In this document: in pieces, positions 1 through 61,829 of the stretch
Position numbering within the stretch: position 1 is the stretch's first letter
How the letters are laid out: each line of letters opens with the position of its first letter
Assembly (NCBI GenBank): GCA_030765335.1
Contig: JAVCCU010000016.1
Coordinates: 1 to 61,829, forward strand
Length of the DNA stretch: 61,829 bases
DNA from: Candidatus Kaelpia aquatica
GTDB lineage: Bacteria > Omnitrophota > Gorgyraeia > Kaelpiales > Kaelpiaceae
Direction of reading: 5' to 3'
Notes under the pieces: model-generated
The model's database searches: none
Told to the model about the DNA's origin: nothing
What the model saw: only the letters and a program-made list of their open reading frames with translations
Position numbers and translations under genes: made by a program

Positions 1-689
1 CCATCTAGGTCGATTCTAATCCACTGCTTAGGTAGAGTATGCCCTGAAGATCCTATCTGATCATATAATTCCCAGGCTGAATCAGGTACATGATAAGGTA
101 CTTCCAATATTATGTTTTTAGACATTCGCCCATCATCAACGTCTGTTGTGTCATTGCTCATATTAAACCCTGCTCTTTCAAACGCATTGGAGAAAACCAA
201 AAATTCTTCTAAGTGAATAAAAAAGTCTCTATTCTCTTGCCATGGAAATCCACCTGAGCCTTCTGCGGATATAAAATAAATACCTTTGCCATCCTCTGAA
301 GGAGCCAAAGCAGGAGTAATATGATTATAGCTATACCTACCAGTCTCAACAAAGTATTCATCTAGCAGCTGTATGACAATATACTTATAAAAAATAGAGC
401 TATCTCCGCTTGTTAATCTCTTCTCTCTCATCATTAATGGCCGATTAAGAGTCTGCTCCCATAGCTCCCTAATTTCTGCAACATGTGCAACCCAGGCACC
501 TTCAGGCCATCCCCCTGCTTCCTCAATTGCCCTCTCTATTTCAGATGCAGTAAGTAAAGTAAATCCACCTGTCTTTATCCTGCGCAAAGAAAAGCTATAG
601 TCAATTTGATCCAATATAGAAAAGTTATTTTGATTTATAAATAAAAATATTGCTAAAAATATCAAAATACAAAAATACTTTTTAAACAT
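1..689 (-). CDS. Exported hypothetical protein, 3' end runs off the window (at least 229 aa); possible kinase-like fold
   Basis: Hand translation from ATG at 689 (SD GAGGTG upstream) is open to base 1: MFKKYFCILIFLAIFLFINQNN...FSLRRIK...DDGRMSKNII...WIRIDLDG. Absent from the ORF track because there is no stop codon in the window. Confidence 0.85.
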   Translation of the reverse strand, partial: MFKKYFCILIFLAIFLFINQNNFSILDQIDYSFSLRRIKTGGFTLLTASEIERAIEEAGGWPEGAWVAHVAEIRELWEQTLNRPLMMREKRLTSGDSSIFYKYIVIQLLDEYFVETGRYSYNHITPALAPSEDGKGIYFISAEGSGGFPWQENRDFFIHLEEFLVFSNAFERAGFNMSNDTTDVDDGRMSKNIILEVPYHVPDSAWELYDQIGSSGHTLPKQWIRIDLD

Positions 690-795
690 TATTTACACCT
701 CACTCTACTTTATTTATAACACAAATTAAAAGAGATACAAATTTTAGCAAATTGGAAAATAAAATAATTTCAAAAACAGTACGCTAAAGAACAAT

Positions 796-3375
796 CTATT
801 GAGAAGTTCTTTCTATAGAAATAATTTTGACTCCGGGATAGAAAGATGCTAAATCAGACCAAATAACATCTAAGGCTTCTGTTGAAGCTATAATTCTTAA
901 AAAATGTTGAAACGAATCATAATCTCCATACTCATCTGTTAAATATCTCTGATTCTGTATAAAATTAAGTGAATTATTATTCATTTGTGCATATAACAAA
1001 TAAAGAAGTACATCTTCATAATTTTCAACAATCCTGAAACCTTCTTCATTTTCAATACTTCGAAGGTTTAGGAGCATACTGTCAAATATACCTTGAGTTT
1101 GAATATCGCCAGGCAAAGTCAACTCAGCTATCTCCCTATCTATTGTTTCTATTAGAGAACTGATACCCGCTTCCGTCTCACTATCAGAGCCCAATTCACT
1201 TAGACGCGTTTCCAAATCCTCTTTAGTTATTTTTAGCTGAATTATTTTTCTCTGAGTAGATCTACCTCTTACTTCTGATTCATAAAGAAGATCTCTTCTT
1301 ACAGAATCTATAATTCCCGCACCTTCTAATCGATCAATAGTATTTCTAGGGTAGAAAGCTAGAGAAGAAACATCCTCGTCAATTCTATGCATAAACTCCC
1401 GTAACCCCGTAGCAGTTAACCCGCCGTATCTTTCCATCAACTCACTAGAAAGTTCTCCTAAACTGCCCCGGACACCTACTGTTTGAGAGTTGAAATATCG
1501 TTTAAAGTTTGAAAAATCACTCAAAATAGTCATGATATTTCTCATGGGGATCAACTTCGGAGCGTAATCGCCAGCATAGTCATATTGTGAAGTTATATCC
1601 AGTGTAATCGGAAAAACCTGGGATATAAAATCCATATTTACAGCATGGTATATTGCTCCAAAATGACGTAACAACCTTGCTGTCATCGCCAGGTTATCTC
1701 TTAGAAAACCGGCATCAGCTATTTGGATTGAACCATTATCTGTAAGATTAGTAAGCATATTCTCAAGACATGCTGCTGCACCCACATCCAAGCTGAATCT
1801 ACCTTCATATCCCGAATGTAAAATACCCTCAATATACCTGCTGTGATCAATTTGACTTAAATTTTCTATCGGCCTTAATCTTTCAACAAATTTAATCCGC
1901 TGGAAAAATTTCTTGCCTAACTTTTGCAATAAAGCAATGTCCTGCGTCTGAATAGCAAGTTTTATCTCCTCAAGGCTATGGCCTTCAATCACTTCATCTT
2001 CTTTCATGTCAACATACATCCTTGCTTCAACTTCATAGACTATACCATCTCTAATCTCGATTATCTTGGTAGGTAAAGAGTTTAAAAGCAGGTTAGACCT
2101 AATCAGCAATGCCGGCTCTACACCTGCTAAGATTTCGGGATTTAAAGCATCGGCTTGTTTAATCTCTACTCTATCTCTATGCGCTGCTAAATGAGGTGAA
2201 TTTGACAAGTTCTCAACAACAGCCTGAGAATAATCAAGCAAAACATAGGTTATTCTTTCGTAATACGAAGTACCTTTCTCACCATCGAGCTCTTTCATCC
2301 TCGTCAAAAATTCAGCTGCCGAACAACCATCCCCTGCCCCCCATTCTTGAACAACGATATTTTCCGGCAATTGACCAACGAAATCCATCTCTTCTAATTT
2401 GCCATAAAAATCTTCTGCACTCCTTCTTGCACATCCAGGCTCTAAAGTCATCTGCTTATCAATAACACCAAATGCATTGGCACCAAAAGCCCCATAGTAT
2501 AATGTATTCATTAAATTTAAAAAGCTTCCTTCCTGATCTAATGATGAAAAATCACCTACATATTGATAGTCTGAAACACCAGAGCTTGCTGCATTAATCT
2601 CTGATTCATTTTCTAATTTGACCTCAAATGGAATGTCTTCACCGTGACGCTGTAATCTAATTGTGCCACTACCTCCTATGCCTCTCATTTTAGAATCTAG
2701 TTCTTCAAAATATCTTTTATGTGCTAAGGCACAATCAAGACCCATGTTTTCTTCTCCGTCCATTAAAAGATTTTCCAGACTCGCCCTAAAAACTTTTGTA
2801 GTTTCATAAAAATAATCATAAGTTGGAACAAATACTAACCCATCTATATTAGAAATTTGAAGTGTTTTTATATCCATCTCTACATCTATGAACCCGCCGA
2901 TTCTAAAGGATAGCTTTTCTCCATCCGAAGATATGTTTCCAAGTTTCAAGAATCCAGAGGCTAAATTAGAACTTAAATATTCCACTAAAGGTTGATGAGA
3001 ATCATTTTTCCACTGCTCCGTAAGTCTTGCAATCTGATATAAACTTTCAATCAAAATATCAAATTCACCGGCAACTAATGATTTAGGCTGAATACTTTGA
3101 CCGCTCAAAGCGCCTCTATCCGCTCTTATTATCTCAACCGCAGGCAGCAAATTGCCAATCTTAATCTCAGCGCGATCTGCTCCAGTGCCTAAAATAGGAG
3201 ACAAAGTAGCCCCCTCTTCCAATTGTTTCCTGATATCATCACAAGAAATTCCTGCAGGCAAACTAACAACACGTCTTAAAGAAATATCGCTAACTGAGAA
3301 TATAAAAACATTTAGTAAATTGAAAGTTAAAATAACAAAGCAGATAGATATCCAACATGTTTTTTTCATTTCCAT
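796..3375 (-). CDS. Large exported protein with a central MidA/NDUFAF7-like class I SAM-dependent methyltransferase domain
   Basis: Likely start is ATG 3375 (MEMKK, after SD GAGGGTG) rather than 3420. Basic plus hydrophobic N-terminus; motifs QEWGAGDG, YVLLDYS, QADAL, RSNLLLNSLP, IADAGF. Confidence 0.7.
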   Translation of the reverse strand: MEMKKTCWISICFVILTFNLLNVFIFSVSDISLRRVVSLPAGISCDDIRKQLEEGATLSPILGTGADRAEIKIGNLLPAVEIIRADRGALSGQSIQPKSLVAGEFDILIESLYQIARLTEQWKNDSHQPLVEYLSSNLASGFLKLGNISSDGEKLSFRIGGFIDVEMDIKTLQISNIDGLVFVPTYDYFYETTKVFRASLENLLMDGEENMGLDCALAHKRYFEELDSKMRGIGGSGTIRLQRHGEDIPFEVKLENESEINAASSGVSDYQYVGDFSSLDQEGSFLNLMNTLYYGAFGANAFGVIDKQMTLEPGCARRSAEDFYGKLEEMDFVGQLPENIVVQEWGAGDGCSAAEFLTRMKELDGEKGTSYYERITYVLLDYSQAVVENLSNSPHLAAHRDRVEIKQADALNPEILAGVEPALLIRSNLLLNSLPTKIIEIRDGIVYEVEARMYVDMKEDEVIEGHSLEEIKLAIQTQDIALLQKLGKKFFQRIKFVERLRPIENLSQIDHSRYIEGILHSGYEGRFSLDVGAAACLENMLTNLTDNGSIQIADAGFLRDNLAMTARLLRHFGAIYHAVNMDFISQVFPITLDITSQYDYAGDYAPKLIPMRNIMTILSDFSNFKRYFNSQTVGVRGSLGELSSELMERYGGLTATGLREFMHRIDEDVSSLAFYPRNTIDRLEGAGIIDSVRRDLLYESEVRGRSTQRKIIQLKITKEDLETRLSELGSDSETEAGISSLIETIDREIAELTLPGDIQTQGIFDSMLLNLRSIENEEGFRIVENYEDVLLYLLYAQMNNNSLNFIQNQRYLTDEYGDYDSFQHFLRIIASTEALDVIWSDLASFYPGVKIISIERTSQ

Positions 3376-3623
3376 ACCCAACACACCCTCTTTAATAAAT
3401 ATACCATATTTATACAGCAAACATAGGTTTTAAATAAAAAAATAAAACTTGATGAAATTTAATACAGGACTTTTCATATTCTATCTGATTGATTTTTGGC
3501 TTCCTAAGTGATCTTACCTCCCCCATCAACACCTTAATAAGCCAAGATACTATACGCGGAACTGGTCAAAAGATTGCATGACAACTAACATATTAATATG
3601 CTGCATTAAATAACCGCTGCTTT

Positions 3624-5138
3624 CTATTTAATATTGCGTGCACCAGGTAAGATAGCCTCTGTTACCTTTGGTAAATACCCGAAAATATTTTTATATATCT
3701 CATTATATTTATCCTTGCCTCCGATCAGCGCAAAGGTCAAGGGCATGACTTGCTTTGCCTGCTTGCTCATTGCGCAAGAGATGTTTTGGATGTCCCATTG
3801 CGCATGAACATCTTCCCTTAATCGTGAGATATGATACAATTCGCGAGCATTAACCCGTATCAATACACGCTTTCTGTGAGCATTAGTTAAAATATAGGGC
3901 GCAGCTTGCGGGTTTTCGTTCCTTATCTTGTTATATACATCGTTGGTTTCATCAGCGATTTTTTGAAAATACTTATCCATACCAATCTCTTTTATAGATT
4001 CAGGAATTGTCAATCCTAAGTCTATATCATAAGGTTGTGCTGTAATCGTTGACATGCGGTGCCGTTTCAGTTGTCCGAAACAGGCAGCAGATAATACGAT
4101 GTTAAACGAGAGATTTACATATTCAAATTCACGGGGCATAGAGTCGTAAAATTGCATATTACCCCAAGTTGTCTTAAAAACCTCTTTCTGCTCCTCTTTT
4201 GAAAGATTTTCAATAAATGATCGACATTCTTCATAAGGTAGATTCGAGGATACATGTAAAAGACTTGCCGCGATAACCTGATCTGCTTTTTCTGTAAATT
4301 CTACTAATCGCACCTCTTCTTCTCTATCAACTGCTATAGATTGAGCAGCTAAATCAATCATCTTATTGGCAAGTTTTTTAAGATCAGGATAGGTTTTACT
4401 ATCTAAGTCATTAGCCTCATGAAAAATGATGACAGACGGTGCTACATCAGCAACGCATTTATACATAGCCTTCCCAAGCTGACGTATCTCAGCTAAGGGA
4501 TGGGATGCAAATCTACGGAGCAAGAGCTCTAAGTTGCGAGCATTTATAGTCTGTCCAACTTGCGACTCTGTCGCTAAAGCTGTAATATAACGAGCATCTT
4601 CTTTAGCCCAGCCTTCAAGCAGGTTATGATTTTTGGGATTTTTCGCAAGATCAGCATGTTTTTTAAAAACATGCTCTTTGAGTTTCTCAAGGAGCTCAAA
4701 ATACGCGTTATTCTGCCGATGAATCATATCAATAAATACGCCCTCCAAAGATGTTTGCTTAATTTCATCAGGAATAACGAAATCATTATCAAGTGTGATA
4801 TAACGCTGAGATTTCTCCGTATAAGAACATAATCGAAATTTCTCTAGTTCTTCCATGGCAAAACGCGAAACACCCAGAATATCCAGATTAAACACAGCGT
4901 GTTCAGCTACAGAATGATGTCCCATCTTAAATATAATGGCTGAATTAGAACGCCTGGCCTGTTCGACTTCCCCTCTGGCGTCTACTCTTATCTCATTAAT
5001 CGGCCGAGAATCCCGACTTATACGGGCATAAGCTGCAGAGAGCACTTCAGGCGTCAAATCTTCGCGCTCAGTCCCCTTCCCTTTAAGTTCACTTAAGACC
5101 CCTGCATCTACATTATACCCAGCTAAATAAATCTTCAT
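3624..5138 (-). CDS. thyX: FAD-dependent thymidylate synthase, tandem two-domain type
   Basis: N-domain GHHSVAEH and SYTEKSQRY; C-domain QLKRHRMS and ELYHISRLR; 504 aa is about twice a single-domain ThyX. Confidence 0.85.
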   Translation of the reverse strand: MKIYLAGYNVDAGVLSELKGKGTEREDLTPEVLSAAYARISRDSRPINEIRVDARGEVEQARRSNSAIIFKMGHHSVAEHAVFNLDILGVSRFAMEELEKFRLCSYTEKSQRYITLDNDFVIPDEIKQTSLEGVFIDMIHRQNNAYFELLEKLKEHVFKKHADLAKNPKNHNLLEGWAKEDARYITALATESQVGQTINARNLELLLRRFASHPLAEIRQLGKAMYKCVADVAPSVIIFHEANDLDSKTYPDLKKLANKMIDLAAQSIAVDREEEVRLVEFTEKADQVIAASLLHVSSNLPYEECRSFIENLSKEEQKEVFKTTWGNMQFYDSMPREFEYVNLSFNIVLSAACFGQLKRHRMSTITAQPYDIDLGLTIPESIKEIGMDKYFQKIADETNDVYNKIRNENPQAAPYILTNAHRKRVLIRVNARELYHISRLREDVHAQWDIQNISCAMSKQAKQVMPLTFALIGGKDKYNEIYKNIFGYLPKVTEAILPGARNIK

Positions 5139-5279
5139 AGCAAACCTTCCTTTCTTGTTCCTTAATATTTAGAACATTTTCTTTATTACAGCTTAATCAA
5201 TACCTCTATAATCTTCTCCTGTAGGCAGACAGAAAAAAGACAACCGAAAGTCTCAATAAGAGATTTTCTCATATTATAC

Positions 5280-6365
5280 CTATCTGTCAAATAGATACTT
5301 AGTTCTCAAGCATACTCTCACCAGCATAAGCATAACGGGTACTTCAATCAAAACCCCAACAACAGTGGCAAGAGAAGCACCTGATGATAAGCCGAACAAC
5401 ATTGCAGAGGTTGCTATCGCAACTTCGAAATGGTTGCTTGCTCCAATCAAAGCTGATGGAGCAGCATCGCGATACCCTAACTTTAACCATCTCGCCATTG
5501 CATATGTTAAAGCAAATATAACACAGGTTTGAATAAAAAGAGGTATCGCTATCAGAAAAATAACTTGGGGTTGATTGACAATAAGCTCTCCCTTAAAACA
5601 AAACATGAGGATCAATGTAATAAGCAGCGCAAAGATTGAAATCGGCGTTAAACGATGAATAAATTTCTCCTTGAACCATTTAAATCCTTTCTTGGCAATA
5701 ATCCATTTGCGTGATTGATACCCCAAGAAAAGAGGCAACCCCACATATATTACAACTGATAAAACTATGGTCTGCCAGGGAATAGGCATCTTATTTACAC
5801 CCAAGAGCCATCCGCCAAGAGGAGCATAAAGAAAAAGCATTGCCAAAGAATTAATTGCTACCATAACAAGGGTATGACCATCATTTCCTTTTGATAAATG
5901 CCCCCATATAAGGACCATTGCGGTGCAAGGTGCAATTCCTAATAAAATACATCCTGAAATATAAGACCTGTATAACTCTACCTGCTGCCCTCCTTTAACA
6001 ATCTCTACGCCGGGAAGCCATCCTTTAAATAAAACTCCCAGAAAAAGAGTAGCTATCGCAAACATGGTAAAGGGCTTAATACACCAGTTAACAAACAGAG
6101 TAAGAATAACTGGTTTTGGCGTTTTCCCGGCTTTAATGACCTCGGTGAAGTCAACTTTTACCATAATAGGATAGATCATGAAAAAAAGACATATTGCAAT
6201 AGGAATAGATACCTGATAAATCGAAAATCGATCAAGCGTTACCGCCACATTAGGAAACAGCTTTCCAAGTAGAATACCTGTACCAATACATCCTATAACC
6301 CATAGAGTTAAATGCTTCTCAAAAAAACTTAACCTGCGTTGTTTCCCATGAATAGCATGCTCCAT
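5280..6365 (-). CDS. acr3: Acr3 arsenite efflux transporter
   Basis: [38 protein letters not shown] and [10 protein letters not shown] are Acr3 signatures. Confidence 0.95.
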
Positions 6366-6385
6366 ATTTCAACACCTTCTTATAA

Positions 6386-7075
6386 CTACATAAAACTGCT
6401 GATATGAGTCCAGATAAAATAAATGCCTGCTAGAATAAATATTATCCCGGTAGTTTTTCTTGTATGTTTTTCAAACATTGCCATCTTATTAAACCAATGG
6501 GACAATGTAGAAATTCCAAAAGCTATTCCAAAAGAAAAGACCAATACAGGTAGGCCTGTTCCTATTCCATAGATAAGAGGCAATACAACCCCATAAGTAT
6601 TATTCAAAGATAACGGAATTAAACTTCCAAAGAAAAGAGCAGCAGATATTGGACAAAATGCAAGCGCAAATAACATTCCAAGAACAAAAGACCCTTTCAA
6701 TCCGCCTTGAGCCAAAGACTCTTGTTTTTGCTTTGAAATAGAGAGTCCTGAAAAATTAAGACGTATGATATTAAGCAAGAACAATCCGACAATTACCAAA
6801 ACAGGGCCTAAAATTTTATTCATATACTTCTGGAGAAAATTTGCAATAAAAGGAATGCTCACAAGAGATGCAATAATGATTACCCCTAATACAGCGTATG
6901 CAATCATTCTTCCAAAAGTATACATTATGCCTGCAAAAAGCACTGCTTTAGGATGATTAATCTTCTTTGAAAGAAAAGAGACAGCTGCGATGTTTGTTGC
7001 TAAAGGACATGGACTTATTGATGTAAGCACACCAAGCCAGAGAGCAGAGCCAAAGACAAGTAGAATCTCAATCAT
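6386..7075 (-). CDS. arsG: ArsG-like / CcdA-DsbD-family membrane protein
   Basis: LWLGVLTSISPCPLATNIAA and LAFCPISAALFFG (two membrane Cys-Pro motifs); lies in the arsenic cluster. Confidence 0.65.
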   Translation of the reverse strand: MIEILLVFGSALWLGVLTSISPCPLATNIAAVSFLSKKINHPKAVLFAGIMYTFGRMIAYAVLGVIIIASLVSIPFIANFLQKYMNKILGPVLVIVGLFLLNIIRLNFSGLSISKQKQESLAQGGLKGSFVLGMLFALAFCPISAALFFGSLIPLSLNNTYGVVLPLIYGIGTGLPVLVFSFGIAFGISTLSHWFNKMAMFEKHTRKTTGIIFILAGIYFIWTHISSFM

Positions 7076-7503
7076 TCTATCTCCTTAAGAAGAGTTTTGA
7101 TTTCGCTTTTGACATAATTAGCATACTTTTCCTTGTTTCTCACATATTCCCAAATTTTGACAAGATTTTCATGCTTCACCTCTTCTCCATTTTTTACTAA
7201 TGATAAGATTAAAGCTCTTGAATAAAGCTTATAGTCGTTGACAAAATGCTCATTACTTTCCTCCTCAACGTTTACAGTTTTAAAGACAAGGACGCCTTTA
7301 TCCAGTTCGTCTTTAAAATTATTATAAATAGCCTCTTTGGCATACTGTTCTAAGTTGTGACAGGTACGACATCGAACATTTCCATAAAAATAGTAAGCAA
7401 TGAGCTGGGTGTTTTCATCTTGCATACTTTCACCAGCAATAGCAATAGCTGAAATCTGAAAAAAAGCTATGACCGTAAGTAAAACTATTATTGTTTTAAC
7501 CAT
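7072..7503 (-). CDS. arsF: ArsF-like exported thioredoxin-fold protein
   Basis: Signal peptide; YYFYGNVRCRTC motif; overlaps the start of the arsG-like gene. Confidence 0.6.
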   Translation of the reverse strand: MVKTIIVLLTVIAFFQISAIAIAGESMQDENTQLIAYYFYGNVRCRTCHNLEQYAKEAIYNNFKDELDKGVLVFKTVNVEEESNEHFVNDYKLYSRALILSLVKNGEEVKHENLVKIWEYVRNKEKYANYVKSEIKTLLKEIE

Positions 7504-7721
7504 TTTTTAATCTCCTCAGATGAAGGAATTTTTCCTGAAGTTTTTACCTCTCCATCTACAACTAAAGCCGGAGTCATCATAACCCCATAACCTGTTATCT
7601 TATCCATATCTTCAACTTTAACAACCTCTGCCATTACTCCAATCTCTTTAACAACTGCTTGAGTATTCTCATAAAGTATTTTACATTTAGGACAGCCCAT
7701 ACCGAGAATTTCAATCTTCAT
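7488..7721 (-). CDS. Small redox-active disulfide protein (MTH895/TM0996-type thioredoxin)
   Basis: MKIEILGMGCPKC...GVMMTPALVVDGEV, 77 aa. Confidence 0.9.
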   Translation of the reverse strand: MKIEILGMGCPKCKILYENTQAVVKEIGVMAEVVKVEDMDKITGYGVMMTPALVVDGEVKTSGKIPSSEEIKKWLKQ

Positions 7722-8896
7722 TTTACACCTCCCATTATTATGCCAAAGATAATTCCACTAATTGTTGCCATAATTACTACTAAACCAACATAAACAACTG
7801 TTTTTTTGTTTCCAATAACGCCTCGAATTACTAACATATTTGGTAAGCTCAAAGCAGGTCCGGCTAATAGTAAGGCCAAAGCCGGCCCTTTTCCCATCCC
7901 AGCTCCGAGGAGTCCCTGCAGGATAGGAACCTCAGTTAAAGTTGCAAAATACATAAATGCACCCACGATTGCTGCAAAGAAATTCGACAATAAAGAATTA
8001 CCGCCAACAGCTTTGGCAATTATCCATGATGGAATTAAACCCTCCTGGTTAGGCCGGCCAAGAAGAAATCCGGCTACTATTACACCTACAAGAAGTAAAG
8101 GCATTATCTGTTTAGCAAATGTCCATGAAGCAGATGTCCAGCTCCTAACTTCATCTTTCTTAAACCATCTGATAAGCATAATAACTACCAGAGCAAGCAA
8201 ACTGAATGAAAGATACCACTTAATGGAATAAATAAACGCCCACAAACCTGTCTTTATTTCCGGCTTTGCCCAATTCGCAAATACCAAAAATGCAACCATC
8301 AAAATAAAATACAACGCGTTCTGCCCAAGCGTCCGGCTCTTTACATCTTCATTAACAATAAGATCATCCGGTACATGGCGTGCTTTTTCTTCTTTAAGAA
8401 ATATAAGATGCATTAGAAGTCCAATTATAATACTGAAAAGTACTGCTCCTACAGCGCGGGCAAGTCCGAGTTCCCATCCTAAAATGCGGGCTGTCATTAT
8501 AATCGCTAATGCGTTAATAGCCGGACCTGAATAAAGAAATGCTATTGCAGGTCCAATCCCTGCACCTCTTTTATAGATACCTGAAAACAAAGGCAACACC
8601 GTGCAGGAACACACCGCTAATATAGTTCCTGAAATTGAAGCAACACTATAGGCAAGTACTTTATTAGCTTTTGCTCCGAAATACTTAATCACCGATGCTT
8701 GACTTACAAATACAGAGATTGCTCCCGCTATAAAGAATGCTGGAATCAAGCATAGCAATACATGTTCTCTTGCATACCATCGCACTAATGCAAGTGCTTC
8801 AAAAATTGGATTTCTAAAAGGCAGTGCTTCAACGGGTAAATAAAAGCATACTGAAAATATAGCCATCATTAACAAAAACTTCTTTCTCTCTTTCAT
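7718..8896 (-). CDS. DUF318 / ArsP-family permease
   Basis: LAVCSCTVLPLF, FLYSGPAIN, YFATLTEVPI and LLLAGPALSLP repeat motifs. Confidence 0.85.
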   Translation of the reverse strand: MKERKKFLLMMAIFSVCFYLPVEALPFRNPIFEALALVRWYAREHVLLCLIPAFFIAGAISVFVSQASVIKYFGAKANKVLAYSVASISGTILAVCSCTVLPLFSGIYKRGAGIGPAIAFLYSGPAINALAIIMTARILGWELGLARAVGAVLFSIIIGLLMHLIFLKEEKARHVPDDLIVNEDVKSRTLGQNALYFILMVAFLVFANWAKPEIKTGLWAFIYSIKWYLSFSLLALVVIMLIRWFKKDEVRSWTSASWTFAKQIMPLLLVGVIVAGFLLGRPNQEGLIPSWIIAKAVGGNSLLSNFFAAIVGAFMYFATLTEVPILQGLLGAGMGKGPALALLLAGPALSLPNMLVIRGVIGNKKTVVYVGLVVIMATISGIIFGIIMGGVK

Positions 8897-9198
8897 CTTT
8901 TACCCTTCTCTATAATTTTACAACACCCGCCCTCTATTTTTATTGCTTTAATATTTACTAAGGCATCGGCTATCTTTTTATGAGCCGACTCTAAGATGCG
9001 TGATATAGTTGAACGATGTACCTTCATAGTTTCGGCTATCTTTTCTTGATTAAAACCTTCTAAGTGAGCCAGTCTTATGGCCTCAAATTCATCAATAGTC
9101 ATATGCACACCTTCCAGCTTACTCAAAGGTTTACACTGCGGCCGAAAGCAACGCTCTTCTGGAGCACACTTGACCCATCTTGTTTTTTTAGGTCTCAT
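8893..9198 (-). CDS. DUF134 family DNA-binding protein, putative regulator of the arsenic cluster
   Basis: MRPKKTR.V, EFEAIRLAHLEG, HTH NQEKIAETMKVHRSTISRIL, KIADAL..KAIKIEGG. Confidence 0.9.
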   Translation of the reverse strand: MRPKKTRWVKCAPEERCFRPQCKPLSKLEGVHMTIDEFEAIRLAHLEGFNQEKIAETMKVHRSTISRILESAHKKIADALVNIKAIKIEGGCCKIIEKGKR

Positions 9199-9208
9199 AA
9201 AAAACTCC

Positions 9209-9232
9209 TATAATGCACATATGTGCATTATA
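9209..9232. promoter_or_regulatory. Perfect 24-bp palindrome, putative operator
   Basis: TATAATGCACAT|ATGTGCATTATA lies between the promoter and the SD (AGGAG, 9205-9209) of the DUF134 gene. Confidence 0.8.
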
Positions 9233-9261
9233 ATTTAATATAAACTCCGCCATTGTGTCAA
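9233..9261 (-). promoter_or_regulatory. Sigma70-type promoter of the DUF134-acr3 cluster
   Basis: TTGACA (9261-9256), 17-bp spacer, TTAAAT (9238-9233). Confidence 0.6.
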
Positions 9262-9367
9262 TAGAAAACGATGGCACTGCTTTGGTTGGGTGTTGTCTTA
9301 AAATTGCAACGTTTTACGCTAGAGAGAATTATCTTTTCCGCAAATACAAGATACCTAATCAACTTTA

Positions 9368-10078
9368 TTAATATCCTATAAAATTTTCAACCCACAACTT
9401 ATCTTTATCGCAGCCTAACTCTGAACATAACTCTATCATAGCATTTACCATAGCAGGCGGTCCGAATGCAAACAAAACCCTGTCACGATAGTCACTCATA
9501 TGCTCCGATATAGCACCTAAATCTATTGCACCCTGATAGCACGCTGCGCTCTTAACATCACACGCCTGAACAAAATATTTAATGTCCAGTGAAGGATTCT
9601 TCCCACTCCACTTATCTAGCTCTTGCCTGTAAGCTATCTCTGCTTCGCTTTTGTTTGCATAAATAAGGCAGATATCTGTATCAAGTTTTTTATCCATAGC
9701 ATATTCGATTATCGATATTACCGGTGTAACGCCTATACCCCCAATCAAAAACCCTATACGCTTGAATTCGTCCTTGAGCACACATCTTCCCATTGGGCCA
9801 TCTATAATAATGATATCGCCTTTTTTAAGATCTTTAAGCTTACCTGAAAATGTACTGCCGCTTAATCTTTTTGTAAATTCAACATACTCTTTTCCAGGTG
9901 CGCTGGAAAAAGACAGGTATTTATTCAGTTCGTAATTATTTTTATCTTCTTTATCAAAAATAATCTGAGCAAATTGCCCAGGCAAAAAATTCACCGGACT
10001 TTCAGATTTAAATCTAAAGCTCTCCACTGTAGGGGTGCGCTTTATGCTCTCTTTGAATATAAGTGTAAACTTATCCAT
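9368..10078 (-). CDS. Ferredoxin-NADP reductase-like FAD/NAD(P)H oxidoreductase
   Basis: FLPGQF, LSFSSAP, GPMG, LIGGIGVTP, FGPPAM, ENFIGY. Confidence 0.9.
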   Translation of the reverse strand: MDKFTLIFKESIKRTPTVESFRFKSESPVNFLPGQFAQIIFDKEDKNNYELNKYLSFSSAPGKEYVEFTKRLSGSTFSGKLKDLKKGDIIIIDGPMGRCVLKDEFKRIGFLIGGIGVTPVISIIEYAMDKKLDTDICLIYANKSEAEIAYRQELDKWSGKNPSLDIKYFVQACDVKSAACYQGAIDLGAISEHMSDYRDRVLFAFGPPAMVNAMIELCSELGCDKDKLWVENFIGY

Positions 10079-10138
10079 GATTTTTAAAATTTATGAATAG
10101 AACAGCTTTTTTAGCTAACTACTTAATCCTCTTTAATA

Positions 10139-10564
10139 TTAAAGATCTATCTCATTAAACCATGCTCCGTGCAGGTTGCATAGATCCACCGCTGCGATCT
10201 TTCCTACTCCAGACTTTAAATTAAGCGTAACAACAGGGTTAAGCTTATCTGGAGTAAACATTACTCTTGATATAAACTCTTGATCAATATAAAAATCAAC
10301 ATGTTGTATGCTATGTTCAGAAGTCATCGGATGCTGTATCTCTCCTATCTCTACATAGACATCCCAGCAAGACTCGCATTTTTTAATAACTGCTATGGCC
10401 GGAATATGTTTCTTTTCAGATTCTCCTACCTCGACCTTATCAACAGCGGTCTTGAGCGCATCGTTTTTTTCTTCAAAAGATTTTGCCCCGCAGACAGGAC
10501 ATTGTTGAGGTACAACACCGTTTATTGCCACATAACCGCATACTTTGCATACTATACCTTTCAT
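10139..10564 (-). CDS. Superoxide reductase with an N-terminal rubredoxin-like domain
   Basis: CKVCGY...CPVCG, then EKKHIP, HPMTSEH and CNLHG (4 His + Cys centre). Confidence 0.85.
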   Translation of the reverse strand: MKGIVCKVCGYVAINGVVPQQCPVCGAKSFEEKNDALKTAVDKVEVGESEKKHIPAIAVIKKCESCWDVYVEIGEIQHPMTSEHSIQHVDFYIDQEFISRVMFTPDKLNPVVTLNLKSGVGKIAAVDLCNLHGAWFNEIDL

Positions 10565-10583
10565 ATTGACCTCTCCTGTTTAA

Positions 10584-11159
10584 TTAATAGTTTTCACATA
10601 AAATTTCATAATAGGCCTGAGGGTGTGCACAAGCTGGGCATATCTCAATAGCCTCTTTTCCTTCATGCACATAACCACAGTTGCGACATTTCCACTTAAC
10701 AACCTCATCCCGCTTAAACACCTTACCGTCTTTTACGTTAGTAAGGAGCTTACGGTAGCGCTTCTCATGCTGCTCTTCAACTTCGGCTATCTCTTTAAAG
10801 GTATCAGCTACATCACTAAAACCTTCTTCTCTTGCTACTGCTTCAGCTTCCTTGTAAAGCTTTGTCCATTCCTCATTCTCGCCTTTTGCCGAAGCAAGAA
10901 GATTAGCTGCTGTATCGCCTATCACTCCTGCTGGAAAAGTCGTTACTATCTCTACGTCTCCCCCTTCAAGGTATTTGAAAAATTTCTTTGCATGCTCTTT
11001 TTCATTCTCTGCTGTCTCAATAAATATCGCTGCTATCTGCTCATAGCCGGCTTTTTTAGCAACCGACGCAAAATAGGTGTAGCGATTCCTTGCCTGAGAT
11101 TCACCAGCAAATGATGTGAGAAGATTTTTTTCTGTTTTTGTCCCTTTTAAATCTGCCAT
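10584..11159 (-). CDS. rbr: Rubrerythrin
   Basis: FAGESQARNRY, ENEKEHAK, EEQHEKRY, C-terminal CRNCGY...CPACAHP. Confidence 0.97.
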   Translation of the reverse strand: MADLKGTKTEKNLLTSFAGESQARNRYTYFASVAKKAGYEQIAAIFIETAENEKEHAKKFFKYLEGGDVEIVTTFPAGVIGDTAANLLASAKGENEEWTKLYKEAEAVAREEGFSDVADTFKEIAEVEEQHEKRYRKLLTNVKDGKVFKRDEVVKWKCRNCGYVHEGKEAIEICPACAHPQAYYEILCENY

Positions 11160-11160
11160 A

Positions 11161-12321
11161 CTAGATTCCTCCTTTCAACTTTTCTTTAATTTGATTTACA
11201 CTCCCTTCATCGGGAATATACTGAGCCTTTACTGAATCTAGCATATTGAAACCACATGATCTCAATATTTCATCTATCTGCCCAATACTCTGGCCTCCCC
11301 AGCCATATGATCCAAACGCTAGGCCTATCCTATTTTTAGGATCAAGACCTTTCATGTAGGTAAGAAAAGCTGCAACCGTTGGAAGCATACCATTATTTAA
11401 TGTAGGCGAGCCTACACATATATATTTTGCTGTTAAAACCTCTGTCATAACATCTGAGATATGGATATCCTTGAGATCCATCAGCAGCACTGATATTCTT
11501 TTCTCTTTAAAAACACTACTTATTGTCTCAGCAATTTTCTTAGTAGAATCCCACATAGTATCATATACAACAACTGCCTTTTCTTCTGTTTCATTACCAG
11601 ACCATTTTTGATACCTGCCGACAATATCATCTATATGCCTGCGCCATATAATACCATGACTTGGCGCTATCATATCTATTTTAAGCCCAGCAACTGCATC
11701 TAGGGCCTTCTTTACCTGATTACCATATGGAAGAACGATATTAGCATAATATTTAGCTGCTTCATCCATAATCATATCAATATCGAGCTCGTCATCAAAT
11801 CTTTCCTCAGAGGCAATATGCTGACCAAAAGAATCGTTTGAAAGCAGCAGTTTGTCCTGCTCAACGTATGACACCATAGAATCAGGCCAATGCACCATCT
11901 GTGTGAGAGCAAATCGTATATCACGCTGTCCGATATTTATGGAGTCACCGGTATTTACAACTTTAAAATTCCAGTTTAAGCCATAATGTTTTCTAAGCCC
12001 CTTCTCCCCGTTTGGAGAAGTAACAACAACAGCCTCAGGACATAGCTGTATCATGTTGGGCAAAGAACCTGAATGATCCATCTCAACATGATTTGATACA
12101 ATGTAATCTATCTTTGAAGGATCGACAATATTTCTTATTCTCTGAAGCATCTCATCGTAAAGATAGTGCTTAACTGTATCAACAAGTGTGATCTTCTCAT
12201 CGATTATAAGATATGCATTATATGTACTGCCCCGCTGAGTAAGATAGCCGTGAAAATTCCTAAGATTCCAGTCTATTGCACCTACCCAATATATACCTTT
12301 TTTGATCTCTACTGCATTCAT
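11161..12321 (-). CDS. fprA: Flavodiiron protein (O2/NO reductase)
   Basis: GSTYNAY, NHVEMDHSG, HWPDSM, SNDSFGQH, APSHG, and a flavodoxin domain with FGSYGWGG. Confidence 0.95.
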   Translation of the reverse strand: MNAVEIKKGIYWVGAIDWNLRNFHGYLTQRGSTYNAYLIIDEKITLVDTVKHYLYDEMLQRIRNIVDPSKIDYIVSNHVEMDHSGSLPNMIQLCPEAVVVTSPNGEKGLRKHYGLNWNFKVVNTGDSINIGQRDIRFALTQMVHWPDSMVSYVEQDKLLLSNDSFGQHIASEERFDDELDIDMIMDEAAKYYANIVLPYGNQVKKALDAVAGLKIDMIAPSHGIIWRRHIDDIVGRYQKWSGNETEEKAVVVYDTMWDSTKKIAETISSVFKEKRISVLLMDLKDIHISDVMTEVLTAKYICVGSPTLNNGMLPTVAAFLTYMKGLDPKNRIGLAFGSYGWGGQSIGQIDEILRSCGFNMLDSVKAQYIPDEGSVNQIKEKLKGGI

Positions 12322-12791
12322 CTCTCTTCCCTGCTGCGGTAAGGTGGAGCTAAATCTATTACACTCTCGACATCTATCTCAATAAGATATTTAGGTTCTT
12401 CAGGCAGCTGAGCCTCATAATGCGCACTTGATACTTTTTCGCTCTGCACGCTTTTTATGAGCCTATCCGACATTCTCTTTAAAACCCTCTTTTCCCACTC
12501 TTTTATATAATCATCACTTATGTCATCTTTAAGCACTATCTTTGCCTGTCCAGTGAGAGTATATCCTGTAAAACTGTGCTCATCTACCTGTGTTATGCTC
12601 ACTCTTGGATCATTATTAAGATTGCCGTACGTTTTGTTATGATATAGATCAACTACAAACACATGTCCATTTTTATGAATACCAGCTATGCCTTTAGCAG
12701 AACAATGTATTCTACCGTCTAAGTCTATGGTAGACACAATAACAAAACTTTGCTTCTTAAAAAAATTTATCACCTTATCGGATAGCTCCAT
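12318..12791 (-). CDS. Pyridoxamine 5'-phosphate oxidase-like FMN-binding protein
   Basis: FVIVSTID.DG.IHCSAKG, KTYGNLNNDPRVSI. Confidence 0.8.
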   Translation of the reverse strand: MELSDKVINFFKKQSFVIVSTIDLDGRIHCSAKGIAGIHKNGHVFVVDLYHNKTYGNLNNDPRVSITQVDEHSFTGYTLTGQAKIVLKDDISDDYIKEWEKRVLKRMSDRLIKSVQSEKVSSAHYEAQLPEEPKYLIEIDVESVIDLAPPYRSREER

Positions 12792-12814
12792 ACCACACTA
12801 CTCCTTATAAATAA

Positions 12815-12955
12815 TTATACTACCAGCTCAAACATCTCTTTACCTACCCCACACTCAGGGCATACCCAATCATCCGGCAAATCCGAAAACGCAATATTGC
12901 TGTTTTCCGCCGGATCATAAATATAGCCGCAGACCGTACATTTAAATTTTTCCAC
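12815..12955 (-). CDS. Rubredoxin, 46 aa (not in the ORF track)
   Basis: Hand translation from GTG after SD GGAGG: [46 protein letters not shown]. Confidence 0.95.
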
Positions 12956-12986
12956 CTTAAGCCTCCATATCTTTTAAGTTTTTATT

Positions 12987-13015
12987 ATTTTAGTAAATAT
13001 TGAGCACTTAAACAA
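12987..13015 (-). promoter_or_regulatory. Possible internal promoter upstream of rubredoxin
   Basis: TTGTTT, 17-bp spacer, TAAAAT within the 181-bp intergenic gap. Confidence 0.35.
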
Positions 13016-13136
13016 GTACCACTTTAATGTTATTTGTCGCCATAAAGAGCTATCTCTAGCCCTTGCCTCCTACTCAAAATCCTACTCCTTACAATGTTCA
13101 GATTCTCAAATCATAGATGTTGTGAATAATAAAGCT

Positions 13137-13796
13137 TCATACTATTTCACCGCGAATCGAGATCGTATATTCTTTTATGATAATATTCTTACCTGAATCC
13201 CTTGCTGCAGTCTCTGTTAGCCCTACTATACCGCTGCAGCAGGGAACCTCCATGCGCACAACAGTCACAGAACTTACATTGTTGTCGCGAAATATTGCTG
13301 TAAGCTTCTCTCTATACATATCGATATCGTTATCAAGTTTTGGACAAAAAACAACCAAAGTCTTATTTTTTAAAAATCTTCGGTGAAAATCTCCAAACGT
13401 AAACGCAGTGCAATCTGCCGCAACCACAATATCAGCATTATCAAAATAAGATGCATTCGGACTTACAAGCTTAAGCTGTAGAGGCCACTGCCTAAGCTCT
13501 GAAAATAGAGCTCCTACAGCTGCATTACCACCTGAAGGAGATATTTCCCTGAAATCTTTAGCCATTGTTCCAGGGCATCCACAGGGTAGATTCTCTTCTA
13601 TATCCTTTTCGATAAACTCTATCGCATTCAGAGGACATCCACCTATACACTTTCCTATACCGTCACAGATAGGCTCATTAACAACGTGAGCCTTGCCGTC
13701 TTTAATCTCAATAACACCCATAGGGCAAGCTTGTATACATTGACCACATCCAATACACTTATCTTTATCAATTTTTATTATCCTTCTTTTTGCCAT
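13137..13796 (-). CDS. 2[4Fe-4S] ferredoxin-domain protein of the type often found beside hcp
   Basis: CIGCGQCIQACP, CDGIGKCIGGCP, CGCPG, QWPLQL, ADCTAF, CPKLD, MEVPCC. Confidence 0.85.
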   Translation of the reverse strand: MAKRRIIKIDKDKCIGCGQCIQACPMGVIEIKDGKAHVVNEPICDGIGKCIGGCPLNAIEFIEKDIEENLPCGCPGTMAKDFREISPSGGNAAVGALFSELRQWPLQLKLVSPNASYFDNADIVVAADCTAFTFGDFHRRFLKNKTLVVFCPKLDNDIDMYREKLTAIFRDNNVSSVTVVRMEVPCCSGIVGLTETAARDSGKNIIIKEYTISIRGEIV

Positions 13797-13809
13797 AATC
13801 TACTCTCCT

Positions 13810-14694
13810 TTATAGTAAAGAAAAAAGATATCCCAGCGTTAAAGTTGCTATGGATATAAATAGTAAATATACACTCAATATTTTTATACCAAATTCTTTC
13901 TTTAGTACTAATATCGTTCCGTAGCTGGTTATAGGTCCAGCCAATAAAAGAACCATGCCGCCTCCGATATTCAGCCCCTGTCTTACAAAGGCATCTACCA
14001 GTGAAACAGTAGCTGTTGAACAGATATACATTGCGAGACCAAATATAAGTGCAAAAATATACCCAAAGACTCCGCCTAGATTATTTTTAATCCAAACTCC
14101 TAAAGGCATAACCGTAGCAACAACAGCAGCTAAAACTATCCCTAAGATCAGCTCAAGCCCAATCTCTTTAGGCATATCCCAAAAGGCAAACTTAAAGACT
14201 GATTTAATGTGCTCAGAAACACTCTTTTTATGAGCATGAACAATACCTTCTTTACAATGAGGACATATCTCTTCAGTGCTTTTGCGAGGAACAAAAGAGA
14301 GTAGATTTCCAATAATCCCTATTAAAATCCCCATTAAAATAACTGCAAAAAATATAAATATAGCAAACTTTACTCCTAGCAGCTTATATGTAACTAAAAG
14401 AGCACTTATTGAAGTTGCCGGAGTTGCCACCAAAAACGCTAAGACTGGACCTAATTTCGAACCTTTTTTGTAGAAACTTAAAGCCACCGGCAGCGAACCC
14501 AAGCAGCAGATCGGAAGAATTACACCAGCAACCGTAGCATAGAAAATTGACCTAAAACCATTTTTGCCCAAATATTTTTCTACCCAGTTATTAGAGACAA
14601 ATTCATGTATTAAACCGCTTAAGAGAAACCCTATTGCCAAAGCCGGGATTATCTCTAAGAGATAATGTCTCAATGCTACGAAAAATTCATTCAT
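13810..14694 (-). CDS. Second DUF318-family permease
   Basis: LPICCLGSLP, FLVATPATS, YICSTATV, LLAGPITS; central CPHCKEGIVHAH loop. Confidence 0.8.
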   Translation of the reverse strand: MNEFFVALRHYLLEIIPALAIGFLLSGLIHEFVSNNWVEKYLGKNGFRSIFYATVAGVILPICCLGSLPVALSFYKKGSKLGPVLAFLVATPATSISALLVTYKLLGVKFAIFIFFAVILMGILIGIIGNLLSFVPRKSTEEICPHCKEGIVHAHKKSVSEHIKSVFKFAFWDMPKEIGLELILGIVLAAVVATVMPLGVWIKNNLGGVFGYIFALIFGLAMYICSTATVSLVDAFVRQGLNIGGGMVLLLAGPITSYGTILVLKKEFGIKILSVYLLFISIATLTLGYLFSLL

Positions 14695-14790
14695 AGATCA
14701 TCTCCTTGCCTTCTAACTTCTCTGCTCTAGATACTATCTTTACAATACATCTCCGGCTGCAGCATGCAATCTGCACTATATCTCTTTTAA

Positions 14791-16425
14791 TTAATCTCCT
14801 GCAACCATTGCCTCGATGTCATCTTTGACTGTACTGATGGGTTTAATGTCAAATTTATCAATGAGAACTTTTACAACATTCTTGGATAAAAATGCCGGTA
14901 ATGTCGGCCCAAGCCTTATGCCCTTTACACCTAAATACAGAAGAGCAAGTAGTACGGCTGCTGCTTTCTGTTCATACCAAGCAATATCAAAAGATATCGG
15001 CAAATCATTGATATCATCTAATTCAAAGACTTCTTTTAATTTAAGAGCTATGACTGCCAGTGAATAGCAATCGTTACACTGTCCGGCATCAAGAACCCTT
15101 GGTATTCCTCCAATATCACCAAGATCTAACTTGTTATAACGATATTTTGCACAACCGGCTGTAAGAATAACCGTATCTTTAGGTAAATCTTGAGCAACTT
15201 CCGTAAAATATTTCCTCCTAGGATCTCTTCCATCGCAACCTGCCATAACAATAAACCGCTTAATCGCACCTGATTTTACTGCCTCAACTATCTTATCAGC
15301 TAAAGCCAATACTTGATTATGCGCAAAACCGCCGACGATTTCACCTTTCTCAAGCTCTTGTGGCGATTGGCATGTTTTTGCTAGGGCAATTATTTCAGAG
15401 AAATCCTTCTGCTTCCCATCTCTCCTATCAGGAATGTGCTTAACGCCCGGATAGCCTGCCATTCCTGTTGTAAAGATTCTATCTTTATAAGAATCTTGAA
15501 CAGGAGTAATGCAATTCGTTGTCATCAAAATCGGACCATTAAATGACGCGAACTCTTTATTCTGCTGCCACCAAGCATTGCCATAGTTGCCAATAAAATG
15601 TTCATACTTTTTAAAAGCGGGATAATAATTAGCAGGGAGCATCTCACTGTGAGTATAGATATCGACTCCTGAATCTTGAGTCTGCTTTAAAAGCTCTTCC
15701 ATATCCTTAAGGTCGTGCCCTGAGATAAGAATTCCGGGATTACTGCAAACCCCTATATTAACTTTCGTAATTTCAGGATTCCCATAAGTCTTCGTATTAG
15801 CTTCATCCAAAAGGGCCATTGCAGCAACAGTTATTTCCCCTGCTTTCAACACAAGAGCAACCATTTCATCAACGGAAATATCTCTCATTGTCGATGCTAA
15901 ACCTTCCATTATAAACTCATATATCTCTTCTTTTTGAAATCCTAATACAGCTGCATGGTCCGCATAGGCTGCTAAACCTTTTAAACCATAAATAAGCAGC
16001 TCACGAAGAGAACGCAGGTCTTCGTTTTCAGTAGAAAGCACTCCTAATGCTTTTGCTTTATCATAAAACACTGCTGTATCATCAGTATGCCGCAGAACAA
16101 GATCACGAAAAAATTCATCTGCTGAGATGCCGCTTTTCTCTTTAAGCTCATCGCGGATGATTAATCCTTCTCGTATTAATGCAGCAATCCGCTGGTCATC
16201 AAAATTAACATTAGTAATCGTTGTAAAAAGCGCTCGAGCCGTAAATAATCCTACACTGCTACCCTTTACACTCTCTTCTTTTAATCCTTGAAAATAAAAA
16301 GCAATCTCCTTTAAAACGTAGATCAGCAAATCCTGCAGATCTGCAGTCTGCTCTCTCTTCCCGCATGCACCGACCTTAGTGCAGCCTGTGTTTTTGATTG
16401 TTTCCTGACATTGATAACAGAACAT
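14791..16425 (-). CDS. hcp: Hybrid cluster protein (hydroxylamine/NO reductase)
   Basis: MFCYQCQET...GCT..GACGK, SGHDL, HSEMLP, TTNC, AGCDG, DAGQCND, WYEQKA. Confidence 0.97.
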
Positions 16426-16851
16426 TTACAACCTCCTTTTTTGTTTTTTCAAATCCTTTAAAAGATGACTTATAGTAACGGCCTCAAACTCCTTGGCTAC
16501 CAACTTCTCAACTCTATTAATCTGTCTTCTTAAGACACAGCTAGAGCGATTGACGCATAGCTTGCTTCTGAACATACAGTCTGAAAGCTGGATATTACCT
16601 TGAAAGATTACTATGATATCGACTATCGACATTAAGTTGGGGTCCTTATCAATCATGAAGCCGCCTCCAGCTCCTTTTTTCGATATCACTAGTTTATTCT
16701 TGATTAACTTTTGCAATATCTGCCTTAAAAACTGATAGGGTATGCGCTGTTTCTCTGCAATCTGCCGCACAGAGATAAATTCATCCTTGTTTTCAGCAAG
16801 TTCTAACAATGCCCTAATTGCGTAATCTGTATGTTTTGTTAATAATTTCAT
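16426..16851 (-). CDS. Rrf2 family Fe-S transcriptional regulator
   Basis: TDYAIRAL, SKKGAGGGF wing, and a C-x6-C-x5-C triad. Confidence 0.92.
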   Translation of the reverse strand: MKLLTKHTDYAIRALLELAENKDEFISVRQIAEKQRIPYQFLRQILQKLIKNKLVISKKGAGGGFMIDKDPNLMSIVDIIVIFQGNIQLSDCMFRSKLCVNRSSCVLRRQINRVEKLVAKEFEAVTISHLLKDLKKQKRRL

Positions 16852-16866
16852 AAAAGCCTCTTCAAT

Positions 16867-16893
16867 TAATTGATACTATTGTAGTATCAATTA
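16867..16893. promoter_or_regulatory. 12-3-12 inverted repeat, putative Rrf2 operator
   Basis: TAATTGATACTA-ttg-TAGTATCAATTA overlaps the -10 box of TTGACA (16905-16900) / 16 bp / TACAAT (16883-16878). Confidence 0.8.
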
Positions 16894-17142
16894 TAAAATT
16901 GTCAAGTTTTTTCTATCTAAAAATACCGTTACTCACCACAGGCAATTATTCTAATAAACTTCTTATCTCTTCTATGGAATTTGTAAAATTTTCAGAACTA
17001 AACTCCGAGATTTTTTAAAAGAAATTTCATAGGGCAACATAGAAGACCAGCCGAAAGTTCAAAGGTTAAAAATAATAAAATTAGTTGTTTAAAAGAACCT
17101 TGTAAAAAACCAACAATTAATATTAATATTAATTTTTATCTT

Positions 17143-17682
17143 TCAGTCATTTAACTCTTTATATTTCTTGGTTAAATCTAGATTGGTTTCAATGGCTTTC
17201 ATGGCAAAATCTTTTATTTCTTTATCTGCAAATTTTAATCCCTTTACATCTTCTTCATCTTTTATTTTCTTACCGGATTCTATCATCCTCCCTGCTGTAA
17301 TATTGGCTCCCTCTACTATTACCAAGTGCTTAACGACTACACCTTGACCAAGTTCGGATTTAAAGACAACCGAGCCAAATCCAATAAAACAATTTTTACC
17401 AATCCTGGATGGCCCATGAACTATGCAACCATGCGCCAAAGATGTGTTTTCTTCAATTAAAACCGAGCTATCGTCTAAGGCATGGATTATTACTCTATCC
17501 TGAATATTGCAGTTATCTTTAATAGCTATTGAACTACCTGGCTCATCTGCTCTGATAACTGCCCCCGGACCAACAAAGACATGCTTACCTACGCTTACCT
17601 TGCCGATTATTACTGCCGTAGAATCAATGTAAGCACTCTTATCTATTTCTGGATAATCGCCTTGAGGATTAGGTCTAAACAT
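17143..17682 (-). CDS. Gamma-class carbonic anhydrase (Cam-type)
   Basis: Hexapeptide repeats; VIRADE, NIQD..IIHAL and AHGCIVHGP supply the three Zn-binding His residues. Confidence 0.9.
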   Translation of the reverse strand: MFRPNPQGDYPEIDKSAYIDSTAVIIGKVSVGKHVFVGPGAVIRADEPGSSIAIKDNCNIQDRVIIHALDDSSVLIEENTSLAHGCIVHGPSRIGKNCFIGFGSVVFKSELGQGVVVKHLVIVEGANITAGRMIESGKKIKDEEDVKGLKFADKEIKDFAMKAIETNLDLTKKYKELND

Positions 17683-17683
17683 T

Positions 17684-19528
17684 TTAGCCTCTCTTCCTTT
17701 CAGCCAAAAAGATAACGTGCTTCAACTCTTCCTCACCTTTTGCTTCAAACCATTTCTTTTCAAAATCTTGGCTTTGAACGATTGCGGCAATAGCCGCCAA
17801 AATCTTTAGATGTAAAACGCGCTCACCAGGAGAGCTCACAAGAATAAAGGCAATATGAATTAATCGATCTCCGGGAAAAATGATTCCTGCTCGCGCTCGA
17901 ACCAAAACCAATCTGTTAACATTCTTATCGCTAATAAAAATATGAGGAATAGCCAACCCCTTTGCTATTACTGTGCTTGACTCTTCTTCTCTTTCTATAA
18001 ATTTATTGAATAAGTCTTCAGGGTTTAAACCTAGGCTTTCACCTAAACCAAGCGAAGCCTCTTTAAAAAAATCTTCCAACTTCAAAGGGCTCTCTATATC
18101 TAAAACCATACTTTCATCGACAAGCTCATAGAATTTCTGTTCAATAATACCTTCCCTTTGAATAACGATATCCTTAAGCTCTGTCAGAAGATTATCTGAA
18201 GCCAGCTCTTTATCTTTAACTGTCAATTTTTCCAAAACATAAATCAAAGCAGAGTCTTGCGCTGCTCTTTTCTGGGCATAGACTTTATACCAGATAAATC
18301 CTAACATAAAAAACACTGAAGTTAGAAGCGCAATAAACGATCCCATCTCAATTAGGAGAAATCCTCCCCCTAATATTCCTAAAATCTGCAGATAAGGATA
18401 GAAGGGGGAATAAAATTTCGGCCTATAGCTTAAGATCTTACTCTCCCTAAATAAAATCACGGTTAAATTAGCTAATATATAAAGCAAGATTAATATACTT
18501 GAAGCAACCTTAACCAATAATTCCAGCTTAAAAAACAGAATAGCAAAAATCATAAAAACACCAGTACATAAAATAGCAACATAAGGTGTACTGAATTTGA
18601 GACTTATTTTTTGAAAAACAGCCGGTAAAAGCTTGTCTCTGCTCATGCCTAAAGGATACCTTGAGGCAGTCATAATCCCTGCATTAGCAGTAGAGATAAA
18701 GGCTAAAAATGCCCCTATACTTACAATGATCTTCAAAGTATCTCCGCCAAAAACTGCTGCCCCGTCTGAGATTGGAGTAAGGGTTACTTTTAAACTTTCA
18801 GGATTCAAAACTCCCATAGTTATAACGATAACTAACACATAGAAAATAGAAGTTACAATAAGAGAAAGAATCATGCCTAAAGGCAGATTTCTACCCGGAT
18901 TTTTTGTCTCTTCAGCTAAAGCAGCTACCTTGGTTAACCCGCCATAAGAGATAAAAACAAAACTAGCTGTAGCAAACACAGGGCCTAACCCCTTAGAAAA
19001 AAATGGCGAGAAATTAACAGGATTAACTGCTTTCATACCCAAAAAAACATAGCTAATAAGTATACCTAGGAGCCCTAAGACCAAAAATACCTGAAATCTA
19101 CCAGCTTCTTTTACTCCCATCAAATTTAAAACAACAAAAAACACGCATAAACAAAAAGCAATAACATTTATAGATAAAGGGGTTATTATACTTAAATAAG
19201 CACCCATGCCTATTAAAGCAAATGCTCCCTTTAAGCTCAAAGAGAACCAGGTGCTGAAACCGGCAAGAGTTCCCAGTAGAGGACCAAATCCTCTCATGAT
19301 ATAGAAATAATCTCCTCCGGCCTTAGGCATAGCTGTGGTTAATTCTGCCATGCTTAAAAGCGTAGGAAGGCAAAAGATTCCGGCTATTATATAAGATAGA
19401 ATTACTGCTGGACCTGCTTTGGCAAAAGCTAACCCAGGCAGAATAAATAATCCCGAACTAATCATTGCCCCAGTTGCTACGCAGAAAACATCTAGAAGGG
19501 TGAGCTCTTTTTTTAACTCTTTTTTCAT
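17684..19528 (-). CDS. APC-superfamily permease fused to a C-terminal PTS EIIA domain
   Basis: GAMISSGLFILPG, GGDYFYI, AEETKNP; C-terminal ERE..SST.IAKGLAIPH. Confidence 0.9.
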   Translation of the reverse strand: MKKELKKELTLLDVFCVATGAMISSGLFILPGLAFAKAGPAVILSYIIAGIFCLPTLLSMAELTTAMPKAGGDYFYIMRGFGPLLGTLAGFSTWFSLSLKGAFALIGMGAYLSIITPLSINVIAFCLCVFFVVLNLMGVKEAGRFQVFLVLGLLGILISYVFLGMKAVNPVNFSPFFSKGLGPVFATASFVFISYGGLTKVAALAEETKNPGRNLPLGMILSLIVTSIFYVLVIVITMGVLNPESLKVTLTPISDGAAVFGGDTLKIIVSIGAFLAFISTANAGIMTASRYPLGMSRDKLLPAVFQKISLKFSTPYVAILCTGVFMIFAILFFKLELLVKVASSILILLYILANLTVILFRESKILSYRPKFYSPFYPYLQILGILGGGFLLIEMGSFIALLTSVFFMLGFIWYKVYAQKRAAQDSALIYVLEKLTVKDKELASDNLLTELKDIVIQREGIIEQKFYELVDESMVLDIESPLKLEDFFKEASLGLGESLGLNPEDLFNKFIEREEESSTVIAKGLAIPHIFISDKNVNRLVLVRARAGIIFPGDRLIHIAFILVSSPGERVLHLKILAAIAAIVQSQDFEKKWFEAKGEEELKHVIFLAERKRG

Positions 19529-19551
19529 TCTTTATTCATCTCTTTTTTATC

Positions 19552-19580
19552 ACTATATTATATCTTATTAAATATCGCAA
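19552..19580 (-). promoter_or_regulatory. Possible sigma70 promoter of the APC-EIIA / carbonic anhydrase pair
   Basis: TTGCGA (19580-19575), 17-bp spacer, TATAGT (19557-19552). Confidence 0.45.
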
Positions 19581-19645
19581 GTTATTTAGAGAAAGATTGA
19601 CTTTGAGTACAGACAACAGAGGTTCTCTAATATCAGCTCTACTTC

Positions 19646-19933
19646 TTATCCGATATTAATTTTTAAACAAGATCTCACAAGCTCTTCTTTTTTCTTTCTA
19701 CTCATTCTCTTTATCTCTAATTCTCTCATAAACGCTCTTTTAAAATACTTATACTCCTTAACCCAGGCCAATTTAACCGGCCTTCTATCTCTTGTATACT
19801 TAGCTCCCTTACCGCTACTATGTAACCCTATACGTGCTTCAATATTTTTTGTATATCCAGTATAAAAGGTACCATCACTGCATTCCAATATGTATACATA
19901 AAAAGAACCGCTACGCTTTATTTTCTTAGACAT
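19646..19933 (-). CDS. GIY-YIG nuclease family protein (UPF0213/YhbQ-like)
   Basis: FYVYILECSDGTFYTGYT, RIGLHSSGKGAKYTR, ELEIK. Confidence 0.92.
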   Translation of the reverse strand: MSKKIKRSGSFYVYILECSDGTFYTGYTKNIEARIGLHSSGKGAKYTRDRRPVKLAWVKEYKYFKRAFMRELEIKRMSRKKKEELVRSCLKINIG

Positions 19934-19961
19934 AAAATTTTAATTTAATCATATTCAACCT

Positions 19962-20100
19962 CTGTTTTTAAGGAGCATGCCATTCTCCTTATCTAAATCT
20001 AAGGCAATTAGATCCCCTTAGGGCTTAAGCGTCGGATAATATTGCTCCAATCGTCTTTAAGTTTTAAACGTACCGGGCGGGCTATCGCCCCAAAAAGCAG
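19962..20100. ncRNA. Candidate structured RNA, unassigned (6S-like possibility)
   Basis: The ends pair (CTGTTTTT / AAAAAGCAG) and enclose several internal hairpins. Confidence 0.35.
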
Positions 20101-20197
20101 TCTCTTCATTAAAATCTCTCTTCTCTTTATTATTATAGTTACTGGTATTCTTCACAATTAATATTGTAACAATAGAAATTAAAATTGTGTACTGGAC

Positions 20198-20779
20198 CTA
20201 TCGAGCCAAAAGAGATACTCCCATTTTTTTGAGCATTCCCATTAATCTAGCAAGCGGCAAACCTACAACATTATAAAAACAGCCTTCAATACGTTCGATA
20301 AAGATTGCTCCTAAACCCTGGATATCAAATGCTCCTGCTTTATCCATTGGATTAACTTTCTTAAAATAATCTCTTATTTCATTATCGGATAAATCCCGCA
20401 TAAAGATCTGGGTTTTTTCATAAGCAGTGTATCTTTCTCCACTATATAGATTAACAACCGCTAAGCCAGTATAGACCCAATGGGGTTTCTGGGATATCTC
20501 TTTAAGTATAGCAAAAGCCTGATCCATGCTATTTGGTTTTCCAATTATACTCTCATTCGATAAAACAACCGTATCAGCCCCTATAATTATTCCAGACTTA
20601 ATCTTAGAAGCAACATCTTCTGCCTTCTTCAATGCATTGGAGATAACAAGATCTTCGGGTTTAAATCTTAATTCTCTCTCCTCTTCAACGACTGGTATAA
20701 CAACGCTAAAATCTAATCCTATCTGCCTTAAAAGATCTTGCCTTGCCTTTGATCCTGAAGCCAAAATAATTCTAACCAT
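20198..20779 (-). CDS. maf: Maf family nucleoside triphosphate pyrophosphatase
   Basis: ILASGSKARQDLL, IIGADTVV, DKAGAFDIQG, GCFYNVVGLP. Confidence 0.95.
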   Translation of the reverse strand: MVRIILASGSKARQDLLRQIGLDFSVVIPVVEEERELRFKPEDLVISNALKKAEDVASKIKSGIIIGADTVVLSNESIIGKPNSMDQAFAILKEISQKPHWVYTGLAVVNLYSGERYTAYEKTQIFMRDLSDNEIRDYFKKVNPMDKAGAFDIQGLGAIFIERIEGCFYNVVGLPLARLMGMLKKMGVSLLAR

Positions 20780-22037
20780 CCACTACGCTCCTTCCAGCGA
20801 GATAACCAGTTGAAAAGGCCTGCTGGAGATTATAGCCTCCACTTTTAGCGCAGCCATCTATGATTTCACCCGCAAAGTAAAGGCCCGGAACAACCCTGGA
20901 CTCCATAGTTCTAGGATTAATCTCTTCTATAGATACTCCGCCATTGGTTACCATTGCACTATCAATAGCCAAAGATCCTGTAACTGTTAAGGGCAGTTCT
21001 TTAAAAAGCTGGACTATCTTATGCCTCTCTTCTCGACTCAAAGTATTCACTTTTTTATCCTCAGATATACCGGAGATATAGAGAAAAATAGAGGCCATCC
21101 TCTTAGGCAATAGGCTGCGAATAACATTTTTAATCTTCATCTTGCTTTTTGCCTCAATCTCTTTTAAGATCCTTTCTTTGAGCTTCTCATTGCTCAATCC
21201 CGGCTTAAGGTCAATCAGCATCTCAACATGATTATGCTCTTCTAGTAAAGAGATGACATCGGCACTTAAATCCAGTATCAGAGGACCGGAAACTCCAAAA
21301 TGAGTAAACATTATCTCTCCAATAGGAGAGACTATCTTCTTTCTCTTTTTACTGCCTCCAGCCTTATTAAAGCTGAATGTAACCCTGATATTCTTGAGCG
21401 ATAACCCCTGCAACCTCTTGACCCAAACCTCTTGTGTCTTAAGCGGCACAAGTCCCGGATTTAAGGGCGTTATGGTATGGCCCAGTTTTTTAGCAAAACC
21501 AAAGCCATCTCCAAGCGAGCCTGTCATCTTATAAGAAGCTCCTCCTGTTGCAATAATCACCTTCTTAGCATAGATCTTCTTGCCATTCTCCAAGCCTAAA
21601 CTAAAAGATTCTCTCTCCCTGCTTATACCCTTAAGGGGAGTGTTGAAGAGAGTTTTTATATTATTACTCTCTGAGATAGCCCGCTCTAATACTTCTACAA
21701 CTGAAGACGATTTATCAGTAACAGGAAAGATACGCCCCTGCCTTTCAACCTTCATATCAAGTCCTCTGTCTTTGAAGAAAGCAATCAAATCATCATTAAA
21801 GAAAGAGTTGAATGCCTGTCTTAAGAAACGACCCTGTTTGCCAAATACTTCGATAAAACTATCAATATCAGCAGAGTTAGTAATATTGCAACGCTTCTTA
21901 CCACTAAGTAAGATCTTATGACCAAGAGAGCTATTGCTCTCAACCAAAACGATACTTTTCCTAGATAAAGCAGCAATTATGCTGGCCATAGAACCAGCCG
22001 CTCCACCGCCAATTACAGCTATATCATAACTAGACAA
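20772..22037 (-). CDS. HI0933/YhiN family flavoprotein
   Basis: GGGAAG, KILLSGKKRCNITN, EQGRIFP, GEIMFTHFGVSGP, GGYNLQQAFSTG. Confidence 0.92.
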   Translation of the reverse strand: MSSYDIAVIGGGAAGSMASIIAALSRKSIVLVESNSSLGHKILLSGKKRCNITNSADIDSFIEVFGKQGRFLRQAFNSFFNDDLIAFFKDRGLDMKVERQGRIFPVTDKSSSVVEVLERAISESNNIKTLFNTPLKGISRERESFSLGLENGKKIYAKKVIIATGGASYKMTGSLGDGFGFAKKLGHTITPLNPGLVPLKTQEVWVKRLQGLSLKNIRVTFSFNKAGGSKKRKKIVSPIGEIMFTHFGVSGPLILDLSADVISLLEEHNHVEMLIDLKPGLSNEKLKERILKEIEAKSKMKIKNVIRSLLPKRMASIFLYISGISEDKKVNTLSREERHKIVQLFKELPLTVTGSLAIDSAMVTNGGVSIEEINPRTMESRVVPGLYFAGEIIDGCAKSGGYNLQQAFSTGYLAGRSVVDG

Positions 22038-22211
22038 AATAATATCTTCTCCATTCTCTTAAGATAGTATCTTTATGCATAATAAGTATAGTATGAATTA
22101 TACCCAGAAACAACAAGCACTCTTACTATATTAGGTGCCCAAATGAATAGGTCGCGGTGAAGAGCACACACTTTTGAGTTCTTTTTTTAGGCAAATCCGG
22201 CACCAAAGCTG

Positions 22212-22967
22212 CTATTTGGATTTACCCTGATTGGCTACGCTCTGCATAGCCTTCCTAACCTCTTCCTCATCACCAAGATAGTAATGCTTCAATGGCTTTA
22301 ACTGATCATCCAGCTCATAGATAAGAGGTATACCGGTTGGAATATTCAATTTTGGAATATCTTCATCTGAGACATTATCTAAATATTTAACTAAGGCTCG
22401 CAAGCTATTTCCATGGGCAGCAATCATAATAGTATCTCTCTCTTTTAAGACAGGCACTATCTCATCGTGCCAATAAGGCAGGAACCTATCTACTGTGTCC
22501 TTCAAACACTCCGTAAGAGGGATCTCGTCTTCTGTTAAATCTTTATATTTAACCTCATTGCCTGGATACCTTGGATCTGTCTTCGTAAGAGCAAGAGGCG
22601 GAACATCGTAACTTCTTCTCCAAATGTGGACCTGGTCCTCTCCAAACTCCGCAGCAGTCTCTTTCTTATTTAAACCCTGTAAAGCTCCATAATGCCTTTC
22701 ATTTAACCTCCAGGAACGCTCAACCTTAACCCATGCTAAATCCATCTTATCCAGTACTATCCAGAGCGTCTTGATAGCCCTCTTTAAAACAGAGGTAAAT
22801 ACAATATCGAAACTATAGCCCCCCTTCTTTAGAACTTCACCTGCCCTCTCTGCTTCCTGAATACCTTTCTCTGATAAGTCAACATCTGTCCAGCCTGTAA
22901 ACCTGTTCTCTTTATTCCAAGTACTCTCTCCATGTCTTAAAAGTATAAGTTTTTTCATATTCAACAA
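22212..22967 (-). CDS. gpmA: 2,3-bisphosphoglycerate-dependent phosphoglycerate mutase
   Basis: [33 protein letters not shown]. The true start is probably the ATG at 22958. Confidence 0.97.
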
Positions 22968-23075
22968 TCTCCTTTTTTAAAACATTATCTAATTAACTCA
23001 ATACATTATATGGAATATTGCAATTACAGCAACTATTAATTACATTAAAAAACAGCCTATCTTCAGCGTTAAAGC

Positions 23076-24422
23076 CTATAGACTAGAGTACTTAATCTTT
23101 CTAAGCTCTCTTATAATCAAAGTGCCCGTTATAGCCACGGCTATAATATCCGCAGCAGGACCACTGAACCATACCCCTTCTAAGTTATACAAATACGAAA
23201 GAATAAAAAGAGCAGGGATAAAGATAACCGTCTCTCTTAATAATCCAAGGAATATAGCGTAACCGCCTTTACCAATGGACTGGAAGAACCGTGTACCTAA
23301 GATATGGATAGTTGCAAAAGGACTCATAATCAGAAATACCCTAAGAGCATAGCTGCTTAGCCTAACAAGCTCGTCATCACCTTTTGAGAAAAGCTCAGAG
23401 ATAGGCTCTACAAAGAACCAGATAACCAGAACTATTAAAAGTGTAATCAAAAACCCGCTTAAAGATGCGTAAAAAAATGTATCTTTAACACGATTGGATA
23501 GTTTAGCCCCATAATTATAACCAATAATAGGCTGCATCCCAGCTGCCATCCCGAAAGAGAACATTCTAACAATCGAGCCTAATGCAAAGATGATACCTAA
23601 AGCAGCGACTGCAATTTCACCTCCATAAAGCAACACCCTTTTATTCAAAAAAACAACCTGAATACTGCCTGCGATATTGGCCAATGCAGGCGATAGACCT
23701 AGCATAGATATCTTTTTAAAATTAACTAAATCTAGGCGCAGATGGTTCCTGCGAATATGCAAGAGACCCTTCTTTCTCATAACATAGAAAAGACCCATCA
23801 ACACAACAACAGCTTCTGATATTATTGTTGCAAGAGCAGCGCCTGAGATACCCATTGAAAAAATAAATATAAATAAATAATCAAGTGCGACATTTAAAAG
23901 AGTTCCAGAGACAATCATTAATGTTGCATATATTGGATTGCCTTCTGCCCTTATGATAAATGTTAAAGTAAAGCCATAGAAAAAGAATATTGCTCCACTT
24001 ATAAATATGCCTAAATACTCACGTGCATATGAAAATACCTCGGGGCCAACAGAGAAAAAACCCAATATTTGATCTTTAAATGCAAGACCCAAAAAAGAGG
24101 TCAAAAAACCAAATAGCGTTATAATAACAAAAGTATTACCAAAAACATTTTCTGCTCTCTCTCTATCTTTTTGACCTAAATATATTGATATCAAAGCAGA
24201 TGAGCCGCTAGCACAGAGAAGAGATAGAGCAAAAATTATATGGAGCACAGGAAAAGCAATTGTTACTCCCGCTAAGGCAAGTGAGCCTACACCGCGCCCT
24301 ATAAATATTCTGTCAACTACTATGTATAAAGAGTGGAGGACTAAGCTAAATACCGAAGGCAGAGAGAACTTAACTAAAAGATACCCTATTGACCTCTCTC
24401 CTATCTCTTGCGCTCTATTCAT
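23076..24422 (-). CDS. MATE family efflux transporter
   Basis: 12-TM pattern; VDRIFIG, IRAEGNP, NVALDYLFI, GMQPIIGYNYGA. Confidence 0.93.
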   Translation of the reverse strand: MNRAQEIGERSIGYLLVKFSLPSVFSLVLHSLYIVVDRIFIGRGVGSLALAGVTIAFPVLHIIFALSLLCASGSSALISIYLGQKDRERAENVFGNTFVIITLFGFLTSFLGLAFKDQILGFFSVGPEVFSYAREYLGIFISGAIFFFYGFTLTFIIRAEGNPIYATLMIVSGTLLNVALDYLFIFIFSMGISGAALATIISEAVVVLMGLFYVMRKKGLLHIRRNHLRLDLVNFKKISMLGLSPALANIAGSIQVVFLNKRVLLYGGEIAVAALGIIFALGSIVRMFSFGMAAGMQPIIGYNYGAKLSNRVKDTFFYASLSGFLITLLIVLVIWFFVEPISELFSKGDDELVRLSSYALRVFLIMSPFATIHILGTRFFQSIGKGGYAIFLGLLRETVIFIPALFILSYLYNLEGVWFSGPAADIIAVAITGTLIIRELRKIKYSSL

Positions 24423-24441
24423 GGCTATAATGCAGAAGATA

Positions 24442-25056
24442 CTATTTTTTATCTTTTACAAACATAAGCGGAAATACTATATCGCTAATACAACAAGGAA
24501 TCCAAACAGCGAGAAACAAAAATATAAATACAACTACATGGCCAAAAACAGCATAAAGAGAGTCCCCTTTGGCCATCATAATGTGAAACAGGGATGCCCA
24601 GGTGCTTAAAAGAACATGGCCGTAATGAGGTATCTTTGTTGAAGGCCTAAAATATGCTATCGCTATACCTATGATAGCCAAAGGATTTACAAGATACCAC
24701 TTCTCGATAAATCCAATATGGACATGCCTGTGAGGCATATTAAGCCAAGCCTCACCTATATAGGGAATAATAGAGTCGCTTATTGTAGCAATGCCTATAG
24801 AGCCAAAATAACCTACGGCGAGAAGAACAAGAATATTACATTTTACCTTATGAGTCTTACACTTATAGAGCTTATACATTGAAGCGGTAACTAAAGCACT
24901 AAAAAGCACATGCAGGGGGTGTAGGATATAAAAGATGTTATAAGACGTTTCTCGGGGTGTACCGGAGAAGAGAACCATGATAATAACACCAGATACTGCG
25001 CCTAAGGCAGTAAAAGGTGCATGCTCTTTTAATTCTCTGGTAATAAGTTTAAGCAT
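24442..25056 (-). CDS. His-rich integral membrane protein of unknown function
   Basis: About 5-6 hydrophobic segments; HPLHV, HRHVH, PHYGHV, FHI, PCCISD. Confidence 0.75.
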   Translation of the reverse strand: MLKLITRELKEHAPFTALGAVSGVIIMVLFSGTPRETSYNIFYILHPLHVLFSALVTASMYKLYKCKTHKVKCNILVLLAVGYFGSIGIATISDSIIPYIGEAWLNMPHRHVHIGFIEKWYLVNPLAIIGIAIAYFRPSTKIPHYGHVLLSTWASLFHIMMAKGDSLYAVFGHVVVFIFLFLAVWIPCCISDIVFPLMFVKDKK

Positions 25057-25152
25057 AGCTTCAGCACTATAAATCTTATTGATTCCTGCTTTATTATTAT
25101 TAAAATACTCTAAGCTGTCAATAGCACAGAATATATTTTACAAAAAGAATGG

Positions 25153-25296
25153 TTACTCTTTGAGTTTAATAGCACTCTCAATAACTACTATTATATCTAA
25201 AGAATTGAAAGGTTTTATTAGACATTCAGCAATACCGCAGATTTCCACATAGGTCTTATGCTCTTTTTCGGCATAGTAACCGAAGATACTGTCAAT
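25153..25296 (-). pseudogene. C-terminal half of a response-regulator receiver domain, with no start codon
   Basis: Hand translation: IDSIFGYYAEKEHKTYVEICGIAECLIKPFNSLDIIVVIESAIKLKE*. An in-frame TAG lies at 25297-25299. Confidence 0.5.
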
Positions 25297-25684
25297 CTAA
25301 TAGTGTATCTATAAAAGAGGATATTGCCCGCCTCTCTTGCGGCGCAACATTCCTGAATGATACACCGAACCTATGCAAGTCTTCTCTGAAAGGAAAATTA
25401 TAGCAAACCTCACCTGTAATACTCATCGGGCTATAGCGCTTAGTCTCTCTTGCCCCTAAATTAACCAAGGTAAATTTTGTCTCAACATTGGTTTTGGGAG
25501 AAAAATCATAGTCCGATATAAACCCTGCACCACTATCGCTTATATCAAACATCTTGACAATAATATCTCTGGGCTCAACAATAGTTCTAGATTTAAAGAG
25601 CTCCTGAGTCGTGCATACTGCGGTAAAATTCACCTTAAACCTTTTATGTCTTCTTCTTTCAATTACTGAAGAATCTGAATCCAT
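25292..25684 (-). CDS. PilZ domain protein (c-di-GMP receptor)
   Basis: ERRRHKRF (RxxxR) and DISDSG (DxSxxG). Confidence 0.9.
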   Translation of the reverse strand: MDSDSSVIERRRHKRFKVNFTAVCTTQELFKSRTIVEPRDIIVKMFDISDSGAGFISDYDFSPKTNVETKFTLVNLGARETKRYSPMSITGEVCYNFPFREDLHRFGVSFRNVAPQERRAISSFIDTLLD

Positions 25685-25745
25685 ATCAAATTTTAACCTC
25701 CAATTAATATTATAAATCTAGGGCTAATTTTTACAATAAAAAATA

Positions 25746-26480
25746 TTAATTAATCTCACAGAGTTTTGACCTTATATTCTCAAGCTTGCCAAAACATATA
25801 AGAGTATCGTCCTGTATTATCTTCATGCTAGCCTGAGGATTTGGTATTGTCTCCCTCTTTCTCTCTATTGCAAGCACAGTTATATCCCAACTTCTAAGAT
25901 TAGATTCCTGCAAAGTTTTATCTAGAACAGGACTGCTATCGCATATTTTTATACTAGATATACCATATCCGCCAGTAGATATGACTAGCTCCTCAAACGA
26001 TACGCGCTTAATCATATCTCTATTTATTATTCTCATTCTAAGTGCTTTGGTCAGTTTGCGGGAAATATTTGTCTTATTAAAGATCTTATAACTAAAATAA
26101 AGTACGGCGGCTATTATTACCACATTTACAAGAGGTGATACTTGATAAGGTACTACCGAACCTAGAAAAGGAATACGGAACTCCAAAACATCCGGCCTCA
26201 AAGAGTTGGCAAAAGTAGCTACAAGAGAAACTAATCCGGCATTACCAAGCACCATAAGAACTGAAGCGATACGCCGTCTCTGTGGATTAGCGGTAATGAG
26301 CTCAGACTCTCTGGTTGTAAAACCTGTCCCGGTAAAACAGGAGAGTGCCTGAAACTTTGCAAACGACCAGTCAACACCGGTAAGCTCAAAAGCAATAGCT
26401 CCAATCCTAACAACTATAAAAGATATAACCAGAATAACAAAAAACAATAATAGATTCATAAGCTCTCCATTGGTTAACAA
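25746..26480 (-). CDS. Membrane protein with a C-terminal TrkA-C (RCK_C) domain
   Basis: FQALSCFTGTGFTTRESE pore-like segment; C-terminal VLAIER...IPNP...DDTLICFG. Confidence 0.85.
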   Translation of the reverse strand: MLTNGELMNLLLFFVILVISFIVVRIGAIAFELTGVDWSFAKFQALSCFTGTGFTTRESELITANPQRRRIASVLMVLGNAGLVSLVATFANSLRPDVLEFRIPFLGSVVPYQVSPLVNVVIIAAVLYFSYKIFNKTNISRKLTKALRMRIINRDMIKRVSFEELVISTGGYGISSIKICDSSPVLDKTLQESNLRSWDITVLAIERKRETIPNPQASMKIIQDDTLICFGKLENIRSKLCEIN

Positions 26481-26525
26481 AAATATTATATCTAGATATA
26501 AAACAAAATGGAAGAAATATAAGAA

Positions 26526-26550
26526 CGGGGTAGAAAGAATATCTACCCCG
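26526..26550 (-). terminator. Rho-independent terminator of hup
   Basis: CGGGGTAGA-7 nt-TCTACCCCG perfect 9-bp stem followed by a T-rich tract on the minus strand. Confidence 0.85.
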
Positions 26551-26563
26551 AATTAAATCAGTT

Positions 26564-26833
26564 TTATTTTATAGCGCTCTTTAAACCAGTCCCTGCTTTA
26601 AATACAGGTACTTTTCTTGCAGCTATTTGAATAGCTTCGCCTGTCCTGGGGTTTCTACCTGTTCTCGCTTTTCTCTGAGAAGCCTTAAAAGTTCCAAAAC
26701 CTGTAATTGAGACAGAGTCGCCTTTCTTTAAAGCAGCAACGATACTACCCAAGATAACATCTACAGCCTGAGAAGCTGCTTTCTTCGTACAAGTTACTTT
26801 AGCTACTGCTTCCACCAAATCACCTTTGTTCAT
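26564..26833 (-). CDS. hup: DNA-binding protein HU
   Basis: MNKGDLVEAVA, GFGTF, RTGRNPRTGE, VPVFKAG. Confidence 0.97.
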   Translation of the reverse strand: MNKGDLVEAVAKVTCTKKAASQAVDVILGSIVAALKKGDSVSITGFGTFKASQRKARTGRNPRTGEAIQIAARKVPVFKAGTGLKSAIK

Positions 26834-26870
26834 CTTTGCACCTCCTTTATTTTTATAAGATCAGAACAAC

Positions 26871-26899
26871 ATTTTATGACTTATAAAGATTAAAGTCAA
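26871..26899 (-). promoter_or_regulatory. Sigma70 promoter of hup
   Basis: TTGACT, 17-bp spacer, TAAAAT. Confidence 0.65.
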
Positions 26900-26907
26900 T
26901 AAATCTA

Positions 26908-28350
26908 TTATCGAGCAGAGAGAGAATTACCGTTTTTCTTACAGAGAGACTTAGAGCATTTTCCAGTCCAACACTGTAAGCAGAGCTTCTCTCTAGGCAG
27001 CCCTATTGCTTTAATCATATCCTCCATAGTTTGATAACGCAGACTACTGACCCCTGTATCATCTTTAACCCAATCAACCATCTTCTTGTATTTATCTGTC
27101 TCAGGATCAAGATACTCCGACACATCATCTATCTCCTTACCCTCTATATCTTTTATAGCACGCCTAGCTACTAACTCTCCTGTGGTCCGAGTTGATATAT
27201 TATATTTACAGGGAAACAGAAGCGGAGAAGACGCCACTCTAACATGAATCTCAGAAGCGCCTGAATTCCAGAGCTTTGTTATTGTAAAATTTTTAAGCTG
27301 AGTACCTCTGACAATAGAATCCTCGCAGAGAACTATTTTATTACCATTAATAATATCGCGAATAGGAATAAGTTTCATCGTAGCTATGAGATCTCTCCTA
27401 GATTGATTAGAAGGAGTATAGGACCTGCCATAACCAGGGGTATACTTAACAAGTGGACGACGGAAAGCAACTTTAGACTCCATAGCATAGCCAATAGCAT
27501 GAGCAGTACCGGAATCAGGAACACCGCAGACAAGATCAGGTTTTAAATCTTTATCTCTCTGAGCTAAAAGACGACCGCTGCGCTCTCTAGCAACCTCAAC
27601 ATTTATACCTTCGTAATTTGAAGCAGGGAAACCTGTATATATCCAAAGAAAGGAACATACCTGCATATCATCTCTCGGCTCTGATTTTAAGATCAAACCA
27701 TCTTTGTTAATTAAAACTATCTCTCCAGGCTCAAGGTACTTAACAACCTCAAAACCAAGATTGTGAAATGCCGTAGTCTCAGTCGTCACAGCCCATGAAG
27801 AATCCTTCTTTCCGACTACCAGCGGAGAATAGCCCAATCTATCTCTTGCAGCATAGATACCATCTTCATTTACAATAAGGAGAGAACAGGCTCCGTCGAT
27901 TAGCTCAAATAATTTTTCAACTCCAGAAACAAAATCGCTCTCTCTTGCAATGAGTTTAGCAGCTAATTCTGTCATATTTATGCCGCCCTTGGTAACTTCA
28001 CTCAATGTAATACCGTCTTCAAACATCCTGCTGGCTAGAGGCTGAGCATTAACAAGGTTACCGTTGGTAACCATACAGAAAGAACCCAATTTAGAGTTTT
28101 GAAAGATCGGCTGCTCATCAGAATCACTTACTACCCCTATTCCCCTATCTCCTTTGACACCTTCTATCTCATCGTAAAATTTAGATTTAAACTGACTCTG
28201 ACTTATATTATGGATTCTACGAAAAAAACCTTCTTCTCTCGAAATAGCAATACCACCATACTCTGCACCCAAATGTGAATGGTAGTCCACCCCATAAACT
28301 AAATCCTGAGAACAGTCGTTTTTTGAAATAACACCAAAGATGCCGCTCAT
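26908..28350 (-). CDS. purF: Amidophosphoribosyltransferase-like protein with Ser in place of the catalytic Cys1
   Basis: MSGIFG start after SD GGGGGA; PRT loop CEDSIVRGTQ, GVPDSG, RDRLG; four Fe-S-type Cys. Confidence 0.85.
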   Translation of the reverse strand: MSGIFGVISKNDCSQDLVYGVDYHSHLGAEYGGIAISREEGFFRRIHNISQSQFKSKFYDEIEGVKGDRGIGVVSDSDEQPIFQNSKLGSFCMVTNGNLVNAQPLASRMFEDGITLSEVTKGGINMTELAAKLIARESDFVSGVEKLFELIDGACSLLIVNEDGIYAARDRLGYSPLVVGKKDSSWAVTTETTAFHNLGFEVVKYLEPGEIVLINKDGLILKSEPRDDMQVCSFLWIYTGFPASNYEGINVEVARERSGRLLAQRDKDLKPDLVCGVPDSGTAHAIGYAMESKVAFRRPLVKYTPGYGRSYTPSNQSRRDLIATMKLIPIRDIINGNKIVLCEDSIVRGTQLKNFTITKLWNSGASEIHVRVASSPLLFPCKYNISTRTTGELVARRAIKDIEGKEIDDVSEYLDPETDKYKKMVDWVKDDTGVSSLRYQTMEDMIKAIGLPREKLCLQCWTGKCSKSLCKKNGNSLSAR

Positions 28351-28470
28351 TTCATCCCCCAATCTTTTAAATTAGATAAGAACTGCCATGCCTAATACTC
28401 CAGCATTATACAACAGGTGGGATTAATATCCATAAAAATATTGGGGAATCTGAAAAAATGGATTTTTGAC

Positions 28471-28659
28471 TCAATTCATACAATCTGGATCAGCTAAAAA
28501 TAGTCTTATCTTCTCTGCTTCATTTGAAGGAAGACTCCATTCTCTAACCATTCTCAGGACAGCTTCTTCCCGGACTTCTCTTCTCTGGTCACAGCGAGAG
28601 ATGTTTTTGATTCGGATCTTTAAGTATTTAGCCATATAACAGCAATCAATACACTTCAT
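28471..28659 (-). CDS. Small Cys-containing hypothetical protein (62 aa)
   Basis: Fills the recG-purF gap on the coding strand; promoter TTGTAT-17-TATAAT at 28729-28701. Confidence 0.45.
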   Translation of the reverse strand: MKCIDCCYMAKYLKIRIKNISRCDQRREVREEAVLRMVREWSLPSNEAEKIRLFLADPDCMN

Positions 28660-28781
28660 AGATCTGCCTTTATTTTATTTAACATCTTCATCTTAGCGCA
28701 ATTATACCATATTTTTAGATCAAATACAAACATCATTAATATTTTTAAAAAGTAATTACATAAACACTTCAGGTATAACAC

Positions 28782-30824
28782 TTAGAGAAATCTAAACCTA
28801 GACTTTAACTCCTCGGCTAAAGCCCTATTCGCCAAATCTTTTAAGAATGGATCTCTCTCAAGAAGCTCAAAAGCCTCCCCTCTGATACTCTCTAAGAGAT
28901 CTGCATTCTGATAAGCAAGTTGAAGAGATTCAGTAGATATAAAGCCGTGTTGTCTAATACCTAAAATTTCACCGCTACCCCTAATCTTGAGATCCTCTTC
29001 TGATATCCTGAAACCATCCTCTATGCTTACTATAGCATTAAGCCTTTTGTAAGCTTCGCCTGTTTTAGGATCAGCTAATAATATGCAATAAGCGTTTTGA
29101 GAAGCTCGACCAACCCTGCCTCTTAACTGATGGAGTTGTGATAGTCCAAATCGATCTGCATCTTCTATTATGATAATTGAAGCATCCGGAACGTCAATAC
29201 CAACCTCAATGACAATAGTGCTGACCAAAACTGAGATCTCTCCTTTTTTAAACTCATCAATAATCTTTTTCTTATCCTCCCCGCTCATCTTGCCGTGCAA
29301 AAGCGCCACCCTATCCGGACCTAGTAAAGATTCCAGATCTCTGTAAGCCTCTTGGACGTTTCTTAACTCATCCTCTGATTCTTCTATTCTTGGACAAACC
29401 ATAAAACCCTGAGCACCGCTATCGACCAGCTCTTTTAAAAAACTATAGACATACCTCCTTCTCTTGGTACCAACCCAATAAGTGCTTATCTTCTTCTCCC
29501 CAAAAGGAGTCTCTCTTATCGTCGATATATCCATATCTCCAAATATAGTCAATGCCAACGTTCTAGGTATAGGTGTTGCAGTCATGATTAAGTAATCCGG
29601 AGCGGAGCCCTTCTTTTTCAAAATTCTACGCTGCTGAACTCCAAATTTATGCTGCTCATCCACTACAATAAGACCGAGATTATTAAATTCAACATCTTCT
29701 TGCAGGAGAGCATGGGTCCCAACAACAACAGATATCTCTCCAGATGCAATATCTCCCACTATCTCTCTACGGCAATCTTTCTCAAGACCGCCTATAAGTA
29801 AACCTGTCTCAATATTAAAAGGAGAAAGAAACTCCGATATTTTAACATATTGCTGCTGAGCTAAAATCTCAGTAGGCACCATAATGGCTGTCTGATAGTT
29901 TCCAGATGCTGAAAGCAGAGAGGCATAAGCTGCTACAACAGTCTTGCCAGTCCCAACCTCCCCTTGAAGCAGCCTATTCATGGGAGAAGGAGCGCGCATA
30001 TCTTTCTCGATATTTCTTAAAACTCTCTCTTGAGCCTCGGTTAAACCAAAAGGTAAAGCATTTTTAAAATCCAACATTGTATCGGGAGTAAAATTATGAC
30101 TGACACCTTGCTCCAAAAACCTTCTTTTAACTCTTTTCATACCTATAGCAATCTGTATCATGAATATATCTTCAAACGCCAATCTATATCTGGCCTTTTC
30201 TGTGATATCGATATCCTGAGGAAGATGGAGATTAATTAAAGCATCGACCCTACCCATGATAGAATATCTATTAATTATAAAATCAGGTATAAACTCTTTT
30301 ATGCTCTCTTTATATCGCTCTAGCTGATCGCAAACTAGTTTCCGTATAAACTTTTGAGTCAATCTCCCAGAAAGAGGATATACTGAAACAATGCCTAAGT
30401 CTGGGTCTCCTGAAATCAGTATCTCATAATCAGGGGAGTTCATTCTTAATCCCTTGTAAAGATCAACCTTACCGTAAAGAACAATATCAGAACCCTTTTT
30501 AATTACATTTTGAAGATAGGGCTGATTAAACCAGCTGATATGAATATTTGAACTATCGTCATCAATAACAGCTTCATATATAGCAATATTACTTCTGGAA
30601 CGCCTAAGATTAGTACGTCTTACCTCTCCTCTAATTGCTGCTATATCGCCTGGATTCAACTCCGATATCTTCTTGATTATACGCCGATCTTCATACCTTC
30701 TCGGAAAAAGATAGAGCAGATCTCGCAAATTGCTAACGCCCAGAAGATTAAAATCAAGGGCCCTCTTAGGGCCAACCCCTTTAATATAGCGAATGTCGTT
30801 GAATAGACTATTTACCTCTTGCAT
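28782..30824 (-). CDS. recG: ATP-dependent DNA helicase RecG
   Basis: OB/wedge domain, LLQGEVGTGKT, VDEQHKFG, MTATPIPRTL, QLHQLRGRVGR. Confidence 0.97.
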   Translation of the reverse strand: MQEVNSLFNDIRYIKGVGPKRALDFNLLGVSNLRDLLYLFPRRYEDRRIIKKISELNPGDIAAIRGEVRRTNLRRSRSNIAIYEAVIDDDSSNIHISWFNQPYLQNVIKKGSDIVLYGKVDLYKGLRMNSPDYEILISGDPDLGIVSVYPLSGRLTQKFIRKLVCDQLERYKESIKEFIPDFIINRYSIMGRVDALINLHLPQDIDITEKARYRLAFEDIFMIQIAIGMKRVKRRFLEQGVSHNFTPDTMLDFKNALPFGLTEAQERVLRNIEKDMRAPSPMNRLLQGEVGTGKTVVAAYASLLSASGNYQTAIMVPTEILAQQQYVKISEFLSPFNIETGLLIGGLEKDCRREIVGDIASGEISVVVGTHALLQEDVEFNNLGLIVVDEQHKFGVQQRRILKKKGSAPDYLIMTATPIPRTLALTIFGDMDISTIRETPFGEKKISTYWVGTKRRRYVYSFLKELVDSGAQGFMVCPRIEESEDELRNVQEAYRDLESLLGPDRVALLHGKMSGEDKKKIIDEFKKGEISVLVSTIVIEVGIDVPDASIIIIEDADRFGLSQLHQLRGRVGRASQNAYCILLADPKTGEAYKRLNAIVSIEDGFRISEEDLKIRGSGEILGIRQHGFISTESLQLAYQNADLLESIRGEAFELLERDPFLKDLANRALAEELKSRFRFL

Positions 30825-30884
30825 TTTAATTAATAAATATGATAGTATTTAGAACTGTTTTTTACAAGCAAGGAGGAAATAATT

Positions 30885-31112
30885 ATGAGCAGAGTATGTC
30901 AAATGTGCGGCAAAGGACCGACCGCTGGACGCACAATAACAAGGCGTGGTATGGCTAAGAAAAAAGGTGGCGTAGGAAAGAAGACAACAGGAATATCAAA
31001 GAGACGATTCTTGCCTAACCTGCAGAATGTAAAAGTTAAAGTAGATGAACAAACTAAGACTATACGAATCTGTACATCTTGTATTTCAAAAGGTACAATT
31101 AAAAAAGTTTAA
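30885..31112 (+). CDS. rpmB: 50S ribosomal protein L28 (zinc-motif form)
   Basis: MSRVCQMCGK...RRFLPNLQ...ICTSC; SD AAGGAGG. Confidence 0.95.
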   Translation: MSRVCQMCGKGPTAGRTITRRGMAKKKGGVGKKTTGISKRRFLPNLQNVKVKVDEQTKTIRICTSCISKGTIKKV

Positions 31113-32809
31113 GCATCATCTTTAGACAACCTAAAATCCTCCAGAAAAAGAGTAACACTTTTAACTCCTTTCCAGATACCAACTGAAGGAATATAAGCAA
31201 TATCTATTAACTCTCCCACTTTGGGTAGATTATCACCATCTTTATCTTTATAAAGAACCTGCTGAGAAAAATCACCCTTCCTGACCCAAAACTTATAGAA
31301 GTTGCGCGCCAGAGGCCTGATACTAGAAACAACTTTGACTGAAGAAGTCAAAAATAGAGGCTCGGAATTCTCAGTTCCAAAAGGTTCAAGCAGCTCTAAA
31401 TCTTTGAAAAAACTATCATTCATTTGACCAAAATCCAATTCCCCGTCCAACTCAATTTTAGACACCAAAGAAACCTCCTTAAAGGCTTCCTGGGTAAGAT
31501 CGAACATTTTAGATTTAAACTTAGTCCAATTTTCTCTCTTTAAGGATATTCCACAGGCTGCGGCATGGCCGCCAAACTCTTCTAATATGTCAGTACATAA
31601 TGATACTGCTTTAAAAATGTTGAAATCGGGGATAGAGCGCCCGGACCCCTTAAGAAGTATATCAGACTCTGAAAAAACTATTGAAGGCCTATAATACTTA
31701 TCTGCTAATTTTGAAGCAACAATTCCCAAGACTCCAGGATGCCAGTCTCTACCCTTCACTATTACGATATTATCCTTTGAAAAATCAACCTCCTGATCAA
31801 CAGCTCTTAAAGACTCCTTCAAAATTTCAGCTTCTATCTCTCTGCGCCTTCTGTTGGACTCTTCAAGCTTAGAAGCCAACGCTTCTGCTTCAATCTTATC
31901 TTTTGATATTAAAAGCCTAAATGCATCTTCAGCCGAATCAATTCTTCCTGCAGCATTAAGTCGAGGTCCTAAAACAAACGCTATATTTCTAACGCTCACC
32001 TTATCTTTGCTTAAAGAGGCTGCGTTGAAAAGTTCCTTTAAGCCTACTCTCTCTGTTTCCGCTAAAATTTTAAGCCCCTCTTTAATAAGTATCCTGTTCT
32101 CACCTTTTAGTGATGCAACATCAGCAACGGTACCAAGGCACACAAGATCCAGAAAACCTAAAAGCCTCTCATCTTTTATGCCTAACATAGCCTCTAATAC
32201 CTTAAATACTAGCCCAACTGCTGCAAGATCTTTATCAGGATAGCTACAATCATTCTGCCAGGGGTCTATTATTGCATCTGCAGGGGGGTGGAGATTATCT
32301 TTGGGTCTATGGTGGTCTATTACGATAACATCTACACCGGAGTTTTTAAGTTTTTCTATTTCACTTATTGCAGTGATACCGCAATCAACGGATATAAACA
32401 GATCCACCTTAGAGCTTATTGCCGCGCTGACTGCAGAGTCGCTGATACCATAACCTTCATCTATTCTGTGTGGGAGATATGGAATAGGGTCGAGATTATT
32501 TATCCTGAAAAATTCATACAATAAGGCCAGCGAAGTTATCCCGTCAACATCGTAATCTCCCAGCACCATCACCTTCTCTCCCTTAACTATTGCCATCTTT
32601 ATTCTATCTACCGCTAAACTCATATCCTTAAGCAGATAAGGGTCATGGAGATCATAGAGCGTATGGAAGAGAAATCTTTCGGCTTCCACCATCTCAGATA
32701 TACCTCTATTTAAAAGAACACGGGAAAGGGTAAGAGAGATACCAAGATTAGCGCTAAGAAGATCGGCTTTCTTAGAGTCAAAATCACGGAGATGCCAAGC
32801 TTTGTTCAT
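31109..32809 (-). CDS. recJ: Single-stranded DNA exonuclease RecJ
   Basis: GDYDVDG, VDCG, IDHH, GTVADV, GPRLNAAGR, GSGRS, GGHAAACG. Confidence 0.97.
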   Translation of the reverse strand: MNKAWHLRDFDSKKADLLSANLGISLTLSRVLLNRGISEMVEAERFLFHTLYDLHDPYLLKDMSLAVDRIKMAIVKGEKVMVLGDYDVDGITSLALLYEFFRINNLDPIPYLPHRIDEGYGISDSAVSAAISSKVDLFISVDCGITAISEIEKLKNSGVDVIVIDHHRPKDNLHPPADAIIDPWQNDCSYPDKDLAAVGLVFKVLEAMLGIKDERLLGFLDLVCLGTVADVASLKGENRILIKEGLKILAETERVGLKELFNAASLSKDKVSVRNIAFVLGPRLNAAGRIDSAEDAFRLLISKDKIEAEALASKLEESNRRRREIEAEILKESLRAVDQEVDFSKDNIVIVKGRDWHPGVLGIVASKLADKYYRPSIVFSESDILLKGSGRSIPDFNIFKAVSLCTDILEEFGGHAAACGISLKRENWTKFKSKMFDLTQEAFKEVSLVSKIELDGELDFGQMNDSFFKDLELLEPFGTENSEPLFLTSSVKVVSSIRPLARNFYKFWVRKGDFSQQVLYKDKDGDNLPKVGELIDIAYIPSVGIWKGVKSVTLFLEDFRLSKDDA

Positions 32810-33498
32810 AAGGACTCGGTGCGCAGAAAGCCTTCAGCATATTTCTCTTTAAGCTGCAAGCTGCTGGCAAGCTTCATGTCTCTATCTAAGACCCTCTGAA
32901 CAAGAGAGTTCTCATGGCTATTAAAATCGGGGTTCTCTGCTTGAGACCTATGCTCCTTCAGAGATAGCGCCTTAAGCTCCATCAAGTGATTATCAAACCC
33001 AACAAAGAAATTAACATCCCTTTTATTAAAACTCTCCCAAACGCTCTTATAGCAATATATTATGGTTCTTATGCTATACTGCACTAAGGCCTCATCTATT
33101 ATCTGCGCTCCCATAATATGGGTAGAACCAGGGTCTCTATCAGTAGCTACAAAGACAATATCCGGCATAAATGTAGTCAGTAAATTATAGACAGCCTCTG
33201 TATCTTCTGAGTCTGGAACCCGATTGGAGTAAAAAGGTAGGTCCAGAAAGACTAAGTCTTTCTCTCTCACGCCTAAAACACCCATAGATTTAACAGCCTC
33301 TTTAGTTCTTATTTTTTTCTTCTTATAATTAGGAATATTGGAAAATACTCCTCTCTCTCCATCCGTAAGGTATGCAATCTTAAATATATTTCCCCTCTGA
33401 GCAATCTTATAGATTGTTACCCCCATCCCCACAACCTCATCATCGGGATGAGGAGAGAATATTAAGATCTTCTTATGCCTAGGAATAGAATCTATCAA
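32806..33498 (-). CDS. PIG-L/LmbE family de-N-acetylase
   Basis: FSPHPDDE, YLTDG, RTKEA, FLDLPFY, DRDPGSTH, EHRSQ. Confidence 0.85.
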   Translation of the reverse strand: MIDSIPRHKKILIFSPHPDDEVVGMGVTIYKIAQRGNIFKIAYLTDGERGVFSNIPNYKKKKIRTKEAVKSMGVLGVREKDLVFLDLPFYSNRVPDSEDTEAVYNLLTTFMPDIVFVATDRDPGSTHIMGAQIIDEALVQYSIRTIIYCYKSVWESFNKRDVNFFVGFDNHLMELKALSLKEHRSQAENPDFNSHENSLVQRVLDRDMKLASSLQLKEKYAEGFLRTESL

Positions 33499-35660
33499 CT
33501 CTTTTTACCCTTCATCCAATCTACTATCACAGGAGATGCAATAAAAACAGAGGAATAAGTTCCGACTATCACACCTACAAGCAATACAAACGAGAACGGA
33601 TTGATAACCTCCCCCCCAAAAAGAAAGAGAGATAATACCGTAAGAAGAGTGGTAAAAGAAGTTAGAAAAGTACGGCTTAAGGTTTGGTTGATCGAAAAAT
33701 TAACAAGCTCTGGAAGTTTCATCTTCTTTTGAAAATGCATATTCTCTCTTATCCTATCAAAAACAACAATGGTGTCATTTATAGAGTAGCCGACAACGGT
33801 AAGCAACGCTGCAATAACAGGCAGAGAAAATTCACGTTGAGTGAGACTCATAGCTCCAACACATATCAATATATCATGTAAAAGAGCTATTATCGCTACA
33901 ATTGCAAATTTAAACTTAAACCTGATGGCTATATAGATACACATTGCAATAAGAGCAAAGGTTATAGCTAATATCGCTTTTCTTTTTAAATCGGCACCTA
34001 CTATAGCCCCGACACTCTCCATTCTTAAGATTGTAGTATTATCTTTTCCAAAAACATCTCTTAATTTTGAGACTATATCTTCTGTAGCTCCAGCATAAGT
34101 ACGAATTATAAACCTCTTCGTATTCTTAACACGTTGAATAAGAGAGTCTCCTAACCCTATCTCAGACAAAGCGCTCCTTACATCATCTGTTGAGACTTCG
34201 TTCTTAAATTCATACTCTTGAAGAATTCCGCCTGTAAAATCAATGCCAAAATTCTTCTCTCCTCTGCTATAGAAAGAGAAGATTCCTATGATTATAAAAA
34301 CCAGAGATAAAAAATAAGCAAAACGCCGCTTCGATATAAATTTCAACTTAGGGGTTGTCGGGAATAGAGCAAACATCGGCAGCTTCTTCAAACCATAATA
34401 GGTCAAGCTATCAAATATAACCCTGGTCACAAAGAGTGCGGTAAACATGCTGGCTACTATACCTATGCTCAGAGTAGTCGCAAAACCACGAATCGGACCG
34501 GTTCCAAACTGAAATAGTATCAGGGCGGCTATAAGAGTAGTTAGATTGGCATCTAAGATAGTAACAAAGGCCTTCTGGTAGCCATATTGAATAGACGCAG
34601 AGAGAGGCTTGCCCAGCCTCAGCTCTTCTCTAATCCTTTCATAGATTAAAACATTGGCATCTACTGCCATGCCTATAGTAAGAACAATACCTGCAATTCC
34701 AGGCAGAGTAAGTGTAGCGCCAAAATAACCTAAAGCACCGAATATTATGACCATATTCAATATAAGAGCAACTAAGGCAACAGCACCTGCAAGCAGATAG
34801 TAGATAATCATAAACAGTGCAACTGCAGAACCACCCATTGCTATGGCCTTGAGACCTTTAAATATAGAATCTTTACCCATAAGAGGGCCGACAGTTCTCT
34901 CCTCTTCAATAACTAGAGGAGCGGGAAGAGAGCCGGCCTTTAAGACTATTGCCAAATCCCTTGCCTCCTGCAATCCAAACCTGCCACTTATAATAGCCTC
35001 ACCCGAAGGTATTCTCTCTTTTATGACAGGAGCTGACTTTATCTTTCCATCCAACAGTATCGCAAGCCTCTTGCCTACATTATCAGCTGTAATCCTGGCA
35101 AATTTACGGGCACCTTCAGCATCAAACTTAAGACCCACAATGGGCTGATTAAAACGCGATTGATCAAACCTTACTTCTGCATTTACAAGATGTTCACCCG
35201 TTAAAGCCGTATTACTATGTAACAACAGAGATTCCTCGTTAAGAGCACTGATCTCATAGCCTATTGGGATATTACCTGAAGAAGATCTCCTTATGAGCTC
35301 AGGATCAGAACTCACAAGCTTAAACTCTAACATAGCAGTCTGACCGATAAGATTAATCGCTCTATCTCTATCGTTGATACCAGGCAGCTGAATCAATATC
35401 TTATTCTTACCCTGCTTCTGTAATACAGGCTCTTTAACTCCAAATTGATCAATTCTATTTCTTAAGATCTCAAGCGCTCTATCAACAGCGCCTTCTCTTG
35501 CCTCCTCAAGAATCTTCTCAGTCTCGACTCTTAAAACAAGATGCATTCCGCCTTTTAAGTCCAATCCAAGGTTAATCTTATCCTGAAGCGGATAAAAGCT
35601 GGCTATAGAGAAGCCGACAATGGCTAGAATTAATAGTAGTTTCCAGAAAACATTTCTCAT
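33495..35660 (-). CDS. secDF: Fused protein translocase subunit SecDF
   Basis: LGLDLKGG, GMAVDANVLIYERIREE, GIDFTGG, GYSINDTIVVFDRIRE. Confidence 0.97.
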   Translation of the reverse strand: MRNVFWKLLLILAIVGFSIASFYPLQDKINLGLDLKGGMHLVLRVETEKILEEAREGAVDRALEILRNRIDQFGVKEPVLQKQGKNKILIQLPGINDRDRAINLIGQTAMLEFKLVSSDPELIRRSSSGNIPIGYEISALNEESLLLHSNTALTGEHLVNAEVRFDQSRFNQPIVGLKFDAEGARKFARITADNVGKRLAILLDGKIKSAPVIKERIPSGEAIISGRFGLQEARDLAIVLKAGSLPAPLVIEEERTVGPLMGKDSIFKGLKAIAMGGSAVALFMIIYYLLAGAVALVALILNMVIIFGALGYFGATLTLPGIAGIVLTIGMAVDANVLIYERIREELRLGKPLSASIQYGYQKAFVTILDANLTTLIAALILFQFGTGPIRGFATTLSIGIVASMFTALFVTRVIFDSLTYYGLKKLPMFALFPTTPKLKFISKRRFAYFLSLVFIIIGIFSFYSRGEKNFGIDFTGGILQEYEFKNEVSTDDVRSALSEIGLGDSLIQRVKNTKRFIIRTYAGATEDIVSKLRDVFGKDNTTILRMESVGAIVGADLKRKAILAITFALIAMCIYIAIRFKFKFAIVAIIALLHDILICVGAMSLTQREFSLPVIAALLTVVGYSINDTIVVFDRIRENMHFQKKMKLPELVNFSINQTLSRTFLTSFTTLLTVLSLFLFGGEVINPFSFVLLVGVIVGTYSSVFIASPVIVDWMKGKKS

Positions 35661-35707
35661 GTCATCCTCCTAATCATTAGAATAAATACTACATCAATCG
35701 GTTAATT

Positions 35708-36001
35708 TTATTCTGAGCTCTTCTTAACTCTTGCAACAGCACTTCTATCCAGGAGAATCTTTGTATTGTCATCTATCTTTAATAGGAATTCTCCCTTCTT
35801 GATATCTTGAATCACTCCATGTACTCCACCTATAGTAACAATTGAATCTCCCTTCTCAAGAGCATCCATCATCTTGTTATGCTCTTTCTGCTTCTTATGC
35901 TGAGGCCTAATAAGAAGAAAATAAAAGATAAAAAAGATGAGGATTAAAGGAAAGAGAGTAGCCATAGGGTTTGGTTGAGCTTGTACTTGTGCTAAAATCA
36001 T
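35708..36001 (-). CDS. yajC: Preprotein translocase subunit YajC
   Basis: FYFLLIRPQ.KKQKEH, GDSIVTIGGVHG. Confidence 0.95.
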   Translation of the reverse strand: MILAQVQAQPNPMATLFPLILIFFIFYFLLIRPQHKKQKEHNKMMDALEKGDSIVTIGGVHGVIQDIKKGEFLLKIDDNTKILLDRSAVARVKKSSE

Positions 36002-36002
36002 A

Positions 36003-37076
<1,074 letters not shown>

Positions 37077-37110
37077 TTAAACATCTAAGAAGCACTTAGA
37101 GGGTTTTGCT

Positions 37111-40100
37111 TTAACGAATAAAAATTTCCATCCCTAATTTATCTCTTACTTCTTTCAAAAGCTCTCTCTTTACATCTATTTTCTGCTGAGTTTCAAAGAT
37201 CACATCTGCGTCCACATCTTTACATATCACTTTCAGAGGGACTTCACCTTTATACCTCTTTAAGATCTCCAATAACGGAACCATCTTAGAGTCTATGTCT
37301 TCGGATGCATCTATCTCTATAAAAGCAGATGAGAGAAATTTGTAAGGAGCCTCGTTTAATCCAAAAATTTCTGCCACAACTATTTGAGGCTCTTCCCCTC
37401 TAAGTATGAACATCCCTTTTACAAAAACTATATTGCCTTCTACAATAATATCAGCGTTCTTACTGTAAATCTCTGGAAAAGCAATGGCATTGATACTGCC
37501 TTCTAAATCTTCTATCTTCATTATAGCCATACATTGGTTCTCACCTTTTGTAATCTTTTTCTTTAAAAAAGAAATCAATCCTCCAATCATAACTTCAGAG
37601 CTTTCTCTAAAATTAAGCAGACCTTTGGTATCTGTCGTAGAATACCTGCTTATAATACCCTCATACTCCTGAAGAGGATGACCTGAAATATAAAAACCCA
37701 ATAAACTTCTCTCAAATTTAAGCAGCTCTTCTTTAGGCCACTCTTCTATATCAGGTATATATTTTTCTAGATCTACATCAAAAGACCCCTTATCTGAATC
37801 AAAGAAAGAGAGCTGCCCTTTAAGAGCATCTTTTTGAAAAAATTGGGCTGTTTCGAGCGCTCTATCTAAAACACTTAGAAGCGCTGATCGTTTATAGCCC
37901 ATAGAATCGAAAGCTCCAACTCTTATAAGACTCTCAATAACTTTCTTGTTTACAGCGCGAGAATCGACTCTCTTACAAAAATCAAAGATAGATTTAAACC
38001 TGCCTTTATCTTTTCTAGAACCTATTATTGACTCTACTGCATGAATACCTACGTTCTTAATCGCATAAAGCCCGAAACGTATCACATCCTCTTTAATAAG
38101 AGTAAAACGCATAAAGCTCTCATTGACATCCGGGCCTAAAATTGTAAGCCCCTTTTTCTGCGCATAATCTAAATAACCTTTTAGTTTATCCGTATTGTGC
38201 ATCTCACTACATAGCAATGCAGTAACAAACTCCGGGAAATAATGAGCCTTAAGATAAGCAGTGCGATAAGATATTATTGCATATGCAGTGGAATGGCTCT
38301 TGTTAAAACCATAGCCGGCAAACTTCTGTATCAAATCAAATATCTTCTCTGCATTTCTCTCCTTGACATTATTAACCTGAGCACCTTTAATAAATTTATC
38401 CCGCTGCTCATTCATTATCTCAGGTAACTTCTTACCCATAGCACGCCTTAAGAGATCTGCTTCGGCCATTGTAAAACCAGCCAAATCAGACGCAATCTGC
38501 ATAGCCTGCTCCTGATATAGTATTATCCCATAAGTCTCTGACAATATAGGCTTTAACAAAATATGTTCATAATTTATATGGGCATTACTGCTCTTCCTTT
38601 TGATAAAATCATCTACCATACCTGAACCCAGTGGTCCAGGTCTATAGAGAGCAAGTATGGCTATTAGGTCCTCAAATTTATCCGGTTTTAATCTCTTAAG
38701 TAAAGAGCACATCCCGGAACTCTCAAGCTGAAAGATACCGCTACCGTCCCCCTCTGAAAGAAGCTCATAGGTATTGCTATCGTCTGTTGTAATATTTTCT
38801 ACATTAATATCCTCCCCTCTGGTTCTCTTGATTATTTTCTGACACTCATCTATCATTGTAAGAGTTCTAAGGCCAAGGAAATCTATCTTCATAAGGCCTA
38901 CCTTATCGATGGAAGACATATCATAACCGGTTATAATTTCACCGTCAGGGACTTTATATAAAGGAATAAGTTCAACTAATGGCGCGCCGCTTATGACTAC
39001 TCCAGCAGCATGGACAGAGACATGTCTTGCAAGGCCTTCTAAGACTTTAGCTGTACTAATCAAATCTTTCAACTTAGCATTGGTCATCATGTTAGCCAAA
39101 GCAGGTTCAACCTTTACTGCCTTTTCAATATTCATATCCGGCTCTTGAGGAATCAGCTTTGCAATCTTATCCGCTTCCTGATAAGGAATATTAAGGGCTC
39201 TAGCAACGTCTCTTATGGCGGCTCTGGCCTGCAAGGTTCCAAATGTTATAATCTGAGCAACATTATTTTCGCCATATTTATTAACAACATAGTCAATTAC
39301 CTGCTGTCTTTTCTCGTAACAGAAATCTATGTCTATATCTGGCATAGAAGCCCTGCTGGGGTTGAGAAACCTTTCAAAGAGCAATCCGTATTTTAAAGGG
39401 TCTATTGTGGTGATATTTAAAAGATAACTTACAATACTTCCTGCTGCAGAACCTCTACCTGGACCTACGGGTATATCATGCTCCCTTGCAAAATTTATAA
39501 AATCTCTAACTATTAGAAAATAGCTTGTAAAACCAAGGCTGTTTATTGCATTGAGCTCGTGCTCTAATCGTTTCTTGACTTCATCGGTTGTGTTCGGGTA
39601 TTTTTCAGATAAACTCTCCTGGCAAATTAAGCTTAGGTACTCCCTTTGATTGTATCCTTGGGGGACCTCAAAATTAGGCAGCCTAACCTTGTTGAATTCA
39701 AACTCAACATTACATTTATCGGCTATCACAATAGTATTTGATATAGCTTCAGGTATCTCCGAAAATAACTCTTTCATCTCCTGGGGAGATTTAAGATAAA
39801 ATTGGTCTGTACTCATTCTAAATCTGTTAGGATTATCCATAGTAGTCTGGGTCTGGACAGCCAGAAGAACCTCATGAGCATAAGCATGCTCTTTTCTTAA
39901 ATAGTGCACATCGTTAGTTGCAACATAGGGCGTACTGGTCTCCTTAGCAAGCTTCAGCGCACCCTTAATCAAATCTCTCTGCTCAGGCAAAAATTGATCC
40001 TGCATCTCTATATAAAAAGAGTCTTTATCGAATAGATCCTTATAGAAAGAGATATCATCTTTTGCTTTTTGAATATTACCACCTAGAAGCGCCTGATTTA

Positions 40101-40536
40101 TCTCTGATTTCAAACATCCGCTTAAACAGATTAAACCTTTTGAGTATTGAGCCAGAGCCTCTCTATCTATTCTAGGTTTATAGTAAAAACCTTCTAAATA
40201 ACCTAGGCTTACAAGTTTTACCAAATTCCTGTAACCATCTTCGTCTTTTGCTAAAAGGGTAATATGATGAAGTCCCCTGCTCTTAATTCCGCCGGATTTA
40301 TCAAATCTAGAACCAGGAGTTAAATAGAGCTCTGACCCCATTAGAGGCTTTATTCCTCCCGCCATTGCTTGAGAATAAAAATTTATGGCTCCGAATAGAT
40401 TACCATGGTCGGTTATTGCAACCGCAGGCATTCTATGCTGATTACAGACCTCTATTAACTCCTTAATTTTACATGCACCATCCAGCAGGCTATACTGAGA
40501 ATGTAAATGCAGGTGTACAAAGTCTGAATGAACCAT
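37111..40536 (-). CDS. dnaE: DNA polymerase III alpha subunit
   Basis: HLHLHSQYSLLDG, GPGRGSAAGS, PDIDIDF, KIDFLGL, YGFNKSH; normal length. Confidence 0.98.
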   Translation of the reverse strand: MVHSDFVHLHLHSQYSLLDGACKIKELIEVCNQHRMPAVAITDHGNLFGAINFYSQAMAGGIKPLMGSELYLTPGSRFDKSGGIKSRGLHHITLLAKDEDGYRNLVKLVSLGYLEGFYYKPRIDREALAQYSKGLICLSGCLKSEINQALLGGNIQKAKDDISFYKDLFDKDSFYIEMQDQFLPEQRDLIKGALKLAKETSTPYVATNDVHYLRKEHAYAHEVLLAVQTQTTMDNPNRFRMSTDQFYLKSPQEMKELFSEIPEAISNTIVIADKCNVEFEFNKVRLPNFEVPQGYNQREYLSLICQESLSEKYPNTTDEVKKRLEHELNAINSLGFTSYFLIVRDFINFAREHDIPVGPGRGSAAGSIVSYLLNITTIDPLKYGLLFERFLNPSRASMPDIDIDFCYEKRQQVIDYVVNKYGENNVAQIITFGTLQARAAIRDVARALNIPYQEADKIAKLIPQEPDMNIEKAVKVEPALANMMTNAKLKDLISTAKVLEGLARHVSVHAAGVVISGAPLVELIPLYKVPDGEIITGYDMSSIDKVGLMKIDFLGLRTLTMIDECQKIIKRTRGEDINVENITTDDSNTYELLSEGDGSGIFQLESSGMCSLLKRLKPDKFEDLIAILALYRPGPLGSGMVDDFIKRKSSNAHINYEHILLKPILSETYGIILYQEQAMQIASDLAGFTMAEADLLRRAMGKKLPEIMNEQRDKFIKGAQVNNVKERNAEKIFDLIQKFAGYGFNKSHSTAYAIISYRTAYLKAHYFPEFVTALLCSEMHNTDKLKGYLDYAQKKGLTILGPDVNESFMRFTLIKEDVIRFGLYAIKNVGIHAVESIIGSRKDKGRFKSIFDFCKRVDSRAVNKKVIESLIRVGAFDSMGYKRSALLSVLDRALETAQFFQKDALKGQLSFFDSDKGSFDVDLEKYIPDIEEWPKEELLKFERSLLGFYISGHPLQEYEGIISRYSTTDTKGLLNFRESSEVMIGGLISFLKKKITKGENQCMAIMKIEDLEGSINAIAFPEIYSKNADIIVEGNIVFVKGMFILRGEEPQIVVAEIFGLNEAPYKFLSSAFIEIDASEDIDSKMVPLLEILKRYKGEVPLKVICKDVDADVIFETQQKIDVKRELLKEVRDKLGMEIFIR

Positions 40537-40565
40537 ATATTATCTACCAATCACAGGTTAAAATA

Positions 40566-42098
40566 TTATTCCCACTCTATAGTAGCAGGAGGCTTAGAGC
40601 TTACATCGTAAACCACTCTATTAATACCTTTGACCTCATTAATAATTCTGTTTGATATTAATCCAATGGTGTTATAGGGCAGTTTAGCCCAGTCTGCAGT
40701 CATACCATCAACACTCTTGACCGCTCTAATAGCAAGTGTATTTTCATAGCTGCGGCCATCACCCATAACTCCAACACTCTTAACAGGTAGAAGCACCCCA
40801 AATACCTGCCAGACCTTGCTATATAAACCCTGAGCCTTTATCTCTTCAATTATAATAGTATCGGCAGCCCTTAAGATCTTTAATCTTTTTTTTGTAATTT
40901 CCCCTATAATTCTAACCCCGAGCCCAGGACCAGGGAAAGGATGTCTATATACTATCTCATCAGGCAGCTTGAGCAGTTTGCCTATCTTTCTTACTTCATC
41001 CTTAAAGAGGAATCTAAAAGGCTCTATTAACTTTAACTTCATCTTAGCAGGAAGCCCGCCTACATTATGATGACTCTTTATCTTAGCAGAAGGGCCTCCA
41101 AAAGCAGAGAGAGACTCTACTACATCTGGATAGAGGGTACCTTGGGCAAGATATTTAATACCTCCTATCTTTTTAGCCGTAGAATCAAAAACTTTTATGA
41201 ACTCATTGCCGATTATCTTCCTTTTCTTCTCAGGGTCAACTATACCTTTAAGAGCACTTAAAAACTGCCTTGTCGCATCAACATAGTGGAGATTTATATT
41301 AAAATCATTCTTAAAGACTTGATTTATTTTGTCTGCCTCTCCAGCTCTGAGCAATCCATTGTTTACAAAAACAGGATGCAGCTTATCGCCTATTGCCTCA
41401 CTGAGAAGCATTGCAGCAACAGAAGAGTCAACCCCTCCAGAGAGACCTAAGACAACTCTCGCCTCACCAACTTTAGATCTAATATCACATGTTGATTGCT
41501 TGATAAAAGAAGAGAGCTTCCACTCCCGCTTACAATTACAGATATCTAAAAAATTACCAATAATTTTTTTACCATATTGAGTATGGACAACCTCTGGGTG
41601 AAACTGAATAGCATATAACCCCTCCTTAGACTCCATAGCAGCAATGCTGCAGTTGTCAGTATGAGCAGTCTTTTTAAAGCCGCAGGGTAACCTGCTAACC
41701 TCATCCCCATGACTCATCCAGCAGATAAAATCTTTTTTGATTGATTTAAAAATCTTACTTTTACCATCACCAGAGTATATCCTAACCTTACCGTACTCAC
41801 GCCTTTTTGAATTCAAGACTCGCCCGCCTAAAGACTTGGTCATAACCTGCATACCGTAACAGATGCCAAGCACCGAGATCCCAAGCTTAAAAATACCTTC
41901 ATCTGGAAGAGGGAATTTTTTTAACTCAACACTGCTTGGACCTCCGGAAAGGATTAAACCAGAGGGGGCTATCTTAGCTATTTCATGAGCTTTAATGTTA
42001 AAAGAAACTATCTCAGAGAAGACATTTAATTCTCTTATCTTTCTTGCTATAAGCTGAGTATATTGAGAACCGAAATCAAGTATTAATATCTTATCCAT
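40566..42098 (-). CDS. guaA: GMP synthase (glutamine-hydrolysing)
   Basis: [44 protein letters not shown]. Confidence 0.98.
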
Positions 42099-42161
42099 AA
42101 TAACTATTAGACAGTAAAATTAAGAGCAAGAAAAACCCGCAACCTATCGATTTAAACCAAT

Positions 42162-43322
42162 CTATTTACCCATTCCAACTCTTTGCGCACGCTGGAAAAG
42201 CTTTCCCTCTGTCTGTATTGAAGGGGCTATAATAATCTCAACTTTCTGCATTTGAGATATATCTTTTGCACCTAAAGAACCCATAGCGGTCTGAAGAGCC
42301 CCAATAAGATTCTGAGAACCATCATCAACTTTGGCAGGACCAAGCAGTATCTCCTCTAGAGTTCCTGTACTCCCTACATATATCCTGGTACCACGCGGTA
42401 GATTGTAGTGGGGAGTTGCCATACCCCAATGGTAACCTCTACCAGGAGCCTCTTTTGCGCGCGCTAGTGATGAACCTATCATTACAGAGTCAGCTCCGGA
42501 GGCAAAAGCCTTACAGATATCTCCCCCTGTACGCATACCTCCATCTGTGATTACAGGCACATACCGCTCTGTCTTTTTAAAATAATCATCTCTTGCTTTT
42601 ACAGCATCACAAGTTGCTGTCACCTGAGGCACGCCAATACCTAAGACCCCTCTTGTTGTACAGGCTGCACCAGGCCCTATACCTACAAGAATAGCAGCAG
42701 CACCAGCCTGCATTAAATCCATTGCAACATCATAGGTTACACAGTTTCCCACTATAACCGGTATACTCATATAACCACAGAACTTCTTATAATCTAAAAC
42801 AGAATATTCGCTAGAGACATGCTCTAGAGATGCAACTGTTGATTGGACAACAAATATATCGCAACCTGCATCCTGAGCAATCTTTCCAAATCTCTCAGCT
42901 CGCTGAGGAATAGCAGATACAACACAATCACAGCCTGAATCTTTAATCTCTTTTATTCTCCTGGAGATAAGCTCTTCCTTGATAGGCTCCTTGTATATTT
43001 TTTGCAGCAACTTAGTCGCCTCATCAGGGTCTTCACATGCTATCTTCTTCAATACCTCATCAGGATTTTCATACCTTGTTTGAACTCCTTCTAGATTTAA
43101 AACAGCTAACCCGCCTAGCTCTCCCATTTTGATGGAAAATTTTACATCTACAACCCCATCCATAGCAGCAGCTATGATAGGTATTTTGTATTTTTCACCG
43201 GCAAGAGACCATTCAACATCAACCTCGCTGGGATTGATAGTCGCACATCCAGGAACAAGAGCAATCTCATCAAAACCATATGCCCTTCTTGCCTCTCTGT
43301 TGCCTCCGATTATAACTCCCAT
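42162..43322 (-). CDS. guaB3: GuaB3-family IMP dehydrogenase (no CBS domains)
   Basis: RRAYGFDEIALVP, GIGPGAACTTR, GVPQVTA, WGMATP, LPRGTRI. Confidence 0.9.
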   Translation of the reverse strand: MGVIIGGNREARRAYGFDEIALVPGCATINPSEVDVEWSLAGEKYKIPIIAAAMDGVVDVKFSIKMGELGGLAVLNLEGVQTRYENPDEVLKKIACEDPDEATKLLQKIYKEPIKEELISRRIKEIKDSGCDCVVSAIPQRAERFGKIAQDAGCDIFVVQSTVASLEHVSSEYSVLDYKKFCGYMSIPVIVGNCVTYDVAMDLMQAGAAAILVGIGPGAACTTRGVLGIGVPQVTATCDAVKARDDYFKKTERYVPVITDGGMRTGGDICKAFASGADSVMIGSSLARAKEAPGRGYHWGMATPHYNLPRGTRIYVGSTGTLEEILLGPAKVDDGSQNLIGALQTAMGSLGAKDISQMQKVEIIIAPSIQTEGKLFQRAQRVGMGK

Positions 43323-43378
43323 GATCTCCCCCTTTAATTTAAGATTATTTTACAAAAAGAAATTTGCAACAACTATAA

Positions 43379-43816
43379 TCACCAGGAAGAAGTATCGCCT
43401 GCCTCATCCGACAGAGTCACACTCACAGGTAATACGAATCGTGCATATCTATCTTCTCCTCCCTGATCATAGCTGCCATATATCCAGCCAGCTAAACTGG
43501 GGCCTCTCTGAGAAATAAAATCAAACTCTTTTTTGACAATCAATATCTCTGAAGACCCTTTAACAGAAGAGAGAAACTCTTTTGGTATCTTCTCTAAATA
43601 TTCCGGGGTCAATTTAGAGAGAGAAGAGGGCCACTCTTCTTTATCTTTATAATAACTTAACAAGGCCACCCTTATTGATTCTAGATTAGTCTGGGTGGTT
43701 AAATCACGTATTCGGTATATATTCTTCTGGAATTTCGGAGTAATAAAATAGATAAATATAAGTACCCCGGTAATTATTAGCAGCAGTTTTACTAAAACCC
43801 AACCTTCTCTATCCAT
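43379..43816 (-). CDS. Type IV pilin / GspG-like protein with an atypical leader
   Basis: MDREG|WVLVKLLLII..., then NLESIRVALLSYYKD..WPSSL..L.PEYL..IP. Likely start is ATG 43816. Confidence 0.65.
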   Translation of the reverse strand: MDREGWVLVKLLLIITGVLIFIYFITPKFQKNIYRIRDLTTQTNLESIRVALLSYYKDKEEWPSSLSKLTPEYLEKIPKEFLSSVKGSSEILIVKKEFDFISQRGPSLAGWIYGSYDQGGEDRYARFVLPVSVTLSDEAGDTSSW

Positions 43817-43874
43817 GATTTTTAAATCATACAATTAAAACATCTAAACTGCAAGCAGTTTTTAGCGATAAATA

Positions 43875-44198
43875 TTACTGGGATATAAACCCCCAAACTT
43901 TGTCAACAACAACCATAGAACCTCCGCCTGGAGACTTAAACCATGTTGTAGCTGCAAGCAGAGAGAACCTTATATTATAACGCCAAACTTCCGATGCACC
44001 ATGGCAAGAACAATAATGTTTGGACACTCTGACCGGACTTCCCAAAACAGCCTTTACCTGCTCTGTATCCATACCTAACCCTACGCTCTGATACTGTTCT
44101 AAATCTATGCTACGGTAGAAGAAGCGGTAGGAAAAAACTGTAAGCATAAGCACTATTAAAGCAATCAAAATGTACCCTTGTTTTCTTTTATTATCCAT
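43875..44198 (-). CDS. Membrane-anchored protein with a SmpA/BamE-like motif
   Basis: N-terminal TM; GLGMDTEQVKAVLGSP...EVWRY. Confidence 0.6.
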   Translation of the reverse strand: MDNKRKQGYILIALIVLMLTVFSYRFFYRSIDLEQYQSVGLGMDTEQVKAVLGSPVRVSKHYCSCHGASEVWRYNIRFSLLAATTWFKSPGGGSMVVVDKVWGFISQ

Positions 44199-44199
44199 A

Positions 44200-45456
44200 T
44201 TATATATCCAGATACCTTCGAGGGTCGGCTATCTTTCCTTCTAAAACAGAGGCTGCAACCGTAGCGGGAGAACCTAGGTATATAAAGCTGTTTGGATTAC
44301 CCATCCTACCTTTAAAATTTCTATTTGCAGTTGATATCACAACCTCTTTATCAGCAGGCACTCCCCCATGAGTCCCTACGCAAGGCCCACATCCAGGAGG
44401 AAGTATCAATGCACCTGAAGAGAGAAGTATATCTATTAAGCCCTCATCTTGAGCCTGACTTAAGACACTCTTAGATGCCGGAGCAACTATTAATCTGGAC
44501 TTAACTCTCTTACCTTTAAGAATCCTAGCTGCCAGCTCTAAATCTTCCAATCTCCCATTGGTGCAGGTACCGATAAACCCCTGATCTATTTTAGTCCCAA
44601 TGAGATTGTCAATATCGACAACACTGTCCACTTGGTGAGGCTCAGCTACCTGAGGAGAGAGAGTAGATATATCAAACTCTTTGACCCACTCATATTCAGC
44701 TCCAGGATCAGCCATAACAGGGTTAAATTCCATGCTGCCGGTCTTATCCCCAAGCCATTTAGACGTCTTGTCATCAAGCTGCATTAGCCCTGCTTTTGCA
44801 CCCAACTCAACAGTCATATTGGTTATTGTACAGCGGGCTGCCATACTTAAATTAGATATAGCATCACCATCAAATTCAATTGCTTTATAAGTGCATGAAC
44901 TTGCACCAAGAACACCTATAATATGAAGTATTATATCTTTTGAAAAAACACCCTGAGGAAGATTGCCATTCAGTACGATTTTTACACTATGAGGAACTTT
45001 AAACCAATTCTTCCCCGTTGCAACAACTATCGCAATATCAGTTGATCCCATTCCGGTTGAGAAGCAGTTTAAAGCACCATAGGTACAGGTATGAGAATCG
45101 GCACCAGTTATAAGATTTGAAGGCAACACATGGCCATGTTCCATAATAACCTGATGACAGACTCCTTCTCCCTCTGCATATATTATTGCTCCGGTTAGAG
45201 AAGCAAAATCTTTCATCTTTTTGTGGATATTTGAAACACCTAGGCTGGGTGAAGGGACACTATGGTCAATAACAAGAGCATACTTCTTGGGATCCTTCAA
45301 AGTTTTAACACCAAGAGCATTTAATGCATCTATCACAAGCGAGCTTGTTCCATCTTGTGAAAGTGCAAAATCAACGCTGGCCCTTACAATATCTCCTGCT
45401 CTTGCTTCTGATTCAGATTTAAGACTAAAGATCTTCTCAGATATAGTCTTAGCCAT
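44200..45456 (-). CDS. leuC: 3-isopropylmalate dehydratase / homoaconitase large subunit
   Basis: DHSVP, GVCHQV, GADSHTCTYG, GTCTNGR, PGCGPC, NRNFKGRMG. Confidence 0.88.
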   Translation of the reverse strand: MAKTISEKIFSLKSESEARAGDIVRASVDFALSQDGTSSLVIDALNALGVKTLKDPKKYALVIDHSVPSPSLGVSNIHKKMKDFASLTGAIIYAEGEGVCHQVIMEHGHVLPSNLITGADSHTCTYGALNCFSTGMGSTDIAIVVATGKNWFKVPHSVKIVLNGNLPQGVFSKDIILHIIGVLGASSCTYKAIEFDGDAISNLSMAARCTITNMTVELGAKAGLMQLDDKTSKWLGDKTGSMEFNPVMADPGAEYEWVKEFDISTLSPQVAEPHQVDSVVDIDNLIGTKIDQGFIGTCTNGRLEDLELAARILKGKRVKSRLIVAPASKSVLSQAQDEGLIDILLSSGALILPPGCGPCVGTHGGVPADKEVVISTANRNFKGRMGNPNSFIYLGSPATVAASVLEGKIADPRRYLDI

Positions 45457-46603
45457 CTAAAAAACTCCCTACTCTATCTACCCCCTCTTTGATCTCTTCT
45501 ATGGATGCTGCATAACTCAAGCGGACATAATCATCGGCTCCAAAAGGCTCACCCGGTATAACACCGACCAACTTCTTATCCAGAAGATCTTGAGCGAAAG
45601 AAAAAGAACCGTTTTGAAACTTTGATATATCCATAAACAAGTAAAACGCACCTTCAGGCTTTATGAAAGATATCCCATAATTATCTAACATCTGCATCAT
45701 AACATCTCTTCTCTCTCTAAACTCTTTCTTTATAAAAGAGAGCCAGCTGTCATCCATTCTTAAAGCCGCAATAGCAGCTCTTTGACTTATACTCGATGCA
45801 TTTGACGTCATCTGAGATTGCATCTTTGTTACTTCAGAGACCAGCTCTATATTTGCACCTATCCAGCCGATCCGCCAACCTGTCATAGCATGAGACTTAG
45901 AGACACCGTTTATTGTTATAGTATTATTAAAAATATCTTCCGACAAAGACCCGATAGAGATATGTTTATCCTCATATACTAGATGTTCGTAAATCTCATC
46001 GCTTATTATCAATATATTTTTCTCTAAGGCTATTTTTCCAAGATGCTCTAGCTCATCTTCTCTCCAAACCATACCGGTTGGGTTGGTAGGACTATTCAAT
46101 ATAATACATTTTGTCTTTTTAGTAATAGCTGCTTTTAGTTTATCGAAGTCAGGCCTAAAACCACTCTCCTTGCTAGAGCTCACAATAACAGGAACTCCAG
46201 ATGAGAGCTTCACCATCTCAGTATAACTCAACCAGTAAGGAGCCATAATGATCACTTCATCGCCTACATCTATGAGGGCCATCAAAACATTCATCAGAGA
46301 ATGCTTTGCGCCATTGGAGACCACTATTTGGTCCGGATTATACTTAAGGTTGTTCTGAGCCCTAAACTTCTTTGAAATCTCTTCTCTCAATTCAGGCATT
46401 CCTGCAACCGGAGTATATTTTGTAAAACCGCCATCAATGGAATCTTTGGCGTAGGATTTTATCTCGTCTGGAGTATCAAAATTGGGCTCACCTGCGGCAA
46501 AATTTATTACAGGCTCACCCTCTCTCTTAAGCCTCTTGATGACAGAAGTTATCTTTAAAGTTTGAGAGGCTGATATACTTTTTACTCTCTTTGAAAAATC
46601 CAT
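45449..46603 (-). CDS. Class I/II PLP-dependent aminotransferase (AspC-like)
   Basis: AGEPNFDTP, NSPTNPTG, SDEIYE, GVSKSHAMTGWRIG. Confidence 0.92.
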   Translation of the reverse strand: MDFSKRVKSISASQTLKITSVIKRLKREGEPVINFAAGEPNFDTPDEIKSYAKDSIDGGFTKYTPVAGMPELREEISKKFRAQNNLKYNPDQIVVSNGAKHSLMNVLMALIDVGDEVIIMAPYWLSYTEMVKLSSGVPVIVSSSKESGFRPDFDKLKAAITKKTKCIILNSPTNPTGMVWREDELEHLGKIALEKNILIISDEIYEHLVYEDKHISIGSLSEDIFNNTITINGVSKSHAMTGWRIGWIGANIELVSEVTKMQSQMTSNASSISQRAAIAALRMDDSWLSFIKKEFRERRDVMMQMLDNYGISFIKPEGAFYLFMDISKFQNGSFSFAQDLLDKKLVGVIPGEPFGADDYVRLSYAASIEEIKEGVDRVGSFLDG

Positions 46604-46636
46604 ATTGTCTCTCCTAGAGCACTTAAAAGAGATGTT

Positions 46637-47266
46637 CTATTTTTCCTTTTTGGCTTTTAAAAACCCTTTTAACCCCTGAAAAAATCCTTTCTCTTTATCA
46701 TCTTGCTTAACCTCTTTATCTTTGGAACCTTCGTCTATCTGTTTTTTTTCTTTTTTCTTATCGTCTTTTTCTGTCTTCGGCTTCTTGATCGCCTTCTCTT
46801 CCTCTACTTCTACCTCACCAACATCGCTAGACAGATCTTCTTCTATTCTCTTGGCTTTCTTTTCTTTTCTTAAACGGCGTGCTTTCTTTTTATCTTCAAT
46901 TACTTCTTCTTTTATCTTTGTCAACTCCAGAATAGCCATTAAGGCATTGTCACCGCGCCTATTGTCGGCTTTTAGAACACGGGTATAGCCTCCCTGCACA
47001 TCTTTAAATCGAGGAGCAATGTCGTCAAAGAGCTTTTTAACTAAGCTCCTATCTTGCAATAACTTATAAACCTCTCTGCGGGAATGTATATCACCTCTCT
47101 TGCCTAAAGTTATAAGCTTATCTATATGACGAGATGCTGCCTTAGCACGCTTATATGTCGTCTTTATACTCTCATTTATGATTAAAGATATCGCAAGGCT
47201 TTTGATTAAAGCTCTCCTTTGATCAGCAGGCTTAGATAGCAGAATAATTTTTTTGCGATGTCTCAT
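46637..47266 (-). CDS. rplQ: 50S ribosomal protein L17 with an approximately 90-aa C-terminal extension
   Basis: MRHRK, IKTT..RAK, GGYTRV, RRGDNA; 209 aa. Confidence 0.97.
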   Translation of the reverse strand: MRHRKKIILLSKPADQRRALIKSLAISLIINESIKTTYKRAKAASRHIDKLITLGKRGDIHSRREVYKLLQDRSLVKKLFDDIAPRFKDVQGGYTRVLKADNRRGDNALMAILELTKIKEEVIEDKKKARRLRKEKKAKRIEEDLSSDVGEVEVEEEKAIKKPKTEKDDKKKEKKQIDEGSKDKEVKQDDKEKGFFQGLKGFLKAKKEK

Positions 47267-47267
47267 T

Positions 47268-48269
47268 TTATGCTGCCTCCCCCTGCAATTTCATTTTTAC
47301 ATCCTGAGGTAATTCCATTCCAAAAGATATATTCATCTCTTTTAGGATATCATGCAGTTCATTTAAAGATTTTTTACCAAAGTTGCGATGTTGAAGCAAC
47401 TGCTGCTCTGTTAACTGAACAAGATCTCCTATCGTATGGATATTGGCATCTTTAAGACAATTAGCGCTTCTAACCGAGAGTTCCAACTCAGTTATAGGCA
47501 TCTTAATCTTATTTAAAAGATCATGGTCAAGCGCATCTACGACCTCTTCATCTTCCTCTTCGGCAACATCTCCCATCTGTGTAAAAACATCCAGATGCCT
47601 CTGCAAAATATATGCCCCATAAACTAAAGCTTCTTTAGGCTCAACACTCCCATCTGTTGTTATCTCTATTATCAGTCTTTCATAATTGGTTACAGCTCCA
47701 ACTCGTGTATTCTCCATTCTAAAATTCACTCCAGTAACAGGAGAGAAAAGAGAATCAATTGCAATGACACCTATAGAGTCATCCTCTCTTTTATTTCTAT
47801 CTGCCGGAACCCAGCCACGGCCACGTCCTACCTCCATCTCAATGTCAACGTCTACATTGTCAGTTACTGTTAAGATATGATGCTGAGGGTTAATAATCTC
47901 TACGGTCTCATCTGTTGTGATATCACCAGATTTATAATCTCCTTTTTTAGAAAGCTTCAAAATAACTTTCTTAGGCGCACGGGAATGAGACTTTAAAACC
48001 AGACCTTTAAGGTTTAACACTATTTGCGACACATCCTCAAGAACTCCTTTTATAGCAGAAAACTCATGGTCCACTCCTTTTATCTTCAAGGATGTAATCG
48101 AACTGCCTTCAATGGAAGAGAGCAATATTCTCCTCAATGAGTTGCCTACCGTCACAGCATAGCCTCTTTCAAATGGCTCAGCAACAAATTTTCCATAAGT
48201 AGGAGAATAGCTGTCTTCATCCCACTCTATCTTAACGGGCATCGCAAATTCTTTCATTCTTATTCCCAT
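47268..48269 (-). CDS. rpoA: RNA polymerase alpha subunit
   Basis: EPFERGYAVTVGNSLRRILLSS; CTD LELSVRSANCL. Confidence 0.98.
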   Translation of the reverse strand: MGIRMKEFAMPVKIEWDEDSYSPTYGKFVAEPFERGYAVTVGNSLRRILLSSIEGSSITSLKIKGVDHEFSAIKGVLEDVSQIVLNLKGLVLKSHSRAPKKVILKLSKKGDYKSGDITTDETVEIINPQHHILTVTDNVDVDIEMEVGRGRGWVPADRNKREDDSIGVIAIDSLFSPVTGVNFRMENTRVGAVTNYERLIIEITTDGSVEPKEALVYGAYILQRHLDVFTQMGDVAEEEDEEVVDALDHDLLNKIKMPITELELSVRSANCLKDANIHTIGDLVQLTEQQLLQHRNFGKKSLNELHDILKEMNISFGMELPQDVKMKLQGEAA

Positions 48270-48281
48270 ATCTAACCCTCC

Positions 48282-48908
48282 TTATCTAGAATAAAATTCA
48301 ACAATAAACTGCTCTTCTATTGGAACTACTATATCTTCTCTAACAGGAAGACTCTCGACTCTAACTTCTAGTTTCCCCTTGGAAACCTCCAACCATGAAG
48401 GGATAAGCCTATCCTCGGCCATCTCTTCGTTGGCCTTTATAATCTTCCTAGAAGCTTCTCTTTTTTTAACTGTTATCACGTCATCTATAGAGACAGTGCA
48501 AGAAGGAATATTTACTCGCCTTCCATTAAGATATATATGTCCATGATTAACCAGCTCTCTGGCTTGTGATCTACTTAAAGCAAAGTTTGATCTAAAGACA
48601 ACATTATCAAGGCGTCTCTCAAGGAGCTGAAGCATAATTGAGCCTGTCACCCCTTTGGTTTTAGCTGCAACTTGATAATACTTCTTCATTCTCCTCTCAC
48701 TAATACCGTAGATATTCTTAACTTTTTGCTTCTCTTTTAAACGAATACCATAATCTGAATGTCTTATACGTCTCTTTCCGTGCTGCCCCGGCGGATAAGG
48801 CCTCTTATCTACTGCGCATTTATCTGTATTACACCGCCTACCCTTTAAGAAAAGCTTCATCCCAGCTCTTCTGCACAGCCTACACACTCCTGTCCTTAAT
48901 TGACTCAT
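48282..48908 (-). CDS. rpsD: 30S ribosomal protein S4
   Basis: CRLCRR, PPGQHG, LERRLDNVVFR. Confidence 0.98.
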   Translation of the reverse strand: MSQLRTGVCRLCRRAGMKLFLKGRRCNTDKCAVDKRPYPPGQHGKRRIRHSDYGIRLKEKQKVKNIYGISERRMKKYYQVAAKTKGVTGSIMLQLLERRLDNVVFRSNFALSRSQARELVNHGHIYLNGRRVNIPSCTVSIDDVITVKKREASRKIIKANEEMAEDRLIPSWLEVSKGKLEVRVESLPVREDIVVPIEEQFIVEFYSR

Positions 48909-48920
48909 TTATACTCCTCC

Positions 48921-49316
48921 TTAAACTCTTCTTCTTTTTGGCGGCCGACACCCATTGTGTGGTATCGGAGTTATATCTTTAATCACTCTTATATTAAGAC
49001 CTGCTGCCTGAAGAGACCTGACGGCAGTCTCTCTACCTGCTCCAGGACCATTGAGATAGACCGTAATCTCTTTAACGCCATACTCCAAAGCACGTTTTGC
49101 AGCCTGTTTGGATGCAATCTGCGCAGCAAAAGGAGTAGATTTTCTAGTTCCTTTAAAACCAGCAACACCGCCTGTTGCCCAAGAAAGCACATTACCCTCT
49201 TTGTCTGTTATAGTAACGATTGTATTATTAAAAGTAGCCTGAATATGAGCAATTCCATATTCTACTCTTCTTGTAATCTTCTTTTTTTTAACTTTCTTCT
49301 TTGGCTGTTGAGCCAT
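48921..49316 (-). CDS. rpsK: 30S ribosomal protein S11
   Basis: [27 protein letters not shown]. Confidence 0.98.
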
Positions 49317-49318
49317 AG

Positions 49319-49696
49319 CTAAGCCTCCTTTTTCTTCCTCTTAATCTTAATCGCACTAGGCCCCTTCCTTGTTCTGGCATTTGTCTTTGTTCTCTGGCCT
49401 CTTACAGGTAAGCCTAATTTATGTCTTCTACCACGATAAGAGCCTATCTCTATCAGGTGTCTTATGTCCTGCTGAACCTCGCGCCTGAGCTCTCCTTCTA
49501 CCGTATAGGTCTTCTGTATAAAATCAGCTAGATGAGAAACCTCATCATCGGTAAGCTGGTCTGTCTTCTTGTTTTTGTCCATACCGCAATCTTTAAGTAT
49601 CTCCCGAGCTCTTGTGGTACCAATTCCAAAAATATAAGTTAAAGCAATCTCTATTCTTTTATTTTTAGGAAGTTCAACACCAACTATTCTTGCCAT
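49319..49696 (-). CDS. rpsM: 30S ribosomal protein S13
   Basis: [24 protein letters not shown]. Confidence 0.98.
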
Positions 49697-49741
49697 ACTA
49701 TCCTCCTACTAAATGCTTTTATCATTTTTTATTTTAAACTA

Positions 49742-49855
49742 TTATCCTTGTTTCTGCTTATGCTTTGGATTGGTACAGATAATCCTTAACACACCTTTTC
49801 TTTTTATGATTTTACACTTATCACAAATTTTACGCACTGACGACTTTACTTTCAT
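49742..49855 (-). CDS. rpmJ: 50S ribosomal protein L36 (not in the ORF track)
   Basis: Hand translation: [37 protein letters not shown]. Confidence 0.97.
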
Positions 49856-49869
49856 AAAAAACCACCTTA

Positions 49870-50085
49870 TTACTTCCTGTAGGTTATCCTTCCCCTAGTA
49901 AGATCGTATGGAGACAACTCCAACGATACCTTGTCACCAGGTAATATCTTAATATAATGCATCCGCATCTTACCTGATACATGCGCTAAAATCCTATGCC
50001 CACCTTCAATCTCTACCTTAAAAGTTGCATTTGGTAAGGTCTCCACTATTTTACCTTCTACTTGAATAGGTTCTTCTTTAGCCAT
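49870..50085 (-). CDS. infA: Translation initiation factor IF-1
   Basis: [22 protein letters not shown]. Confidence 0.98.
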
Positions 50086-50086
50086 A

Positions 50087-50848
50087 TTAAAACTCCGTTA
50101 ATACCTGGGGTTTGCTTCCCCAAATAAGAATAGTATGCTCAAAATGCGCTGAGAGACTGCCATCTTCAGTTACAGCAGTCCAGCCATCCTCTAAAATATT
50201 AACCCTATAATCCCCATCATTAACCATGGGTTCTAATGCAAGTATCATACCGTTTTCAAGGTAAGGCCCTGTACCAGGAGAACCGAAGTTAGGAATCTCA
50301 GGCTCTTCATGCAGCTCTCTCCCTATACCATGCCCAACAAACTTTCTCACAATAGAATAACCTCTATCTTCAACATAGCGTTGTATAGCTGAAGATATAT
50401 CCCCTAAAGTATTCCCGCTTACAGCAGATGATATCCCGACACAGAGAGCCTCTTTTGTTGTTCTGATCAACATTTCCGCTTCAGTGCTTATCTCGCCAAC
50501 TGCAAAAGTAACTGCCATATCACCATAAAAACCTTTATATATAACCCCAAGATCTAAGCTTAGGATATCTCCCTCAGTAAGAACGCAATCTAAGCCCGGC
50601 ACCCCATGCACAACCTCGCTATTGATAGAAGTACAGATACTCTTTGGATAACCCATGTAGCCTTTAAATGCAGGCTTACAATGTGACTCGATGATCAATC
50701 TTTCGGCCGCACTGTTTAAAGAATCAGTGGTTATGCCCGGCTCAATCTTCCGGCTCAATCTCTTCATAATAGAAGCAGTCTTCTCGCAAGCCATCTTAAC
50801 TCCTTCTATCTCTTCCTTGCTTTTTATTGGTATAGTCATAGTTAACAT
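50087..50848 (-). CDS. map: Methionine aminopeptidase type I
   Basis: [37 protein letters not shown]. Confidence 0.97.
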
Positions 50849-50849
50849 A

Positions 50850-51527
50850 TCAGAGGACCTTGATATTAATATCTTTTAATTTTTTCTCAACATGATTGAA
50901 AACGTCTGCAGCACTCAGGTCTCCTGAGACCTTAAAGAGAATGCCTTGCTGATCATAAAAACTTACAATATCTTCAATCTGTTCTTTATATACTTCCAGC
51001 CGTCTTTTAATGGTGCTCTCCCTATCGTCCTCTCTCTGATAGAGCTCGCCACCGCATCTATCACATGCACCTTCTTCTTGGGCTGGAGAATATTTTATAT
51101 GATAATTAGCTCCGCAATGTATGCAGACACGCCTTCCAGTTAAACGTTCAAGTATAACATCAACGCTGGCGTCTAAATAAAGGACTAGGTCTATCTCTTT
51201 CTCTATCTCTTTAAGGAGAATATCTAAGCCTTTAGTCTGTTCCATAGTTCGGGGAAAACCATCTAAAACAAAACCGCTGCTTGCATCTTCTCCCGACAAT
51301 TTCATCCTTACCATCTTAAGTACAACCTCATCTGGAACCAGCTCTCCTTTTTTAACATACCCCTCAAGTTCATTTGCAATCTCGCTGCTGCCATCTTTAA
51401 GAATCTCTCTAAACATATCTCCTGTTGAGATATGGGGTATCTTATAATGACGTGCTATTAAGTCTGCCTGAGTACCTTTACCTGCACCCGGAGAACCCAT
51501 TATAATCATATTGAGATGCCCTATCAT
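50850..51527 (-). CDS. adk: Adenylate kinase (zinc LID)
   Basis: GSPGAGKGTQ, STGDMFR, DGFPR, CIHC...CDRC; ATGA overlap with secY. Confidence 0.97.
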   Translation of the reverse strand: MIGHLNMIIMGSPGAGKGTQADLIARHYKIPHISTGDMFREILKDGSSEIANELEGYVKKGELVPDEVVLKMVRMKLSGEDASSGFVLDGFPRTMEQTKGLDILLKEIEKEIDLVLYLDASVDVILERLTGRRVCIHCGANYHIKYSPAQEEGACDRCGGELYQREDDRESTIKRRLEVYKEQIEDIVSFYDQQGILFKVSGDLSAADVFNHVEKKLKDINIKVL

Positions 51528-52867
51528 CTTCTACCTCTGATACGCCCTTTTCTCATAAAACCTTCATACTGCCTCATAAGAAGCTGCGACTCAAGCTGCC
51601 TCTCTGTGTCTAATAATACACCTACGATAATAAGTATACCCGTACCTCCAAAGAAACTAGCCACTAAGAAAGGTATGTGCAGAATGGTGGATATAATCGA
51701 GGGTAATACTGCAATAATTGCAAGAAATACAGCTCCGGGCAAGATAATTCTAGTCATAATTTTATCTAAATATTCTGAAGTATTATTACCAGGCCTTACT
51801 CCAGGAATAAAACCGCCATGCTTTTTCATGTTCTCTGCAACATCTTTAGGATTAAAGACAAGGGCTGTATAAAAATAACTGAAGAATATAATAAAACCGC
51901 TATAAAGAACATAGTAAAGTATGCCTTGCTGGCTAAATAGTGAGACTATTTTAGCTACAGCCGGATTATTAATGAAACCTCCTATAGTAGCCGGGAACAT
52001 CAATACAGACTGCGCAAAGATAATAGGGATAACTCCAGCCTGATTTATCCTCAAAGGAATAAAGGTGCTCTGCCCGCCATATACACGCCTGCCTATAACA
52101 CGCCTTGCATATTGAACTGGTATTTTCCGCTGACCCTGAGTTATAAGAACCACTCCTACAACCACAAGAACAAGCATCGCAGCCATAATAACCAAAGTGA
52201 AAGGCTGAATCTGACCTCCAGTAGGAGAGAATGGATCCAGAAGAGAGTAAAGCTGTATCATAGCAGAAGGCAACCTCGATATTATACCAGCTGTTATTAT
52301 AAGTGAAATACCATTGCCGATACCGAACTCTGTTATCTGTTCTCCTAGCCAAACTATAAACATAGTGCCTGTAACGAGAGTAAGAACAGCAGTAAACCTA
52401 AAGCTCCAACCAGGATTAAATACTATTTGATAACCCTGGAATGATTGAGGATTTTCCAGCCAGAGGCTTATAAAAAATGCCTGGAATAAAGTAATTATAA
52501 CCGTTAAGTACCTTGTATATTGATTGATCTTTTGCCTGCCGTTATCCTGATGAGCAACTCTCTCTAAGGCCGGAATAACAGGAGTAAGAACCTGTAATAT
52601 AATAGATGCAGAGATATAAGGCATGATACCTAAAGCAAAGATAGTCAACCTTTGTATGGCGCCACCACTAAACATATTTATCATTCCAAATAGAGTTCCC
52701 CCTGGTGTATCTGCAAGATTTTTAAAGAACTCAGATAAAGCCTGGCCATTAATACCTGGTGTAGGTATGTAAGAACCTATTCTATATACAGCGATAAGCG
52801 CTAAAGTTATTAGAATCTTACGCCGTAAATCCTTAATTTTAAAAGTGTTAGCTAATCCTCTAAACAT
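51524..52867 (-). CDS. secY: Preprotein translocase SecY
   Basis: FALGIMPYISASI, GIGNGISLII, AGVIPIIFA, GGFIPGVRPG. Confidence 0.98.
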   Translation of the reverse strand: MFRGLANTFKIKDLRRKILITLALIAVYRIGSYIPTPGINGQALSEFFKNLADTPGGTLFGMINMFSGGAIQRLTIFALGIMPYISASIILQVLTPVIPALERVAHQDNGRQKINQYTRYLTVIITLFQAFFISLWLENPQSFQGYQIVFNPGWSFRFTAVLTLVTGTMFIVWLGEQITEFGIGNGISLIITAGIISRLPSAMIQLYSLLDPFSPTGGQIQPFTLVIMAAMLVLVVVGVVLITQGQRKIPVQYARRVIGRRVYGGQSTFIPLRINQAGVIPIIFAQSVLMFPATIGGFINNPAVAKIVSLFSQQGILYYVLYSGFIIFFSYFYTALVFNPKDVAENMKKHGGFIPGVRPGNNTSEYLDKIMTRIILPGAVFLAIIAVLPSIISTILHIPFLVASFFGGTGILIIVGVLLDTERQLESQLLMRQYEGFMRKGRIRGRR

Positions 52868-52870
52868 TTT

Positions 52871-53314
52871 CTATTCTATTACCTTGGCTTCTCCGCCATT
52901 TGCCTCTATTTTCTCTATTGCTGTTGCGCTAAAAGCATGGACAGAGATTTTAAGTTTTTTCTTTAGCTGACCATTCCCTAAAACCTTAACCGGCTTGTTT
53001 GAATACCGTATCAATCCACTGCTCTTTAAAACATTAGGATCTATATCGGATAAACCTATCTTTTCTAAGTCGGAGAGATTGACGATCTGGAAAGAACGAG
53101 CAAATCTTTTATTGTTAAAACCTCTCTTAGGAATTCTTCTAATAAGAGGCATCTGTCCGCCTTCAAAATGAGCTCCTAGACCAGGACTCTTTCTAGAATT
53201 CTGTCCACTCATTCCTCTTGTAGAAGTCTTACCTCTTGTCGATCCGATTCCACGACCAACTCTCTTCCTATTCTTCTTAGCACCGCGAGGTGCTCTTAAA
53301 TCATTCAGCTGCAT
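52871..53314 (-). CDS. rplO: 50S ribosomal protein L15
   Basis: RVGRGIGS, FEGGQMPL.RR.PKRGF. Confidence 0.97.
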   Translation of the reverse strand: MQLNDLRAPRGAKKNRKRVGRGIGSTRGKTSTRGMSGQNSRKSPGLGAHFEGGQMPLIRRIPKRGFNNKRFARSFQIVNLSDLEKIGLSDIDPNVLKSSGLIRYSNKPVKVLGNGQLKKKLKISVHAFSATAIEKIEANGGEAKVIE

Positions 53315-53828
53315 CTTTCACCTCTTGAACTTCAACTTTATCTTCTTCCACTACTTTATTTTTCACTATATCTAAACCATCTCTACTGGTTCTTAGCTGC
53401 TCTAAACCATCTATCATCGCTTTTGATAGATTTATAGCATTAGGAGAGCCTAGAGACTTTGTAAGAATATCTTTTATACCCACCATCTCACATATCGCAC
53501 GCACAACACCGCCGGCAATAACTCCAGTACCGGCTGAAGCAGGCTTTAAGATGATTTTAGAAGCACCGAATCTACCAAGCACCTCATGGGGAATTGTAGA
53601 ATCAGAGAGCTTTATTGTAACCATATCTCTCTGCGCAGACTTTATGCCTTTCTTAATTGCATCAGCAACCTCATGGGCTTTACCAAGACTAATACCAACC
53701 CTGCCTTCTCCATTGCCAACGGCTACAAGAGCGTTAAAGGATATGGTCTTACCTCCTTTATTCGTCTTAGTAACACGATTAATTGCTATTACTTTTTCCA
53801 ATAATGCAAATCCCTGATTTTCAGGCAC
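53301..53828 (-). CDS. rpsE: 30S ribosomal protein S5
   Basis: INRVTK..KGG, GTGVIAGG. Confidence 0.97.
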   Translation of the reverse strand: MPENQGFALLEKVIAINRVTKTNKGGKTISFNALVAVGNGEGRVGISLGKAHEVADAIKKGIKSAQRDMVTIKLSDSTIPHEVLGRFGASKIILKPASAGTGVIAGGVVRAICEMVGIKDILTKSLGSPNAINLSKAMIDGLEQLRTSRDGLDIVKNKVVEEDKVEVQEVKDAAE

Positions 53829-53840
53829 TATATACCTCCT

Positions 53841-54218
53841 TTAAAATTCCAACCCTACTTCTCTTGCCGCATCGGCTAGAGTCTTAACTTTTCCGTGATA
53901 TTTATATCCGCTACGATCAAAAACAACTTTCTTTACCCCAGCCTCCTTGGCCTTCTCTGCAATACGAGTACCAACTATCTTTGCAGCCTCTAGAGAGCCT
54001 TTAGACTTAACCTTGTCTTTTAACTCTGACTCCAAAGAAGAGAAAGAGACTAAAGTTTGACCTTTGATATCATCAATAATCTGTGCATAAATATAAGATA
54101 GACTGATATAGATAGATAGCCTGGGTCTGTCAGTAGTCCCGGAAACCTTTTTTCTTACTCTATTATGTCTCCTCTTATGTGCCGCTCTTTTCTTTTTAAT
54201 AAATGTTTTTAATTCCAT
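53841..54218 (-). CDS. rplR: 50S ribosomal protein L18
   Basis: [17 protein letters not shown]. Confidence 0.97.
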
Positions 54219-54220
54219 AA

Positions 54221-54760
54221 TTATTTAATCCCTGCTTTACCTGCTTTCTTTCTAACATATTCACCTTTATATCTTATCCCTTTACCCTTGTAAGGCTCGG
54301 GCGGATAATAAGCTCTTATTTCAGCAGCTACTTCTCCAACAAACTGCTTATCAATACCTTTAACAATAATTACTGTAGGTTTGGGTGTCTCCATAGAGAT
54401 ACCATCAGGTATTGAGTATTCCACAGGATGAGACTTACCGATCTGTAAACTCAACTTTTTATCTTGGAGCTGAGCCTTGTAACCTACGCCTATAATCTCC
54501 AATTCTTTTTGAAAACCTTCAGTCACTCCTGTAACCATATTATTAACCAAAGCTCTAGTTAAACCATGTAGAGCACGGAACTTTTTTTCCTCACTAACCC
54601 TTTTTACAACAATTTGATTCTCACTAACCTCAACAGTTATACCTTCTGGAATAGGAGACTCCAGCTTCCCTTTAGAGCCTTCAACGTACGTAATACCGTT
54701 CTCTATTTTTATCTTTACCTTAGCATTAATATTAATGGGTTTTTTTCCTATACGTGACAT
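54221..54760 (-). CDS. rplF: 50S ribosomal protein L6
   Basis: [19 protein letters not shown]. Confidence 0.98.
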
Positions 54761-54770
54761 CTTTTACACC

Positions 54771-55169
54771 TCAATATACTTGGCAGATCACTTCGCCACC
54801 CAGATTATTCTTCCTGGCATCTTGATCGCTGAAGACACCGCCTGAAGTAGTTAATATAGCCGAACCTATTCCGTTTAAGACTTTTGGAATATTATCTTTG
54901 TCCACATATATCCTGCAGCCCGGTTTAGATATTCTCTTTATATCTCTGAGGGCAGGCTTATTTCTAGCGAAATATTTAAGGTAGACCCGAATAACACCCT
55001 GAACATCATCCTCTATCACTTTAAACTCTTTAACAAACCCTTCTGCTTTTAAAATCTCAACAATTTTAAGGAGTAACTTAGAAAATTTTATATCAACACT
55101 CTCTTTGCTTACTCTATAGCCATTTTTAATTTTAACAAAAGCATCCGCTAAAGGATCAGATATACTCAT
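54771..55169 (-). CDS. rpsH: 30S ribosomal protein S8
   Basis: DPLAD, ISKPGCRIY, GGEVICQV. Confidence 0.97.
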   Translation of the reverse strand: MSISDPLADAFVKIKNGYRVSKESVDIKFSKLLLKIVEILKAEGFVKEFKVIEDDVQGVIRVYLKYFARNKPALRDIKRISKPGCRIYVDKDNIPKVLNGIGSAILTTSGGVFSDQDARKNNLGGEVICQVY

Positions 55170-55178
55170 TTAAACCTC

Positions 55179-55364
55179 CTACCAGCTGGCCTTTGTAACG
55201 CCGGGCAACTCACCTCTAAGCGCCATCTCTCTAAAGCAGATTCTACAGAGACCAAATTTTCTTATATAACCGTGTCGTCTACCGCAGATCTGACACCTAT
55301 TGTACTCTCTAACTTTAAATTTTTGTTTCTTCTGTTGCTTTAAGACTTGAGACTTCTTTGCCAT
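55179..55364 (-). CDS. rpsN: 30S ribosomal protein S14, type Z
   Basis: 61 aa; CQICGR...LCRICFRE. Confidence 0.97.
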
Positions 55365-55365
55365 A

Positions 55366-55914
55366 CTATTTCCTCCTAAACGGAAAATTAAACGCCTCTA
55401 ACAGCGCATGTACCTCATCGCGGCTTTTGGCAGTTGTAACAAAACTTATATCCATCCCCTGAACCCTCTTTACTTTATCCAGATTAATCTCAGGGAATAT
55501 AGTCTGATCTTTAAGCCCTAGAGTATAATTACCTCCAGCATCAAAACCCTTATTGCTGGGAATGCCCTGAAAATCTCTGACACGGGGCAAAGCTACATTT
55601 ATCAATCTATCCAGAAATTCATACATTTTATCTCTGCGTAAAGTAACCTTACACCCTACAGGATTTCCCTGCCTAATCTTGAAATTAGCAATCGACTTCT
55701 TGGCTCTACGTACCACCGGCTTCTGGCCGGTTATCATAGAGAGCTCTTCCGTTGCTTTTTCTAAAACCTCAAGATTTTGCGAGCCTTCACCTACGCCCAT
55801 ATTAACAACTATCTTTTTAAGAACAGGAACTTGATGAGTATTGCAATATCCAAACTTATCTGTAAGTTCTGCTGCGATCTTATCTTTGTATATCTTATAA
55901 AGTCTTGCTTGCAT
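55366..55914 (-). CDS. rplE: 50S ribosomal protein L5
   Basis: [20 protein letters not shown]. Confidence 0.98.
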
Positions 55915-55916
55915 AA

Positions 55917-56228
55917 TTAGATAGCCTCTCTACACTTTCTACATATTCTTATCTTCGTACCATCTTCCAAAACCTTGAACCCAACCTTAACACCCTTACC
56001 ACACTTACTGCAAACAGGCAGAATGTTAGCTAAAACGAGCGGACTCTCTAGCTCAATAATGCCGCCAGGGGTATCCTGAGATCTCTGCTTCATATGACGC
56101 TTTGTTACATTAACACCCTGAACGAGAGCTCTCCCTGCTTTAGGGTAGACCCTTAGAACCTTACCTTTCTTACCTTTATCTTTACCTGCAATAACCTCAA
56201 CAGTATCGCCTTTTTTTAACCTCTCCAT
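55917..56228 (-). CDS. rplX: 50S ribosomal protein L24
   Basis: KOW motif [16 protein letters not shown]. Confidence 0.97.
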
Positions 56229-56238
56229 AACATACTCC

Positions 56239-56607
56239 TCACAATACCTCTGGTGCTAAAGATATTATCTTCATAAAATCCCTGTCTCGCAACTCCCTAG
56301 CCACAGGACCAAAGACACGAGTACCTCTGGGATTCTTCTGCTTATCTATTATAACAGCAGCATTACTGTCAAACCTTAGCGTTGAACCATCACTTCTTTT
56401 AATTGGAAAAGCGGTTCTAACAACTACAGCGTTGACTACCTCACCTTTCTTGACAGCCCCATCCGGGGTTGACTCTTTTACAGAAGCAACGATAGTATCA
56501 CCTATTGAAGCAAACTTCTTATTAGAGCGCCCTATTACTTTTATGCAGGCTATCTTCTTAGCCCCTGAATTATCAGCAACAGTTAAAAGTGATCTCATCT
56601 GTATCAT
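56239..56607 (-). CDS. rplN: 50S ribosomal protein L14
   Basis: [20 protein letters not shown]. Confidence 0.98.
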
Positions 56608-56852
56608 TTTATAACCTCAACCAATCTCCATCTCTTCTCTTTCGAAAGAGGTCTTGTCTCCATTATCTTAACCTTCTGACCTTTTTTAGCTTCGTTCTTT
56701 TCATCATGCACCTTAAATCGCTTATCTCTTTTAATCCTCTTTTCATAAAGAGGATGCTTTATAATTCTGTCTACTCTCACAATAATAGTCTTGTCCATCC
56801 CATCAGAGACAACCACTCCTGTTAATTCTTTTCTTCTAGCTCTATCTTCCAT
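56604..56852 (-). CDS. rpsQ: 30S ribosomal protein S17
   Basis: [21 protein letters not shown]. Confidence 0.97.
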
Positions 56853-56854
56853 TA

Positions 56855-57061
56855 TTAAACCTCGCTCTTCTTTTCCTTACTTCTTTCGCTAATCACCGTA
56901 TGAATCTTAGCAATATCAGACCGGTAAATCCCAATCTCATGGGGCTTTTGCAGTTTTCCAATCTTAACATCGCTACGCAAATGCAGCAGCTTATTATATG
57001 AATCCTCAAGTTTACGATTCAGCTCTTCGTCAGTCATATTTCTTAAATCCTTAACTTTCAT
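56855..57061 (-). CDS. rpmC: 50S ribosomal protein L29
   Basis: Position between rplP and rpsQ; LRNMT.EEL, DIAKI.TV..E. Confidence 0.92.
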
Positions 57062-57474
57062 ATCATCTCTCTCTTTACAAACTTACATTTTATAGGCAGC
57101 TTATCTGAGGCCAACTTAAAAGCTTGGCGAGCTAAATCTTCTGGAACACCTTCAAGCTCAAAAACAACTCTTCCTCTTTTAACAACAGCCACCCAGCTCT
57201 CAACCGTACCCTTACCTTTACCCATTCTGGTCTCAAGCGGTTTCTTTGTCACAGGTTTATCCGGAAACATCCTAATCCAGAGTTTACCACCGCGTCTAAG
57301 CCGCCTCATAATGGCAACACGTCCAGCCTCTATCTGTCTATTTGTAATCCAGTTATTTTCTAATGCCTGAAGTCCAAACTCTCCAAACGCTATCTTAGTA
57401 GCACCTTTAGATACCCCTTTACGTCTTCCACGCTGAGTTTTGCGATATTTTACTCTCTTAGGCATTAAAACCAT
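57058..57474 (-). CDS. rplP: 50S ribosomal protein L16
   Basis: [15 protein letters not shown]. Confidence 0.98.
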
Positions 57475-57477
57475 GGC

Positions 57478-58137
57478 TTAAGACTCCCCTCTTACTGCTT
57501 CTTTTTCTAAAACAGCATCACCTCTATAGATCCACACTTTTACACCTATCAATCCCGCTTTAGTCTTTGATTCAGCAAAACCATAATCTATATCGGCTCT
57601 TAAAGTTTGAAGAGGCACTTTCCCACTCTTGTAGGACTCTGCTCTTGCAATCTCATTTCCGCCAAGCCTGCCAGCACAGTTTATCTTTATACCCTTAACA
57701 CCGTTTTCATTAGCCATCTGCATAGCTCTCTTCATAGCTCTTCTATGCGAGACTCTCTTCTCCATCTGAAATGCAACGTTCTCAGCAACAAGCTGTGCAT
57801 CGGCAGCAGGAAACTTGATCTCTTTTATGTCAATTACAATCTCCTTATTTTTGACAATACCCTGTAAAGCTTCTTGAATTTTGTCTATCTCAACTCCCCG
57901 TCGGCCTATGATAACTCCAGGACGCGAGGTATGTATTACTACTTTTACTTTTTCAGAATATCTTTCAATATCTATGCTGGAGATACCAGCATATCTCAAA
58001 CTATTTTTAATATATTTACGTATCTTATAGTCTTCGCCTATAAAAACCTTAATATTCTCAGTCTGTGTAAACCATCTAGATTTCCACTGCTTTATATATC
58101 CAAGCCTATACCCAAAAGGGTGAACTTTATGACCCAT
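57478..58137 (-). CDS. rpsC: 30S ribosomal protein S3
   Basis: GHKVHPFGYRLG, RPGVIIGRRG, PLQTLRADIDY. Confidence 0.98.
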   Translation of the reverse strand: MGHKVHPFGYRLGYIKQWKSRWFTQTENIKVFIGEDYKIRKYIKNSLRYAGISSIDIERYSEKVKVVIHTSRPGVIIGRRGVEIDKIQEALQGIVKNKEIVIDIKEIKFPAADAQLVAENVAFQMEKRVSHRRAMKRAMQMANENGVKGIKINCAGRLGGNEIARAESYKSGKVPLQTLRADIDYGFAESKTKAGLIGVKVWIYRGDAVLEKEAVRGES

Positions 58138-58524
58138 CTATCTCTTTCCTCCTTTTGCTACTTTAGCTTTAGCCATCGTCGAACCTTTGCTCTTATAATC
58201 AAGTTCTATTGTAATATGAGAAGTCCTTCTCTTTATTGAAGAAGCCCTACCCATTGTCGCAGCTCTAAACCTACTTAAAGCAGGACCCTGATTTGCATAC
58301 ACACCTGATATGTAAAGACCCTCTTTTTCAATAGAGTTATTGTTCTTAGCATTAGCTACTGCAGATTGAAGCAACTTAACTACAATCGGAGCCCCTTTCT
58401 TATTTACATTCAAAAGCAGGCCTTCAGCAGAGATAACGTCCTTACCTCTAATCAAATCTAAAACCAGCCTCACCTTTAAAGGCGAAATTTTCACAAACCG
58501 TGCATGTGCTTTTGTAACTGCCAT
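58138..58524 (-). CDS. rplV: 50S ribosomal protein L22
   Basis: ISPLKVRLV, SAVANA, RTSHITI. Confidence 0.96.
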   Translation of the reverse strand: MAVTKAHARFVKISPLKVRLVLDLIRGKDVISAEGLLLNVNKKGAPIVVKLLQSAVANAKNNNSIEKEGLYISGVYANQGPALSRFRAATMGRASSIKRRTSHITIELDYKSKGSTMAKAKVAKGGKR

Positions 58525-58533
58525 AATAATACC

Positions 58534-58821
58534 TTATTTTTTAGTTATCTTTGCTTTTGATTTAATACCACTATGTCCTCTAAAAGTTCTAGTCAGAGCA
58601 AACTCTCCCAGTTTATGACCAACCATCTTCTCTGTAACGTGAAGCGGAATAAAGCTTCTACCGTTATGTATCTCAAAAGTAAAGCCTACGAACTCGGGTA
58701 TCACAGTTGAACGGCGAGACCAAGTCTTAATCGGTTTCTTTTCACCGCTTTTGGACACCTTCTCTACCTTTCTCATTAAATGTTCATCCACAAATGGACC
58801 CTTTTTCAATGACCTAGGCAT
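58534..58821 (-). CDS. rpsS: 30S ribosomal protein S19
   Basis: [17 protein letters not shown]. Confidence 0.98.
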
Positions 58822-58822
58822 A

Positions 58823-59638
58823 CTATTTTCTCCTTTTTACAATAAATTTATTAGACTGCTTATTCTTATCACGTGTCCTAAGACCCTTAGACGGCCATCC
58901 CCACGGAGAGCACGACGGCCTACCACCGGATGTATCACCACCCATAGGATGGTCTACCGGGTTCATCGCTACACCCCTAACCTTAGGTCTCTTTCCAAGC
59001 CATCTATTTCTTCCTGCTTTACCAATTGATATGTTCATATGATCAGAATTTGCTACCTGACCTATAGTCGCATAGCATTTAATGCCTATCCGCCTAACTT
59101 CACCTGAAGGCATCTTTATATGTGCAAAATCACCCTCTTTTGCCATAACTTGTGCCCAGCATCCGGCAGAGCGTACAATCTGAGCTCCCTTGCCTTCGGC
59201 TAGCTCTAAATTATGAATAGATATCCCACTAGGGATATTCTTAATAGGCATAGAGTTGCCGGGTTTTATTTCAGCGCTCTCAGAAGAGATAACAGTATCG
59301 CCTACTTTTAAACCCAAAGGCCAGAGAATATATCTTCTCTCCTTATCTGTATATTCTAATAACGCAATTCTAGCGCTTCTATTAGGATCATACTCAATCG
59401 CTATTACCGTTGCCTCCATATCTCGCTTATCTCTTTTAAAATCAATTCTTCTATAACGCCTCTTAACTCCGCCGCCACGTCTACGTACCGTGATATGGCC
59501 ATGATTATTCCTACCAGCTTTCTCGCTTAAAGGCTCGAGAAGAGATTTCTCAGGACTCTTCTTTGTTATCTCCTTAAAATCAGAGTAACTCTGAAACCTC
59601 AATGATGGAGTTAATGGTCTTCTCTTTTTAATAGCCAT
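58823..59638 (-). CDS. rplB: 50S ribosomal protein L2
   Basis: [26 protein letters not shown]. Confidence 0.98.
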
Positions 59639-59645
59639 AATTATC

Positions 59646-59918
59646 TCATTCTATCGTATAGCCCTTAACCAGGGTTACTATTGCTTTTTTGCCGCTGGAA
59701 GTCTTGCCGGGTTCAGTCCATTTCAATCTTCTTGGTTTCGGAACTATCCTAACCGTAGCAACAGACTCAACCTTTACTTTGTAGATCTTCTCAACAGCCT
59801 TCTTAATATCTATTTTATTAGCTCTCTTATCAACCTCTATAGTGTATTTGTTGTACTGAGCGAGCATAGAACCCTTCTCTGTTGTCAGCAATCTCTTTAT
59901 CACTTTAAACTCATTCAT
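59646..59918 (-). CDS. rplW: 50S ribosomal protein L23
   Basis: [20 protein letters not shown]. Confidence 0.95.
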
Positions 59919-60559
59919 TTTTTCTTTATCCTCTCACCAACTACACTTAAAGCCTCTTTAGATAGAACTATTTTTTTACAATTTAAAACATCGTAAGCAT
60001 TTAAGTTGATAGATTTTTTCACAAAGACACCCTCTATGTTCCTAGAAGATAAGTACAGATTATCTGATACATTTTCCGATACGAAAAGAGTCTTGAGCTT
60101 ATCTAATTTTAAATCTTTAACTATCTTTACAAAACTGCTGGTTTTAGGTTCATCCATCTGGAAATCTTCTATTAAAATCAACTCTTGATCTAGCAGTTTA
60201 GCGTTGAGTGAGGACTTCAAAGCTTCTATCTTCATTTTCTTAGGAATCCTCACAGAGTAATCTCTCATCCTAGGACCAAATACAGTTCCACCGCCCCTCC
60301 AGATGGGAGATCTATTACTACCGACTCTGGCACGTCCGGTACCTTTCTGCTTCCAAGGCTTACGGCCGCCGCCGCTTACTTCTCCTTTGGTTTTAGTCGA
60401 AGCTGTACCCTGTCTTTTATTTGCAAGGTAAGATGTTATAACCTGATGTAAGAGTTCTTTATTTACGCTGCCATCAAAAACATCCTTATCCAACTCAAAA
60501 TCGGCAACCTTATCTCCGGAGATATTAAGAATATCTATTGTGTAATCAATCTTCTTCAT
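59915..60559 (-). CDS. rplD: 50S ribosomal protein L4
   Basis: RQGT..TK, KPWKQKGTGRAR. Confidence 0.98.
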   Translation of the reverse strand: MKKIDYTIDILNISGDKVADFELDKDVFDGSVNKELLHQVITSYLANKRQGTASTKTKGEVSGGGRKPWKQKGTGRARVGSNRSPIWRGGGTVFGPRMRDYSVRIPKKMKIEALKSSLNAKLLDQELILIEDFQMDEPKTSSFVKIVKDLKLDKLKTLFVSENVSDNLYLSSRNIEGVFVKKSINLNAYDVLNCKKIVLSKEALSVVGERIKKK

Positions 60560-61385
60560 TATCTTTTTTTAAATCCTCGGGTTCTGACTTTATTACCTCT
60601 ATTCTATCTGCTTCTTCCTTCTTATTATTATCTATAGCATCTTCTTCTTTCTCTACTTTTTCTTCAGTAGATACTTTGACATCCTCAACGACCTCTTCTT
60701 TAGCTTCTTCTTGTTCTTCAGGTTTAAAGAGCTCGGCGTTTTTCTTCTTGGCGCTTTTTAATATAACCATAGAGTTCCTGGCCCCGGGTATACCACCTTT
60801 AAGCAGAATAAGATTATTCTCAAAATCTAAATCTATGATCTCAATATTTTGGACCGTTACCTTATCATCACCCATATGGCCTGCCATATGCAATCCTCTA
60901 AAAACACGAGATGGATCTGAGCTCTGCCCTATAGAACCAATGGCTCTATGCGATCTGCTGCCGTGGGATTTAGGACCAATACTCCACCCCCAGCGCTTCA
61001 CACCACCCTGAAAACCCTTACCCTTAGAGCGTGATGTGACATCTAAAAATTCACCTTGTTTGAAAATGTTGATCTTTAACTCCTCTCCTACCTTATAATG
61101 ATCTAACGCAGAACTATCCTCTATCCTTATCTCGCGCATCTCCTTTAAAGGCTCTATCTTCAACTTATTAAACTCACCCAAACGAGGCTTGGTCAATGTT
61201 CTCTTTTTCGGCTTAACTTTCCCATAGCCTAGCTTTATAGCATCATAACCATCGGTATCTTTTTTCTTTATAGCCATGACATAGCAAGGACCTGCAGAGA
61301 CAACTGTAACAGGTATAACCCTATTCTCTTTAAAAATCTGCGTCATTCCTATTTTTTTACCTAATAAACCTTTTATCGCAGTCAT
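60546..61385 (-). CDS. rplC: 50S ribosomal protein L3 with an acidic C-terminal extension
   Basis: KIGMTQ, KGKGFQG, MAGHMG; 279 aa. Confidence 0.97.
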   Translation of the reverse strand: MTAIKGLLGKKIGMTQIFKENRVIPVTVVSAGPCYVMAIKKKDTDGYDAIKLGYGKVKPKKRTLTKPRLGEFNKLKIEPLKEMREIRIEDSSALDHYKVGEELKINIFKQGEFLDVTSRSKGKGFQGGVKRWGWSIGPKSHGSRSHRAIGSIGQSSDPSRVFRGLHMAGHMGDDKVTVQNIEIIDLDFENNLILLKGGIPGARNSMVILKSAKKKNAELFKPEEQEEAKEEVVEDVKVSTEEKVEKEEDAIDNNKKEEADRIEVIKSEPEDLKKDNEED

Positions 61386-61386
61386 A

Positions 61387-61701
61387 TTACTTTATCTCCA
61401 CATGTACTCCTGCAGGAAGATTTAATTTCCTTAAGGCATCAATAGTTTTAGCTGTCGGCTCCAACATCTCAATCAATCTCTTATGTGTGCAGAGCTGAAA
61501 CTGCTCTCTAGATCTCTTGAAGACATGAGGAGACCTTATAACAGTAAATATCTCTTTGCGAGTAGGCAATGGTATCGGACCTGAAATCTTCGCACCTGTT
61601 CGCTTTGCAGTATTGACTATCTGCTCTGCAGACTGATCTATCAATTTGTAGTCGTAAGACTTCAACTTTATTCTTATTTTCATTTTGCTTTCTTTAGCCA
61701 T
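61387..61701 (-). CDS. rpsJ: 30S ribosomal protein S10
   Basis: [20 protein letters not shown]. Confidence 0.98.
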
Positions 61702-61703
61702 AT

Positions 61704-61829
61704 CTATTCTATGATCTCAGAAACAACCCCAGCACCTACCGTTCTACCGCCTTCACGGATAGCAAAACGTAATTCTTTCTCAAGTGCTACGGGTTTGATT
61801 AACTCTATTACAAATTCAACATTATCACC
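61704..61829 (-). CDS. tuf: Elongation factor Tu, C-terminal 41 aa (partial)
   Basis: Hand translation: [41 protein letters not shown]. Confidence 0.97.

Follow-up and report, generated by a model that had tools for sequence, protein, structure and literature searches.

An arginine-pair box behind the signal peptides of accessory enzymes in one Omnitrophota family, a candidate sorting tag

Short arginine-containing motifs placed behind a signal peptide are known from eukaryotic parasites, where the PEXEL, TEXEL and RxLR sequences are read in the ER by aspartic proteases (plasmepsin V, ASP5) and export into the host has been shown. PEXEL reads RxLxE/Q/D and TEXEL has the form RRLxx. Chlamydia exports glycogen enzymes and phosphoglucomutase by type III secretion. 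In the Bacteroidetes, a Q-rule places glutamine at position +1 of signal peptidase I substrates, where it is cyclised to pyroglutamate (PMC5837995, PMC10653852). Here, a sequence element behind the signal peptides of Candidatus Kaelpia aquatica (Omnitrophota) is analysed, starting from two neighbouring genes, A and B, at one end of contig JAVCCU010000016.1 (assembly GCA_030765335.1). The window, that is, the whole stretch of DNA analysed, is 61,829 nucleotides long. The SLRR of both proteins reads as a variant of an N-terminal address label that is specific to one family and apparently undescribed: the motif is not described in the Kaelpia paper, in two Omnitrophota giant-gene preprints or in full-text searches.

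Features of the two genes (positions are those of the window)
Feature	Position	Strand	Basis or remark
Protein A gene	3..689	(-)	ORF, first 229 of 301 residues; the contig end cuts the gene
Protein A signal-peptide-like N-terminus	630..689	(-)	MFKK + YFCILIFLAIFLFI, read from sequence
Protein A Arg-Arg box S-L-R-R-I-K, residues 34-39	573..590	(-)	Sequence
Protein B gene (putative MidA/NDUFAF7-like methyltransferase)	796..3375	(-)	ORF, 859 aa from MEMKK
Protein B signal-peptide-like N-terminus	3289..3375	(-)	MEMKK + CWISICFVILTFNLLNVFIF + SVS, from sequence
Protein B Arg-Arg box S-L-R-R-V-V, residues 32-37	3265..3282	(-)	Sequence
Methyltransferase core of B, residues 337-466, motif VVQEWGAGDG	1978..2367	(-)	Pfam Methyltransf_28 match
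B module, residues about 100-859	799..3078	(-)	Internal module of large multi-enzyme proteins in other Omnitrophota

An earlier note on this DNA had reported SLRR in both genes. Reading of the frames and codons bears this out: both genes are real, and the motif lies at residues 34-37 of A (nt 579-590, codons TCT TTG CGC AGG) and residues 32-35 of B (nt 3271-3282, codons TCT TTA AGA CGT). Both proteins also open, as had been said, with a basic n-region and a hydrophobic core, which has 14 hydrophobic residues behind MFKK in A (12-residue hydrophobicity maximum 3.5) and 20 behind MEMKK in B. By eye, B has a plausible SVS/D cleavage site five residues ahead of SLRR; in A, 17 residues separate the core from the arginine pair and no good -3/-1 small-residue site is seen. 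Elsewhere, the two proteins are without significant similarity and are not paralogues (BLASTP E 0.8), again in line with the note. The similar helix that it placed downstream of the motif (SEIERAIEEAG in A, DDIRKQLEEGA in B) is present, but the similarity is not statistical and is not kept in B orthologues; it is just the first helix of each domain and no part of the tag.

Protein A was completed to 301 residues using a 127-nt overlap, which joins the window contig to the end of contig C16. A Pfam search for its function gave no match. In an AlphaFold2 (AF2) model of the A family (pLDDT 72, pTM 0.72), the top 50 Foldseek matches in the PDB are all kinases or APH, although weak (E 0.02-0.1, TM about 0.2). 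A belongs to a family confined to this lineage, which may have a protein-kinase-like fold. An alignment of its paralogues (A2, 33-38% identity) shows the arginine pair, D180, N190 and D203 to be invariant. The decayed orthologues in genomes G006 and G007 read IC-RR-IK and IF-RR-IK, so that RR-IK is kept and SL is not.

Protein B consists of the signal peptide, the box, a linker of ~65 residues and a large module whose core resembles the MidA/NDUFAF7 SAM methyltransferases. Its match to Pfam PF02636 (E 0.002, 18.1 bits) is under the cut-off of 23.3; its orthologues P0003 and P0006 have a precomputed match to the same family and the SAM motif GAGDG can be read in B itself. A PDB sequence search found no relative, and ~230 distant phmmer matches span the methyltransferase core only. 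Within the B family, the arginine pair is kept in five of six clusters at 42-77% identity (SLRR, SLRR, SCRR, ALRR, SLRR; the sixth has CRLVR), and the orthologue in Ca. Saelkia begins MKRICWISVCC...

Counts were made on 262 signal-peptide-like proteins of the genome and 755 others. SLRR occurs at residues 25-48 in six of the former and one of the latter (Fisher p 0.0015); shuffling of residues 21-80 gives a mean of 0.16, and none of 2000 shuffles reaches six. The enrichment is broader than SLRR: [AL]RR was observed 39 times vs 3.2 in shuffles, and the same test gave 60 vs 17.8 for RR. Of the 262, 59 have an arginine pair no more than 27 residues past the hydrophobic core, where 16.6 would be expected; a control window in these proteins gives 8. 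In the same position KK, KR and RK are depleted, with 29, 11 and 14 observed vs 45, 30 and 21 expected. The box has the consensus [A/L]-R-R-[V/I/L/T]-[K/R], of which SLRR is one variant, and a position profile of S(-6), A(-3), A or L(-1), R, R, V/I, K/R. The note's proposal that the tag is SLRR thus stands in part: SLRR is enriched, but the core is Arg-Arg followed by a hydrophobic and a basic residue, and SL varies in orthologues.

The 59 proteins fall into 51 BLASTP families, which upholds the note's view of a conserved tag right behind the signal peptide on unrelated catalytic cargoes. The enrichment test against shuffles and non-signal proteins that it had proposed was positive. Since the motif is strongly enriched among signal-bearing proteins and A and B are not full-length paralogues, neither an incidental motif nor common descent of the whole proteins accounts for the shared SLRR. 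Curation left 53 proteins from about 50 unrelated families. A DNA repeat was rejected as the source of the motif; all six Arg codons are used for the pair and a single six-gene cassette is the only repeat.

The tagged leaders are built like Sec signal peptides. Their cores are as hydrophobic as Sec cores and the n-region charge is +2.0 vs +1.8 in ordinary signal peptides. Read from the sequences, small residues stand at -1 and -3 directly before the arginine pair in 33 of 53 curated members, and the box directly follows a predicted AxA signal-peptidase site in two thirds of cases. The pair lies farther from the helix in A, B and some 15 others, at 10-20 residues, with acidic residues between. 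[quoted passage not shown] In the AF2 model, the pair is predicted to lie in a flexible stretch, modelled with low confidence, that joins the leader helix to the fold. BamA, Skp, the secretins and the lipoproteins of this genome have ordinary leaders without RR. One leader, MVQNM...PADA-RR, is a duplicated cassette present in six genes at the DNA level, including ~55 nt upstream.

Across the A, B and GAPDH-like families, the arginine pair is invariant while flanking residues drift. The GAPDH-like tagged protein forms four clusters only, with RR in all and no out-of-family relatives for comparison of the leader. The -3/-1 rule also survives substitutions between relatives, e.g., SYA, AQA and AFA. 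The box is present in the Kaelpia/Saelkia family, where two further genomes show the same motif and cargo types (G002, 14/51, 3.2 expected; G006, 18/51, 2.8 expected) and in a third (G009) seven of seven pattern matches are in signal-peptide context. It was found in none of four other Omnitrophota families examined, and no other family stood out for the motif in a survey of 401 genomes. G332 and G197, with many DNA-pattern matches, were considered as a second motif lineage and rejected, having none in signal-peptide context. In genus g2 (G005), the motif is not enriched on the eight largest contigs, a sample that probably misses the small variable contigs where K. aquatica keeps such genes. 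Relaxing the tag to R-x-[VIT]-[KR], so that the second arginine is not required, gave no enrichment in any of nine genomes, and this form was rejected.

The tagged cargo consists of extra, divergent copies of cytoplasm-type enzymes and regulators: FBA+PFK, GAPDH, 6PGDH, PGM, UDPGP, methyltransferases, GNAT, GGDEF and HTH proteins. Among ~75 tagged proteins of four scanned genomes, every recognisable domain normally needs cytoplasmic ATP, NAD(P), SAM, acetyl-CoA, GTP, UTP or DNA, and no classic periplasmic or extracellular domain was found. The sugar-phosphate enzymes form a parallel set beside the normal cytoplasmic copies.

A and B are also true homologues of internal modules of large multi-enzyme proteins behind ordinary signal peptides, in which the two modules are elsewhere found fused in one protein. 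The B module matches a 23,636-aa open frame of G035 at 36% identity along its whole length, to the C-terminus of B, and lies inside P0011 (5040 aa), P0012 (3503 aa), P0014 (1857 aa) and P0015 (4041 aa). In P0012, P0014 and P0015, the leader ahead of the same modules is an ordinary Sec signal peptide lacking RR, and no other membrane segment is present. Thus, signal-peptide targeting of such enzymes appears to be a phylum trait and only the arginine pair is special here. In P0011, the modules are preceded by a membrane segment whose strongly basic flank, SSNSMKKIVVEKKTNRIVRRFS, contains RR. None of the 23 hydrophobic segments of the G035 frame is followed by RR, which ruled out the idea that the boxes mark polyprotein junctions behind internal hydrophobic segments of a giant. 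The longest gene of the present genome has at most 2,072 codons.

The best reading, held tentatively at somewhat less than even confidence, is a lineage-specific sorting tag on Sec-exported accessory proteins. The label would consist of a Sec-type signal peptide, with a basic n-region, a hydrophobic core and usually an AxA site, then invariant Arg-Arg either directly or, as in A and B, within ~20 residues, then a hydrophobic residue and Lys or Arg. Sec would carry the proteins over the inner membrane and signal peptidase I would cut the leader off. The exposed, flexible box close to the new N-terminus would then be recognised by a putative partner, which may sort, retain or assemble the tagged set separately from box-less housekeeping periplasmic and outer-membrane proteins. 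The set comprises ~50 accessory proteins, namely sugar-phosphate, nucleotide-sugar, methyl- and acetyl-transfer, kinase-like and signalling enzymes in extra divergent copies. Each corresponds, as a gene of its own, to one of the modules that other Omnitrophota join into giant proteins with a signal peptide, and the box may replace covalent linkage of modules in the Kaelpia/Saelkia family.

Against a sorting tag, the recognisable cargo domains are all cytoplasm-type, which suits tethering to the membrane on the cytoplasmic side roughly as well as it suits the effectors proposed in the note. The mature chain starts with three positive charges, which would be expected to impair Sec export, by analogy with E. 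coli, where Li, Summers, Andersson, von Heijne and others reportedly found that early mature positive charges do so, arginine more than lysine. In addition, the basic flank of P0011 reads as placing its modules in the cytoplasm. Basic residues act in Sec avoidance (PMC9360617). A search for a candidate reader found none, TatC not being lineage-specific; a dedicated extra signal peptidase I was rejected, as one copy is present in all family genomes, as elsewhere.

The main rival, which we consider somewhat unlikely, is that the arginine pair is an export block or topogenic anchor. Here, the permanently charged pair would halt the chain at SecYEG, the leader would be a tether and the enzymes would stay on the cytoplasmic face. 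Sugar-phosphate and signalling enzymes would then exist as a second set bound to the membrane, a split version of the membrane-anchored giants. The cytoplasm-type cargo and the charge concentrated right behind the hydrophobic segment favour this, as does the use of arginine, reportedly the stronger block, rather than lysine. LpxK and CdaA, true cytoplasm-facing anchors of this genome, likewise have a helix and then RR, and P0011 carries the same modules behind a membrane segment with such a flank. Consistent with this, a 2026 preprint reads nearly half of the giant Omnitrophota proteins as membrane-anchored with cytoplasmic domains (bioRxiv 10.64898/2026.06.07.730766). However, the n-region matches that of exported proteins in its positive charge, so that an N-out orientation would break the positive-inside rule, and a hairpin needs more than the available 18-20 uncharged residues. 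Small -3/-1 residues and a Ser/Pro-rich c-region are kept under substitution, for which an anchor has no need. The pair is too distant for a good topogenic signal in A, B and their like, and generic positive-inside flanks mix Lys and Arg, whereas Lys-containing pairs are depleted here.

The sorting-tag reading has a further-reaching form, which we regard as unlikely. The box would be the address for a second sorting step after Sec, routing a second set of active glycolytic, pentose-phosphate, nucleotide-sugar, methyl- and acetyl-transfer, kinase-like, c-di-GMP and DNA-binding proteins past the periplasm, either onto the cell surface or into a host or prey cell. The set would be a split, individually addressed equivalent of the giants, with the box playing in a bacterium the part that PEXEL and RxLR play in parasites.

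Dibasic processing is quite improbable. A dedicated protease, e.g., subtilisin/kexin-like or Arg-specific, would trim a short pro-segment at the pair after export, so that class I (AxA/RR) and class II (e.g., SLRR, 10-20 residues deeper) leaders share a mature N-terminus. This would suit the variable distance from core to pair, the conserved residues flanking it (L/A before; V/I, K/R after) and its position in a segment modelled as flexible; S8 and C39 peptidase domains are also reported in Omnitrophota giants and proposed as their cutters. However, the pair abuts the predicted signal-peptidase site in two thirds of cases and thus no pro-segment is left to trim. Dibasic proteases usually accept KR, which is depleted, and no protease emerged as a candidate or as co-varying with the box.

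Unorthodox Tat targeting, with TatAC reading the twin arginines and enzymes crossing the membrane folded, is very improbable. The genome has an intact tatA-tatC pair (TatC at G000 C16:29749-30360, E 5e-53, adjoined by a TatA-like gene), the cargo is folded cofactor-binding enzymes and a requirement for Arg-Arg and not Lys-Lys is a hallmark of TatC recognition (PMC9360617). Family TatC proteins score 146-179 bits against the profile vs 200-240 in other Omnitrophota. However, in all members the pair is behind the core, not ahead of it, with no second hydrophobic stretch after it; the cores are as hydrophobic as those of Sec, and no TAT_signal Pfam match was found among 46 scanned tagged proteins of this genome. 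The few ordinary-looking Tat leaders can account for the system. Co-occurrence with TatC at first looked supportive (7/9 family genomes vs 0/4 others); the survey then found TatC in 213 of 401 Omnitrophota genomes, including motif-free G028, and it was therefore dropped as evidence. That the box has no function, being chance or one duplicated leader inherited, is hardly credible, because, although the MVQNM...PADA-RR cassette is clearly duplicated, the shuffle (0/2000), codon (all six in use) and conservation tests contradict it, most leaders being dissimilar except for the pair, which is kept in orthologues at 42-47% identity while neighbours change.

The box labels about 5% of the proteome of a reduced 1.34-Mb genome. 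It is a short, testable sequence handle on where the signal-peptide-bearing "cytoplasmic" modules of Omnitrophota, giants included, do their work. Should the proteins prove to be exported, a bacterium would be sending enzymes of core metabolism and signalling out of the cell, an unusual case, via a new sorting signal. Should they be retained, the export-block effect would be put to use in nature, in an arginine-specific way, to tether a set of enzymes to the membrane. In both cases, the box runs counter to the textbook rule for early mature regions and would mislead standard predictors and annotation. It is also a practical marker for cataloguing the accessory proteome in related genomes.

Among known systems, Sec/signal peptidase I leaders share the build of the tagged ones (basic n-region, core of 12-15 residues, Ser/Pro-rich c-region, small -3/-1 residues in most members), as do housekeeping exported proteins of the same genome. 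They differ in that tagged leaders have the invariant Arg-Arg and Lys/Arg behind the predicted site, and mark only a subset of signal-peptide proteins. As for the lipobox, L-[AS]-[GA]-C, the c-regions of A and B lack Cys; Cys does stand at -1 of the pair in a few of the tagged set, a minority, without lipobox context. The type IV prepilin signal, G/FTL[IL]E, precedes its hydrophobic segment, whereas the GGFTLLTASE of A comes after the core and the pair; in the true pseudopilins of this genome the order is the usual one. The Tat signal (RRxFLK; PF10518 / TIGR01409) resembles the box in that Lys is no substitute for the Arg pair, which is followed by a hydrophobic residue and Lys, and in folded cofactor-enzyme cargo, with TatA/TatC present. 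Unlike Tat, the order is reversed (core, then RR), the core is Sec-like, there is no profile match and the range does not track TatC.

The Q-rule is likewise a lineage-restricted, conserved residue choice right behind the signal-peptidase site, found by proteome-wide statistics. It covers most signal peptidase I substrates of a whole phylum and its enzyme, glutaminyl cyclase, is known; the box marks about a fifth of signal-peptide-like proteins in one family, on a special cargo class, up to 20 residues downstream and with a putative reader. The comparison with PEXEL and RxLR, drawn in the earlier note, is an analogy only. These motifs and TEXEL, like the box, are short and Arg-containing, lie from a few to ~20 residues past a signal peptide and occur on many unrelated, fast-changing accessory proteins. 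Unlike them, the box belongs to a bacterium, with Sec, Tat and BamA, and has another consensus, [A/L]RR[VILT][KR]; processing at the box and delivery into a host would be hypothetical. Chlamydia differs in using type III secretion with no signal peptide and in having export shown by experiment; it is a host-dependent bacterium of a related superphylum and places ordinary carbohydrate enzymes outside its own cytoplasm, as would the tagged set. The giant Omnitrophota proteins (bioRxiv 10.64898/2026.06.07.730766; 10.1101/2023.11.21.568195) have the same PGM, methyltransferase, GNAT, HATPase, HAD, HD and PPDK-like domains, N-terminal signal peptides and the same inside-or-outside question. In those examined, hydrophobic segments have no following RR except for the one basic flank in P0011, whereas in the tagged set each module is one gene with its own leader and its own arginine pair.

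The assembly that holds the window comprises 1.34 Mb in 46 contigs with 37% G+C, and the window begins at the start of contig C17. Contig C16 ends in the sequence with which C17 starts, so the two contigs join and protein A, which is cut at the contig end, can be completed. Protein A and its neighbor B each have a Lys-rich n-region followed by a hydrophobic core, and the SLRR that the earlier note had placed behind both leaders is read at those positions in each. Outside the leader and SLRR the two proteins are unrelated (BLASTP E 0.8), as had also been claimed. The nearest relative of B is found in Candidatus Saelkia tenebricola from Ace Lake, and B gives a weak Pfam match to MidA/NDUFAF7-type SAM methyltransferases. 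Protein A is without any match in a Pfam scan, and its predicted structure has a weak likeness to protein kinases. In the AlphaFold model of an A paralogue, the leader helix spans residues 3–22 and the fold starts at residue 45, with RR in the low-confidence linker between them.

Two further features of this region are recorded here. Right behind its RR, protein A carries TGGFTLLTASE, which resembles the prepilin cleavage motif G|FTLxE and is placed after the hydrophobic core, not ahead of it. As the A paralogues carry FPLLTAEE here, the likeness is probably a coincidence. The window also contains a ThyX-like ORF with RHRMS and SQRY motifs, which is approximately twice the usual length of a flavin-dependent thymidylate synthase and may be a tandem two-domain form.

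Coordinates of the features discussed in the text
Feature	Location	Strand	Description
Protein A	window 3-689	-	ORF, cut by contig end; full length 301 residues
Protein B	window 796-3375	-	ORF, 859 residues, starts MEMKK
Contig overlap	window 1-127 = contig C16 51650-51776		127 nt identical
SLRR of A	residues 34-37, nt 579-590		
SLRR of B	residues 32-35, nt 3271-3282		
Prepilin-like motif of A	residues 40-47, window 549-572		TGGFTLLTASE
ThyX-like ORF	window 3624-5138	-	504 residues
L008	G006:C30:16579-17400		orthologue of A, in-frame stop(s)
L007	G007:C26:26-800		orthologue of A, in-frame stop(s)
L003	G007:C26:4434-5620		downstream of B orthologue
Cassette copies	C3:8330-8620, C3:15940-16240, C4:3980-4280, C20:590-890, C38:2170-2460, C38:3810-4100		
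HExxH-bearing tagged genes	C38:1206-2264, C3:13804-14841, C44:5441-6421; also C5:1698-3635, C38:139-1080		
tatA-tatC pair	C16:29749-30600	-	intact

Genome-wide, 1,304 ORFs were called (93% coding). Signal-peptide-like proteins were selected by a simple hydrophobicity rule, namely a hydrophobic segment at the N-terminus and nowhere else (n=262). The proteome contains SLRR 15 times, versus 7.3 expected by composition, and six of these sit 10–20 residues downstream of a signal-peptide-like N-terminus. It is present in 6/262 signal-peptide-like proteins compared to 1/755 non-signal proteins (Fisher p 0.0015), while shuffling yields a mean of 0.16 and none of 2000 shuffles attains six. The enrichment among signal-bearing proteins is thus present, and the SLRR observation is confirmed as real and statistically sound.

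In a screen of tetrapeptides, SLRR proved to be one of the lesser forms of a larger motif, as those most enriched behind signal peptides are ARRV, ARRI, RRVK, DARR, FARR and QARR. RR lies within 27 residues past the hydrophobic core in 59 of the 262 proteins, compared to 16.6 predicted by the genome-wide rate; a control window placed 40 residues deeper in the same proteins contains it in 8. KK, KR and RK are underrepresented behind signal peptides, matching the expectation for exported proteins. The position profile of this RR box reads S(-6), A(-3), A or L(-1), R, R, V/I/T/L, K/R, and all six Arg codons are used for its two Arg residues. BLASTP sorts the mature parts of the 59 proteins into 51 families. 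Six evident false positives, among them LpxK, CdaA, a pseudopilin, a histidine kinase and a lipoprotein, were removed, which left 53 tagged proteins. The tagged set is divided into two classes: class I, approximately two thirds, in which an AxA-type site directly precedes RR, and class II, which includes A and B, in which L (often S-L or T-L) precedes RR, 10–20 residues past the core. The undescribed tag on unrelated cargo proposed in the earlier note is thus supported in a modified form, as a family-wide tag on some 50 proteins with RR and not SLRR at its core.

Conservation in orthologues points to the same core. The B family comprises six clusters among 5.8 billion proteins and, while the leaders have diverged, the box reads SLRR, SLRR, SCRR, ALRR and SLRR, with one CRLVR. 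In the A family, at 33–38% identity, RR is among the few invariant columns. The direct orthologues of A in Saelkia (L008) and in a fourth genus of the family (L007) look like pseudogenes, the former with one TAA and the latter with one TGA and one TAG; the hydrophobic leader of the Saelkia copy is degraded too. These decaying genes still read IF-RR-IK and IC-RR-IK, so the conserved part is RR with the I-K behind it, to the exclusion of SL. The GAPDH-like family, at 42–47% identity, reads VC-RR-VQ, TC-RR-TK, VC-RR-VK and IF-RR-VH.

The range of the box was surveyed in related genomes. The counts are 14/51 in G002, a genome of the same genus (3.2 expected), 18/51 in G006, the Saelkia genome (2.8 expected), and 6/33 in G007, from the fourth genus (1.8 expected). 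It is not enriched in the eight largest contigs of G005 (genus g2), nor in one genome from each of four other families of the class (G013, G028, G010 and G016), where the few matches are pseudopilins and LemA. When the DNA pattern AxARR[VI]K was searched in 401 genomes of the phylum, only the Kaelpia/Saelkia family was prominent, with 9, 7, 7 and 3 matches versus 0 for the built-in control. All 7 matches in G009, from the same family, are in true leader contexts, compared to zero in the match-rich genomes G332 and G197 of other families. In G007, where tagged genes are clustered as well, the gene L003 has a leader and the box NKNEG-L-RR-AKTT.

The cargo is largely enzymatic. Pfam matches among the tagged proteins of this genome include a class II fructose-bisphosphate aldolase fused with phosphofructokinase, GAPDH, 6-phosphogluconate dehydrogenase, phosphoglucomutase, UDP-glucose pyrophosphorylase, a PEP-utiliser domain, SAM methyltransferases (B among them), GNAT acetyltransferases, a histidine-kinase-type ATPase, an HD domain, PAS-GGDEF, HAD phosphatases, a uridine-kinase/PRK P-loop kinase, TPR proteins and one protein with four HTH_3 domains. 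The cargo list is identical in G002, G006 and G007, and no classic periplasmic or extracellular domain is present in the approximately 75 tagged proteins scanned. As leaderless, normal GAPDH, PFK, PGM, PPDK, enolase and TPI are also encoded, the tagged versions are extra, divergent, N-terminally extended paralogues. The housekeeping exported proteins, namely BamA, Skp, secretins, pseudopilins and lipoproteins, have ordinary leaders without RR. Several tagged proteins without a Pfam match contain HExxH motifs (AHELGHN, AHEIGH, AHEMAH, LHEITH, LHECSH) and may form an undescribed zincin-like family inside the tagged set.

Tagged genes are arranged in co-directional arrays, and 58% of them lie within 3 kb of a contig end versus 21% of all genes. 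Six with unrelated cargoes share a DNA-level cassette encoding the leader MVQNM..NLKTKGIILFIVG..FSCPADA-RR. This cassette includes approximately 55 nt of promoter-like upstream DNA (AATTTG ... TATATGGCATACTTTATAAAGAGGG), its similarity ends immediately behind the RR codons, and genes of G002, at least four of them, carry the MVQNM leader too. The arrangement resembles a movable cassette for expression and targeting.

The tagged proteins can be related to the giant proteins of Omnitrophota. Over the stretch from residue 100 to the C-terminus, B shares 36% identity with a single module inside a 23,636-residue open frame of genome G035. An exhaustive phmmer search found the full B module only in close orthologues, in the stand-alone P0013 and in proteins of 1,857–5,040 residues. 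One of these, the signal-peptide protein P0014 (1857 aa), combines an A-like module (E 7e-11) with a B-like one, so that the window neighbors are fused elsewhere. In P0011 (5040 aa), a PFK-like module is immediately N-terminal to the B module, and GAPDH-like, P-loop-kinase and SIS-type modules lie beyond it. PFK-like ahead of B is also the order in Saelkia, where the genes run PFK-like, B, A (contig C30); gene order in the family is a mirror of giant-protein module order. In addition, the domain repertoire of the tagged set equals that reported for the "multi-enzyme" giants. The K. aquatica genome has no giant gene, the longest ORF being 2,072 codons, and its 53 tagged proteins total 21,337 residues (5.1% of the proteome), approximately one giant such as the G035 frame. 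Shared modules, fusions, repertoire and the lack of longer genes make the tagged genes resemble the fragments of one giant protein, with a leader on every fragment. Among the large relatives, P0012, P0014 and P0015 each start with one ordinary Sec signal peptide (SYG|ID, VHA|LD and ALA|QG), without RR and without a second hydrophobic segment. In P0011, a signal peptide is followed, ahead of the enzyme modules, by a membrane segment whose flank, SSNSMKKIVVEKKTNRIVRRFS, is strongly basic. The P0013 leader has a single Arg (AS-RF-VVK), and in the G035 frame RR is missing behind all 23 hydrophobic segments.

Tentatively, and with a likelihood that we place a little under one half, the box would be a sorting tag on exported proteins. 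The tagged leaders have an n-region charge of +2.0 versus +1.8 in ordinary leaders and are indistinguishable in core and c-region as well, the -3/-1 rule is kept despite substitutions among relatives (SYA, AQA, AFA), and the RR is Arg-specific and lies within a flexible segment. Plain signal peptides front the same modules in three other lineages. Further support comes from class II, where RR is too distant from the core for a topogenic charge. In the main rival explanation, which is less likely, leader and box would form an export-block anchor that retains the enzymes on the cytoplasmic face. In E. coli, Sec export is blocked by positive charges early in the mature chain, most strongly by Arg. 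Sec-avoidance by basic residues has been reviewed (PMC9360617). Every recognizable cargo type normally requires cytoplasmic cofactors or DNA, the six residues from RR onward carry +2.3 versus -0.3 in ordinary substrates, and the P0011 modules come after the basic-flanked membrane segment, all of which are consistent with an anchor. That RR is a dibasic processing site is improbable: peptidase domains of types S8 and C39 have been discussed in connection with Omnitrophota giants, but in most tagged proteins no segment is left for trimming. Very improbable, too, is a Tat route: although tatA and tatC are intact, the core is Sec-like and has RR on its wrong side, TAT_signal gives zero matches, TatC is present in 213/401 Omnitrophota genomes including motif-free ones, and the proteome has its own handful of ordinary-looking Tat leaders (for example C2_3376, MEQRRIFRL...). 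TatC of the Kaelpia/Saelkia family scores 146–179 bits against PF00902, compared to 200–240 bits for most other Omnitrophota. Neither an additional signal peptidase I nor a candidate reader of the box was found in the analysis.

Returning to the sorting tag, there is a fair chance that the box marks a new sorting route. No description of it is present in the Kaelpia paper, in the Omnitrophota giant-gene preprints or in full-text literature searches. It would belong among the signal-peptide-associated sorting or topogenic motifs. Of its nearest precedents, the Bacteroidetes Q-rule is likewise a lineage-specific residue immediately behind the signal-peptidase site (PMC5837995). Arg-Arg specificity is held in common with Tat signals, and the likeness to PEXEL, TEXEL and RxLR motifs is by analogy alone.

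What the first reader, a model, noticed from the sequence alone, without database searches (positions are those of the whole stretch)
1560..2550. MidA/NDUFAF7-like methyltransferase domain inside a signal-peptide protein
Seen in sequence: SAM-binding motif I (EWGAGDG), an acidic motif II (LLDYS), and SNLLLNSLP / IADAGF matching the order of the MidA motifs SNELxDALP / IDYG. Established: MidA/NDUFAF7 are protein-arginine methyltransferases that work where SAM is available. Inference: an exported version would need a foreign cytoplasm, so it may be an effector methylase. The Glu and Asp of SNELxD are replaced by Leu and Asn, so its chemistry or substrate may differ. The flanking regions of about 270 aa and 250 aa are unassigned.
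Basis: partly seen in the sequence, partly recalled or inferred. Interest (0 to 1): 0.75.

Follow-up and report, generated by a model that had tools for sequence, protein, structure and literature searches.

The report
Leader-tagged MidA-like methyltransferase in Omnitrophota
This gene of an uncultured salt-lake Omnitrophota bacterium encodes a real but divergent MidA-type SAM methyltransferase behind a secretion-type leader with an Arg-Arg tag; about 45 other normally intracellular enzymes in the genome carry the same tag, and where they act is unknown.

Summary
Window 799..3375 (-) encodes an 859-aa protein whose residues 276-589 are a MidA/COG1565-type class I SAM methyltransferase.

- **Fold and homology:** the Pfam PF02636 match is below threshold. 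Profile-profile homology to bona fide PF02636 members has E 2.9e-42, and the six best PDB fold matches are all COG1565/MidA.
- **Motifs:** the SAM-binding positions are conserved.
- **Leader:** the N-terminus belongs to a clade-specific leader, a hydrophobic segment followed by Arg-Arg-[V/I/T]. About 42-53 proteins in this 1.34-Mb genome share it. Nearly all identifiable cargo is cofactor-dependent: FBA-PFK, GAPDH, PGM, UDPGP, 6PGD, GNAT, HATPase and a second methyltransferase.
- **Context:** in relatives the gene sits inside clusters of leader-tagged glycolytic paralogues. The same module is embedded in Omnitrophota giant proteins of 1,857 to about 23,600 aa.
- **Open question:** export and an effector role are plausible (signal-peptidase-like sites, leaderless housekeeping paralogues, a distinct acidic composition) but unproven. 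A membrane anchor facing the cytoplasm is not excluded.

The N-domain has no known fold. I class the finding as a new variant of a known kind.

The parts
799..3375 (-). Coding sequence of the 859-aa leader-tagged MidA-like methyltransferase (stop codon at 796-798; alternative start ATG at 3369)
   Evidence: ORF list and translation. A GAGGG site lies 10 nt upstream of the ATG at 3375. Orthologues of 42-77% identity exist in six protein clusters.
3298..3375 (-). Leader n- and h-regions: MEMKKT followed by a 20-residue uncharged hydrophobic segment (residues 1-26), then the possible signal-peptidase site S-V-S (residues 27-29)
   Evidence: Translation. In the family alignment only the hydrophobicity of this segment is conserved, not its sequence. 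The model shows a helix at residues 4-24.
3268..3285 (-). Arg-Arg tag I-S-L-R-R-V (residues 31-36; R34-R35)
   Evidence: R35 is invariant in the family. The same x-RR-[V/I/T] motif follows the h-region in all leader-tagged neighbours of the relatives and in 42-53 proteins of this genome. RR is enriched about 3-fold there, whereas KK, RK and KR are not.
2551..3258 (-). N-domain (residues 40-275), a mixed alpha/beta domain of unknown fold. From about residue 90 onward it travels with the methyltransferase core in giant proteins.
   Evidence: Profile matches to giant proteins cover profile positions 64-667 and P0001 residues 98-661 against P0012. The separate model has pLDDT 74.9 and pTM 0.67. 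The best PDB fold match has E 0.21, so there is no match. BLAST finds no paralogue in the genome.
1609..2550 (-). MidA/COG1565-type class I SAM-dependent methyltransferase core (residues 276-589)
   Evidence: hhalign against the PF02636-containing group gives probability 100% and E 2.9e-42. The Foldseek top six hits are all COG1565/MidA. The Pfam PF02636 match is below threshold.
2326..2346 (-). Motif I, E-W-G-A-G-D-G (residues 344-350), the glycine-rich SAM-binding loop
   Evidence: Invariant in the family. G346 is nearly invariant and G348 invariant across 25 superfamily members.
2227..2241 (-). Post-I motif L-L-D-Y-S (residues 379-383). D381 is the acidic residue that binds the SAM ribose in class I methyltransferases (role inferred from general knowledge).
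   Evidence: D381 is invariant in all 25 aligned superfamily members.
2149..2157 (-). Motif III, Q-A-D (residues 407-409)
   Evidence: D409 is nearly invariant across the superfamily.
2071..2100 (-). Variant motif IV, R-S-N-L-L-L-N-S-L-P (residues 426-435). The canonical relatives have N-E-L-x-D-D-L-P.
   Evidence: Column-by-column comparison. The NLLLNSLP, NYLLNSLP and NSLLNSLP variants are confined to the target clade and its giant-protein relatives.
1705..1722 (-). I-A-D-A-G-F (residues 552-557), the counterpart of the canonical (F/Y)-D-Y-G motif. The Asp is kept and the Tyr is replaced by Ala.
   Evidence: D554 is nearly invariant and Y is replaced by A/T/G only in the target family.
799..1608 (-). 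C-terminal all-helical region (residues 590-859). The first ~70-130 residues are shared with leaderless relatives. A ~50-residue insertion (about 706-760) is specific to this species and Ca. Saelkia. The conserved end is ...FYPGVKI.
   Evidence: Alignment A1. Profile matches reach positions 650-717 in leaderless relatives, and P0013 covers 614-797. P0009 carries the FFPGLKVFTVR tail internally. No PDB or Pfam match.
3..689 (-). Downstream gene with the same leader type (…FSLRRIK…), cut by the contig end. Its domain is fused to the methyltransferase module in the 1,857-aa protein P0012.
   Evidence: ORF. It continues on the end of contig C16 and has an RR-leader paralogue, C19_89_928. Its orthologue lies downstream of the methyltransferase in Ca. 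Saelkia. Similarity to P0012 residues 281-396 has E 3e-6. No Pfam or PDB family.

Best explanation
**Shown**
1. The gene encodes a three-part enzyme: a family-specific N-domain of unknown fold, a MidA/COG1565-superfamily class I SAM methyltransferase core, and a helical C-terminal region.
2. The SAM-contacting positions are conserved: G346/G348, D381 and D409, plus D554, G573 and N580. The acidic motif IV of canonical relatives (N-E-L-x-D-D-L-P) is invariantly N-L-L-L-N-S-L-P in this family.
3. The N-terminus is a clade-specific leader: a basic n-region, a hydrophobic segment, then Arg-Arg-[V/I/T]. About 42-53 proteins of the same genome carry it.
4. The identifiable domains of these proteins are nearly all cofactor-dependent and of cytoplasmic type.
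5. The gene is an accessory member of clusters of leader-tagged glycolytic paralogues. Its N-domain plus methyltransferase module also occurs inside Omnitrophota giant proteins.

**Inferred**
1. The enzyme binds SAM and is catalytically active. Its acceptor is probably not an arginine guanidinium as in NDUFAF7, because the acidic pocket residues are gone. A protein partner or a metabolite of the co-tagged enzyme set is more likely.
2. The leader takes it to the Sec translocon. I favour translocation out of the cytoplasm together with the other tagged enzymes (about 55%). It would then work in a place that supplies SAM, most plausibly at or inside a host or prey cell (about 20% overall). [quoted passage not shown]
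For: **Identity of the domain**
- Pfam PF02636 is the only hit.
- The A1 profile finds 380 relatives, some of which pass the PF02636 cut-off.
- hhalign gives E 2.9e-42 over 310 columns.
- The top six PDB fold hits are all COG1565/MidA.
- Motif conservation and substitutions were read column by column.

**Leader class**
- RR lies within 25 residues after the h-region in 53 of 364 candidate ORFs, against 15-20 in control windows. KK, RK and KR are not enriched.
- Flank preferences are A or L at -1, V/I/T at +1 and K/R/H at +2.
- About half of these leaders have a textbook c-region (P/S/N followed by A-x-A) directly before RR, which suggests signal peptidase I cleavage.

**Cargo**: FBA-PFK, GAPDH, PGM/PMM, UDPGP, HD, 6PGD, HTH_3, HATPase_c, GNAT, Methyltransf_25 and TPR.

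**A second, separate enzyme set**
- Leaderless GAPDH, PFK and PGK genes are also present.
- RR-leader proteins are much more acidic than other proteins with an N-terminal hydrophobic segment (p = 4e-6) and than all ORFs (p = 2e-14). This includes matched paralogue pairs and holds in relatives.

**Synteny and fusions**
- In relatives the gene lies next to leader-tagged GAPDH, PFK, FBA, PGK and aminotransferase genes.
- The module is embedded in proteins of 1,857-5,040 aa and in a 23,636-aa open frame.
- Published surveys list methyltransferase, HATPase, GNAT, HAD, HD and sugar-phosphate enzyme domains as the recurring content of Omnitrophota giant proteins. They note that the localisation of these domains is ambiguous (10.1101/2023.11.21.568195; 10.64898/2026.06.07.730766).
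Against: - The Pfam score is below the gathering threshold, and no sequence-only search reaches a solved MidA structure.
- The full-length model is of moderate quality (pLDDT 67, pTM 0.39).
- No signal-peptide predictor, proteome or transcriptome was available. Only DNA runs hold the gene.
- This protein's own h-region is about 20 residues long, enough to span a membrane, and it lacks a clean A-x-A site.
- Arg residues just after a signal peptide hinder Sec export in model bacteria (general knowledge).
- Every recognisable cargo domain needs SAM, ATP, NAD(P), UTP, acetyl-CoA or DNA, none of which is expected in a periplasm.
- The gene is absent from the four other species of the same genus. 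It is also absent from two genomes (G001, G005) that do have the leader-tagged GAPDH. It is therefore not an essential part of the tagged system.
Confidence: 0.5

Rival explanations
1. Membrane-tethered cytoplasmic enzyme. The N-terminal hydrophobic segment is an uncleaved anchor, and the Arg-Arg cluster sits at the cytoplasmic end of the helix. The methyltransferase and the other tagged enzymes then form an enzyme array on the inner face of the cytoplasmic membrane, where SAM, ATP and NAD are available.
For: - All identifiable cargo is cofactor-dependent, and it includes an HATPase_c protein and an HTH_3 DNA-binding protein.
- The h-region of this protein is about 20 residues long with a weak cleavage site.
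- The 2026 preprint reads the methyltransferase/HATPase/GNAT modules of giant proteins as compatible with an inner-membrane-anchored, cytoplasm-facing topology.
- West-Roberts et al. doubt the predicted extracellular location of glycolytic domains.
Against: - The n-regions carry 2-3 Lys/Arg, as true signal peptides do, so the charge balance does not favour an N-out/C-in orientation.
- About half of the leaders have a helix-breaker plus A-x-A c-region directly before RR, which a plain anchor does not need.
- Only RR is enriched, not KK, RK or KR, so the signal is not generic positive-inside charge.
- The tagged proteins differ strongly in composition from their leaderless paralogues in the same genome.
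Confidence: 0.33
2. Effector methyltransferase. The protein is exported by Sec, passed on by a second step that reads the Arg-Arg tag, and delivered into a host or prey cell. There it uses the victim's SAM to methylate a foreign target.
For: - The features that favour export: leader architecture, a separate acidic composition class and leaderless housekeeping paralogues.
- The genome is small (1.34 Mb) and belongs to a phylum with predatory or host-dependent members.
- The gene has a patchy, accessory distribution, as is typical of effectors.
- A published precedent exists for parasites adding signal peptides to glycolytic enzymes: microsporidian secreted hexokinases (PMC6460350, abstract seen).
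Against: - No delivery machinery is linked to the gene.
- No host is known.
- The same module also sits in the middle of giant multi-domain proteins, which are unlikely to be injected whole.
- No target can be named.
Confidence: 0.2
3. Non-catalytic module. The methyltransferase-like core has lost catalysis through the substituted motif IV and DYG motifs. It serves as a SAM- or ligand-binding or scaffolding domain within an assembly of the tagged enzymes, much as NDUFAF7/MidA acts as an assembly factor.
For: - Motif IV Glu and Asp, and the Tyr of DYG, are replaced in the whole family.
- The module is built into multi-enzyme giant proteins.
Against: - The substituted motifs are themselves invariant across 42-77% identical orthologues: R426, N428-P435, D554 and G556.
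- All SAM-binding positions are kept.
- This is the pattern of a changed specificity, not of a decayed site.
Confidence: 0.12

Closest known systems
MidA / NDUFAF7 / COG1565 (Pfam Methyltransf_28, PF02636; PDB 5zu0, 5ztz, 4f3n, 4g67, 1zkd)
   Same: - It has a class I SAM-methyltransferase fold, and these entries are the best structural matches.
- The motifs occur in the same order: E-x-G-x-G-x-G, D-[FY]-S, x-D-A, the motif IV region ending L-P, D-x-G, and G..x..V-N-F.
- Profile-profile homology to family members is strong.
   Different: - The Pfam score is below the cut-off.
- Motif IV is N-L-L-L-N-S-L-P instead of N-E-[LF]-x-D-[DA]-L-P, and D-Y-G is D-A-G.
- It has an extra 235-aa N-domain and a 270-aa C-terminal region.
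- It has an N-terminal hydrophobic leader with an Arg-Arg tag.
- There is no complex I context. Arginine methylation is established only for the mitochondrial members (general knowledge).
Domain modules of Omnitrophota giant proteins ('Archaeovorins'; West-Roberts et al. 2023, bioRxiv 10.1101/2023.11.21.568195; 2026 preprint 10.64898/2026.06.07.730766)
   Same: - The same phylum.
- The same domain repertoire on leader- or membrane-associated proteins: methyltransferase, HATPase_c, GNAT, HD, PGM/PMM, aldolase, PPDK-like.
- The N-domain plus methyltransferase module of this gene is literally present inside such proteins.
   Different: - Here the module is a free-standing 859-aa protein with its own leader.
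- In the sections and passages I searched, neither paper describes the MidA-type module, the Arg-Arg tag or the stand-alone tagged enzyme set.
Sec-type (signal peptidase I) signal peptides and Tat signal peptides
   Same: It has a basic n-region, a hydrophobic h-region and, in many members of the class, a polar c-region with A-x-A. A twin arginine is the specific element, as in Tat signals. TatC is encoded in the genome.
   Different: The Arg-Arg lies after the hydrophobic segment, at +1/+2 or up to about 15 residues beyond the presumed cleavage site. In Tat signals it lies before the segment. Basic residues at that place are avoided in ordinary Sec substrates (general knowledge).
Second-step export motifs of eukaryotic parasites (PEXEL RxLxE/Q/D, TEXEL RRLxx, oomycete RxLR) and microsporidian secreted hexokinases (PMC6460350)
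   Same: The layout is a signal peptide followed within a few to ~15 residues by a short Arg-containing motif, placed on otherwise cytosolic enzymes of a host-dependent organism. This is an analogy only.
   Different: These are unrelated organisms and machineries. Nothing here shows processing at the motif or delivery to a host. The resemblance rests on my own knowledge and was not tested.

Membership tests
Methyltransf_28 / COG1565 (MidA, NDUFAF7) | Match to the Pfam PF02636 model above the gathering score (23.3 bits) | tested here: not met
   18.1 bits, E 0.0019, residues 337-466 only. 20.5 bits in the six-frame genome scan.
Methyltransf_28 / COG1565 (MidA, NDUFAF7) | Homology to bona fide family members at profile level | tested here: met
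   hhalign of A1 against A4 gives probability 100% and E 2.9e-42 over 310 columns. A4 contains P0023, P0026 and P0038, which score 54.6, 37.8 and 45.7 bits on PF02636.
Methyltransf_28 / COG1565 (MidA, NDUFAF7) | Class I Rossmann-type methyltransferase fold closest to solved COG1565/MidA structures | tested here: met
   Foldseek ranks 1-6 are 4g67, 5zu0, 4f3n, 5ztz and 1zkd (chains A and B), with E 1.5e-5 to 3.2e-4 and 253-289 aligned columns. Other methyltransferases follow at E >= 0.013. The model is of moderate quality overall (pLDDT 67) but 70-92 over most of residues 310-410.
Methyltransf_28 / COG1565 (MidA, NDUFAF7) | SAM-binding motifs: G-x-G-x-G loop, acidic post-I residue, motif III Asp | tested here: met
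   G346 is nearly invariant; G348 and D381 are invariant; D409 is nearly invariant in 25 superfamily sequences.
Methyltransf_28 / COG1565 (MidA, NDUFAF7) | Acidic motif IV, N-E-[LF]-x-D-[DA]-L-P | tested here: not met
   The motif is N-L-L-L-N-S-L-P, invariant in the target family. Glu is replaced by Leu and Asp-Asp by Asn-Ser.
Methyltransf_28 / COG1565 (MidA, NDUFAF7) | D-Y-G motif | tested here: inconclusive
   The Asp (D554) and Gly (G556) are kept; the Tyr is Ala.
Methyltransf_28 / COG1565 (MidA, NDUFAF7) | Protein-arginine methyltransferase activity | not testable with these tools
   No assay was possible. The loss of the acidic pocket residues argues against arginine as the acceptor, but this is an inference.
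Cleavable Sec-type signal peptide (signal peptidase I) | Basic n-region, an h-region of 7-15 hydrophobic residues, and a c-region with small residues at -3 and -1 | tested here: inconclusive
   The n-region is MEMKKT. The h-region is about 20 residues, which is long. S-V-S at residues 27-29 is a possible site. No predictor was available. Many other members of the leader class have textbook A-x-A sites.
Cleavable Sec-type signal peptide (signal peptidase I) | No cluster of basic residues directly after the cleavage region | tested here: not met
   R34-R35 lie 5-6 residues after the S-V-S site. In about half of the class, RR lies directly after A-x-A.
Tat (twin-arginine) signal peptide | The S/T-R-R-x-F-L-K motif precedes the hydrophobic segment | tested here: not met
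   The Arg-Arg follows the hydrophobic segment, and no second hydrophobic stretch comes after it.
Omnitrophota Arg-Arg leader class (not described in the papers I could search; also noted by earlier agents of this scan) | N-terminal basic and hydrophobic segments followed within ~25 residues by R-R-[V/I/T], on cytoplasm-type cargo, with genes clustered together | tested here: met
   The protein has S-L-R-R-V-V at residues 32-37. The downstream gene carries the same leader. All neighbours in relatives carry it.
Omnitrophota giant-protein modules | The same domain unit occurs inside giant multi-enzyme proteins of the phylum | tested here: met
   Matches occur in P0008 (5,040 aa), P0009 (3,503 aa), P0011 (4,041 aa) and P0012 (1,857 aa) at E 1e-103 to 1e-163. 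Identity to P0012 is 32% over 600 residues. The unit is also found in loci L017-L019 and in a 23,636-aa open frame in G035.

The most novel reading that the evidence does not exclude
The Arg-Arg tag is a previously undescribed bacterial sorting signal that is read after Sec export. It would direct a whole set of about 45 unusually acidic, cofactor-dependent enzymes out of this nanobacterium and into, or onto, a host or prey cell. The set includes a second glycolytic enzyme series, kinase-like proteins, a GNAT and two SAM methyltransferases. In this reading the MidA-like enzyme methylates a foreign target using the victim's SAM, through a non-arginine chemistry created by the N-L-L-L-N-S-L-P pocket.
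Probability: 0.15. Interest if true: 0.9.

Novelty: new variant of a known kind. Interest (0 to 1): 0.58.

Why it matters
MidA/NDUFAF7-type methyltransferases are known as cytoplasmic or mitochondrial enzymes. Only one substrate is established, an arginine of complex I subunit NDUFS2. This family differs in three ways: it has a rebuilt acceptor pocket, two extra domains, and a secretion-type leader.

It also links two observations:
- It is the free-standing form of a module that occurs inside the enigmatic giant proteins of Omnitrophota.
- It belongs to a set of leader-tagged enzymes that should not work outside a cytoplasm.

At 859 aa the protein can be expressed. It is therefore a practical handle on two questions. 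The first is where these leader-tagged (and giant-protein) enzyme domains actually sit. The second is whether the Arg-Arg tag is a new sorting signal. If the tagged enzymes are delivered to another cell, this would be a new mode of metabolic and epigenetic interference by ultra-small bacteria.

Tried and rejected
**Searches on the protein and its flanks**
- NCBIfam found no family.
- A sequence search of the PDB with the protein gave only weak hits to a helical region of Lon protease (E 0.011), which I take as chance. The family profile found nothing. The canonical-like relative P0038 did not reach MidA entries either.
- BLAST of the N-terminal, core and C-terminal thirds against all ORFs of the genome found no paralogue. 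This gave no BLAST-level support for a shared N-domain or tail "chassis" of the kind earlier agents reported in other Omnitrophota clades.
- A separate model of the N-domain (pLDDT 75) had no PDB fold match.

**Downstream gene**
- It has no Pfam or PDB family.
- My impression of a kinase-like D-x4-N … I-D-F-D pattern is untested.

**Readings of the leader and the tag**
- Tat signal: rejected, because the RR lies on the wrong side of the hydrophobic segment.
- The methyltransferase methylates the Arg-Arg tags of its co-tagged neighbours: considered, and rated unlikely. The acidic arginine-binding residues are missing. The module also occurs in giant proteins whose leaders have an L-[AR]-P-type motif instead of RR. 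Leader-tagged GAPDH exists in genomes without the methyltransferase.
- A subtilase as the tag-processing enzyme: the genome has two S8 genes, but neither lies next to the tagged clusters. The small one is only 29% identical to the cluster-linked S8 of a relative. This is left open.

**Other checks**
- Expression: only DNA metagenomes from a salt lake hold the gene, and no RNA run does.
- Cluster names for distant relatives gave almost no taxonomy. One is labelled Candidatus Riflemargulisbacteria.
- The structural paper on MidA (Cell Rep 2018) is not held in the library. The roles of individual MidA residues therefore could not be cited.


Full report
**1. The gene and the observation**

The region lies in a single long ORF on the minus strand, 796..3420. 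The most likely start is the ATG at 3375, or the next ATG at 3369 where the orthologues begin. A GAGGG site lies 10 nt upstream. The product has 859 residues and is strongly acidic, with 131 D+E against 81 K+R.

- EWGAGDG at residues 344-350
- LLDYS at residues 379-383
- SNLLLNSLP at residues 427-435
- IADAGF at residues 552-557

**2. Is it a MidA-type methyltransferase?**

Pfam gives one hit, Methyltransf_28 (PF02636). It scores E 0.0019 and 18.1 bits, below the 23.3-bit cut-off, and covers only residues 337-466. A six-frame scan of the whole genome gives 20.5 bits and finds no other PF02636-like gene. NCBIfam and sequence searches of the PDB give nothing useful.

Three independent lines raise this weak hit to a firm assignment.
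- **Profile search.** A profile of the six orthologue clusters (A1) finds 380 proteins in the 1.8-billion-protein library. Several of these pass the PF02636 cut-off on their own: P0023 with 54.6 bits, P0038 with 45.7 and P0026 with 37.8.
- **Profile-profile comparison.** Comparing A1 with an alignment of that group (A4) gives probability 100% and E 2.9e-42 over residues 276-589.
- **Fold search.** The AlphaFold model has pLDDT 67 overall and 70-92 over most of residues 310-410. Its six best PDB matches are exclusively COG1565/MidA entries: 4g67, 5zu0, 4f3n, 5ztz and 1zkd, at E 1.5e-5 to 3e-4. Generic class I methyltransferases follow about 40-fold or more weaker in E-value (from 0.013).

**3. 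Motif anatomy**

I compared 25 superfamily members column by column (A2).
- **Conserved:** G348 and D381 (post-I, D-[FY]-S) are invariant. G346, D409 (motif III) and D554 are nearly invariant. G573 is invariant and N580 nearly invariant.
- **Motif IV:** it is N-E-L-x-D-D-L-P in the relatives that pass PF02636. In every member of the target family it is N-L-L-L-N-S-L-P.
- **D-Y-G motif:** it becomes D-A-G.

The substituted residues are themselves invariant among orthologues that are only 42-77% identical. This points to a constrained, altered acceptor pocket rather than a decayed site.

In class I methyltransferases the residues after strand 4 shape the acceptor site (general knowledge). The loss of the Glu and both Asp residues therefore argues against an arginine guanidinium as acceptor. 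This is an inference. The MidA structure paper is not in the library.

**4. The flanks**

- **N-domain.** Residues 40-275 were modelled separately with a 10-sequence alignment (pLDDT 74.9, pTM 0.67). The model is a mixed alpha/beta domain with no PDB match; the best E is 0.21.
- **Conserved unit.** From about residue 90 the N-domain travels with the methyltransferase core. Matches to giant proteins cover profile positions 64-667. P0012 aligns with residues 98-661 at 32% identity.
- **C-terminal region.** It is helical. Its first part is shared with leaderless relatives of 480-615 aa, with profile matches reaching positions 650-717. The last ~100 residues, ending …FYPGVKI, are family-specific. 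They also occur internally in the 3,503-aa protein P0009.
- **No paralogues.** BLAST finds no paralogue of either flank in the genome.

**5. Organism and distribution**

- The genome has 1.34 Mb in 46 contigs and is 98% complete.
- The closest named relative of the protein is from Candidatus Saelkia tenebricola, phylum Omnitrophota.
- The reads come from salt-lake metagenomes, and no RNA run holds the gene.
- Across one genome for each of 185,579 species, only seven loci encode the family. Five are labelled Omnitrophota. The other two are MAGs labelled Planctomycetia or Planctomycetales, a labelling I did not check.
- Among 40 relatives the gene is present in two other genera of the same family. 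It is also embedded in a 23,636-aa open frame in another family. It is absent from the four other species of its own genus.

It is therefore an accessory gene.

**6. The leader is a special, shared one**

In the relatives the gene sits between over-long paralogues of GAPDH (~800 aa), PFK (~510-580), class II aldolase (~630-730), PGK and an aminotransferase. Every one of these starts with a basic n-region and a hydrophobic segment, followed a few residues later by x-R-R-[V/A/I/…]. The target has S-L-R-R-V-V at residues 32-37, with R35 invariant in the family. The gene just downstream in the window has F-S-L-R-R-I-K.

I screened the whole genome for this pattern.
- 364 ORFs have an N-terminal basic-plus-hydrophobic start.
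- 53 of them have RR within 25 residues after the hydrophobic segment, against 15-20 in control windows further in.
- KK, RK and KR are not enriched (37 vs 42, 18 vs 25, 16 vs 28).
- Flank preferences are A (25) or L (11) at -1, V/I/T (40 of 53) at +1, and K/R/H (33) at +2.
- 42 proteins pass a stricter definition.
- The genes are clustered: five in a row on C3, five on C15, three on C20, and others.

About half of the leaders have a textbook signal-peptidase c-region directly before RR, for example …SNPVYA|RRIN, …SNPADA|RRII and …RPCFA|RRVK. In the enzyme cargoes, including the target, RR lies 5-15 residues after the hydrophobic segment.

**7. What the tagged proteins are**

Pfam identifies the following among them:
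- an aldolase-PFK fusion (1,037 aa)
- GAPDH (869 aa)
- PGM/PMM
- UDP-glucose pyrophosphorylase
- an HD protein
- a PEP-utiliser-like protein (weak match, below the Pfam cut-off)
- 6-phosphogluconate dehydrogenase
- a protein with Xre-type HTH domains
- an HATPase_c protein
- a GNAT acetyltransferase
- a second SAM methyltransferase (Methyltransf_25)
- TPR proteins

The genome also has ordinary leaderless GAPDH, PFK and PGK genes. The tagged enzymes are thus a second set.

The tagged set also forms its own compositional class.
- Median net acidity, (D+E-K-R) per residue, is 0.056. It is 0.019 for other proteins with an N-terminal hydrophobic segment (p = 4e-6) and 0.003 for all ORFs of at least 250 aa (p = 2e-14).
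- Matched pairs agree: GAPDH-long 0.068 against housekeeping 0.018, and FBA-PFK-long 0.065 against PFK 0.015 and -0.003.
- The target scores 0.061.
- The same holds in the relatives.
- Cysteine content (median 0.60%) resembles that of the other leader-bearing proteins (0.53%) rather than the genome average (0.85%).

**8. Link to giant proteins and to the literature**

The methyltransferase module occurs inside proteins of 1,857-5,040 aa, in L017-L019 and in a 23,636-aa frame.

P0012 also contains, at residues 281-396, the domain of the window's downstream gene (E 3e-6). The two neighbouring genes are therefore fused elsewhere.

Several of these long proteins have leaders followed by an L-[AR]-P-type motif instead of RR. 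One stand-alone relative with a canonical N-E-L-Y-D-D-L-P motif, P0028, also has such a leader.

West-Roberts et al. (10.1101/2023.11.21.568195) and a 2026 preprint (10.64898/2026.06.07.730766) report methyltransferase, HATPase, GNAT, HAD, HD and sugar-phosphate enzyme domains in Omnitrophota giant proteins. Both say the localisation of these domains is uncertain. In the passages I searched, neither describes this MidA-type module, the Arg-Arg tag or the stand-alone tagged set. A search for 'Omnitrophota' together with 'twin-arginine' found no paper.

Earlier agents of this scan noted the same Arg-Arg leader in other genomes. I had already seen it in the data before looking, and I treat their notes only as leads.

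**9. How it most likely works**

*Shown.* The protein is a divergent MidA-superfamily SAM methyltransferase with intact SAM-binding positions and a rebuilt acceptor site. It carries a specific, shared leader. It is an accessory member of a leader-tagged enzyme set and a module of giant proteins.

*Inferred.* It is active on a non-arginine acceptor, and the leader engages Sec.

Points favouring transfer out of the cytoplasm:
- the signal-peptidase-like c-regions in half of the class
- n-region charges typical of signal peptides
- the specificity for Arg-Arg rather than any basic pair
- the existence of leaderless housekeeping paralogues
- the separate acidic composition

Points against:
- every cargo needs cytoplasmic cofactors or DNA
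- basic residues after a signal peptide hinder Sec export in model bacteria (general knowledge)
- the target's own hydrophobic segment is long, with a weak cleavage site

My estimates are about 55% exported, of which roughly 20% overall for delivery to a host or prey cell; about 35% for a cytoplasm-facing anchor; and 10% for something else.

I rate the idea that the enzyme methylates the Arg-Arg tags themselves as unlikely. The acidic pocket is missing, the module occurs with non-RR leaders, and tagged GAPDH exists in genomes without the methyltransferase.

**10. Verdict**

The protein is a new variant of a known enzyme kind. Its main value is as a tractable representative of an undescribed leader-tagged enzyme class in Omnitrophota.

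Noticed in passing
whole genome G000; in the window: 3-689 (-) and 3268-3285 (-): A class of 42-53 proteins has a signal-peptide-like start followed by [A/L]-R-R-[V/I/T]-[K/R/H]. RR is about 3-fold enriched at this position, while KK, RK and KR are not. The genes lie in runs of 2-5 on contigs C3, C15, C18, C20, C34, C44 and others. I did not find this tag described in the papers I could search.
   Followed up: partly
genome-wide: RR-leader proteins are markedly more acidic than other leader-bearing proteins and than their leaderless paralogues (median net acidity 0.056 vs 0.019 vs 0.003). The same holds in relatives. I have no explanation for this.
   Followed up: partly
window 3-689 (-), continuing on G000 contig C16 51433-51774 (-): The downstream RR-leader gene is cut by the contig end, and its C-terminus is on the end of contig C16, so C17 and C16 abut. 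The ~300-aa product has a paralogue (C19 89-928) and no Pfam or PDB match. It shows a D-x4-N … I-D-[FL]-D pattern that reminded me of small atypical kinases, which I did not test. Its domain is fused with the methyltransferase module in P0012.
   Followed up: partly
G000 C20 57498-60106 (+) and C18 29278-29382 (-): The leader-tagged GAPDH runs off the end of contig C20, and its C-terminal piece appears at the end of C18. These contigs probably join into a GAPDH - aldolase/PFK fusion - PEP-utiliser-like cluster like those of the relatives.
   Followed up: no
G000 C23 47741-50005 (-): A 754-aa protein with Xre-type HTH_3 DNA-binding domains carries the RR leader. A DNA-binding domain behind an export-type signal is hard to reconcile with a periplasmic location.
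   Followed up: no
G000 C3 8530, C20 791, C38 1203 and two short ORFs on C3 and C4: At least five genes start with nearly the same leader (M/LVQNM.NLKTKGI.LF..G..LFS.PA.ARR…) on different cargoes (GNAT, HATPase_c and unknown). This suggests leader exchange or recent duplication.
   Followed up: no
protein P0028 (541 aa, metagenomic) and giant proteins P0009, P0012, P0014, P0018, P0019: Other MidA-like relatives carry a different leader type: a signal-like start followed by an L-[AR]-P-type motif, for example GNLRPRA, HLRTP and HLAPS. P0028 keeps the canonical N-E-L-Y-D-D-L-P motif. Leader-tagged MidA-like enzymes therefore arose, or were retagged, more than once.
   Followed up: partly
window 3624-5138 (-): The upstream gene is a 504-aa ThyX with two Thy1 stretches, a tandem-duplicated flavin-dependent thymidylate synthase.
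   Followed up: no
window 5280-9198 (-): A run of genes encodes an ACR3/SBF-type transporter, a DsbD-like membrane protein, a 143-aa unknown protein, an ArsP-type permease and a DUF134/HTH regulator. This looks like an arsenic or redox resistance cluster. Rubrerythrin and desulfoferrodoxin genes follow at 10139-11159.
   Followed up: no
G000 C9 498-1427 (+): A minimal 309-aa subtilase has an ordinary signal peptide without RR. It is 29% identical to the S8 gene at the end of the RR-leader cluster in relative L003. An earlier agent proposed such a subtilase as the leader-processing enzyme. Here it is not adjacent to tagged genes.
   Followed up: partly

What the first reader, a model, noticed from the sequence alone, without database searches (positions are those of the whole stretch)
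46637..46920. L17 tail ends in a MinD-like amphipathic helix: possible built-in ribosome-membrane tether
Seen in sequence: after the L17 core come about 75 highly charged, low-complexity residues, then KGFFQGLKGFLKAKKEK (46640-46690), with Phe/Leu on one helical face and Lys on the other. Established: MinD binds membranes through a similar terminal helix (E. coli KKGFLKRLFGG), and L17 lies on the solvent side of the 50S subunit near the exit-tunnel face. Inference: a flexible linker plus membrane-targeting helix could hold ribosomes at the inner membrane near SecYEG/SecDF, useful for a small cell exporting very large proteins. I know of no description of this for a bacterial L17.
Basis: partly seen in the sequence, partly recalled or inferred. 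Interest (0 to 1): 0.72.

Follow-up and report, generated by a model that had tools for sequence, protein, structure and literature searches.

The report
Ribosomal L17 with membrane-anchor tail
In this Omnitrophota bacterium, and in nearly all of its phylum, ribosomal protein L17 carries a long charged tail ending in a conserved peptide that looks like a lipid-binding membrane anchor, and the phylum also lacks the normally universal SRP system that brings ribosomes to the membrane, so the tail may be a built-in substitute (untested).

Summary
rplQ (46637-47266, minus strand) encodes a 209-aa bL17. It has a normal core (aa 1-117), a 75-aa K/E-rich tail and the end KGFFQGLKGFLKAKKEK (46640-46690).

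In 67 of 68 Omnitrophota species genomes L17 ends in KK-G-F-[LF]-x-G-[LVI]-[RK]-x-[FI]-[FL]-K-K, although the linkers differ in length (34-107 aa) and sequence. The hydrophobic periodicity peaks at 100 degrees. The median hydrophobic moment is 0.73 and the net charge about +3, which is in the range of the MinD, FtsA and FtsY membrane-targeting helices.

New context: the SRP pathway is absent from the phylum.
- Ffh M domain: 0 native hits in 401 genomes. The single hit is a Desulfomonilaceae contaminant.
- SRP-type GTPase: only FlhF, in 3 of 121 genomes.
- SRP RNA: 0 of 121 and 0 of 36.
- Controls are positive.
- SecY, SecA and a YidC with a short C-tail are present.

Best reading (inference, untested): a lipid-binding helix on a flexible tail holds ribosomes at the inner membrane. 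This would replace the tethering normally given by FtsY/SRP, much as mitoribosomes are tethered.

I found no description of either feature in the searchable literature.

The parts
46637..47266 (-). rplQ, encoding 209-aa ribosomal protein bL17 (stop codon at 46637-46639)
   Evidence: ORF list and sequence. Pfam PF01196, E=7.6e-35. A 100% identical protein and an 86% identical 'Ca. Kaelpia imicola' L17 are in the database.
46916..47266 (-). Canonical bL17 core, aa 1-117
   Evidence: Pfam domain at aa 20-115. AlphaFold2 pLDDT is above 90 for aa 11-120. It aligns to PDB bL17 chains over aa 1-120.
46829..46909 (-). Charged helix leaving the core, aa 120-146 (EEVIEDKKKARRLRKEKKAKRIEEDL)
   Evidence: AlphaFold2 predicts helix H120-146 with pLDDT about 85.
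46691..46828 (-). Disordered K/E/D-rich linker, aa 147-192
   Evidence: pLDDT below 50. Across the phylum, linkers are 31% K, 19% E, 10% P and 10% A, with a FLIMWY density of 0.044. Whole-tail length (linker plus terminal motif) ranges from 34 to 107 aa.
46640..46690 (-). Terminal basic amphipathic peptide KGFFQGLKGFLKAKKEK, aa 193-209; candidate membrane-targeting sequence
   Evidence: Hydrophobic moment 0.68, hydrophobicity 0.60, charge +2/+3. Conserved in 67 of 68 species genomes. Consensus and 100-degree periodicity. It is the only ORF C-terminus in the genome that ends a plausible protein with this motif; the scan's two other hits are short, non-basic ORF ends of 82 and 130 aa.
47268..48269 (-). 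rpoA, immediately upstream (operon context)
   Evidence: Pfam RNA_pol_A_bac, RNA_pol_L and the alpha CTD domain.
51524..52867 (-). secY, the translocon channel, in the same ribosomal gene cluster
   Evidence: Pfam SecY, E=2.9e-112.
45449..46603 (-). Class I/II aminotransferase gene starting 33 nt after the rplQ stop codon. It is a neighbour, not part of the feature.
   Evidence: Pfam Aminotran_1_2, E=1.5e-78. The same neighbour follows rplQ in genome G111.

Best explanation
The tail of bL17 is a ribosome-borne membrane anchor. It has three parts: a short charged helix (aa 120-146), a disordered polyampholyte spacer of about 45 residues, and a terminal cationic amphipathic peptide (consensus KK-G-F-L-x-G-L-R-K-F-F-K-K). 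The peptide is unstructured in solution. On contact with anionic phospholipids it would fold into a helix, with the Phe/Leu/Ile face buried in the bilayer interface and the Lys/Arg residues pairing with lipid head groups. This is how the MinD and FtsA C-termini and the FtsY lipid-binding helix work. bL17 sits in the ring around the polypeptide exit, and the tail can span roughly 5-20 nm. Each 50S subunit would therefore be held reversibly at the inner membrane with its exit face towards SecYEG and YidC. Omnitrophota have lost Ffh, FtsY and SRP RNA, so this constant, signal-independent tether would supply the ribosome-membrane proximity that FtsY/SRP normally provides. The situation is analogous to mitoribosomes, which lost SRP and are tethered by mL45/Mba1. 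What is shown: the anatomy, the conservation, the helical amphipathicity and the absence of SRP. What is inferred: lipid binding, ribosome localisation and compensation for SRP loss.
For: 1. Conservation despite linker divergence. 29 of 29, 19 of 20 and 19 of 19 L17 tails from different Omnitrophota species end in the motif. Tail length ranges from 34 to 107 aa, and linker composition ranges from K/E-rich to P/A-rich.
2. Amphipathicity. The median hydrophobic moment is 0.73, hydrophobicity 0.43 and charge +3. Periodicity peaks at 100 degrees. In 85% of proteins, tail shuffles reach the observed moment in at most 1% of trials.
3. Substitutions keep the residue class rather than the identity (F/L/I/V/W; K/R). 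This is expected for lipid binding more than for a specific protein docking site.
4. Some variants are nearly identical to the E. coli MinD targeting sequence. GFFKRLFGRKDK (L034) compares with KKGFLKRLFGG (from memory). The pattern GF[FL]xxLxxxF also matches the N-terminal helices of verrucomicrobial FtsY read here: MPLGFLKNLVAKF and AGFFQKILQRF.
5. FtsY's positively charged amphipathic helix binds anionic lipids and is universally conserved (PMC3128533). In E. coli, FtsY rather than SRP is required to bring ribosomes to the membrane (abstract of PMC2173083).
6. bL17 is part of the ring around the tunnel exit (PMC9409020).
7. SRP is absent phylum-wide. The PF00448 domain occurs only as FlhF, in 3 of 121 genomes. 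PF02978 gives 0 of 121 and 1 of 401, and that one hit is 74-77% identical to Desulfomonile Ffh and sits on a contig of deviant composition. RF00169 gives 0 of 121 and 0 of 36. The window's own genome is negative by phmmer and tblastn. Controls are positive in 14 of 14, 14 of 14 and 12-13 of 14 reference genomes, and in 10 of 10 Verrucomicrobiota genomes.
8. SecY, SecA and YidC are present, and YidC has no Oxa1/YidC2-type ribosome-binding tail.
9. AlphaFold2 leaves the linker disordered and does not pack the terminal peptide against the core.
Against: No experiment shows lipid binding or membrane-proximal ribosomes. AlphaFold2 does not predict a helix for the terminal peptide (pLDDT 56-59). That is usual for such peptides but gives no positive support. 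Gly before the first Phe and at the fourth helix position, and Phe at the first position, are more conserved than simple amphipathicity requires, which leaves room for a specific partner. One SRP-less genome (G111) has an L17 tail without the motif and shows no frameshift, so the motif is not indispensable. Tail gain and SRP loss each map to the base of one phylum, so the association rests on a single evolutionary event. Chthoniobacterales (Verrucomicrobiota) have a tailed L17 ending in KKRRWFGRKS yet keep Ffh and FtsY, so tailed L17 does not require SRP loss. A high C-terminal hydrophobic moment is not in itself unusual (rank 102 of 2352).
Confidence: 0.5

Rival explanations
1. The terminal peptide is a short linear motif that docks onto a specific protein rather than onto lipid. 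Candidates are SecY, SecA, YidC, trigger factor or a phylum-specific membrane receptor. The tail would then recruit that factor to the exit site.
For: Gly at position -1 (46 of 62), Phe at position 0 (50 of 62), Gly at +3 (36 of 62) and Arg/Lys at +5 (58 of 62) are conserved more strongly than generic amphipathicity demands. A large clade adds a conserved -KKERD(A/S)L end after the helix. bL17 is at the exit ring, where biogenesis factors bind.
Against: The hydrophobic positions exchange freely among F, L, I, V and W. Whole variants such as GFFKKFFGKKD, GLGRLFKK and LLGGLGSLLRKKR differ greatly yet remain cationic and amphipathic. No partner gene was identified. The motif is unique to L17 in this genome, so there is no sign of a shared docking code.
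Confidence: 0.15
2. The tail is a nucleic-acid-binding extension. The Lys-rich segment, ending in aromatic residues, would bind rRNA, mRNA or DNA. It would stabilise the ribosome or link it to the nucleoid or to RNA polymerase, like the basic extensions of many ribosomal proteins or histone H1-like tails.
For: The linker is 31% Lys. rplQ is adjacent to rpoA. bL17 extensions occur in ribosome structures of other phyla, for example the 180-199-aa mycobacterial bL17 in the PDB.
Against: The linker is a polyampholyte (19% Glu plus Asp) and in some clades is Pro/Ala-rich or acidic. Its length and sequence are not conserved, unlike rRNA-bound extensions. The conserved part is a hydrophobic-faced helix with 100-degree periodicity, which is not a typical RNA-binding element. 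AlphaFold2 does not fold it back onto the core.
Confidence: 0.12
3. The tail acts in ribosome assembly, hibernation or ribosome-ribosome pairing, or in regulating L17 itself. Examples would be an amphipathic helix that mediates 50S-50S contacts, or a degradation or autoregulation signal.
For: Phylum-wide conservation shows selection but does not identify the target. Small-celled, slow-growing bacteria often have unusual hibernation arrangements (general knowledge).
Against: Nothing in the sequence points to this. Known hibernation and pairing factors are separate proteins. A cationic helix on a flexible spacer 34-107 aa long is a poor fit for a fixed ribosome-ribosome interface.
Confidence: 0.08
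4. The tail is a neutral low-complexity extension with no function, and the terminal motif is a chance feature.
For: Low-complexity K/E tails arise easily in AT-rich genomes (37% GC).
Against: The motif is retained in 67 of 68 species across several classes while the linkers diverge beyond alignment. Tail shuffles give 0.24 matches of 68 against 62 observed.
Confidence: 0.02

Closest known systems
C-terminal membrane-targeting sequence of MinD (E. coli ...KKGFLKRLFGG) and of FtsA
   Same: It is a terminal, short, cationic amphipathic peptide placed after a flexible segment. The pattern is G-F-hydrophobic / basic. The hydrophobic moment, hydrophobicity and charge fall in the same range. Some Omnitrophota variants (GFFKRLFGRKDK) are almost the same sequence. 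The genome's own FtsA-like protein also ends in an amphipathic peptide.
   Different: Here the peptide is attached to a core ribosomal protein, not to a division ATPase. The spacer is much longer (34-107 aa). There is no nucleotide-dependent dimerisation switch to regulate binding. The genome has no true MinD. The MinD and FtsA sequences are quoted from memory.
Lipid-binding amphipathic helices of the SRP receptor FtsY (E. coli residues 195-207 and the N-terminus)
   Same: It is a positively charged amphipathic helix that binds anionic phospholipids and brings ribosomes to the membrane (PMC3128533; PMC2173083). The motif GF[FL]xxLxxxF is seen in verrucomicrobial FtsY N-termini and in the L17 ends.
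   Different: FtsY is a GTPase that acts with Ffh and 4.5S RNA, and its targeting depends on a signal sequence. The L17 tail has no GTPase and no signal recognition, so any tethering would be constant. FtsY, Ffh and SRP RNA are absent from this phylum.
Mitoribosome membrane tethers mL45/Mba1, and the Oxa1 C-terminal tail
   Same: A translation system that has lost SRP keeps its ribosomes permanently at the membrane through a ribosome-associated element near the tunnel exit (PMC8321541).
   Different: mL45/Mba1 is a folded Tim44-like protein and an additional subunit. Here the element is a 15-residue peptide on an existing bacterial protein. The YidC of this genome has no Oxa1-like tail. This is an analogy only, not homology.
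bL17 with C-terminal extensions in other bacteria (mycobacteria, Cutibacterium, Flavobacterium; Chthoniobacterales)
   Same: The core fold is the same, and there is a lineage-specific C-terminal extension of 40-90 aa.
   Different: Those tails are Ala/Pro/Glu-rich or basic and lack the terminal amphipathic helix. The Chthoniobacterales tail ends in a shorter basic-aromatic KKRRWFGRKS, and those genomes keep SRP.

Membership tests
Ribosomal protein bL17 (Pfam PF01196) | Match to the Ribosomal_L17 profile above the gathering score | tested here: met
   120.1 bits against a cut-off of 27; aa 20-115 match profile positions 1-96 of 97.
Ribosomal protein bL17 (Pfam PF01196) | Conserved operon position after rpoA; single copy; present throughout the lineage | tested here: met
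   The order is S13-S11-S4-rpoA-rplQ. There is one match per genome in 395 of 401 Omnitrophota genomes.
MinD/FtsA/FtsY-type amphipathic-helix membrane-targeting sequence | Short terminal peptide with alpha-helical amphipathic periodicity and a face of large hydrophobic residues | tested here: met
   Hydrophobic moment 0.68 in this genome, median 0.73 in 68 species. Periodicity peaks at 100 degrees. Hydrophobic residues sit at i, i+1, i+4, i+7 and i+8.
MinD/FtsA/FtsY-type amphipathic-helix membrane-targeting sequence | Net positive charge in and around the helix, to bind anionic lipids | tested here: met
   Median charge is +3 in the best 11-mer. The motif is preceded by KK and followed by K-[KGR].
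MinD/FtsA/FtsY-type amphipathic-helix membrane-targeting sequence | Separated from the folded domain by a flexible segment; unstructured off the membrane | tested here: inconclusive
   AlphaFold2 gives pLDDT below 50 for aa 150-183 and 56-59 for the terminal peptide, with no helix and no packing on the core. This is consistent with the feature but does not prove it.
MinD/FtsA/FtsY-type amphipathic-helix membrane-targeting sequence | Autonomous membrane or liposome binding, abolished by charge substitution of hydrophobic residues | not testable with these tools
   This needs GFP-fusion localisation and liposome flotation or CD experiments.
Mitoribosomal tether mL45/Mba1 | Tim44-like folded domain bound at the tunnel exit | tested here: not met
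   The tail has no Pfam domain at E<=1 and is predicted to be a helix followed by disorder. It is a functional analogue only.
SRP targeting pathway (Ffh, FtsY, 4.5S RNA) in this organism | Presence of the SRP54-type NG GTPase, the Ffh M domain and SRP RNA | tested here: not met
   The window's own genome has no PF00448 hit and is negative in the phylum-wide PF02978 and RF00169 searches. phmmer and tblastn are also negative. The only Ffh found is a contaminant.

The most novel reading that the evidence does not exclude
Omnitrophota would be a whole bacterial phylum that has dispensed with the signal recognition particle pathway (no Ffh, no FtsY, no SRP RNA). In its place, an FtsY/MinD-like lipid-binding helix has been built onto ribosomal protein bL17, so that ribosomes are constantly tethered to the inner membrane next to SecYEG and YidC. 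That would be a bacterial parallel to the membrane-tethered, SRP-less mitoribosome. Co-translational membrane protein insertion would then rely on proximity rather than on signal-sequence recognition.
Probability: 0.3. Interest if true: 0.92.

Novelty: new variant of a known kind. Interest (0 to 1): 0.8.

Why it matters
SRP and its receptor are treated as universal parts of the protein-targeting machinery. The best-known exceptions are mitochondria and some extremely reduced symbionts. The data here indicate that a widespread environmental phylum of bacteria with 1-4-Mb genomes lacks the whole pathway. They also indicate that its ribosomes carry a conserved peptide of the kind that anchors MinD, FtsA and FtsY to lipid. 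If the peptide does bind membrane, this would be the first ribosome-intrinsic membrane anchor described in bacteria. It would show a second, independent route to life without SRP, and it would explain how very small cells organise membrane protein synthesis. It would also give a natural minimal module (spacer plus helix) for tethering ribosomes in synthetic biology. The idea is directly testable with peptides, GFP fusions and an E. coli SRP-depletion rescue experiment. The absence of SRP also matters for genome-quality estimates, because ffh and ftsY are standard marker genes.

Tried and rejected
1. I looked for a MinD in the same genome to compare targeting sequences. Only weak ParA-like hits were found, with no true MinD. 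The FtsA-like protein does end in an amphipathic peptide.
2. A genome-wide ranking by C-terminal hydrophobic moment puts L17 only 102nd of 2352. The moment alone does not discriminate, because many folded proteins end in amphipathic helices.
3. I tested whether YidC carries an Oxa1/YidC2-like basic ribosome-binding tail that could compensate for SRP loss. It does not; the protein ends ...LQSMHKK.
4. The single Ffh hit among 401 genomes (G241, contig C8) was examined as a possible retained SRP. I rejected it as a binning contaminant. It is 74-77% identical to Desulfomonile/Desulfomonilaceae Ffh, its GC content is 47.8% against 44.4%, and its tetranucleotide distance is twice the within-contig value.
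5. The three real PF00448 hits were examined as possible FtsY or Ffh. They are FlhF-like: about 395 aa with an FlhF-type N-terminus.
6. G111's motif-less L17 was checked for a frameshift that might hide the motif. None was found.
7. The largest ORF is 2072 aa.
8. AlphaFold2 did not give a confident structure for the terminal peptide. I did not run a fold search because the core is an ordinary bL17.
9. Seven literature searches for L17 tails with amphipathic helices, or for Omnitrophota/Omnitrophica with SRP, ffh or ftsY, found nothing relevant.
10. I did not use the last homology search on the tail alone. A 15-residue motif inside K/E-rich low complexity cannot reach significance against 5.8 billion sequences.

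Full report
**The gene and the observation.** The window is contig C17 of a 1.34-Mb, 37% GC, roughly 98% complete metagenome-assembled genome. The closest named L17 (86% identity) is from Candidatus Kaelpia imicola, and the other named hits are 'Candidatus Omnitrophica bacterium'. Kaelpia belongs to Candidatus Omnitrophota in the PVC group. The ORF at 46637..47266 on the minus strand encodes 209 aa. Pfam places Ribosomal_L17 at aa 20-115 (E=7.6e-35). The gene follows rpoA in the usual S13-S11-S4-rpoA-rplQ order, and secY lies further upstream. After the core come about 75 K/E/D-rich residues and then KGFFQGLKGFLKAKKEK, which maps exactly to 46640-46690.

**Physical character of the end.** For GFFQGLKGFLK the hydrophobic moment (Fauchere-Pliska scale, 100 degrees) is 0.68, the mean hydrophobicity 0.60 and the charge +2, or +3 with the preceding Lys. 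The HeliQuest-type discriminant is 1.3-1.6. A high moment at a C-terminus is not rare in this genome: L17 ranks 102nd of 2352 ORFs, because many folded proteins end in amphipathic helices. What is unusual is that the peptide follows a long stretch with almost no hydrophobic residues. Apart from two short, non-basic ORF ends (82 and 130 aa), no other ORF in the genome ends with this sequence pattern.

AlphaFold2 was run with a 63-sequence alignment.
- The core is modelled at pLDDT above 90.
- A charged helix at aa 120-146 has pLDDT of about 85.
- Residues 150-183 are disordered (pLDDT below 50).
- The terminal peptide scores 56-59 and has no contact with the core.

The tail is therefore a stalk of about 4 nm followed by a flexible spacer of about 45 residues, giving a reach of roughly 5-20 nm. 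That range is my estimate from residue counts.

A search of 401 species-representative genomes of the phylum found L17 in 395. Open frames were almost always 170-230 aa, against about 120 aa for ordinary bL17. I read the protein in 68 genomes from many families and several classes. The set included 20 genomes in which the tail had contributed little or nothing to the search hit. In 67 of the 68, the protein ends in a cationic amphipathic peptide.

- Tail length varies from 34 to 107 aa.
- Linker composition varies from K/E-rich to P/A-rich.
- Linker sequences cannot be aligned between families.

Anchoring the ends gives the consensus KK-G-F-[LF]-x-G-[LVI]-[RK]-[KGR]-[FI]-[FL]-K-[KGR]. The anchoring pattern matches 62 of 68 real tails, a mean of 0.24 of 68 shuffled tails, and no linker. 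Hydrophobic periodicity peaks sharply at 100 degrees (0.675, against 0.13 at 180 degrees). Large hydrophobic residues make up 4% of linkers and 25% of the last 20 residues. In 85% of proteins, at most 1% of tail shuffles reach the observed moment. The prediction that would have refuted the idea, that the terminal motif is not conserved, fails clearly. One genome (G111) has a tail without the motif and shows no frameshift.

**Resemblance to validated membrane-targeting sequences.** The median values for the L17 ends are moment 0.73, hydrophobicity 0.43 and charge +3. Some Omnitrophota ends (GFFKRLFGRKDK, GFFKKFFGKKD) are nearly the MinD sequence KKGFLKRLFGG. FtsY's positively charged amphipathic helix binds anionic phospholipids, is described as universally conserved, and is essential for co-translational targeting (PMC3128533). 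In E. coli, FtsY rather than SRP is needed to bring ribosomes to the membrane (abstract of PMC2173083). bL17 is listed among the proteins forming the ring around the tunnel exit (PMC9409020).

**An unexpected context: no SRP.** I looked for this genome's FtsY to compare helices and found no SRP-type GTPase at all.

Across the phylum the results are:
- **SRP54-type GTPase domain (PF00448):** 3 real matches in 121 genomes that are at least 90% complete. All three are FlhF-like, about 395 aa with the FlhF N-terminal domain. Every other hit is a roughly 20-bit P-loop match.
- **Ffh M domain (PF02978):** 0 of 121 and 1 of 401. The single hit (G241, contig C8) is 74-77% identical to Desulfomonile/Desulfomonilaceae Ffh and lies on a contig of deviant GC and tetranucleotide composition. 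It is a binning contaminant.
- **SRP RNA (RF00169):** 0 of 121, and 0 of 36 at E<=0.1 with the laxer filters.

The same searches were positive in 14 of 14, 14 of 14 and 12-13 of 14 reference genomes. Ten Verrucomicrobiota genomes, mostly MAGs, had Ffh-sized or FtsY-sized hits, and nine of them had both. The absence is therefore not an artefact of MAG quality. SecY (window), SecA and YidC are present in the window's genome. YidC ends ...LQSMHKK and has no Oxa1/YidC2-type ribosome-binding tail. I found no paper that mentions Omnitrophota or Omnitrophica together with loss of SRP.

**Most likely mechanism.** I propose that the bL17 tail is a ribosome-borne membrane anchor: stalk, flexible spacer and a lipid-binding amphipathic helix. 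It would hold 50S subunits reversibly at the anionic inner membrane with the exit face towards SecYEG and YidC. In a phylum without FtsY and SRP it would supply the ribosome-membrane proximity that FtsY's own helix normally provides, and it would do so constantly and without signal recognition. The closest functional parallel is the mitoribosome. Most mitochondria lost SRP, and their ribosomes are tethered to the inner membrane by mL45/Mba1 and the Oxa1 tail (PMC8321541).

What is shown: the gene, the tail anatomy, phylum-wide conservation of a helical cationic amphipathic end, absence of SRP components, and presence of Sec and YidC. What is inferred: lipid binding, ribosome localisation and compensation.

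I give the membrane-anchor reading about 0.5-0.6. I give the stronger claim, that it functionally replaces SRP/FtsY tethering, about 0.3.

**Points against, and rivals.**
- Membrane binding is untested, and AlphaFold2 gives no positive support for a helix.
- Gly before the first Phe and at +3, Phe at position 0 and Arg/Lys at +5 are more conserved than bare amphipathicity needs. One large clade also adds a conserved -KKERD(A/S)L end. A specific protein partner therefore remains possible (0.15).
- A nucleic-acid-binding role (0.12) is disfavoured by the polyampholyte, non-conserved linker and by the hydrophobic-faced helix.
- Assembly, hibernation or regulatory roles (0.08) have no specific support.
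- A neutral extension (0.02) is excluded by the conservation.
- The link to SRP loss rests on one evolutionary event.
- G111 lacks both SRP and the motif.
- Chthoniobacterales/Udaeobacter (Verrucomicrobiota) have a tailed L17 ending in KPKKRRWFGRKS while keeping SRP. L17 tails with basic-aromatic ends can therefore exist alongside SRP.

**Comparison with known systems and novelty.** The protein is an unquestionable bL17. The terminal peptide works like a MinD/FtsA/FtsY-type membrane-targeting sequence by every sequence criterion I could test, but the defining experimental criterion of autonomous membrane binding cannot be tested here. It is not a member of the mL45/Mba1 family, because it has no folded domain. 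PDB ribosome structures include bL17 proteins with extensions (mycobacteria and others), but none with this end. It is not independent evidence, and as far as the notes show it did not report the absence of SRP. I class the feature as a new variant of a known kind: a known type of lipid-binding peptide in a new place, on a core ribosomal protein, in a phylum that appears to have lost SRP.

**Verdict.** Interest is 0.8.

Noticed in passing
whole genome G000 and 401 genomes of the phylum (no window coordinates): The SRP pathway appears absent from Omnitrophota. There is no native Ffh M domain in 401 genomes and no Ffh/FtsY GTPase in 121. There is no SRP RNA in 121 or in 36 genomes. Controls are positive. 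I found no report of this in the searchable literature.
   Followed up: yes
loci L057-L083 and L105 (Verrucomicrobiota: Ca. Udaeobacter / Chthoniobacterales): L17 in this soil lineage has an acidic, Pro-rich tail of about 70-90 aa ending in a strictly conserved KPKKRRWFGRKS. Other Verrucomicrobiota L17 tails lack it. These genomes keep Ffh and FtsY.
   Followed up: partly
window 60546-61385 (-): uL3 is 279 aa and has a strongly acidic C-terminal extension of about 70 aa (...EEQEEAKEEVVEDVKVSTEEKVEKEEDAIDNNKKEEADRIEVIKSEPEDLKKDNEED). This is a second tailed ribosomal protein in the same cluster.
   Followed up: no
window 53301-53828 (-) and 58138-58524 (-): uS5 ends in an acidic tail (VVEEDKVEVQEVKDAAE). 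uL22 ends in a Lys-rich tail (KSKGSTMAKAKVAKGGKR). The exit-site proteins uL23 (90 aa), uL24 (103 aa) and uL29 (68 aa) are of ordinary length.
   Followed up: no
loci L015, L021, L027, L028, L031, L033, L035, L051, L144, L146-L150, L153, L154, L156, L158 and others: In a large subset of Omnitrophota, the L17 amphipathic helix is followed by a conserved C-terminal -KKERD(A/S)L (about 20 of 62 anchored tails). Its meaning is unknown. It could be a second, clade-specific signal.
   Followed up: no
G241 contig C8 (locus L170, 10701-12236): An Ffh gene in an Omnitrophota MAG is 74-77% identical to Desulfomonile/Desulfomonilaceae Ffh and lies on a contig with deviant GC. The contig is probably a binning contaminant in a public genome.
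   Followed up: yes
G150 C157:18097-18663, G043 C1:300125-300685, G131 C45:17862-18422 (loci L137-L139): Three of 121 Omnitrophota genomes encode an FlhF-like SRP-type GTPase of about 395 aa. It is the only member of that GTPase family left in the phylum and suggests flagellated lineages.
   Followed up: partly
G000 contig C20:27428-28606 (+): An FtsA-like protein (392 aa; 117.6 bits, below the TIGR01174 cut-off) ends in the amphipathic peptide ...FARKGLGKIYQIFDKYF. The genome has no true MinD.
   Followed up: partly
G111 (locus L053): This is the only sampled Omnitrophota L17 whose tail lacks the amphipathic end (...KKGPAGAAQKSKGAKKSDG). It is followed by the same aminotransferase gene as in the window.
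   Followed up: partly
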